This document shows positions 1 through 21,688 of a stretch of DNA of 21,688 nt, piece by piece. The translations under genes were made by a program, and so were the position numbers. The notes beneath the pieces are model-generated. The model was given only the letters and a program-made list of their open reading frames with translations, ran no database searches and had not been told where the DNA came from. Within the stretch, counting starts at the first letter, position 1. Every line of letters starts with the position of its first letter. The stretch spans positions 1 through 21,688 of the forward strand of contig NZ_JAYKGW010000027.1 of NCBI RefSeq assembly GCF_035285525.1. The letters are read 5' to 3'. The DNA is from Okeania sp. (GTDB lineage: Bacteria; Cyanobacteriota; Cyanobacteriia; Cyanobacteriales; Microcoleaceae).

Positions 1-1
1 A

Positions 2-334
2 ATTACGGCGGCTTTTAATGTGAATATTTTATCTCATTTGAATTGGCGTTTTCAAGGAAATTTTGATATAAATTTATTCAGTCATAAAGCAATTTATAAT
101 GAGGCTGAAACTCAAATTGAAATGTATCTTTATTGCCAAGAAAATATTACCTTTTCTTTGAAAAATCTAGATTTAAAAGTTAGTTTTCAGGCAGGGGAAA
201 GTATCCTAACTGAAATTTCTCGTAAATTCGATTTAGAAGTTTTGCCAGGAGAACTTGAAGCGAAAGGATTAAAAGTTAAGAAAGTTTTGACAGACCCGAA
301 AAAGTGGTTTGGATTAATTCTTTGTCAAGTTTAA
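2..334 (+). CDS. egtD: L-histidine N-alpha-methyltransferase (EgtD family), 3' part only; the gene starts upstream of the window
   Basis: The frame is open from base 2 (ITAAFN precedes the tabulated ORF 20..334). The translation TAAFNVNILSHLN...IEMYL...FQAGESILTEISRKF...LTDPKKWFGLIL follows the conserved C-terminal layout of EgtD (AAFN.N.L, IEM.L, F.AGE..TE.S.KF, TDP..FGL.L). A sulfoxide synthase gene follows on the same strand. Confidence 0.85.
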   Translation: MTAAFNVNILSHLNWRFQGNFDINLFSHKAIYNEAETQIEMYLYCQENITFSLKNLDLKVSFQAGESILTEISRKFDLEVLPGELEAKGLKVKKVLTDPKKWFGLILCQV

Positions 335-337
335 ATT

Positions 338-390
338 GAAGAAAGAAGAAAGAAGGAAGAAGGAAGAAGGAAGAAGGAGGAAGAAAAAAA
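338..390. repeat. Polypurine tract with tandem GAAGGAA heptamers (STRR-like)
   Basis: gaagaaagaagaaagaaggaagaaggaagaaggaagaaggaggaagaaaaaaa lies directly after the egtD stop. The same heptamer array recurs at 21349-21379. Confidence 0.85.
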
Positions 391-675
391 TATGGTAAAC
401 ATATTTTCTATAGAATTATGCCCAGAAAGGGTTCATCTTTCAGCAATTAGCTTCATATTTTAGGAAGTTATAATCCAGTTGAGAAAAACTGAAATCTTAT
501 TTTCAACTATGACTAGCATCTGTTTGCTGAATAAGTCTTTTTTTGAGGTAGGAAGTAAAGACCTTGCATACAACGTTCCTACAGCTTTATCATTATTCAC
601 AACAAAAACTCAATCCTAGATTTTAAATATATTACAAAAGTAAGCAATTAAAATTATTCACTCATTTCTAACACT

Positions 676-2019
676 ATGAATCAGATCAAATCTACTAATC
701 CACCAAAAATTGATGGTTCTAAAACTAACAGTAACATCCGCCAATATATTCGAGAATATTTTCAGAATAGTTGGGAAATTGAAGACATTTTAATGAATAG
801 TTTAATAGCAGAAGAAACATTTTATTTAAACCCCGACTCTTTAAGAAATCCACTAATTTTTTATCTCGGACATTCGGCGGTTTTTTACATTAATAAATTA
901 ATCAGAGTAGAATTATTAGAAAAACGCCTTAATCCTAACTACGAAATATTATTTGAAATGGGGGTAGACCCAGAAAAACCAGAAGACTTAAATCAGGCGA
1001 TCGCTAACATTAATTGGCCGAAACTAGAAGATATTTGGCAATATCGAGAAAAAGTTTATCAAGTCATTTTAGACCTAATTGAAAAAACTCCTCTTAATCT
1101 TCCTATTCACCAAAATCATCCTCTTTGGGCGTTAATGATGAGTATTGAACATCAACGGATTCATATTGAAACTTCATCAATGTTGTTTCGGCAACTATCT
1201 GTAGAAAAATTAAAACATCCTCATAATTGGGAATATGCTCCTACTAATAATCAGATAATTAATAATGAAATGATAGAAGTTTCTGGAGGAGTTGTCAAAC
1301 TAGGAAAACCAGAAAATTATCCGACATTTGGTTGGGATATAGAATATGGCGATCGCCAAGTTGAAGTAGCTCCTTTTATGGCTAGTAAGTATTTAATTAC
1401 TAATGCAGAATTTCTGGAATTTGTTAAAGTTGGTGGTTACGAAAATCCAGATTATTGGAGTCAAGAAAGTTGGCTTTGGAAAACTGGAAATAATATTAAA
1501 TATCCCAAATTTTGGATAGTTGAAAATGGTAATTATAAATATCGAGCTATGTTTGATGAAATAGAATTACCTTTAGATTGGCCTGTAGAAGTTAATCATT
1601 ATGAAGCAATGGCTTATTGTTCTTGGCAAGGAGAAAATACTCGGTTAATGACTGAAGCTGAATATAATTTAGCAACTTATAGAAATGGTAAAGAAGTAGA
1701 AACAGATAATTATAATCTGAATTTTAAATTTGGTTCTCCTTCTCCTGTTGGTTACTTAGAAACTGCCAAAAATGAATCAGGATTATATGATTTGCGGGGT
1801 AATGTTTGGGAATGGTTAACTGATAAATTAAATCCTCTTTCTGGATTTAAAACTCATCAACTTTATGAAGATTATTCAGCTCCATTTTTTGATAATAGAC
1901 ATAATATGATGTTAGGAGGATGTTGGATAACTAACGGTACAGAAGCTTTGAAATATTATCGAAATTGGTTCCGTCCTAACTTTTATCAACACGCTGGTTT
2001 TAGAATAGTTCAGGGATAA
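676..2019 (+). CDS. egtB: Sulfoxide synthase, OvoA-like type without the C-terminal methyltransferase domain (cyanobacterial EgtB-type enzyme)
   Basis: 447 aa. The N-terminal DinB-like domain has candidate iron-ligand histidines in LIFYLGHSAVFYINKL and MMSIEHQRIHIETSSML. These motifs resemble OvoA more than actinobacterial EgtB. The C-terminal FGE-sulfatase-like domain shows LYDLRGNVWEWL and GGCW. It sits next to egtD. Confidence 0.85.
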   Translation: MNQIKSTNPPKIDGSKTNSNIRQYIREYFQNSWEIEDILMNSLIAEETFYLNPDSLRNPLIFYLGHSAVFYINKLIRVELLEKRLNPNYEILFEMGVDPEKPEDLNQAIANINWPKLEDIWQYREKVYQVILDLIEKTPLNLPIHQNHPLWALMMSIEHQRIHIETSSMLFRQLSVEKLKHPHNWEYAPTNNQIINNEMIEVSGGVVKLGKPENYPTFGWDIEYGDRQVEVAPFMASKYLITNAEFLEFVKVGGYENPDYWSQESWLWKTGNNIKYPKFWIVENGNYKYRAMFDEIELPLDWPVEVNHYEAMAYCSWQGENTRLMTEAEYNLATYRNGKEVETDNYNLNFKFGSPSPVGYLETAKNESGLYDLRGNVWEWLTDKLNPLSGFKTHQLYEDYSAPFFDNRHNMMLGGCWITNGTEALKYYRNWFRPNFYQHAGFRIVQG

Positions 2020-2041
2020 TGGATAATGGATAATGGATAAT
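2014..2041. repeat. Tandem heptamer GGATAAT x4 (STRR-type), overlapping the egtB stop codon
   Basis: ggataatggataatggataatggataat read directly in the sequence. Confidence 0.9.
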
Positions 2042-2501
2042 TAATAATTATTAGGTTGGTAAATTTTGTAATAAATTGAAGATTTTTTGCCTCCCCAAAA
2101 TTTGCTGGTTACTCAAACTTTAAATTTTTCATAATTGTCAATTATCAATTATCACAATTAATTATCGAATGGAGAATTAAAATGGCTGGAAATTTTTCAA
2201 ATGTATCTGAGAAAGAATCATTTATACCGGATATAAATTCGGGAAACGATGATATTAACACAACCTAGGAAAAGAGTAATGAAGAATGGTGGGACTGGTA
2301 TGTTTCCTGAGCTGAAAATATTTGTGGCTGAAAATTTAGTATAAGTTAAAAAAAAAGCTGGCTTCATTAATTTTTATTGTGCTTGAGCTGACTGCTGACT
2401 GCTAATAGCTAAATACTTACGTTTAAATTAATAACTTTAAGATGCTGTTGTTTGTGCAGAATATCGCAGAAAATACTTACTTTAATAAACATAGTAAAAC
2501 C

Positions 2502-3449
2502 ATGAGATTTATTAGCCACAAAACAGACTTTGCTTTCAAAAAAAATATTTGGCTCCACTGAGAGTAAAGATATTTTAATTAGTTTTTTGAATGCTTTAAT
2601 TCTGGTAAATCAACAATTCAAGATTTAGAAATAATCGACCCCTATACTCCAGGAGATACCATTAGTTTAAAAGATACTTATCTAGATGTAAGAGCTATTT
2701 TAAATGATGTCTCCAATGTAATAATTGAAATTCAGGTTTTAAACGTTCCCGCATTTGAAAAGCGAGTAGTTTATAATCTATGTAAAACTTATGGGAATCA
2801 ATTAGACACTGGAGAGGGATATCGAAGATTAAAACCAGTAATTGCTTTAACGATTACAGATTTTAAAATGTTTGAGGACACAGAACGATATATTAATCAT
2901 TTTGTGTTTAAAGAGAAAGAGAAATCATTTAATTATGTACATGAAGAAGTAGCAATGATATTTGTTGAATTACCAAAATTTCCGAAAAAATTAGAAGAGT
3001 TAGAAACTATCACACATAAATGGATTTATTTTGTAAAATCAGCTTCAAGTTTAGAAGTAATTCCCACAAATTTAGCAGAAATAAAAGAGATAGAAAAAGC
3101 TTTAAATATTGCTAATCTGGCAAATCTATCAAGAAAAGAATTAGAGGAAGTACACAAGCGGGAAGTATTTTTAGAAGACCGTGCAGGTCAAATTATTCTA
3201 GCTCTACAGGAGGGAAAAGAAGAAGGACTACAGCAAGGAATAGAGCAAGGGTTAGAAGCGGGTAAGTTGTCAATGCAAAGACTAATATTAGGTTAACTGG
3301 AGAGAAAATTTTCAGCAGAAATTCCTGCCATAATTAAAGATAATATTCAACAGTTATCCCTGGAAAAGTTAGAAAATTTAGGAAGAATAATTGATAATTT
3401 TAGTAGTTGAGAATATTTGTCTAACTGCTGCCATAAATCAGAAAAGTAG
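2502..3449 (+). pseudogene. Decayed Rpn-family recombination-promoting nuclease / PD-(D/E)XK putative transposase
   Basis: It starts MRFISHKTDFAFKK like the intact paralog at 19245-20165 (MRFISPKIDYVFKK), then loses frame in an A8 run (2538-2545). Homology continues in other frames (ESKDILISFLNAL, DTYLDVRAIL..IIEIQV) and in ORF 2868-3296 (VELPKF, KWIYF). An in-frame TAA at 3294 aligns with Q of the paralog (LIIRQLKKRF vs LILG*LERKF). An in-frame TGA follows at 3408. The C-terminal LEKLENLG matches IEELENLG. Confidence 0.85.
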
Positions 3450-3602
3450 TAAGTTTTCAACAATTAATAATTACCTCTTATTTTTGATAATAATAAGATT
3501 AAGCTAAAGGAAATTTTTTCTCCATAAATGGAGAGGTTTTATACCTTATTTTTTTTGGTAAATTAGTGTTAAAATATTATAGTAAAAGGTTATGCATAAA
3601 TT

Positions 3603-3932
3603 ATGACTCAGAAAAAATTTTACCTATTAACTGACCCAAGTATTATTTGTTCTTATCTGGTATCTAAGTGGATTAAAGCTTTTGAAAAAATGCCAGAATT
3701 TCAAGGAATATTAGTAAAAGAGGAAGTTCCATCAGACAGAGTAATTAGAGAGAGGAAAACTTTTCATCAAAAATACTTTGGTCAAAAACACTTGACTGAT
3801 AAAATGTACGAATTATTAATTGATTTGTATCCTGATATAGATAGAACTGAAAGAGCAATGATCGAGCGATACGGAGTATCTCAGTATTCTACTACCGAGC
3901 ATTCTCAAACAATTTTCTTGGGAATAATTTGA
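3603..3932 (+). CDS. Formyltransferase-fold protein, N-terminal fragment (first half of a split gene)
   Basis: 109-aa ORF ending TIFLGII*. The stop overlaps the TTG start of the next ORF (TTGA, 3929-3932). Together the two ORFs make one formyltransferase-like domain (see finding). Confidence 0.55.
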   Translation: MTQKKFYLLTDPSIICSYLVSKWIKAFEKMPEFQGILVKEEVPSDRVIRERKTFHQKYFGQKHLTDKMYELLIDLYPDIDRTERAMIERYGVSQYSTTEHSQTIFLGII

Positions 3933-4453
3933 ATGGAAAATATGCTAAGAATTGGTTAATGGAAGTTGCTGAAAATTCCTCAGTATTCATTTTTGTTTGT
4001 GCTACTAAAATACTTAAATCTTGGTGGTTAGAAATAACTAAAAATCAAGTGTTTAATAGTCATACAGCTGTTCTACCTTATGCTCGTGGAATGTATGCGA
4101 TTGAGAATATGGCAATTAATAAAAATATTAACCAGTTTAGACAAGCAGCAGGGGTAACTATACATTATGTTGATGAAGGGGTAGATACAGGTTCAATAAT
4201 TAGAACAGAAAGAATAGTTGATCCGTTTCGCTTTAATTCCATTTGGGATTTAAAAGGATATTTATACCTTACCGAATTTGAGTTATACGTGAAAACTGCC
4301 CAAGATATTCTCAGCAACAATGAAACTATTCCTGCTGGAGTTTCACCGGATCCTAAATTGCTAGGTCCTAATTTTAGGATAAAAGACTTTACTCCAGAGA
4401 AACAAAAACAAGCAGAAGATGGTTATTTATGGATGAAAAATTCCTGGCGATAA
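3929..4453 (+). CDS. Formyltransferase-fold protein, C-terminal fragment carrying the catalytic motifs
   Basis: FNSHTAVLPYARG matches the N-x-H-x-S-L-L-P-x-x-R-G motif of Fmt/PurN-type formyltransferases. GVTIHYVDEGVDTGSII matches the G-x-T-x-H-x-x-x-x-x-D-x-G-x-I aspartate motif. The only start in the ORF track is TTG. This frame is open upstream back to 3851. Confidence 0.6.
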   Translation: MNGKYAKNWLMEVAENSSVFIFVCATKILKSWWLEITKNQVFNSHTAVLPYARGMYAIENMAINKNINQFRQAAGVTIHYVDEGVDTGSIIRTERIVDPFRFNSIWDLKGYLYLTEFELYVKTAQDILSNNETIPAGVSPDPKLLGPNFRIKDFTPEKQKQAEDGYLWMKNSWR

Positions 4454-4525
4454 TTTTATCTTATTTTAAGGTAAACTAAGTAAATATTCATTTAATTTTA
4501 ATTTTTTTTAGATGGGAAATAAACA

Positions 4526-4912
4526 ATGATTAAAGTTCAAAAAATACAAAACAAAGGGCGGGGTATTTTTGCGGTACAGGATATTCCGAAAGGAACATTA
4601 CTTGAAGTTGCTCCCACGGTAATTTTGCCACCTGAACAATTACAAACTCTGAATCAGACGAAAGTCTTAGATTATTATTTTGTACAACCATCAGAATATG
4701 CTACAGCTAAGAAAATAAAAGGATATTTGGTTTTAGGTTTAGCTTCTCTTTGTAATCATGGGGAAGACCCTAATTCTTATGTTGAATGGATTGAAGATGA
4801 AGTATGTGTATGGTCACATTTAATCACCAAAAAAGATATTAAAAATGGTGAGGAAGTTACCCTTTTCTACACCAATATTAATGAATATCCTGATGGTGGA
4901 ACTTTTGTTTAA
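4526..4912 (+). CDS. Small SET-domain methyltransferase
   Basis: 128 aa. GRGIFAVQDIPKGTLL (SET N-region), LASLCNHGEDPNS (NH.C.PN-type motif) and GEEVTLFY (post-SET E-E-L-T-x-x-Y type). Confidence 0.75.
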   Translation: MIKVQKIQNKGRGIFAVQDIPKGTLLEVAPTVILPPEQLQTLNQTKVLDYYFVQPSEYATAKKIKGYLVLGLASLCNHGEDPNSYVEWIEDEVCVWSHLITKKDIKNGEEVTLFYTNINEYPDGGTFV

Positions 4913-4924
4913 TAGATAGTAAGC

Positions 4925-4950
4925 ATTCAGCTATGAGTTCATAGCTGAAT
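4925..4950. repeat. Perfect 12-bp-arm palindrome of the dispersed AGCATTCAGC repeat family; possible terminator of the SET gene
   Basis: attcagctatga-gt-tcatagctgaat. Related half-sites occur at 5851, 5999-6015 and 16994. There is no clean T-run after it. Confidence 0.5.
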
Positions 4951-5049
4951 ACTTACCTTTGTTCAACCAAGATTAAGAAGCTTAACAAGATTAATTACTC
5001 CCAAATTTTTCTAACCATTAATCTAACTTTACCAAATAGATAAATTAAC

Positions 5050-5784
5050 ATGAACAATTCTCAAATTACATCATTAAAAGAATTTCAAACAACAGGATAC
5101 TTTTTGCAAGAAAATTTTATTTCTCAGACAGAATGCGATTCTTTATTACAACTAATTGCTGATTATCGCCAGACAAATTCTGTTCCTAAAATCTATCGCA
5201 ATGTTAAACCCATACCCTTAAGTTATTTTGTCATAGATGGAAAAAGAATTCAGTCTCAAATTCCAGAAGTTCAAAAATTATATGAAACTGTGAATCAAGT
5301 TATTAATAACTTCACAAATAAACAACTTTTTCCTTTACAAGATATTCAGGTAGGGTGCAATATTAATATTACTGAAAAAGGAGGTACATATCGCTGGCAT
5401 TATGACCGAAATGCTATTACAGCTCTTTTATATTTAAACAAAGTTGATGGAGGAGAAATTCAGCTTTACCCCAATTATAGAATTACTTTACCTGAAGCTA
5501 AATTTTCTAGATTTCAGAGTGTGATAGATCGGGTACAACAATTGAGTTTTTTTCGTCAAATCTTTGGCAAACAAATTATGATTAAACCTCAACCAGGTCT
5601 ACTATTAGTTATGGCTGGGGATAAATGTCTACATAGTGTTCGTCCAGTTACAGAAGAAAAGGAGCGAATTAATATTGTTATGGCTTACGATTTACCTAAT
5701 GCTAATTTTGTAGTTAAAAACCAACTTAATACTTATTTATATAGTTCAGAAAAGTTTGACAGTAAAGATCCAAATTACTCTTAA
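5050..5784 (+). CDS. 2OG-Fe(II) oxygenase, prolyl-4-hydroxylase-like
   Basis: 244 aa. YRWHYDRN (HxD iron motif), ITALLYLNKVDGGEIQLYP and the distal CLHSVRPV histidine, with ERINIVMAY downstream. Confidence 0.8.
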   Translation: MNNSQITSLKEFQTTGYFLQENFISQTECDSLLQLIADYRQTNSVPKIYRNVKPIPLSYFVIDGKRIQSQIPEVQKLYETVNQVINNFTNKQLFPLQDIQVGCNINITEKGGTYRWHYDRNAITALLYLNKVDGGEIQLYPNYRITLPEAKFSRFQSVIDRVQQLSFFRQIFGKQIMIKPQPGLLLVMAGDKCLHSVRPVTEEKERINIVMAYDLPNANFVVKNQLNTYLYSSEKFDSKDPNYS

Positions 5785-5850
5785 ATCTGGTATAGACTTA
5801 TGGCGAGCAAGATGCCCGCACTACAATAATTTTACCATTAAAATCTTGTC

Positions 5851-6015
5851 AGCATTCAGCCGTCAGCTATTAGCTAACAGTTATTCGTTTTATTCCATGA
5901 CAAAAGCTTTATTAATTGAGCTAGAAAAATATAGCTACAAAAGTCAAATCGAAAGTCTATATTAATTTAAACTTCATCCTTAAGCCCAGAATCTTATTGC
6001 TAATAGCTGAATGCT
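5851..6015. repeat. MITE-like unit bounded by inverted AGCATTCAGC...TATTAGC ends
   Basis: The left end agcattcagccgtcagctattagc (5851-5874) is the reverse complement of the right end gctaatagctgaatgct (5999-6015), apart from a 7-nt indel. It explains the doubtful ORF 5756-5965. Confidence 0.55.
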
Positions 6016-6049
6016 TTATATATCCAAAATATGCTTTAATAACTGATAA

Positions 6050-6556
6050 ATGATAACTGAAATGAAGCCAAATCCAATTCCACCAAAACCCGGTCAAGAA
6101 TCTGTATGGGATTATCCCCGTCCACCTCGTTTAGAAGATACAAATAAATCTATTCGAGTCATTTTTAATAATGTAGTTTTGGCTGAAACAAATAATGCCA
6201 AAAGATTATTAGAAACTAGCCATCCTCCTGGTTATTATATTCCTCCTAAAGATGTTAAAATAGAGTATTTAATTCCTAATCCCAGGAAAACTTTTTGTGA
6301 GTGGAAAGGTTATGCTTCCTATTGCGATGTTTCAGTAGGAGATAAATATGTAAATCATCCAGTCTGGCAATATTTAGACCCAACTCCTTATTTTTTACCT
6401 ATACAAGGATATTATAGTTTTTATGCTAATTTAATGGATGCTTGTTATGTCAATGATGAGTTAGTAAAACCTCAAGCTGGTAATCTTTATGGAGGATGGA
6501 TTACTTCTGATATTGTCGGACCTTTTAAAGGAGAACCAGGTACAAGAGGTTGGTAA
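6050..6556 (+). CDS. DUF427 domain protein
   Basis: 168 aa. ESVWDYPRPPRLE, ETSHPPGYYIPPKDV and FCEWKGYASYCDV are the signature stretches of DUF427 (PF04248-type). The start could be ATG 6050 or ATG 6062. Confidence 0.8.
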   Translation: MITEMKPNPIPPKPGQESVWDYPRPPRLEDTNKSIRVIFNNVVLAETNNAKRLLETSHPPGYYIPPKDVKIEYLIPNPRKTFCEWKGYASYCDVSVGDKYVNHPVWQYLDPTPYFLPIQGYYSFYANLMDACYVNDELVKPQAGNLYGGWITSDIVGPFKGEPGTRGW

Positions 6557-6748
6557 ATAATGAATAATTGATAATTTATAATTAATATTCAGTGGAAACT
6601 ACCGACTAATTACGACAAATTTATAAATCAAATTCTTAAGCAATATATTCTCAAAGCAGAACTGAAGCAATTTATTCTCGATAATCTCTTCTCTGACTTG
6701 AAAATACTGATGAATAATTTATTACAAAAATAAGCCATCGCTAGCTTT

Positions 6749-7623
6749 ATGCAAATTGATAAAAAAATGAACAATAATATTAATTTAATAACTGATAATT
6801 CTGAACTTTCAAAATCTTACTATCAACCAGAAAAATTAGAGCTGGATTCATGGTTTCAGGTAGCTCAGATAGATTACGAAAAATTAATTGAGCAATATTC
6901 ATTTAATAATCTATTTAAAGGATTTGCTAAAAATCAACTCAAACTTCTAGATATAGGATGTGGCAGTGCTAAATTTCCTAGTTTGCTAGACAAAAAACTT
7001 GATGGCAATATTCATTTATCAGCAGATTTGCTTGATATTTCAGAATACTCTCTACAGTTGGCAAAAAAACGGTTTGATAGTTGTCAGTATTTTAGTACAA
7101 ATTCAACCTACTTATCTGCTACTGAAAATCTTCAACAATTAGTTAAAAAAAACTAACTGCTACGATATTATATGGGCGATACATTCTCTTTATACTGTTG
7201 ATAAAAATAGAATGGCAGATGTCTATCTTTATTGTTTAGATTTATTAGATGATAATGGTAAGTTTTTAATTTACCAACCTGCTCAAACATCTTCTTACCA
7301 CAACTTATATGATTTTTTATTTTAGCAATTATCCAGAAGGAAAAAAATCTACATATTTTCTCAAATCTGATGAACACAAACAAATTTTGGATAGATTAGG
7401 AATAAATTATGATAATATTAGATTGAGTTTTTTTCACAGCATCAGTTTGGAAAGTATAAATGTACTTGAAATATATTTAAAATAATGTGTTTTTGATTAC
7501 ACATTAGATGTCTTAAATTTTTTTCAGCCTATATTACAAAAGTGTTTTGATAGAAAAAACAATCAATACAAGTTTGAGCAGATAGTTGATTTGATTATTA
7601 TTGAAAAAGCCAGTAATATTTAG
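6749..7623 (+). pseudogene. Class I SAM-dependent methyltransferase, disrupted by two frameshifts and one in-frame stop
   Basis: Motif I LKLLDIGCGSAKF lies in ORF 6749-7156, which ends in an A8 run (7145-7152). Homology continues in frame 0 from 7161 (YDIIWAIHSLYTVDKNRMADVYLYCLDLLDDNGKFLIY). A second shift occurs near the T-run at 7313-7322, giving NYPEGKKSTYFLKSDEHKQILDRLG. An in-frame TAA at 7483 is followed by CVFDYTLDVLNFF... up to TAG 7621-7623. Confidence 0.75.
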
Positions 7624-8557
7624 CAATATAAGGAAGATAACAAACAATGATAGAAATTCACAAAAAGCTGCGATCGCTAATTTTTTCTCAGACCCAAAAC
7701 TCAAACTCGTCAAGCTTAATGAGCAAGAATATATGGAGGGGTTAATTGCTTATCGCAGTCAAAATAATGAACAAGAAATGATGCTGGAAGCTACATTTCA
7801 GACTATAGAAAAATATAAGTCTTCACAAGAAAGCTACAGAATTTTGAGTATAGGTTGTGGCTGTGGAATTTTTGAGCAAGCTTTTTTAACAAAGCTCCTT
7901 GATTTGAACAAATATATTCATTTTGTTGGAGTAGACCCAAACAAAGTAGAGTGTATAAAAATACAAGAATGGTGTCATAAACTTAGTACATATAAACCAG
8001 ATAAATTTAGGTTTGAAATTCATCCTGTTACCTTAGAAAAATTTCAAGCACTTCAAACTTTTGACATTATTTTATTAATCCATTCATTTTACTATTTTTC
8101 AGAAATTACATCTTCTGTTGAGAAAGTTTATAAACTTATGGAAGAAGAAGGAATTGCAATTGCCACAATAAATTTAAAAAGACCAATAAGTGAACCTTAC
8201 TATTATGTAAATCAGCGATTTTATCAAAGACAGAGGTTTTATAGTGAAGATTTATATCGAGTTCTTTCTGAACAAAATATTTTTTTTCATCAAGAAACTA
8301 TAGAATCTCCAATAAATATTACAAATTGTTTTGAAAAAGATTCTCTATTGGGTAAATATTTACTGGATTTTCTAGTTGATGCTAATACGACATATTTTTC
8401 TCCTTCCCAATTACAATTATTGCTGGATTATTTTAGAACTAATTCCCAAAGGTTGAAAGGGGGAGAAATTATGATTCAAAATTCTATAGGCTTTTATTAT
8501 TTTCAGAAAAGTAAAGAACAAGAAATAAAAAAAGGGAGCCAAGAAAACTTAAAATAA
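7601..8557 (+). CDS. Histamine N-methyltransferase (HNMT)-like class I SAM methyltransferase
   Basis: 318 aa. It is collinear with animal HNMT as I remember that sequence. FFSD matches LFSD. RILSIGCGCGIFEQAFLTKL matches ILSIGGGAGEIDLQILSKV. FDIILLIHSFYYF matches FIHMIQMLYYV. ITNCF..LGKYLLDFLVD matches ISDCF..GDLLWDFLTE. The only upstream start is TTG 7601, which overlaps the end of the preceding pseudogene. Confidence 0.7.
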   Translation: MKKPVIFSNIRKITNNDRNSQKAAIANFFSDPKLKLVKLNEQEYMEGLIAYRSQNNEQEMMLEATFQTIEKYKSSQESYRILSIGCGCGIFEQAFLTKLLDLNKYIHFVGVDPNKVECIKIQEWCHKLSTYKPDKFRFEIHPVTLEKFQALQTFDIILLIHSFYYFSEITSSVEKVYKLMEEEGIAIATINLKRPISEPYYYVNQRFYQRQRFYSEDLYRVLSEQNIFFHQETIESPINITNCFEKDSLLGKYLLDFLVDANTTYFSPSQLQLLLDYFRTNSQRLKGGEIMIQNSIGFYYFQKSKEQEIKKGSQENLK

Positions 8558-8628
8558 CTATAGAAGCCTAAATTATTGTTATTGAGCAATATTTTGTAAG
8601 TAATTTTCAAGGTAAATGGAGCAAATTT

Positions 8629-8844
8629 ATGTTTGTAACAGGAATCAAAAAAGGTAAAATTATTGAGTTATTGGAGGAGGTAGATTTTCTCGATAATCAA
8701 GAGGTTTTAGTAGAAATTAAAAAGGTAGGTAATTTTTGGTCAGCTTTACAAGATTTGAGGGCAAGGGTAGATTTAGAAATTATTGATGATGATTCTTTTG
8801 AGAATTTACGAGATAAGTCACCAGGGAGAATGGTTGATTTATGA
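8629..8844 (+). CDS. Putative antitoxin, upstream partner of a PIN-domain toxin
   Basis: 71-aa ORF. Its TGA overlaps the ATG of the downstream PIN gene (ATGA at 8841-8844), a typical type II TA arrangement. Confidence 0.6.
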   Translation: MFVTGIKKGKIIELLEEVDFLDNQEVLVEIKKVGNFWSALQDLRARVDLEIIDDDSFENLRDKSPGRMVDL

Positions 8845-9137
8845 CACTAAAATATTTATTAGATACGAATATTTTATCTGAGATGAAACGCCCTTAACCT
8901 AATCAAAAAGTAATGGAAAAACTAAGGTTATGTAAACTGGAAATAGCAACTGCTACTGTGGTTGTACATGAATTATTGTACGGATGTTTTAGAATTGCTA
9001 AATCTAAAAAACGTCAAGATTTGGAAGATTATATAAATAATGTGATTTTAGCACAGTTACCTTTATTTAATTATGATTTAAAATCCGCACAATATCATGG
9101 ACAGGAAAGAGCAAGGTTATCTAAATTCAGCTATTAG
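8841..9137 (+). pseudogene. vapC: VapC-type PIN-domain toxin, inactivated by an in-frame TAA at 8895 and a 3' truncation
   Basis: The translation is MTLKYLLDTNILSEMKRP*PNQKVMEKL....HELLYG....LPLFNYDLKSAQYHGQERARLSK. This matches the VapC pattern LLDTNILSE..RP.PN..V, ..EL..G and FD..AA. The C-terminal G.PI...D..IAA part is absent. Confidence 0.75.
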
Positions 9138-9348
9138 TTTTTAGCACCTCTAGCTGTTGGCGCACCATTCCGCAGGAAAGCATTAGGATTGAACTACGAA
9201 ATGTTCTTTTTTTTATCCCCTTAAAATCAGTTATCAGTTAGTGGAAGGAGAGGAAAATAGGATTGATTCAAAAAATTAATAATTTACAAAAGATTATCAA
9301 TTATTCTTCCCTGTTCCCTGTTCCCTTTTTTCTGGAGATGTCTAGTAA

Positions 9349-10640
9349 TTAATCTATTAATCTATGAATCAAACTATGCCAAATTAAACCAATAATAATT
9401 AACCCTAAACCTACTAACCAAATTTCCTGCTCTACCCAAAAAGCTAAAAATAAACAAGCAGCTAAACCTACCCAACCTAACCATTGAGGATAAAGTCTTT
9501 CTGCTGGTGAAAGTTGGAGAGCAGCAAAATTAGTAATAGCATAATAAATCAAAACATTACAAGCACTAAAAGACCAAGTAGTTTTCACATCCCCTATTAA
9601 AACTAAAAAAGCGATCGCTACTCCCACAACTATCACCGCAACATAAGGTGTAGTTTCTCCACTATTTAATCTAGCAAAAATTTTAGGTACATCTCGTCGT
9701 CGTCCCATTGCTAACAAAACTCGCGATAAACCCAAAATCAGATTTAGCAATACTCCCAACATTGCCGTAATCGCACCAACCGCAATTAATTTAGGAATTA
9801 TAGGAACACCCAATCCAACTTGAGCAATAACTTCTAAAGGTGCAGCTAAACTAACATCTGCTTGAGATAATTTATCTATCACTTCTTTACCAACTACCAC
9901 CGTAACTACAGAAATAGAAATATATAACAAACAAGTGACAAATATCGTGAGAGCGATCGCTCTGGGAATAGTACGTCGGGGTTCCTTAACTTCCTCACCC
10001 AAAGTCGCAATCCGACCATAACCAGTGTAAGCAACAAACATTAAAGCAGCAGCTTGCAATAAAGATGGAATAGGTTCCTCGGCGCTCAAAAAAAGTGTGA
10101 TATTTTCTCCCCCAGACAAAACTACTTGAGGTACTCCTGCTACGATGAATACAGTTAAAGAAAATAATGTAATCGAAACAATAATAATATTAGTCACATT
10201 AGAACGACGAATCCCACTTAAGACAACTATTGTTAATATAACCACAGCAGTGACAGCAGTCAATACTAACCAAATTTGATTATTGATGCCAAAAACATGA
10301 AGTAAATAACCAGCAAAACCCAAAGCAGCAGTAGCAGCAGAAGCACTTTTTGCTAAGAGAAACATCCATCCAGCGATGAAACCTAACCAATGATTCAGAT
10401 ATTTGTAACCATATTCATAAGTACCGCCACTAACAGGATGATTTGCTGCTAACTGGGCGCTATTAAAAGCATTGCAAGTAGCAACAATAGCACCTATCGC
10501 CACCGAATAATTACAGATCGACCTGCAATACTAGCAGCAATACCAATGCTGACAAATACTCCAGTACCGACTATTGAACCTAAACCCATAAGGGTAGCGC
10601 CGAATACGCCAATTTCTCGTTTTAGTTTAGATGTAGACAT
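9349..10640 (-). pseudogene. APC-family amino acid permease with an N-terminal frameshift
   Basis: ORF 9349-10503 is a polytopic membrane protein (NAFNSAQLAANHPVSGGTYEYGYKYL, many hydrophobic helices). The true N-terminus MSTSKLKREIGVFGATLMGLGSIVGTGVFVSIGIAASIAGRSVII is encoded from ATG 10640 in another frame. That frame stops at 10494. The shift lies at about 10504-10530. Confidence 0.8.
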
Positions 10641-10860
10641 TTTCAGTTATTATTATTAGTCCAGTAGGGTGTGTTTCCGCTCTTAACTTTTCTGTTGTCT
10701 CATTATCTAGCCCTGGTTGTCGTTTGTTATGCTTCTGAATAGTTTACATCAGTCTCGTTGGCTAGTCAAGACTACCAAATACAGTAGGGCCGAATGGCAT
10801 TTCCTAAGGTCATGATCGATTCATGTCGCGCAGCGATACGCCCCTAAAAATAGAATAAAT

Positions 10861-10941
10861 AGCGATCGCCCCAAACCACCTTGACAAATTTAACTCCGTC
10901 GCGCTACTCTGAAAAAGAACTACTAGAAAACCAATCAAAAG
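10861..10941 (+). repeat. About 80-bp direct repeat, copy 1, containing a promoter-like TTGACA-18-TACTCT; abuts the antitoxin start
   Basis: agcgatcgccccaaaccaccTTGACAaatttaactccgtcgcgcTACTCTgaaaaagaactactagaaaaccaatcaaaa. TTGACA is at 10881-10886 and TACTCT at 10905-10910. Copy 2 is at 11672-11752. Confidence 0.6.
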
Positions 10942-11193
10942 ATGACCAAACTATTAGAAGAGGCGATCGCTGCCCTAGCCAAACTTCCAGAATCAGAACA
11001 AGATGGTATTGCCACTCTAATCCTAGAAAATATTGCCTCAGAAAAATCTCAGACACAACCTGTTACCAAACCCTTCTGGCAGAAAATCCAAGAAATAGGC
11101 GCTAAAGTACCTAAAGAGGAATGGGAAAAACTGCCAACAGATTTTGCTCGCAACTTTGAAAGCTATATGTATGGAACACCCAAAGAAGAATGA
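10942..11193 (+). CDS. Putative antitoxin of a PIN-toxin module
   Basis: 83 aa, MTKLLEEAIAALAKLPESEQDGIATLILENI. The stop overlaps the ATG of the PIN gene (ATGA at 11190-11193). Confidence 0.65.
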   Translation: MTKLLEEAIAALAKLPESEQDGIATLILENIASEKSQTQPVTKPFWQKIQEIGAKVPKEEWEKLPTDFARNFESYMYGTPKEE

Positions 11194-11606
11194 GACGAAT
11201 ATTTTTAGATACTTCTTATCTTCAAGCTCTCGCAGACGAACGCGACGATTTACACCATAAGGCGATTACTGTCTCCGAAAGTCAAGGTACATAAGTTGGC
11301 ATAACTACCGAGATGGTACTAACGGAGCTACTAAACGCCTTATCTAACCGAGGAGAATATCTGCGACAAGTGGCAATAGATATTGTTGAAACTTTGCGTG
11401 CCGCTGCAAATATAGAAATTATTCCCCAAAGTAGCCAACAGTTTGAGAAGGCAATGAAATTTTACCAACAACGATTGGATAAAGGCTATAGTCTTACCGA
11501 CTGTGCCTCTATGCTAGTGATGAAAGAAGAAAGTGTATGGGAAATAATGACTTACGATCGCCATTTTATCCAAGAAGGATTTAATGCCTTACTCAGAGAT
11601 GATTAG
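11190..11606 (+). pseudogene. PIN-domain toxin with an in-frame TAA at 11292-11294
   Basis: The N-terminal part MRRIFLDTSYLQALADERDDLHHKAITVSESQGT*VGITTE is in the same frame as ORF 11313-11606 (MVLTELLNAL...SLTDCASM...TYDRHF). PIN acidic positions are recognisable (FLDTS, TTEMVLTE, LTDC, YDRHF). Confidence 0.75.
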
Positions 11607-11671
11607 CTAGTAATCAATGGCCTAAAACTTTTGGGATATGAAAAGCGATCGCTTTCCGGAAAATAGTAGAG

Positions 11672-11752
11672 AGCGATCGCCCCTCAACTACCTTGAAAAA
11701 ATTAACCCCGTCGCTCTACTCTGAAAAAGAACTACTAGAAAATCAATTAAAA
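11672..11752 (+). repeat. About 80-bp direct repeat, copy 2 (TTGAAA-18-TACTCT), not followed by any gene
   Basis: agcgatcgcccctcaactaccTTGAAAaaattaaccccgtcgctcTACTCTgaaaaagaactactagaaaatcaattaaaa. It is roughly 85 percent identical to copy 1 by eye. Repeat-derived sequence follows it. Confidence 0.6.
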
Positions 11753-11778
11753 TCTGGACTTACACGGGAGGCGCTATG

Positions 11779-12098
11779 TATAGAACCCATTTGGGATCAT
11801 GGAGACACAGAAGGACACGGGGAGGCGGGGAGGCCGGGGATCGAGGACAGGGTGACACCCTCTCTCGGCCTGGTGTGTCTCCTCCTCTGGTGTTTCTTCA
11901 AGAACCTGCGTCTCCGCGTCTATTTTTACAGCGGTTTTCATTACGGTTCCCGAAAAATCAGTAAACCACAGTAGGGACGTTGCATAACAAAAATGCTTTT
12001 CATGTCGCGCAGCGAAACGTCCCTACAAGATTTTGGTGATGATGATGTGGTTCATTCATTTGAAAAGCGCTGTAAATAGATCCCAAATGGCTTCTATA
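11779..12098. mobile_element. 320-bp MITE-like element with 20-bp terminal inverted repeats and a strikingly GC-rich structured core
   Basis: tatagaacccatttgggatc (11779-11798) matches the reverse complement of gatcccaaatggcttctata (12079-12098) at 19 of 20 positions. The core 11801-11882 is GC-rich, with ggagacaca pairing to tgtgtctcc. A second hairpin is gtagggacgtt...aacgtccctac (11971-12025). Confidence 0.6.
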
Positions 12099-12301
12099 TA
12101 GTCTTGGTGCGTTACGAGATCAGCTTTTTCCTTTCGGTGCGGAATGCTACGCAAAGGGACTGCTTTGCTACGCACATAAAACGCATTCATGTCGGCGACA
12201 GCCATCAACGGAGTTATGCGCTAGCTAAACATGTTCCCTAAACCGCGGAAACACACCCTACCAATAGCTGAAACCGCCGATCGCTGATAACTGAAATGAC
12301 T

Positions 12302-13732
12302 TCAGACTTCAGGGGTATCTCCACCAACAACAACATTTTTAATACGCAAACTTGGTCCTCCACAACCAACAGATAAACCATCTTGCCCACCTTTCCCGCA
12401 ACCACCAGACTCATCCCAATCAAAATCATCAGCGATCGCTTCAATATCTGCTAAAGTATTAAACACATTTCCTGAAAGAGTCACATCCCGCACAGGTTCA
12501 GCTAACTCACCATTTCTGATCATCCACGCTTCCCCAGCACTAAAAGTAAACATTTCTCCATTAGTCATGCCACCCAACCAGTTTCGAGCATAAACTCCTT
12601 CCTTAATATCAGCAAATAAATCTGAAACGGGAGTATTTCCCGGAGCTATCCAAGTATTAGTCATCCTGACTATAGGTGGATAATGATAATCCAGACAACG
12701 AGCATTCCCTGTAGGTGTCTCCCCCAACTTCCCGGCAGTTTCCCGTGAATGCAAACGTCCGACCAAAACCCCATCTTCAATTAATTGAGTAGTTGTACCT
12801 AAAGTACCTTCATCATCATAAATATAACTACCTCGATGTACTTCTCCCTCTTCTCCACTTAAAATAGATGGCACTATCGCACCATCAAATATTTGTAAAT
12901 TCTCAGGACCAAATCTCCGACCAATGGTCATAACCTCTAATAAATCGGGATTTTCGTATGACATATCTGCTTCCGAGAGATGACCAAAAGCTTCGTGAAC
13001 AAATAGACCTGTGAGAATAGGGTCAATAACCACAGTATAGGTATTACCATGAACGATGGGCAAAGCTAGAGAATTAACAGCTCTTTCCGCAGCACTACGA
13101 ACTTGACTGTCCAAATTAATTAAATCTTCATAAGCTTTACGAGAACCCGTAGTTTCCCTACCTGTTTGTACGGTTTCCCCATTCCTGGCCGTAGCAGCAA
13201 AGCGCATTTCTATATCTGTCCAAGATTGTTCAAGCATAGTTCCTTCCGATGTAGCGAGAATAATTTTTTGGGTACTGTCTCCATAACGCACCAATACAGT
13301 AGTAATTCGAGGATCGACACTCCGTAATACTTGGCCATAATGTTCGCAGAGTTCTTTTTTCTCAGCTAAAGGTATGTGACGGGGGTTTTTACCTGTGAGG
13401 GAGATTGTATTAGTTGCTTGAATAATAGGTATAGGAGCAAGAATGGTTTTTTCTTCTCCAATGAGAATGGCCGCAGCGATCGCCTCTTCTACTCTATCTT
13501 TCAAGGTCGATATTTGATTAAAGCTGGCAAAACCCCAAGCTCCTTTGTAGCAAGCTCGAACTTGACCACCAATGGAGATGCCTTCACTGAGGGTTTCTAT
13601 TTTGTGGCCTCGCAAGAGAATATTTGTTCCTTGGGACTCTTCTAGACGAATGGCCAAATAGTCTACTTGAGAACTATAATTAGTAAGTAGGTCAGATAAT
13701 ATATTTTTGGTTTCAGTTATTGATATGGGCAT
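12302..13732 (-). CDS. tldD: TldD-type metalloprotease (TldD/PmbA family)
   Basis: 476 aa. It has the HEAFGHLSEAD zinc motif (HExxxH) characteristic of TldD, a glycine-rich C-terminus (GGCGKGGQ..GCGGPSLR) and a typical length. Confidence 0.88.
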   Translation of the reverse strand: MPISITETKNILSDLLTNYSSQVDYLAIRLEESQGTNILLRGHKIETLSEGISIGGQVRACYKGAWGFASFNQISTLKDRVEEAIAAAILIGEEKTILAPIPIIQATNTISLTGKNPRHIPLAEKKELCEHYGQVLRSVDPRITTVLVRYGDSTQKIILATSEGTMLEQSWTDIEMRFAATARNGETVQTGRETTGSRKAYEDLINLDSQVRSAAERAVNSLALPIVHGNTYTVVIDPILTGLFVHEAFGHLSEADMSYENPDLLEVMTIGRRFGPENLQIFDGAIVPSILSGEEGEVHRGSYIYDDEGTLGTTTQLIEDGVLVGRLHSRETAGKLGETPTGNARCLDYHYPPIVRMTNTWIAPGNTPVSDLFADIKEGVYARNWLGGMTNGEMFTFSAGEAWMIRNGELAEPVRDVTLSGNVFNTLADIEAIADDFDWDESGGCGKGGQDGLSVGCGGPSLRIKNVVVGGDTPEV

Positions 13733-13803
13733 TTATAGATAATTAATAATTAATAATTAATAATGGATAATTAGGGTTTGTTGAAAAAGTCTTTATTTTA
13801 GGG

Positions 13804-13836
<33 letters not shown>

Positions 13837-13866
13837 ATTTACCAGGAGTTTCAAGGAGGGAGCCAG

Positions 13867-14189
13867 AAGAATAGTAAGAGCAATTTTTCACCTCAAGTGT
13901 GAACCAAAAATTCTAACTTTTTCAACCCTATTGACCTAAAAGCTGGCACTTTTTTCATACCTAAAAAAGCTAAAACCATTAGTATGTAAAAACTTTTAAG
14001 TTTCCATACGCAAGCCCTAATTAGGGTTGGTTGATTAAGTCTCAAAGTATTTATATTAATCATGGTTTTAGCTTTTTGAAGTTGGGAAAAAGAGCAAGCT
14101 TTTAGGTAGCTCAGGTACGGTTCCCGAAAAATCAAAAATTAAGTATTTTGGGGTAACGCTCTTGCTGAAAAATTGCTCTTACTATTCTT
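13867..14189. mobile_element. 323-bp MITE-like element with perfect 24-bp terminal inverted repeats
   Basis: 13867-13890 (aagaatagtaagagcaatttttca) is the exact reverse complement of 14166-14189. There is an internal second inverted pair, aaaaagctaaaaccat / atggttttagcttttt. There is no credible coding capacity. Confidence 0.75.
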
Positions 14190-14412
14190 TTAGCAAGCTC
14201 CTGTGTAATCCCTATTTATCCTAATTTTGCATGAAACTTCCCTACTAAAAAGAGCAAAAAGACTTTCTATAAGTAAACCCTAATTAGAGATATATAGCAA
14301 TGCTAAATAGATGGTGAAAAATTAAAAAGTAAATAAGAAAAATGAAACTATTACCAGTTAATTATTCCCTATTCTCTATTCCCTAAAAGCAACTAATTTT
14401 TTGACATAAATC

Positions 14413-14446
14413 AAATAGGATTGCCAGAGAAGTCCTATTTTTTTGG
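14413..14446 (+). terminator. Orphan terminator-like hairpin (8-bp stem, 12-nt loop, T7 tail)
   Basis: The stem is aaatagga-ttgccagagaag-tcctattt followed by ttttgg. No plus-strand gene ends upstream of it, so its role is unclear. Confidence 0.3.
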
Positions 14447-14684
14447 TCTTAAAAAGATTGCCATATAAGTGCGAATTACTATAGTTTTCATTATCCATTA
14501 TCCATTATTATTTATTTCCTAACGGAGATTACGGTGATTTAGTTCGGTTATACTAACATAAATAATGACTCAATACCGATACCATAAGCATTAAGTAAGG
14601 TTTACTTCTCTAAAAATAGCAAAAAAAGTTTTCACGAAACTATATTAGCTGATAACTGACTACTAAATGCTTACTTATTAGTTC

Positions 14685-14785
14685 AGGACTTACTCAGAGG
14701 AAACCAGAAACCCGGCTTCTCCTGAACATTTGCTGTTCAAAACAAGGATTTACTGTAGAAACTGGGTTCCTCCCGTGTAAGTCCT
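14685..14785. repeat. About 100-bp palindromic repeat of the AGGACTTAC...GTAAGTCCT family
   Basis: aggacttac (14685-14693) pairs with gtaagtcct (14777-14785). The inner arms are gaggaaaccagaaacccgg / gaaactgggttcctc. One end recurs at 11757-11772 (ggacttacacgggagg). Confidence 0.65.
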
Positions 14786-14832
14786 ATGGTTAATAAACCC
14801 AAGTTATTTATTCATTTATTTTAGGAAAAAAA

Positions 14833-16521
14833 ATGGAAAACTATATATTACCAACTTTAAGCGATATTTTTGCTTTAGATAGATCGAATAATGATTTTTA
14901 TCCAACTAAAATAGAACTGAAAAGGGAGAATCCTCCTCCTTCTATAACTGATAAAAATAAACATTTATATTTAAAGGCTCAAAGGGAATGGTATAGTGCT
15001 ATTGCTACAATTAATCAACTTTTGGAAAAGTCTCTCCAAATTTCAGATTCTCAAGGTTTAAAAAATCAAGAGATGACGAAAAATAATGCAGAAAAAGAAA
15101 TCAAAAAAACTACTCTTTTACTGGAAAATTACCAATCTCAAACCAGTTCCAAATCATCTAGTTCTAATTGCTTAATTTCTCATTTTCATTCATATCGTGG
15201 ATTAGTATTATCTAGTCCGGCTCCTGTCTTAACAAATCCGGCTTTAACTAACAGTTTTTATACTTCAGTATTTACTAGTGAAATACCAGAATCTTTAGAT
15301 TGGTTATCTCTTTTGAAATCGCAAACTTTACCTTTATTACCAGCAGCAGATATTATTAATTTTTCACCTATTTCTATACCAATATTACCTTTATCTACTA
15401 GAGACCCAATCACAAATGAACAATTTTGTTTAGTTATAACTGCTGAATTTAGTTTAATTATGGTCTTAGGAAAAAATCAAGAAAATGAACCAGCTTTTCT
15501 ATTTTCTTTCGACCCAGAAATAGTTCATCAAGCATGGAATGTTTTACAGCAACGAATAGTATTACCGGAATGTTTTAATTCCCAAAAATTTGATAAATAT
15601 CAAAATTTTATTTCCCAGTATTCTCAACAGTTAGCTATTTTAAATCATGTATTTGAGGAGTTTCCTCCTGTTGCACCTGATTACAAAATAGTGATGAAAT
15701 TTAGTCGTTTATTATTAGATAATTTACCAAGTATAAATAGTAAGAATGAAGCATTATCAGTTAATATTTCTGACAAAAATAGAGATAATCAAGAAATCTC
15801 TACATCACTAAAATCTACTATCGAAAATCTTAAATCTCCTGATGTGGAATTGTTACAAGCGATCGCTCACGAAGTCAAAACTCCTTTAGCAACAATACAA
15901 ACATTAACTAGGCTTTTATTAAAACGTCCTAATTTAAAAGAGGAAGTAATCAAAAAGCGTTTACAAATGATTGATGCTGAATGTACTGCTCAAATAGAAA
16001 GGTTTAATCTAATTTTTAAAGCAGCAGAATTAGAAGGTCAGCAACTATTTAAACAACATCAATATCTACAATTAACCAACATTCCTCTGGCTCAATTTTT
16101 TCATAATAGTATTCCTAGTTGGCAACAAAAAGCCACTCAAAGAAATCATACTTTAAAAGTTATTTTACCTCCCAAAATGCCAACTGTTGTAAGTGACCCT
16201 ATTATGCTTGACCAAGTATTAGGAAATTTGATTGAAAATTTCTCCCGAAATCTACCTTCTGGCAGTCTGATTAAGGTAGAAGTAATGTTAGCTGGTAGTC
16301 AATTAAAATTACAGCTTAAATCTGATTCTGATGTGAGTGATTTTTTCCACTCACCTTTTAAATCTATCGGTCATTTATTAATGTTTCAACCAGAAACAGG
16401 TAGTCTGAGTTTAAATTTAAAAGTTACTAAAAATTTGTTTCAAGCGATGGGAGCAAAATTAGTAATTCGACAACGACCCACTAAAGGAGAAATAATGACT
16501 ATTTTTTTGCCAGTTCAGTAA
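14833..16521 (+). CDS. Sensor histidine kinase-like protein with a long non-membrane N-terminal sensory region and a degenerate ATP-binding domain
   Basis: 562 aa. The H-box is ELLQAIAHEVKTPLATIQTL and the N-box-like stretch is LGNLIENFSRNL. The G1 position reads KSDSDVSD and the G2 position reads TGSLSLNL, instead of DxGxG and GxGxG. No hydrophobic TM segments are seen. The segment FCLVITAEFSLIMVLGK...FSFDPEIV may be a DICT-type sensory domain (tentative). Confidence 0.75.
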   Translation: MENYILPTLSDIFALDRSNNDFYPTKIELKRENPPPSITDKNKHLYLKAQREWYSAIATINQLLEKSLQISDSQGLKNQEMTKNNAEKEIKKTTLLLENYQSQTSSKSSSSNCLISHFHSYRGLVLSSPAPVLTNPALTNSFYTSVFTSEIPESLDWLSLLKSQTLPLLPAADIINFSPISIPILPLSTRDPITNEQFCLVITAEFSLIMVLGKNQENEPAFLFSFDPEIVHQAWNVLQQRIVLPECFNSQKFDKYQNFISQYSQQLAILNHVFEEFPPVAPDYKIVMKFSRLLLDNLPSINSKNEALSVNISDKNRDNQEISTSLKSTIENLKSPDVELLQAIAHEVKTPLATIQTLTRLLLKRPNLKEEVIKKRLQMIDAECTAQIERFNLIFKAAELEGQQLFKQHQYLQLTNIPLAQFFHNSIPSWQQKATQRNHTLKVILPPKMPTVVSDPIMLDQVLGNLIENFSRNLPSGSLIKVEVMLAGSQLKLQLKSDSDVSDFFHSPFKSIGHLLMFQPETGSLSLNLKVTKNLFQAMGAKLVIRQRPTKGEIMTIFLPVQ

Positions 16522-16524
16522 AAG

Positions 16525-16554
16525 AGGGAATAGGGAACAGGGAACAGGGAACAG
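16525..16554. repeat. Tandem heptamer GGGAACA x3 (STRR-type)
   Basis: gagggaatagggaacagggaacagggaaca. The complementary CCCTGTT copies are at 9310-9327. Confidence 0.85.
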
Positions 16555-16648
16555 TTAGAAAGAGTTTTTTATGTAGATAGACAAAATACCTTTGCCATGT
16601 TATTTTCCAGAGAAAATTTTCCCAAAATATTACTTGTTTATTAATTTT

Positions 16649-16939
16649 ATGAATCAAGTTACAACTATTAGAGTTAGAACTCGTGATAATTTATTAGAAC
16701 TTCTTAAAACAAGCAAAAGTAGTTGGTTGATAGTAGCTGAATACCGAGAACCTACCTTGAGATTTGTAGAAGTATATAGTTGGGATGGAGACCTGGTTTT
16801 AAGAGGAGAATGGGAACCTAGTCAATTTGAACGACGTGATTTGGATGGTCGTCTTGGTATAGCATTCAAAAATGCCAAAATAGAATTGGTTAATCCACCC
16901 TTAATATGGAAAGCTCAAAATTCTGTAAACTATGTTTAG
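16649..16939 (+). CDS. Small hypothetical protein (96 aa)
   Basis: The ORF track gives a TTG start at 16592. The first ATG at 16649 (MNQVTTIRVRTRDNLLELL) removes an odd hydrophobic leader. The composition looks protein-like. No family was recognised. Confidence 0.5.
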   Translation: MNQVTTIRVRTRDNLLELLKTSKSSWLIVAEYREPTLRFVEVYSWDGDLVLRGEWEPSQFERRDLDGRLGIAFKNAKIELVNPPLIWKAQNSVNYV

Positions 16940-17128
16940 TCATGGCTACAAATTAAGGTAAAATAATTACTATTTTAGCAGTTCAATTTATAAGCATTCA
17001 GCACTTCAGCTATTAATATAGAATAGATTGACCCACCCTTAATATAGAAAGGGCAAAATTCTGTAAATTATGTAAAGATAATCAATTTTTATCCATAAAT
17101 CATTAATTATTCTTCCCTCCATAGTTAT

Positions 17129-17155
17129 GGTTGGGTTTCGTTCCTCAACCCAACC
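17129..17155. repeat. Dispersed cyanobacterial hairpin repeat (GGTTGGGTT-N9-AACCCAACC)
   Basis: The stem is ggttgggtt tcgttcctc aacccaacc followed by tacggggg. Confidence 0.7.
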
Positions 17156-17369
17156 TACGGGGGATAGGACATGACCATCTCTTCATATTAACTCCCATAA
17201 ATCCTAAATCTTAACTATTCCCTACTCCCTAGTCCCTACTCCCTACCAAATACAAAAAGACTTTTATGGTTCCCAATAAATCAGCAAACCCTATTTGGAC
17301 AAATATTTGGTACAAATATTATGATCTTTATGCCAACTTCTAATATCTAATTTCTAACTGAGCTGAAGA

Positions 17370-19043
17370 ATGAAAAACCAAGACAAAACCTTACCATTTG
17401 CTCTAATAGCAGCAACCTTATTAGTGGTTGTCGGTAGCGCTACTGCCTACATTATAATCTCTTCTAGAAAAGCACTAAACAATTTACCCGTAGGTGCCGA
17501 AGTTGTCCCCAGAGATGCAATGATGACTTTACATCTTTCTACTAACCCTGGTCAATGGAAAAAATTAGAACAGTTTGGTACTGTTCAATCAAAAACTGCT
17601 ATGGAGAACTTGTTAAAGCAGTTACGCGATCGCTTCGTGACTAATTATGGTTATAATTATGAACGAGATATTAAACCTTGGGTAGGAACAGAAGTAGGGA
17701 TCGCTTTTTTGCGCAAATCTACTCTAGAACTTTCTAATCCAGAAACTCCTGATTCTGCACCACCCCCTCCTGCTGAACAAGCAACTATGGTGGTATTGCC
17801 CATCGAAGATATAGAGAAAGCAGAGGAAATTTTAGCCAAACCCCCTGCTCCGAAAAAAGGTAAATTAGTTAAACGTACCTACAGAGGTATTGAAATTAAA
17901 GAAACTCAAGGAGTACCTAACCAAGATATTTCGGCAGCAATATTGGGAGAAAGGTTTTTGGTAGTTACTAATTCTGAAACCGCAATAAATCGAGTGATCG
18001 ATGTATATAAAGGAGACCAGTCTCTAGAAAAAGCTCCTGGTTATAAAGCAATGATGGAAAAGCTGAAAACTTCTGCACCTCTTGCTCAAGTATATCTGAA
18101 TATTCCTGTTGCTGTTGCCTATACTTCTAGTAAATCTATTACTCCTGTTTCTGAAGAAAATCTCAAAGAATTTGACGATAATCAGGGAGTGGCTGCAAAT
18201 GTAAGTTTAGTTCCTGAAGGGATAGATTTAAAGGCAATTTCTTGGTTGAAACCTAACAGTAAGAAAAAGTTTACTGTAGATAATAATGCCGCAGAAATGT
18301 TAAATCGGGTTCCAGGAAATGCTTTGATGATGATATCTGGAAGCAATTTAAAGCAAATGTGGTCTGATTATGTTAAGGGTGCAGCAACTAATCCCATTGC
18401 TCCTATTAAACCAGAAGCAGTCCGTAAAACTTTCAAAAATGCAACTGGTATGGATCTAGATAAGGAATTTATTAATTGGATGGGTGGAGAATATTCTCTA
18501 TCTTTGTTACCTACTGTGAAAGATAATCAACAGGTAGAAAAATTTGCTGCGGGGTTTGTGTTTATGGTTAAAGCAAGTGATCGTGGTGCTGCTGAGGAGT
18601 CACTGAAAAAGTTGGATGAAGGAATGAAGAAAAGAGATTTTGGAGTAGGTAAAGCTTTTGCTAATGGAGAACCCGTAGTTAAATGGACTTCACCTTTTGG
18701 TGGTTTTACTGTACTTCGTGGTTGGTTGAATGGAAATGTAGCATTTTTCACCTTGGGAGGACTCGTGGAAAGCCAAATATTGCCTGAACCGAAAAGTTCT
18801 ATGGTAGACAGCACAGTATTGCAAGAAACTCTACCATCTAACTCGGAATCTTTTAATGGTAACTTTTTTATTGATGTCAATCGGACTTTTGATCCTCAAA
18901 ATCTTTCTATTCCCCAGTTACCTGCTAATCAACAAGTTTGGGTAGATGGTATAGAGTCTATTGGGGTGACATCTGTTGTTAGTAATAGTCGGACAACTAA
19001 TTATGATGTGTTTGTCAAATTGAAAAAGCAGGGTACAAAATAA
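17370..19043 (+). CDS. Membrane-anchored or exported conserved protein, DUF3352-like
   Basis: 557 aa. A single N-terminal hydrophobic segment (LPFALIAATLLVVVGSATAYIIISS) is followed by a large soluble region. The size and architecture fit the cyanobacterial DUF3352 family. The name is from memory and has not been searched. Confidence 0.8.
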   Translation: MKNQDKTLPFALIAATLLVVVGSATAYIIISSRKALNNLPVGAEVVPRDAMMTLHLSTNPGQWKKLEQFGTVQSKTAMENLLKQLRDRFVTNYGYNYERDIKPWVGTEVGIAFLRKSTLELSNPETPDSAPPPPAEQATMVVLPIEDIEKAEEILAKPPAPKKGKLVKRTYRGIEIKETQGVPNQDISAAILGERFLVVTNSETAINRVIDVYKGDQSLEKAPGYKAMMEKLKTSAPLAQVYLNIPVAVAYTSSKSITPVSEENLKEFDDNQGVAANVSLVPEGIDLKAISWLKPNSKKKFTVDNNAAEMLNRVPGNALMMISGSNLKQMWSDYVKGAATNPIAPIKPEAVRKTFKNATGMDLDKEFINWMGGEYSLSLLPTVKDNQQVEKFAAGFVFMVKASDRGAAEESLKKLDEGMKKRDFGVGKAFANGEPVVKWTSPFGGFTVLRGWLNGNVAFFTLGGLVESQILPEPKSSMVDSTVLQETLPSNSESFNGNFFIDVNRTFDPQNLSIPQLPANQQVWVDGIESIGVTSVVSNSRTTNYDVFVKLKKQGTK

Positions 19044-19054
19044 CCTAGTTATTT

Positions 19055-19077
19055 CAGTTATCAGTTATCAGTTATCA
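19055..19077. repeat. Tandem heptamer CAGTTAT x3 (STRR-type)
   Basis: cagttatcagttatcagttatca lies directly after the stop at 19043. Confidence 0.85.
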
Positions 19078-19144
19078 ATAGAGAGCGAATATATTAGAGC
19101 GAGCATCTTGCTCGCGATAAAATCTGACTTCCAAAAAATTAATT

Positions 19145-19204
19145 GTAGGGGTTTGGTTTAGAGACCCCCTAGCTAACGCTTCGGTTTAGAGACCAAACCC
19201 CTAC
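19145..19204. repeat. 60-nt palindromic repeat GTAGGGGTTTGGT...ACCAAACCCCTAC
   Basis: It has 13-bp complementary ends and an internal duplicated ggtttagagacc. A second family member is at 20329-20384. Confidence 0.8.
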
Positions 19205-19244
19205 GATCAAATCTGGCAAGCAATTTAGGATTGCTATATACTGA

Positions 19245-20165
19245 TTACTGATGCAGCCAATTTTCTAAATCAGTTATGCTATTAAAATCCAAGAAGTCTT
19301 CTCCCAAATTTTCTAATTCTTCAATAGTTAAATTTTTAATCTTGCTCATAGTTTCTGGAGTTATTTCCCCAAAACGCTTTTTGAGTTGACGTATTATTAA
19401 AGCGATCGCCTCATCTTTTCTCCCTTCTTGTTTACCTTCCTGTTTACCTTCTTCTTTAGCAAAAGTTATTTTTCCCCTTTCATCTTGTAATGTCATTGCC
19501 CGATATTGTGCTACTTCTAATTCTTCTGGACTCATACCTGCTTGGTTCGCCAAATTTAGAGCTAATTCTATTTCTGATATTTCTGCTAAAGAAGCAGGAA
19601 TATCATCGAAACTAGAAGCTTCTTTCAGGAAATAAATCCATTTATCTGCTAAACTTTCTAATTCTGAGAGTTCTTTTTTAAATTTCGGTAATTCCACAAA
19701 TACTAATAGTAATTCCTCATCATCCAAAAATTCAAAATTGTCAATTTTATCTTTAAATACAAATTGATTAATAATTCTCTGGTTTTTTTCAAACAGAATA
19801 AAATCGGTAATTGTCACACCTATAACTGGTTTGAGTCTCATATAATCATCAGCAACTTTTAATTGATTAGCATATCCTTTGGCTACGTTATAAAGTACCC
19901 GTTTAGTAAAGTTTGTCATGGATGATACTTGCATTTCAATCATCACAATTTTTCCATCAGCTAAGACTGCTTTTACATCCAAATAAGTGTCTTTTAAAGT
20001 GAACACTTTCCCAGGATTATAAGGATTAATAATGGTTAAAGATTGAATAGTTTTTTCTCCATTGTAAATTACAGCATTGAGGAAACTAATTAAGATATCT
20101 GTACTTTCTTCAGAGCCAAAAACTTTTTTGAATACATAATCTATTTTCGGGCTAATAAATCTCAT
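19245..20165 (-). CDS. Rpn-family recombination-promoting nuclease / PD-(D/E)XK putative transposase, intact
   Basis: 306 aa. MRFISPKIDYVFKKVFG, DTYLDVKAVLADGKIVMIEMQV (D...E-x-Q/K nuclease core), FVELPKF, KWIYFLK and a charged C-terminal tail are typical of the YhgA/Rpn (TIGR01784-like) family. Confidence 0.85.
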   Translation of the reverse strand: MRFISPKIDYVFKKVFGSEESTDILISFLNAVIYNGEKTIQSLTIINPYNPGKVFTLKDTYLDVKAVLADGKIVMIEMQVSSMTNFTKRVLYNVAKGYANQLKVADDYMRLKPVIGVTITDFILFEKNQRIINQFVFKDKIDNFEFLDDEELLLVFVELPKFKKELSELESLADKWIYFLKEASSFDDIPASLAEISEIELALNLANQAGMSPEELEVAQYRAMTLQDERGKITFAKEEGKQEGKQEGRKDEAIALIIRQLKKRFGEITPETMSKIKNLTIEELENLGEDFLDFNSITDLENWLHQ

Positions 20166-20328
20166 ATTTTTCTTCTCCTGAATTTGGTTAAATTATAGAG
20201 CGAATTCCAAGTTGATGTTGTTTGTAACACAGTCTTCTAGGCTGTCATAGCTGTACCATACTAAAATGGAATCCGCTGTATAGAAATCCTAGATAGTTGT
20301 TCAATAATTGATAAGTAAGATTTTTATT

Positions 20329-20384
20329 GTAGGGGTTTGGTTTCCAAATCCCTTAGTACTTGGGTTTAGTTTCCAAACCCCTAC
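20329..20384. repeat. 56-nt palindromic repeat GTAGGGGTTTGG...CCAAACCCCTAC followed by a T-run
   Basis: It has 12-bp complementary ends and an internal duplicated ggtttcca-type motif, followed by agttttttt. Confidence 0.8.
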
Positions 20385-20588
20385 AGTTTTTTTCTCGGCA
20401 ATTATTTCTTATGGCTATAGGAGATATTTCAGTAAATAATAAATGACAGCTAAGTGGATAATTAATAATTAAATAATTCAGGTTAAATCCTCCTCTTTTC
20501 AGGAGAAAAAGCACTCATTAATCCTATCTATTTTAGAGAGAAATAATTATCAATTATCCATTATCAATTATTAATTATTAATTATCCA

Positions 20589-21341
20589 TTAATGAACTGC
20601 CATTTCCAAATAACCAGAAATTTCCCGACAATATTCATTACATAATTGTGACATTCGGAAATCTTCATTACGAGGATAATTCGCATCTATTTTCACATCT
20701 GCTATTACTCTACCAGGACGGGCAGCCATCACAATTACTCTTTGAGATAAATACACTGCTTCATAAATATTATGAGTCACAAAAATTACAGTCCAATTTC
20801 GTTTTTGCCACACATCTAATAGATCGCTATTTAATTTACTTCGAGTCATTTCATCCAAAGCACCAAAAGGTTCATCCATCAATACAATTCTTGGTTGAGT
20901 TACTAAAGCTCTAGCAATAGAAACTCGCATTTTCATTCCACCTGATAACTGTCTTGGATAAGAACGTTCAAAACCATCTAATCCAACTAAATTAATTGCT
21001 TCTTGTAAAATTGTACGAGATTCTTTGAGGGATTTTCCTGTTAGTTTGAGAGGTAAATGTACATTATCAATAACATGAGACCAAGGCATTAAAGCTGGTT
21101 CTTGAAATACAAAAGCTAAGTCATTTTTATGCTGATTTATATTTGATTCGATTTTGCCAGAAGTAACTTCACTTAATCCGGCAATTAATCTCAATACTGT
21201 ACTTTTTCCACAACCAGAAGGTCCAACAAGAGTGATAAATTGACCTTCATTAATTGTCAAATTCATATCTTGTAAAGCAACAGTTCCATTAGTATAAATT
21301 TTATTGACTTGATGACAAGAAATAGCGGTTTTATTGTTCAT
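20589..21341 (-). CDS. ABC transporter ATP-binding protein, NitT/TauT (nitrate/sulfonate/taurine/bicarbonate) type
   Basis: Walker A is GPSGCGKST, the signature is LSGGMKMRVSIARAL and Walker B is IVLMDEPFGALD. The protein homology begins at MNNKTAISCHQV (ATG 21341). The 55-codon upstream extension in the ORF track runs through repeat DNA. Confidence 0.88.
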   Translation of the reverse strand: MNNKTAISCHQVNKIYTNGTVALQDMNLTINEGQFITLVGPSGCGKSTVLRLIAGLSEVTSGKIESNINQHKNDLAFVFQEPALMPWSHVIDNVHLPLKLTGKSLKESRTILQEAINLVGLDGFERSYPRQLSGGMKMRVSIARALVTQPRIVLMDEPFGALDEMTRSKLNSDLLDVWQKRNWTVIFVTHNIYEAVYLSQRVIVMAARPGRVIADVKIDANYPRNEDFRMSQLCNEYCREISGYLEMAVH

Positions 21342-21348
21342 TTTTTTT

Positions 21349-21379
21349 AAGAAGGAAGAAGGAAGAAGGAAGAAGGAAG
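21349..21379. repeat. Tandem GAAGGAA heptamers (STRR-type), 8 nt from the ABC gene start
   Basis: aagaaggaagaaggaagaaggaagaaggaag. This is the same motif as at 338-390. Confidence 0.85.
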
Positions 21380-21397
21380 TAAAAAGGAAAAATCTTA

Positions 21398-21688
21398 TAA
21401 TAATTTTGGTAACACAGCCTTCCAGGCGGTAAGAAGCAGGATACTTAAACTGCAAATAACTTGACCTCACTATCCTCAAAAGTGCTGTTAATAATTTTGG
21501 TAACACAGCCTTCCAGGCTGTAAGAAGCAGGATGCTTAAACTGCAAATAACTTGACCTCATAAAGACTAGAATTGTGTTAGTAATTTTGGTAACACAGCC
21601 TTCCAGGCTGTAAGAAGCAGGATGCTTAAACTGCAAATAACTTGACCTCATAAAGACTAGAATTGTGTTAGTAATTTTGGTAACACAG
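21398..21688. repeat. Tandem array of 90/91-bp units (at least 3.2 copies), truncated by the window end
   Basis: ggtaacacagcc recurs at 21408, 21499, 21589 and 21679. Units 2 and 3 differ at one base. Unit 1 shares the first 67 or so nt and diverges in the last 22 or so nt. Each unit contains a 7-bp hairpin, acagcct-tcc-aggctgt. Confidence 0.9.

Follow-up and report, generated by a model that had tools for sequence, protein, structure and literature searches.

A mosaic around the ergothioneine core of Okeania sp., with DUF427 as a recurrent neighbor and candidate tailoring enzymes

Does the series of enzyme genes that follows egtD and egtB, genes for the antioxidant ergothioneine, on one strand in the marine cyanobacterium Okeania sp. 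represent a single pathway? The window analyzed here is a whole contig of 21,688 bp from an Okeania sp. MAG. A sequence-only reading had proposed six enzyme genes in positions 1-8557 as candidates for one undescribed pathway acting on histidine or thiohistidine derivatives. Our analysis did reveal that this region is a mosaic around a known ergothioneine core and not a single six-enzyme pathway. The idea of a tie of some of the enzymes to thiohistidine metabolism survives, with stronger support than it had before. All ORF positions of the sequence-only reading were confirmed, as were the spacings of 72, 137, 265 and 192 nt and the lack of an intervening gene on the opposite strand, the sole exception to the latter being a 71-aa ORF (7168-7383) that lies within a pseudogene and is not a credible gene. 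Most of its family assignments held as well, with corrections for the formyltransferase frame, a prolyl 4-hydroxylase (P4H) assignment and a dead gene that had been missed. The features of the region are as follows.

1..334, plus strand: egtD, histidine N-alpha-methyltransferase, C-terminal ~110 residues, 5' part lost at the contig start (PF10017, TIGR03438)
676..2019, plus strand: type IV EgtB, an OvoA-branch sulfoxide synthase without methyltransferase domain, intact (TIGR04344, PDB 8vih, NWF motif)
2182..2319, plus strand: dead gene, remnant of an Fe/2OG oxygenase of PhyH type (by tblastn, residues 1-49 of a 337-aa PhyH protein of locus L023 match with 59% identity)
2502..3446, plus strand: Rpn-family PD-(D/E)XK pseudogene (five in-frame stops)
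3517..3536, plus strand: terminator-like hairpin just 5' of formyltransferase-SET (consensus match only, weak)
3603..4453, plus strand: formyltransferase-fold gene with one frameshift, first gene of the formyltransferase-SET module (PF00551)
4526..4912, plus strand: 128-aa SET-domain methyltransferase, intact, second gene of the module (PF00856, E 3e-13)
4925..4950, plus strand: terminator-like hairpin with an 11-bp stem just 3' of SET (weak evidence)
5050..5784, plus strand: Fe(II)/2OG oxygenase of a small family, hydroxylase (HxD) type, intact (2OG-FeII_Oxy_3, PF13640)
6050..6556, plus strand: DUF427 protein, cyanobacterial 164-168-aa orthologue, intact (PF04248)
6749..7625, plus strand: MT2, class I methyltransferase pseudogene, distant paralogue of MT318 (tblastn matches in three frames)
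7601..8557, plus strand: MT318, HNMT-like class I methyltransferase, intact (PDB HNMT 1jqe)

Every intact gene of the block showed purifying selection, with dN/dS values of 0.16-0.20 for EgtB-IV, 0.16-0.19 for DUF427 and 0.42-0.49 for MT318.

The first two genes form the core. The partial egtD, recognized as such before, matched PF10017 (E 6.5e-32, profile positions 196-303 of 304) and TIGR03438 (E 4e-34, positions 196-301 of 301), and is 76-85% identical to full-length egtD of Dapis/Okeania loci; its score lies under the full-length cutoff because only the last ~110 residues, corresponding to the end of both models, are left of the truncated gene. The sulfoxide synthase of 447 aa carries an FGE-sulfatase domain (residues 197-445), a weak DinB_2 match and no methyltransferase domain. 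It scored 597 bits against TIGR04344 (cutoff 400) and 195 bits against TIGR03440, which places it in the OvoA branch and not with EgtB-I/II. The earlier designation as OvoA-type was correct for the branch, and the NWF motif identifies the protein specifically as EgtB-IV. It matches PDB 8vih, 'Sulfoxide synthase EgtB-IV' (E 2e-198, ~70% identity), in which the C-terminal YYRNWFRPNFYQHAGFRIV is identical. The composite active-site motif ends in xNWFx in EgtB-IV and in (Y/F)AFx in OvoA (PMC11030361); our comparison covered this terminal part of the motif, where the Okeania protein and 8vih share YYRNWFRPNF and OvoA 8khq has SRYAFRRHF (YAF in place of NWF). An identity as the ovothiol synthase OvoA was rejected on the grounds of NWF rather than YAF and of the lack of a C-terminal SAM methyltransferase domain. 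By analogy to characterized homologues, EgtD would trimethylate histidine to hercynine, type IV EgtB would join cysteine to C2 of hercynine with O2 to yield a sulfoxide, and a PLP-dependent C-S lyase encoded elsewhere would free ergothioneine. No C-S lyase is present in the 21,688-bp window.

This pairing corresponds to the cyanobacterial type IV ergothioneine pathway of EgtD and EgtB-IV (Liao & Seebeck 2017, as cited in PMC9516567, PMC8433421 and PMC11030361; structures 8VIG/8VIH), with egtD beside an OvoA-branch synthase that lacks the methyltransferase domain, about 70% identity and the NWF motif in common. The published descriptions that we found mention the egtD-OvoA-like pairing only, so that the DUF427, oxygenase and methyltransferase neighbors are what sets the Okeania locus apart. 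None of the papers that we found describes these recurrent neighbors. The mycobacterial egtABCDE cluster is likewise a clustered pathway with EgtD and a sulfoxide synthase, whereas the Okeania locus is without EgtA, EgtC and EgtE and its synthase is of the different, cysteine-using type IV. The mycobacterial cluster is not known to have extra oxygenase, DUF427 or methyltransferase genes.

Downstream of EgtB-IV follow two dead genes. The Rpn-family gene, which the sequence-only reading had rightly taken as dead, spans 2502-3446 and shares, from end to end, 79-84% identity with intact Rpn genes of loci L003 and L016. It is not the only interruption, as had been supposed, since the PhyH remnant at 2182-2319 had escaped notice; the Trichodesmium MAG locus L016 keeps the C-terminal part of a PhyH gene at the same position. 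An intact, diverged member of the Rpn family is encoded on the minus strand of the contig at 19245-20165 (about 46% identical by tblastn).

The next two genes are a formyltransferase-fold gene and a SET-domain gene. The former (39.4 bits against PF00551) retains its N-x-H (NSH) and Asp (HYVDEGVDTG) motifs, as had been proposed, but its frame is broken: it consists of two ORFs in different frames, separated by a 1-nt deletion (CC to C) near 3909 relative to intact orthologues. With the frame repaired, the product is a 283-aa protein, for which 86 homologues were found; most of them are from cyanobacteria, and an intact Trichodesmium protein with 92% identity ranks first. The dN/dS of the gene is 0.18-0.27, and the break is therefore either recent or an assembly error. 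The assignment of the 128-aa SET protein held (PF00856; PDB SET7-like, E 2e-11), and the same succession of a formyltransferase and a 128-aa SET gene is found in loci L016-L022. Could these two genes belong with the others? Location on one strand, short gaps and the lack of intervening opposite-strand genes would suit one undescribed thiohistidine-tailoring pathway of all six enzymes, as would the position of the pair between EgtB-IV and the oxygenase in L002, L016, L028 and L029, and the occurrence of a distant formyltransferase homologue of Brevibacillus within a small-molecule amino-acid (L-Dap-type) cluster. We nevertheless consider such a pathway very improbable. In Crocosphaera and another cyanobacterium the pair stands alone: egt, 2OG and DUF427 genes are all absent up to a distance of 10 kb. 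It is present at only 5/59 EgtB-IV loci. Its adjacency to EgtB-IV is limited to the Okeania/Trichodesmium/Dapis clade, whose copies of the pair are frequently decayed (heavily so in L002, and with the frameshifted formyltransferase in Okeania sp.), and terminator-like hairpins bracket the Okeania pair. The idea of one six-enzyme pathway thus fails because formyltransferase-SET is a self-contained pair. Conserved synteny, which the sequence-only reading had named as its own test, gave a divided answer: other lineages, too, have the 2OG oxygenase, DUF427 and members of both methyltransferase families beside egtD/EgtB-IV, but not formyltransferase-SET. The pair (3603-4912) is an independent insert and not a part of the pathway, and its functional link to ergothioneine is unlikely. 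It would have landed between EgtB-IV and the oxygenase gene, along with the Rpn element, in the Okeania/Trichodesmium/Dapis lineage.

Beyond the insert, the oxygenase matched PF13640 with 35.8 bits (cutoff 27) and belongs to a small family, which accounts for no more than 329 representative clusters in a set of 1.84 billion proteins. Residues H117, D119, H195 and R206, i.e. the iron triad and the 2OG-binding Arg, are invariant among 54 relatives. A 2OG-Fe(II) oxygenase it is, as proposed, but not one of P4H type. In Foldseek searches with its AF2 model (pLDDT 92.8) the top matches were HalD, HalB, HalA, BesD and a BesD hydroxylase homologue (TM about 0.7, E about 1e-13), and ranks 1-37 were all BesD/Hal-type. 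We rejected the P4H type, given that the P. putida P4H came 38th (TMq 0.57); by sequence, P4H in the PDB gave only E 0.02. With BesD and HalA-D the oxygenase shares the fold, a size of ~245 aa, the stand-alone architecture and a weak Pfam HalD match. It differs from them by a sequence identity of 14-16% and by iron ligands (HxD) of a hydroxylase-type rather than a halogenase site, and with 24.4 bits it misses the HalD PF23169 threshold of 26 bits, so that it resembles this family but is no member by sequence criteria. These structurally nearest relatives act on free lysine or ornithine. The oxygenase gene lies beside EgtB-IV in four lineages overall, immediately downstream in the Okeania/Dapis group, Calothrix and Pleurocapsa, and within one operon-like gene run in Roseofilum.

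The two methyltransferase genes at the end of the block differ in their state. MT2, already suspected to be decayed, can now be bounded as a full-length pseudogene (6749-7625) with two +1 frameshifts (insertions, one within an A8 run and one within a T6 run) and an in-frame stop that persists once the frames are repaired. Intact homologues of ~280 aa occur directly 3' of EgtB-IV in L047 and L049 and also in L025, L026 and L074. MT318 is HNMT-like, as proposed: its best PDB match is human HNMT 1jqe (E 1e-7), nearly full length (query residues 66-300 against chain residues 41-289). Its true start is uncertain; the NCBI annotation gives 274 aa from 7733. The MT318 family comprises 33 matches confined to Okeania, Dapis, Moorena and Oscillatoria. 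Its members stand beside egt genes in L023 and L074, and, overall, methyltransferases of the HNMT-like kind adjoin egt genes in L047-L049, in Moorena (beside EgtB-IV) and in Oscillatoria sp. SIO1A7 (beside an EgtB-I/II-like gene with EgtC and EgtD); homologues in L024 lie in a multi-methyltransferase cluster without egt genes. Human HNMT, the sole significant solved relative, methylates an imidazole nitrogen, but the similarity is low and the family in cyanobacteria narrow, and the product of MT318 might just as well methylate sulfur as an imidazole nitrogen.

A putative imidazole methylation next to a sulfoxide synthase recalls the ovothiol (OvoA/OvoB) and ovoselenol (OvsA/OvsM) pathways, which pair a synthase of the same superfamily with imidazole N-pi-methylation. 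The ovs cluster encodes its methyltransferase as a protein of its own, like the HNMT-like methyltransferases of the Okeania locus. However, the Okeania synthase has the EgtB-IV motif and not that of OvoA or OvsA, and neither SenB nor SenC is present here. Even with E values up to 1 allowed, MT318 did not match OvoA 8khq, a full-length structure that contains the methyltransferase domain as well. Since egtD is present, hercynine-based chemistry is indicated, unlike in the ovothiol and ovoselenol pathways.

The most widely linked partner of the core is the DUF427 gene. Its assignment held (PF04248, E 6e-32, 109.7 bits, cutoff 22.1), and its orthologues are 65-90% identical across cyanobacterial orders, with H58, C83 (CEWKG) and C132 (MDACYV) invariant. 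The fold is of beta-tent type, with 3DJM as the sole match (Foldseek E 2e-9, TMt 0.89). DUF427 was found within 7 kb of EgtB-IV at 22/59 loci, and at 13/19 of those loci that have 5 kb or more of sequence on both sides (absent from 6/19). Chance linkage would be expected at well under 1% of loci, assuming a roughly single-copy gene and a genome of ~5 Mb. The linkage takes at least four gene orders: egtD-EgtB-2OG-DUF427, EgtB-DUF427-MurL, EgtB-egtD-DUF427 and EgtB-DUF427-egtD2. The Dolichospermum order is EgtB-IV-egtD-...-DUF427. DUF427 would assist the core pathway or take part in the redox cycling of ergothioneine; its two invariant Cys and one invariant His might, speculatively, point to thiol chemistry.

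How much function can be read from such neighborhoods? The linkage could simply be inherited synteny in gene-poor, rearrangement-prone genomes, with DUF427 as a housekeeping protein and the oxygenase and methyltransferases acting on unrelated substrates. Several observations would fit. Conservation of DUF427 is high among cyanobacteria in general, and in PCC 7424 and PCC 8801 its orthologues have no egt gene nearby; the 2OG gene is apart from egt in 5/15 genome loci (Lyngbya, Rivularia and three others); and the contig carries further broken genes, e.g. an APC permease. Accessory genes decay often across the clade, with egtD/egtB staying intact: one methyltransferase is dead in Okeania sp., and the close relatives L014, L016, L025/26 and L069 have lost the 2OG gene or carry it with a frameshift. 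Part of the linkage signal does reflect shared ancestry, because related marine Oscillatoriales account for many of the loci with linkage. Yet the linkage of the accessory genes persists in four or more different gene orders across Nostocales, Oscillatoriales and Pleurocapsales, and it extends to a different EgtB class in Oscillatoria sp. SIO1A7, where DUF427 adjoins the EgtB-I/II-like gene. The free amino acids handled by the nearest structures of the oxygenase, together with the imidazole methylation by HNMT, would suit a histidine-derived substrate. We therefore regard the absence of any functional link as a minority view, though one of some weight.

A second possibility is that the accessory genes support plain ergothioneine without any new derivative, in the sulfoxide-to-thione step, the repair of oxidized ergothioneine, or salvage and uptake. 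This would agree with the invariant cysteines of DUF427 and with complete Dolichospermum genomes, in which DUF427 accompanies only EgtB-IV and egtD, next to an EgtU/V-like betaine-type ABC transporter; moreover, the literature searched held no cyanobacterial ergothioneine derivative. However, a hydroxylase and SAM methyltransferases are typical for tailoring, and their restriction to certain lineages and dispensability fit decoration better, which makes plain support rather unlikely as the whole explanation.

The explanation we prefer, and whose prospects we see as evenly balanced, is that positions 1-8557 combine an ergothioneine core, DUF427 as a support function and lineage-restricted tailoring enzymes, with formyltransferase-SET and Rpn unrelated. 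A functional link of DUF427, the 2OG oxygenase and the methyltransferases to ergothioneine is plausible from gene neighborhood and homology. The BesD/HalD-like hydroxylase and the two HNMT-like methyltransferases, both of restricted distribution, would tailor a free amino acid, i.e. histidine, hercynine or ergothioneine. Side-chain hydroxylation and imidazole-N or S methylation are the likely reactions and would yield hydroxy- and/or methyl-ergothioneine-type products. Any such tailoring would be dispensable, since the accessory genes decay so frequently.

More tentatively, the 164-aa DUF427 protein could be an unrecognized conserved partner of the core that is combined with interchangeable tailoring sets, by which marine filamentous cyanobacteria would make hydroxy-, N/S-methyl- or beta-methyl-ergothioneine analogues not described so far. 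Such sets may comprise the BesD-like hydroxylase, the HNMT-like methyltransferases, or a Roseofilum-type HisC-like transaminase with a keto-acid methyltransferase. If true, this would provide the first functional context for DUF427, a widespread family with a solved structure and no known role.

The block 1-8557 was found to be a mosaic, in which each gene could be assigned to a family and to a state of decay, and the DUF427 protein, the 2OG oxygenase and the HNMT-like methyltransferases encoded there are recurrently linked with EgtB genes. The sequence-only reading had put forward the egt core and six same-strand enzymes as a candidate undescribed histidine or thiohistidine-derivative pathway, which was partly right: the accessory linkage with EgtB stood, whereas the formyltransferase-SET pair had to be removed from the proposed pathway. 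Its description of the genes was largely right, including gene positions and intergenic gaps, except that the formyltransferase is not intact and that a remnant of a PhyH-type oxygenase (first ~49 codons, 2182-2319) had been overlooked. GC content is ~30% over 1-9000. The genes of the block are as follows.

Genes of the block 1-8557 in order.
1-334, plus strand: egtD, last ~110 codons, first in the block (PF10017 E 6.5e-32; TIGR03438 positions 196-301 of 301)
676-2019, plus strand: sulfoxide synthase, 447 aa (TIGR04344 597 bits, cutoff 400)
2502-3446, plus strand: Rpn fragment, between sulfoxide synthase and formyltransferase
3603-4453, plus strand: formyltransferase-fold gene in two ORFs, after Rpn
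4526-4912, plus strand: SET protein, 128 aa, after formyltransferase
5050-5784, plus strand: 2OG-FeII_Oxy_3 protein, 244 aa, after SET
6050-6556, plus strand: DUF427 protein, 168 aa, after oxygenase
6749-7625, plus strand: methyltransferase fragment with a 135-aa ORF, after DUF427
7601-8557, plus strand: class I methyltransferase, 318 aa (MT318), last in the block

By sequence, the sulfoxide synthase belongs to type IV EgtB. Among solved structures the closest are 8vih, 'Sulfoxide synthase EgtB-IV' (E 2e-198, about 70% identical), and 8vig, with OvoA 8khq far behind (E 3e-106). Published composite motifs end in NWFx for EgtB-IV and in (Y/F)AFx for OvoA (PMC11030361), and the C-terminal YYRNWFRPNF of the synthase agrees with EgtB-IV at the position where OvoA has YAF. 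An ovoselenol/selenoneine cluster was ruled out by this motif together with the absence of SenB and SenC. It has been published that an OvoA-like enzyme, clustering with egtD, was recruited for ergothioneine synthesis by a small group of cyanobacteria, and descriptions of the cyanobacterial route are limited to EgtD and an OvoA-derived EgtB.

Genomic neighborhoods were compared from three starting points, the oxygenase, EgtB-IV and the partner genes (handles L001-L076 denote the compared loci). The oxygenase-centred scan used one genome per species and gave 15 loci, which were then mapped by tblastn and ORF clustering. In Dapis and Okeania (84-89% identity) the oxygenase gene follows EgtB-IV after a gap of about 140-2,200 nt, which in some cases holds an Rpn or formyltransferase-SET insert, and it also lies 3′ of EgtB-IV in Calothrix, 372 nt away, and in Pleurocapsa, 115 nt away. 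Roseofilum halophilum carries an overlapping run of egtD, EgtB-IV, a second egtD paralogue, a methyltransferase, a HisC-type aminotransferase, the oxygenase and DUF427. Among the 15 loci the oxygenase was without egt neighbors in a Lyngbya MAG, a Rivularia MAG, two more cyanobacterial MAGs and a Pyrinomonadaceae MAG. An EgtB-IV metagenome scan yielded 47 additional loci, and window and partner proteins were mapped on every locus. DUF427 occurred within 7 kb of EgtB-IV at 22 of 59 loci; at the 19 loci with at least 5 kb on either side, DUF427 was near EgtB-IV in 13 and the 2OG oxygenase in seven. The order of genes around DUF427 varies: egtD-EgtB-2OG-DUF427, EgtB-DUF427-MurL-like, EgtB-egtD-DUF427, EgtB-DUF427-egtD2, and a fifth in which a radical SAM gene and, further on, a MurL-like gene directly before DUF427 follow EgtB.

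Side by side with these, Roseofilum-type EgtB-IV loci (L011 6863-10008, L051, L068, L053) add a second EgtD paralogue, which shares 39% identity with EgtD and yet scores above the TIGR03438 cutoff, together with a HisC-type aminotransferase and an enzyme resembling 2-ketoarginine methyltransferase. An aminotransferase combined with a keto-acid-type methyltransferase is the usual enzyme logic for amino-acid beta-methylation, and because the enzyme set fits this logic, the product of Roseofilum-type loci may be a betaine or thiol derived from beta-methyl-histidine. Two further genes recur beside EgtB-IV/DUF427 in many loci (L023, L032, L038, L042, L048, L049, L054, L076, L016, L004), one for a MurL-like epimerase of ~450 aa and the other for a radical SAM protein of ~518 aa. 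Both are absent from the window; close relatives of the window strain retain MurL-like remnants.

The formyltransferase-SET pair behaves as a separate conserved two-gene module, independent of egt. It was near EgtB-IV at five of 59 loci, all from the Okeania/Trichodesmium/Dapis clade. For the formyltransferase in its repaired 283-aa form, 86 homologues were found, almost all from cyanobacteria, and the 128-aa SET gene lies 3′ of it in every cyanobacterial context read (L016-L022), with flanks free of egt, oxygenase and DUF427 genes in a cyanobacterium (L019, L020) and in Crocosphaera (L021, L022). A Brevibacillus laterosporus homologue (39% identical) sits between SbnI-like and SbnA/SbnB-like genes and has no SET gene. 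In the window, terminator-like hairpins at 3517-3536 and 4925-4950 bracket the pair, which is weak evidence; the terminator count there is close to chance level, and these two hairpins are the ones singled out. Promoter-like sites in the window were not more frequent than in shuffled sequence and are therefore uninformative on transcription units. The cyanobacterial module (window 3603-4912; formyltransferase of ~283-289 aa plus 128-aa SET protein) carries no annotated function.

The state of decay differs between genes. The formyltransferase had been called intact, yet it is split into two ORFs by one missing base (CC to C, near 3909) when compared with four orthologues; its 3′ two-thirds are shifted to another frame and the rest of the gene is clean. 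Compared with intact orthologues the gene has a dN/dS of 0.18-0.27, like that of two intact copies compared with each other (0.26), so that the frameshift either arose very recently or reflects an assembly error, and sequencing error is a possible cause of this single frameshift. As the cause of every frameshift it was ruled out by the methyltransferase nonsense codon and the five Rpn stops. The methyltransferase described as decayed is indeed a full-length pseudogene (6749-7625), in which an A8 run and a T6 run each carry a +1 insertion; after repair of both, an in-frame stop persists where homologues have Gln, and the decay is therefore real. The proposed TTG start codon of MT318 falls within the 3′ end of this pseudogene. 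The Rpn gene is dead as proposed, a pseudogene at 2502-3446 with five in-frame stops. Over the genes compared, dN/dS was 0.16-0.49 throughout. In the Okeania/Trichodesmium/Dapis clade no locus that has egtD or EgtB-IV carries a broken copy (egtD was undetected upstream of EgtB-IV in a Trichodesmium MAG, L016), whereas the accessory genes have suffered frameshifts or loss several times (L014, L016, L025/26, L069). This recurrent decay beside an intact core indicates that any added function is dispensable. The formyltransferase-SET pair of Dapis M229 contains many stops and is partly deleted.

The oxygenase family is small, with 329 representative clusters (E <=1e-3) among 1.84 billion proteins, and H117, D119, H195 and R206 are invariant in its alignment. 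The AF2 model (pLDDT 92.8) best matched HalD, HalB, HalA, BesD and a BesD hydroxylase homologue (TM about 0.7), while the EF-Tu prolyl hydroxylase ranked 38th. HalD, HalB, HalA and BesD, the closest folds to the predicted oxygenase, act on free amino acids. The invariant HxD rules out a halogenase, and this HxD in place of HxG points to hydroxylation. Among solved structures MT318 has a single significant relative, human histamine N-methyltransferase. The MT318 family is narrow (33 matches, in Okeania, Dapis, Moorena and Oscillatoria) with frequent tandem paralogues, and the pseudogene methyltransferase family is a distant paralogue of it (25-28% identical, E 8e-6). Intact ~280-aa members of the latter family lie directly 3′ of EgtB-IV in L047 and L049 (160-nt gaps) and occur also in L025, L026 and L074. 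In Oscillatoria sp. SIO1A7 a 56%-identical MT318 relative directly follows an egt cluster of EgtD (404 bits), a MurL-like gene, a methyltransferase, EgtC (332 bits) and an EgtB-like gene; EgtC and EgtD score over cutoff, the two EgtB-like proteins of this genome (322-327 bits) under their cutoff of 360, and the second EgtB-like gene is followed by DUF427. At L024, MT318-family members occur in a multi-methyltransferase cluster by a contractile injection system, with egt genes absent. We infer a tailoring role for the oxygenase and the methyltransferases on a free substrate derived from histidine; as to the exact reactions, beta-hydroxylation and imidazole-N or S methylation are speculative. 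Beta-hydroxyergothioneine is known only from a mushroom. To our knowledge, no enzyme producing it has been identified.

The association of DUF427 with EgtB is the most valuable lead. The 164-aa form is orthologous among cyanobacteria and highly conserved, with 65-90% identity between orders; in its alignment H58, C83 and C132 are invariant and a C-terminal extension is conserved. The sole fold match of its model (pLDDT 91.3) was 3DJM, which is uncharacterised, so that the fold search gave no functional clue; the one informative paper goes no further than placing DUF427 in the beta-tent fold, and our literature search found no paper joining DUF427 or a 2OG oxygenase to ergothioneine. In Moorena sp. 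SIO3I6 two HNMT-like methyltransferases and then DUF427 are divergent from egtD and EgtB-IV. Two Dolichospermum genomes carry EgtB-IV, egtD, a DegT-like fragment and DUF427, in one case with a 518-aa radical SAM gene before DUF427. After DUF427 (L075/L076 9054-11373) they encode a fused permease/OpuAC-type binding protein and an ABC ATPase, an architecture that we take to be reminiscent of the ergothioneine transporter EgtUV. DUF427 lies away from egt genes in Gloeothece PCC 7424 and Rippkaea PCC 8801. DUF427 plausibly serves the ergothioneine pathway or an ergothioneine redox cycle; cysteine-based chemistry is speculative.

Further features were noted on the contig. The transporter gene closest to the block is an APC-family amino-acid permease (9349-10643, minus strand), frameshifted near 10506 and conserved in position in L001, L002, L014, L026, L030 and L069; a small gene pair at 8629-9137 is kept in L014, L026 and L030. 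Another pair (10942-11606; an 83-aa ORF and a weak PIN-domain ORF) lies between 72-nt direct repeats (10869-10940 and 11681-11752, 88% identical) and looks like a toxin-antitoxin-like cassette. An intact Rpn-family gene (19245-20165, minus strand, 306 aa, PDDEXK_2 and DUF4351) is inverted relative to the dead plus-strand copy, with which it shares a 182-nt inverted repeat (73% complementarity). Intergenic heptamer tandem repeats (2005-2057, 6546-6584, 13735-13773, 20542-20594; further spacers 336-421 and 21349-21420, 9307-9329 and 16529-16550) of the types GGATAAT/TAATAAT, GAAGGAA and TTCCCTG lie directly 5′ or 3′ of genes and look like STRR repeats of filamentous cyanobacteria. At 21395-21688 a 90-nt unit in three to four tandem copies (86-99% identity) reaches the contig end upstream of a minus-strand ABC ATPase gene. 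tRNA and Rfam scans of the window gave zero matches.

The Okeania genome carries many broken genes, and same-strand adjacency can mislead in such a gene-poor, decaying genome. Ergothioneine is an intensively studied microbial and dietary antioxidant. If DUF427 and the small oxygenase family serve its core genes, a domain of unknown function would gain a testable role, a post-sulfoxide step or cyanobacterial ergothioneine redox recycling would be open to experiment, and there would be a route to natural hydroxylated or methylated ergothioneine analogues.

Follow-up and report, generated by a model that had tools for sequence, protein, structure and literature searches.

A relative of histamine N-methyltransferase encoded in cyanobacterial ergothioneine clusters, with a putative role in tailoring hercynine or ergothioneine

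The window, meaning the whole stretch of DNA that was analysed, comprises 21,688 nucleotides of an Okeania sp. contig (NZ_JAYKGW010000027.1). It contains the following genes and features around an open reading frame (ORF) for a protein related to histamine N-methyltransferase (HNMT).

5 to 331, forward strand: C-terminal part of EgtD (histidine N-alpha-trimethyltransferase, Methyltransf_33), truncated by the window start
676 to 2019, forward strand: EgtB-IV-type sulfoxide synthase of OvoA-like lineage, 447 aa, with an NWF motif and without a methyltransferase domain
3603 to 4453, forward strand: frameshifted formyltransferase-like gene, in pieces at 3603-3923 and 3938-4450
4526 to 4912, forward strand: small SET-domain protein, 128 aa, conserved in the cluster
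5050 to 5784, forward strand: 2OG-Fe(II) oxygenase, 244 aa
6050 to 6556, forward strand: DUF427 protein, 168 aa
6764 to 7622, forward strand: pseudogene of a 289-aa class I methyltransferase (MT289), in three frames with two frameshifts
7601 to 8557, forward strand: HNMT-like class I SAM methyltransferase ORF, 318 aa when read from a TTG, as in the ORF listing
7630 to 7636, forward strand: Shine-Dalgarno-like AAGGAAG, read from the sequence, ending 10 nt 5' of the ancestral ATG
7647 to 7649, forward strand: ancestral ATG, placed by comparison with orthologues and now +1 out of frame
9349 to 10637, reverse strand: amino-acid permease gene, convergent with the HNMT-like gene, with a 1-nt deletion near 10506

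The formyltransferase-like gene is conserved in the cluster and forms one 288-aa ORF in Okeania hirsuta (L010). The 2OG-Fe(II) oxygenase gene is intact in the Dapis cluster and a fragment in the Trichodesmium cluster, and the permease gene is syntenic in Okeania, Trichodesmium and Dapis. Across loci, the most constant companion of egt and HNMT-like genes was the DUF427 gene. The decayed methyltransferase that an earlier note on this DNA had placed directly upstream of the HNMT-like gene is real: its pieces (6764-7150, 7143-7316 and 7315-7620) each lie in a different frame, whereas O. hirsuta has the gene intact as one 289-aa ORF, and three other loci (L009, L007 and L033) each gave one full-length match. 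MT289 was considered as a paralogue of the HNMT-like gene and rejected, as hhalign aligned the two over the generic core only (62%, 155 columns). No PDB match was found for MT289. The generic similarity and the lack of a PDB match together mark it as a different methyltransferase from the HNMT-like protein.

The synthase in the window scored 663 bits against the EgtB-IV structure PDB 8vih compared to 359 bits against OvoA (8khq). It matched the ovoA N-terminal model TIGR04344 of NCBIfam at 597 bits, and its motif is NWF, as in EgtB-IV enzymes that accept hercynine, rather than the (Y/F)AF of OvoA. The description of this synthase as OvoA-type in the earlier note is thus correct as to the N-terminal model, but its identity by bit score, motif and the presence of EgtD is EgtB-IV. 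Since EgtD lies immediately upstream of an EgtB-IV, the cluster is of the ergothioneine type (C2 sulfur on hercynine) and not of the ovothiol type. The egt neighbourhood that had been proposed for the HNMT-like gene is therefore genuine, and it is conserved across genera. The EgtD fragment and the 447-aa synthase represent the cyanobacterial two-gene EgtD and EgtB-IV pathway to ergothioneine (Liao & Seebeck 2017, cited in PMC8433421 and PMC11030361; PDB 8vih). As described, that pathway includes no further HNMT-like methyltransferase, whereas the clusters described here combine the EgtD/EgtB-IV core with DUF427, MurL-like, SET, formyltransferase-like and 2OG genes and with one to four HNMT-like genes.

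The portion of the HNMT-like ORF that is conserved among orthologues starts at ~7655 and begins NSQKAAIANFFSD. In a single-sequence phmmer search of all PDB sequences, the protein matched human HNMT at E=1e-7 (query 66-300, chain 41-289), and the runner-up matches had E values of ~1. When a profile of 18 family members was used, HNMT was found in the PDB at 2.6e-12 and the second-best methyltransferase at ~1e-4; the family profile search also recovered deuterostome proteins labelled 'histamine N-methyltransferase-like'. Alignment with human HNMT by hhalign (probability 96%, E 3e-9) extended over 266 columns including the N-terminal lid. The AlphaFold model (pLDDT 87, pTM 0.82) had human HNMT as all of its top five Foldseek matches in the PDB (E 4e-22 to 2e-19, TM 0.69-0.77 over 280-299 columns), and the next fold followed at E 1e-12 with a TM of ~0.5. 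The predicted fold has two domains, a Rossmann methyltransferase domain and a substrate-binding domain made up of N-terminal helices, an insertion and C-terminal strands. Similarity to HNMT was thus collinear over the full length and exceeded that to other class I methyltransferases. Judged by sequence and predicted fold, the product of 7601 to 8557 is a member of the HNMT family over its whole length, as the earlier note had recognised from its collinearity with animal HNMT. All five motifs named there are present and aligned with human HNMT by hhalign (cyanobacterial/human: NFFSD/LFSD, ILSIGCGCG/ILSIGGGAG, LIHSFYYF/MIQMLYYV, ITNCF/ISDCF and YLLDFL/LLWDFL).

The Pfam matches of the protein were all generic class I families (Methyltransf_12/23/31/25/11), and the NCBIfam scan gave weak matches to UbiG, BioC and CmoB. 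Neither library returned an HNMT-specific model, so both are silent on the HNMT question; although the Pfam hits are generic, the specific similarity to HNMT was found by the other searches, and the outcome that the earlier note named as refuting its reading, generic families without any specific HNMT similarity, did not arise. The Pfam scan gave no match to PF10017 (Methyltransf_33, EgtD). With generic matches only, and with the true EgtD encoded by the separate gene at 5 to 331, the HNMT-like protein is not EgtD. NCBIfam returned no match of the OvoA C-terminal or OvsM type at E<=0.01, and full-length OvoA (8khq) was not among the 35 PDB profile matches at E<=1 or the top 50 Foldseek matches.

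Compared with human HNMT (EC 2.1.1.8; PDB 1jqd, 1jqe and 2aot-2aox), the cyanobacterial protein is collinear over ~270 residues at 20-24% identity and shares the two-domain architecture in its predicted fold (TM 0.77). Equivalents of motif I, of the acidic ribose-binding residue and of the N-terminal lid (FSD, Y15 and E17) are conserved, and the lid differs by a nine-residue insertion. Unlike its human counterpart, the gene is bacterial, is found among ergothioneine genes and often occurs as tandem copies. Residues were counted in 18 family sequences aligned to human HNMT. In motif I (ILSIGCGCG), G85 and G89 are invariant and G87 is present in 17 of the 18 sequences. The ribose-binding residue, D112, aligns with HNMT E89 at the end of strand 2 and is D or E throughout (18/18). 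Both the GxGxG of motif I and the acidic residue ending strand 2, which together mark a SAM-binding site, are therefore in place, and we regard family membership, the predicted fold and the SAM motifs as established.

In the substrate pocket, HNMT Y15 corresponds to Y44 (18/18), E28 to E57 (17/18), Y146/Y147 to Y164/Y165, and F243 to F257 (17/18). HNMT uses Glu28, Gln143 and Asn283 as a polar active-site triad around the acceptor imidazole (PMC9867436). At the Q143 position, the family has His in 16 sequences and Asn in two; at the N283 position, the window copy has Asn and the family as a whole H, N, T or S. In place of HNMT Asp193, which reportedly binds the amino group of histamine, 15 of the 18 sequences have Arg or Lys, two have Gln and one has Glu, in a column that is aligned beside a gap and hence less certain. 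This replacement makes histamine an unlikely substrate, and a basic residue at this position fits a substrate bearing a carboxylate. By the same position, with the alignment gap adjoining it, the family would probably fall outside histamine N-methyltransferase proper (EC 2.1.1.8), in which the residue is acidic. The comparison of histamine-binding residues that the earlier note had proposed thus had a mixed outcome: the equivalents of E28, Y15, Y146/Y147 and F243 are kept, but Q143 and Asp193 are replaced and N283 is variable.

Close homologues (>=45% identity) were confined to Okeania, Trichodesmium, Dapis, Moorena, Oscillatoria, Hormoscilla and related cyanobacteria and frequently formed tandem arrays of two to four copies. 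Intact orthologues include that of Trichodesmium erythraeum IMS101 (NC_008312.1, ~131,093-131,992; L014 9983-10882) and those of L005 and L022, and Okeania SIO2C9 has four paralogues. The wider bacterial HNMT branch comprised 293 clusters at E<=1e-10 in the profile search. Synteny was surveyed by tblastn mapping of 30-odd loci from one genome-collection scan; the Psychrobacter loci (L026-L032), which had weak generic methyltransferase matches only, were left out. Where at least 5 kb of upstream flank was available, EgtD and/or EgtB was encoded within 10 kb of the HNMT-like gene at 13 of 14 loci. The neighbouring EgtB was of type IV or type I. At three loci (L005, L006 and L022), EgtD, EgtB-IV and the methyltransferase form a tight trio with gaps of 43-121 nt, while the HNMT-like gene comes after EgtC and a type I-lineage EgtB in Oscillatoria (L001) and, judged by homology, in Hormoscilla (L019). 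As both settings occur, the association spans two sulfoxide-synthase lineages and several gene orders. Linkage to egtD/egtB, the mark of an accessory gene of an ergothioneine cluster, thus recurs across taxa, and the conserved egt synteny is established. Two copies on one contig (L002 and L020) belong to an island rich in methyltransferase genes and adjoining an eCIS locus, where egt genes are absent within 10 kb, and no egt context was found around the distant Rivularia homologues P0037 and P0042.

The copy in the window differs from its orthologues at the start of the gene. The TTG at 7601, which the earlier note gave as the apparent start, does overlap the upstream pseudogene, as described there (the pseudogene ends in a TAG at 7620-7622). 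One base, a T, is deleted in codon 3, just past the ancestral ATG at 7647, giving ATGATAGA-AATTCA where the orthologues have ATGATAGATAATTCA, and the frame that opens at this ATG ends after 33 codons. The AAGGAAG element in front of the ancestral ATG is conserved in three loci (L007, L033 and L021), whereas the TTG, 46 nt 5' of that ATG, has no recognisable ribosome-binding site. Upstream of Met45 there is no in-frame ATG or GTG, and translation could begin only at this TTG or at the internal ATG of Met45, which would delete the conserved N-terminal lid. From these sequence comparisons, we conclude that the TTG start is an artefact of the 1-nt deletion and not the native start. The dN/dS ratio between the window copy and its closest orthologue was 0.35, compared to 0.33-0.44 for pairs of intact orthologues; pairs with L008 and L009c were dropped because alignment offsets inflated dN. 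This suggests that the gene was under purifying selection until recently. Prolonged neutral decay was considered and set aside, there being no sign of it in a ratio that resembles those of intact pairs.

At least three genes neighbouring the HNMT-like gene have frameshifts as well, which could mean either that this copy has lost activity or that the assembly contains erroneous indels. If the indel is real, the window copy is probably inactive or poorly expressed. We give an even chance to the stronger reading that it is a freshly frameshifted pseudogene in a decaying accessory cluster and has no function now. This would explain the deletion past the native ATG with no in-frame ATG or GTG before Met45, and the presence of Q293 where 17 of 18 relatives have Pro. 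It would also agree with the frameshifts that break MT289 (two), the formyltransferase-like gene and the permease gene (one each), with the absence of the MurL-like gene and with a PhyH fragment and a PIN toxin gene containing a stop codon in the neighbourhood. Against it, the other 300 codons are fully open, dN/dS is not above the range of intact orthologues, the TTG leaves the entire conserved sequence translatable, and the indels could be assembly errors. A dead copy in the window would be compatible with any of the functions proposed below for the intact orthologues.

For the family, we lean modestly towards a role as SAM-dependent HNMT-family methyltransferases that tailor hercynine or ergothioneine in cyanobacterial egt clusters, with the window copy probably inactive or poorly expressed. 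In this proposal, an HNMT-family clade limited to marine and benthic filamentous cyanobacteria would have been recruited into ergothioneine clusters with either EgtD and EgtB-IV or EgtD, EgtC and EgtB-I. The enzyme would methylate the imidazole of hercynine or ergothioneine with SAM as the donor. HNMT and avian carnosine N-methyltransferase suggest by analogy that the target is a ring nitrogen, the exocyclic thione sulfur being less probable. Substrate, methylated atom and product are what we infer here, and a methylated hercynine or ergothioneine derivative is a plausible product in view of the gene context. Ergothioneine exists mainly as the thione, and sulfur is its most nucleophilic atom; ring N-methylation is thus not chemically guaranteed. 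The clusters also carry SET, MT289/MT200, MurL-like, DUF427 and 2OG genes, and the true substrate could be an intermediate of greater complexity. Against a tailoring role, two of the three polar active-site residues of HNMT differ, and the L002/L020 copies and the distant Rivularia homologues are outside egt contexts.

Two known systems offer parallels. The avian HNMT-like carnosine N-methyltransferase reportedly functions in anserine synthesis, methylating the imidazole of a histidine-containing zwitterion and not histamine. By analogy, it is the closest functional precedent for an imidazole substrate of the amino-acid type; it comes from animals, acts on a dipeptide and is likened here by function, not by sequence. 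In ovothiol and ovoselenol biosynthesis, OvoC (OvoA's C-terminal domain) and the stand-alone OvsM act as N-pi-methyltransferases (PMC11030361, PMC12631010). These use SAM to methylate the imidazole of a chalcogen-substituted histidine, a logic that our proposal shares, and are encoded in or beside the gene for the sulfoxide or selenoxide synthase. Their methyltransferase lineage is a different one, for which no specific similarity to the HNMT-like protein was found, and they act on 5-thio- or 5-selenohistidine, outside the hercynine (C2) pathway.

OvsM, a stand-alone N-pi-methyltransferase of the ovoselenol pathway (PMC11030361), lends some support to the suggestion of the earlier note that the enzyme supplies ring methylation of the ovothiol type. 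It would then replace the C-terminal domain missing from the synthase, which does match TIGR04344, and yield an ovothiol-like N-pi-methyl-5-thiohistidine. We rejected the enzyme as a substitute for the OvoA methyltransferase domain and consider such a route very improbable: the synthase is EgtB-IV by bit score and NWF motif with EgtD directly upstream, the methyltransferase of Oscillatoria follows an EgtC and type I EgtB pair, and the NCBIfam and PDB profile searches place the protein outside the OvoA C-terminal and OvsM types. A methyltransferase acting on the sulfur of ergothioneine would fit the egt synteny equally well. An HNMT-type pocket would in this case offer the 2-thione sulfur to SAM, giving S-methyl-ergothioneine; the thione/thiolate sulfur is the best nucleophile of ergothioneine, and two of the three HNMT residues that orient the ring nitrogen are altered. 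To our knowledge, the characterised HNMT-family enzymes (HNMT and avian carnosine N-methyltransferase) are all N-methyltransferases of imidazole rings, and E57, the equivalent of E28, is retained and would hydrogen-bond the ring N-H. S-methylation is thus possible but unlikely.

The substrate could also have nothing to do with thiohistidines (it might, for example, be a different amine or heterocycle), with the gene hitch-hiking alongside egt in an accessory island of variable content. This island is a mosaic that includes transposase-like PDDEXK_2 genes, remnants of toxin-antitoxin systems and numerous pseudogenes, and both the two L002/L020 copies, with no egt gene within 10 kb, and the distant homologues in unrelated contexts agree with such a history. 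But adjacency has been kept in at least six genera despite differing gene orders and orientations and two EgtB lineages, and hitch-hiking would not be expected to yield tight trios of EgtD, EgtB and methyltransferase genes. We therefore regard it as quite unlikely.

Returning to the tailoring of hercynine or ergothioneine, we tentatively suggest, as a possibility short of an even chance, that Trichodesmium, Okeania, Dapis, Moorena, Oscillatoria and Hormoscilla make a hitherto undescribed derivative of ergothioneine or hercynine, methylated on a ring nitrogen (or N,N'-dimethylated or S-methylated), via the egt-recruited HNMT-family enzyme. Our literature searches found nothing relevant connecting HNMT-like enzymes, or Trichodesmium, with ergothioneine, and no report of an ergothioneine-tailoring methyltransferase, including one forming S-methyl-ergothioneine. 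Few enzymes are known to modify thiohistidines beyond the core pathway; according to a 2025 paper, before an N-acetyltransferase was found, no enzymes were known for 5-thiohistidine derivatives except ovothiol A (PMC12631010). If the suggestion is true, the enzyme would be the first methyltransferase dedicated to tailoring ergothioneine, and the large bacterial HNMT branch would gain its first assigned function. The window copy is of lesser value in this respect because it is apparently disabled. The presence of a conserved HNMT-type gene in the egt clusters of nitrogen-fixing and bloom-forming cyanobacteria of global importance would point to an unrecognised metabolite derived from ergothioneine, and the tandem paralogues, up to four, could give different regiochemistries. 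A function for the bacterial branch would also bear on the origin of the animal enzyme that inactivates histamine.

The gene under study has the following position.

7601..8557 (+): HNMT-like methyltransferase ORF, 318 aa from a TTG

The earlier note had described this protein as similar to animal histamine N-methyltransferase (HNMT) and had named five motifs, at the N-terminus, in motif I, at LIHSFYYF and at the C-terminus, every one of which was found in the ORF. The Pfam matches of the ORF, among them Methyltransf_12 (34.6 bits) and Methyltransf_23 (30.3 bits), were all to generic families of class I methyltransferases, and NCBIfam gave weak, sub-threshold matches to UbiG, BioC and CmoB. 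No HNMT-specific model was among these matches, so the two scans left the HNMT question undecided. A phmmer search of the window protein against all PDB sequences returned human HNMT (1jqe and 1jqd) at E=1e-7, spanning residues 66-300 of the query and 41-289 of the chain, with the following PDB matches at E of about 1. When the profile of an alignment of the window protein and 17 homologues (A1, 18 sequences) was searched against the PDB, HNMT was matched at E=2.6e-12 and other methyltransferases at 1e-4 or worse, so the similarity was to HNMT specifically. Alignment of A1 by hhalign to an HNMT sequence identical to 1jqd over residues 1-292 gave 96% probability and an E of 3e-9 over 266 columns, and covered the N-terminal lid, where NFFSD pairs with LFSD and, past an insertion of nine residues, Y44 pairs with Y15, E46 with E17 and E57 with E28. 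The AlphaFold2 model derived from A1 was confident, with a mean pLDDT of 87.3 and a pTM of 0.82. The five top Foldseek matches of this model in the PDB were all human HNMT (E 4e-22 to 2e-19, TM 0.69-0.77, 280-299 columns), and the next fold followed at E 1e-12 and TM of about 0.5. Across 1.84 billion representative proteins, an exhaustive search with the profile found 293 clusters at E<=1e-10, including Ptychodera and Branchiostoma proteins that NCBI names 'histamine N-methyltransferase-like', an unnamed Anneissia protein scoring 227 bits to human HNMT, and members from Alphaproteobacteria, from Acidobacteriota and from further cyanobacteria. Collectively, the sequence searches and the predicted structure confirm the HNMT-like identity noted earlier and place the window protein in a broad HNMT-like family, most of which is uncharacterised, with animal HNMT as its closest characterised protein.

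HNMT active-site residues were transferred to A1 through the hhalign alignment and counted over the 18 sequences.

Active-site residues of HNMT and their counterparts in the window protein
Motif I glycines: window G85, G87, G89; G85 and G89 18/18, G87 17/18
HNMT E89 (acidic, ribose-binding): window D112; D or E 18/18
HNMT Y15: window Y44; 18/18
HNMT E28: window E57; 17/18
HNMT Y146 and Y147: window Y164 and Y165; 14/18 and 15/18
HNMT F243: window F257; 17/18
HNMT Q143: window H161; His 16/18, Asn 2/18
HNMT N283: window N294; H, N, T or S in the family
HNMT D193: window R210; Arg or Lys 15/18, with a gap adjoining the aligned position

Asp193 of HNMT, the residue that binds the amino group of histamine, is thus aligned with a mostly basic position. 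Of the HNMT polar triad, Glu28, Gln143 and Asn283 (PMC9867436), Glu28 alone is kept. Read from these alignments, the pocket appears to be of an imidazole type adapted to a carboxylate-bearing substrate rather than to a free amine. The window protein has Gln at position 293, where 17/18 relatives in A1 have Pro.

The window opens with the C-terminus of EgtD (bases 1-331), 61% identical to residues 233-341 of an Oscillatoria EgtD, and a sulfoxide synthase gene follows.

676..2019: sulfoxide synthase, 447 aa, matching the ovoA N-terminal model at 597 bits

Among PDB entries the synthase scored 663 bits to 'Sulfoxide synthase EgtB-IV' (8vih) and 359 bits to OvoA (8khq). Its C-terminal end reads ...YYRNWFRPNF; NWF is the signature of hercynine-accepting EgtB-IV, which makes the C2-S bond on hercynine, and (Y/F)AF that of OvoA (Kayrouz et al.). 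By its sequence the cluster is therefore assigned to the ergothioneine type, and the ovothiol framing of the earlier note is not retained. The OvoA C-terminal domain and the OvsM N-pi-methyltransferases are functional analogues from another methyltransferase lineage, and searches of NCBIfam, PDB profiles and Foldseek found no specific similarity of the window enzyme to them. The known avian HNMT-like carnosine N-methyltransferase is among its closest functional analogues.

A word-indexed search found 33 homologues, often several per contig and all in filamentous cyanobacteria (Okeania, Dapis, Moorena and Oscillatoria). A one-genome-per-species scan added Trichodesmium erythraeum IMS101, a Trichodesmium MAG, Hormoscilla, Moorena bouillonii, UBA2566 and Microcoleaceae MAGs. 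Placement of the cluster proteins on all loci by tblastn revealed a recurrent order of EgtD, EgtB-IV, an optional formyltransferase-like and SET pair, an optional 2OG oxygenase, DUF427, an optional class I methyltransferase, a MurL-like gene and one to four tandem HNMT-like genes, followed by an amino-acid permease and TldD on the opposite strand. Among the 14 distinct loci whose upstream sequence reaches 5 kb or more, 13 had EgtD and/or EgtB within 10 kb, in keeping with the egt neighbourhood described previously. In three loci (L005, L006 and L022) EgtD, EgtB-IV and the HNMT-like gene are tightly packed, with gaps of 43-121 nt. The Moorena methyltransferase is divergent from EgtD and EgtB-IV, and in Oscillatoria SIO1A7 the HNMT-like gene comes immediately after EgtD, a MurL-like gene, a methyltransferase, EgtC and an EgtB of the type I lineage (best PDB match 4x8b at 244 bits, EgtB-IV at 114 bits). 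Homologues of the Oscillatoria EgtC and EgtB (73% and 67% identity) lie upstream in the Hormoscilla locus L019. The linkage therefore outlasts both rearrangement and a change of synthase lineage, and this persistence argues for a functional tie to the hercynine/ergothioneine pathway on comparative grounds. The exception is L002 (same contig as L020), with no egt gene within 10 kb, and no egt genes were found beside the more distant Rivularia family members P0037 and P0042.

The L002 island (4433..13427, uncultured cyanobacterium MFD01721), whose methyltransferase genes number at least five, contains two HNMT-like copies and is flanked by contractile-injection-system (eCIS) genes: sheath, gp19-like tube, Pvc16_N and eCIS_core. 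Four tandem copies occur in L009 (8108..11838, Okeania sp. SIO2C9), where the permease-gene 3' end is also present in three tandem repeats (12271..13295). Tandem copies are also listed for L010, L011, L013, L019 and L002, with two in several.

DUF427 (Pfam NTP_transf_9; window 6050..6556) accompanies the egt and HNMT-like genes more constantly than any other neighbour, being found also in L001, L003, L004, L010, L011, L014-L016, L021, L023 and L025; in Oscillatoria it also forms a pair with a second type-I-like sulfoxide synthase (L001 700..1980). DUF427 may have an uncharacterised role in thiohistidine metabolism. The MurL-like gene (about 450 aa; L001 5620..6975) lies directly upstream of HNMT-like genes in L001, L003, L008-L010, L012, L015, L017, L022 and L025, is split in L010 and L015, and is a fragment in T. 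erythraeum. Its precomputed Pfam annotation is MurL_N and MurL_epimerase_C; the L001 protein, scanned anew against Pfam, had no match. Downstream of EgtB-IV, a small SET-domain gene repeatedly accompanies the formyltransferase-like gene, which encodes 288 aa in its intact form (window 3603..4912, L009, L010, L015, L021 and L005).

The family has a predicted HNMT-type fold, an HNMT-type SAM site and a conserved linkage to egt genes. We propose that SAM would be bound in the Rossmann domain and that the imidazole of hercynine or ergothioneine would be held in the pocket under the lid, where E57 and H161 would flank the ring and the basic residue at 210 would pair with the substrate carboxylate. 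One methyl group would then be transferred, and family precedent points to a ring nitrogen as the acceptor. Chemically, an attractive alternative is the thione sulfur of ergothioneine, and tandem paralogues may have different regiochemistry. We found no literature linking an HNMT-like enzyme with ergothioneine or describing an ergothioneine-tailoring methyltransferase. Both the fold and the chemistry of the proposed function are known; the pathway context would be new, and its interest rests mainly on the conserved family and cluster, not on the window locus.

Orthologues in A1 begin M-I/M-D/N-S-Q-K-S-A-I-A-N-F-F-S-D, and the window has a corresponding start.

7647-7649: corresponding ATG, with AAGGAAG upstream at 7630-7636

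DNA alignment (window ATGATAGA-AATTCA; ATGATAGATAATTCA in L007, L033, L009 and L010) revealed a 1-nt deletion in codon 3, which puts this ATG out of frame, in a reading frame that ends after 33 codons. Upstream, the coding frame is by chance open as far as the TTG at 7601, which the earlier note had given as the apparent start. No ATG/GTG or purine-rich ribosome-binding site serving this TTG was found. The database gene call (P0001, 274 aa) starts at Met45, which would cut off part of the conserved lid, since residues 24-44 are strongly conserved in A1 (S30, L34, L36, V37, L39, E43 and Y44 invariant). The HNMT-like identity and egt context of the earlier interpretation stand, and its ovothiol framing and TTG start do not. 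The remainder of the ORF is intact. The dN/dS of the window copy against its closest orthologue was 0.35, compared with 0.33-0.44 for intact orthologue pairs and lower values for the flanking permease (0.16) and TldD (0.12) genes. The window copy is probably crippled.

The overlap with a decayed upstream methyltransferase, also noticed earlier, was confirmed: that 289-aa gene is split across three frames, and its stop (TAG, 7620-7622) leaves 22 nt shared with the TTG ORF. The formyltransferase-like gene, a single 288-aa ORF in L010, is split, and the permease gene (9349..10637, -) has a 1-nt deletion near 10506 (ATTATT-CGG, compared with ATTATTGCGG in three orthologues) that cuts the first ~46 codons off from a 384-aa ORF. 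Two explanations remain: decay of this accessory cluster in the genome, or indel errors in the assembly. No MurL-like gene is present, and of PhyH there is only a 49-residue fragment; EgtB-IV, SET, 2OG, DUF427 and TldD are intact.

Between the methyltransferase and permease genes, a PIN/VapC-like toxin frame (MTLKYLLDTNILSEMKRP, a stop, then ORF 8913..9137) comes after an antitoxin-like small ORF (8629..8844). This region (8629..9137) looks like a decayed VapBC-type toxin-antitoxin pair in its sequence; its frames had no Pfam match. The PhyH fragment and a shortened PDDEXK_2 transposase-like ORF (2182..2319 and 2868..3296) separate EgtB-IV from the rest of the cluster, and a PDDEXK_2 and DUF4351 gene at 19245..20165 (-) is intact. 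The PhyH fragment and the PDDEXK_2 ORFs are consistent with mobile-element-driven rearrangement of the locus.
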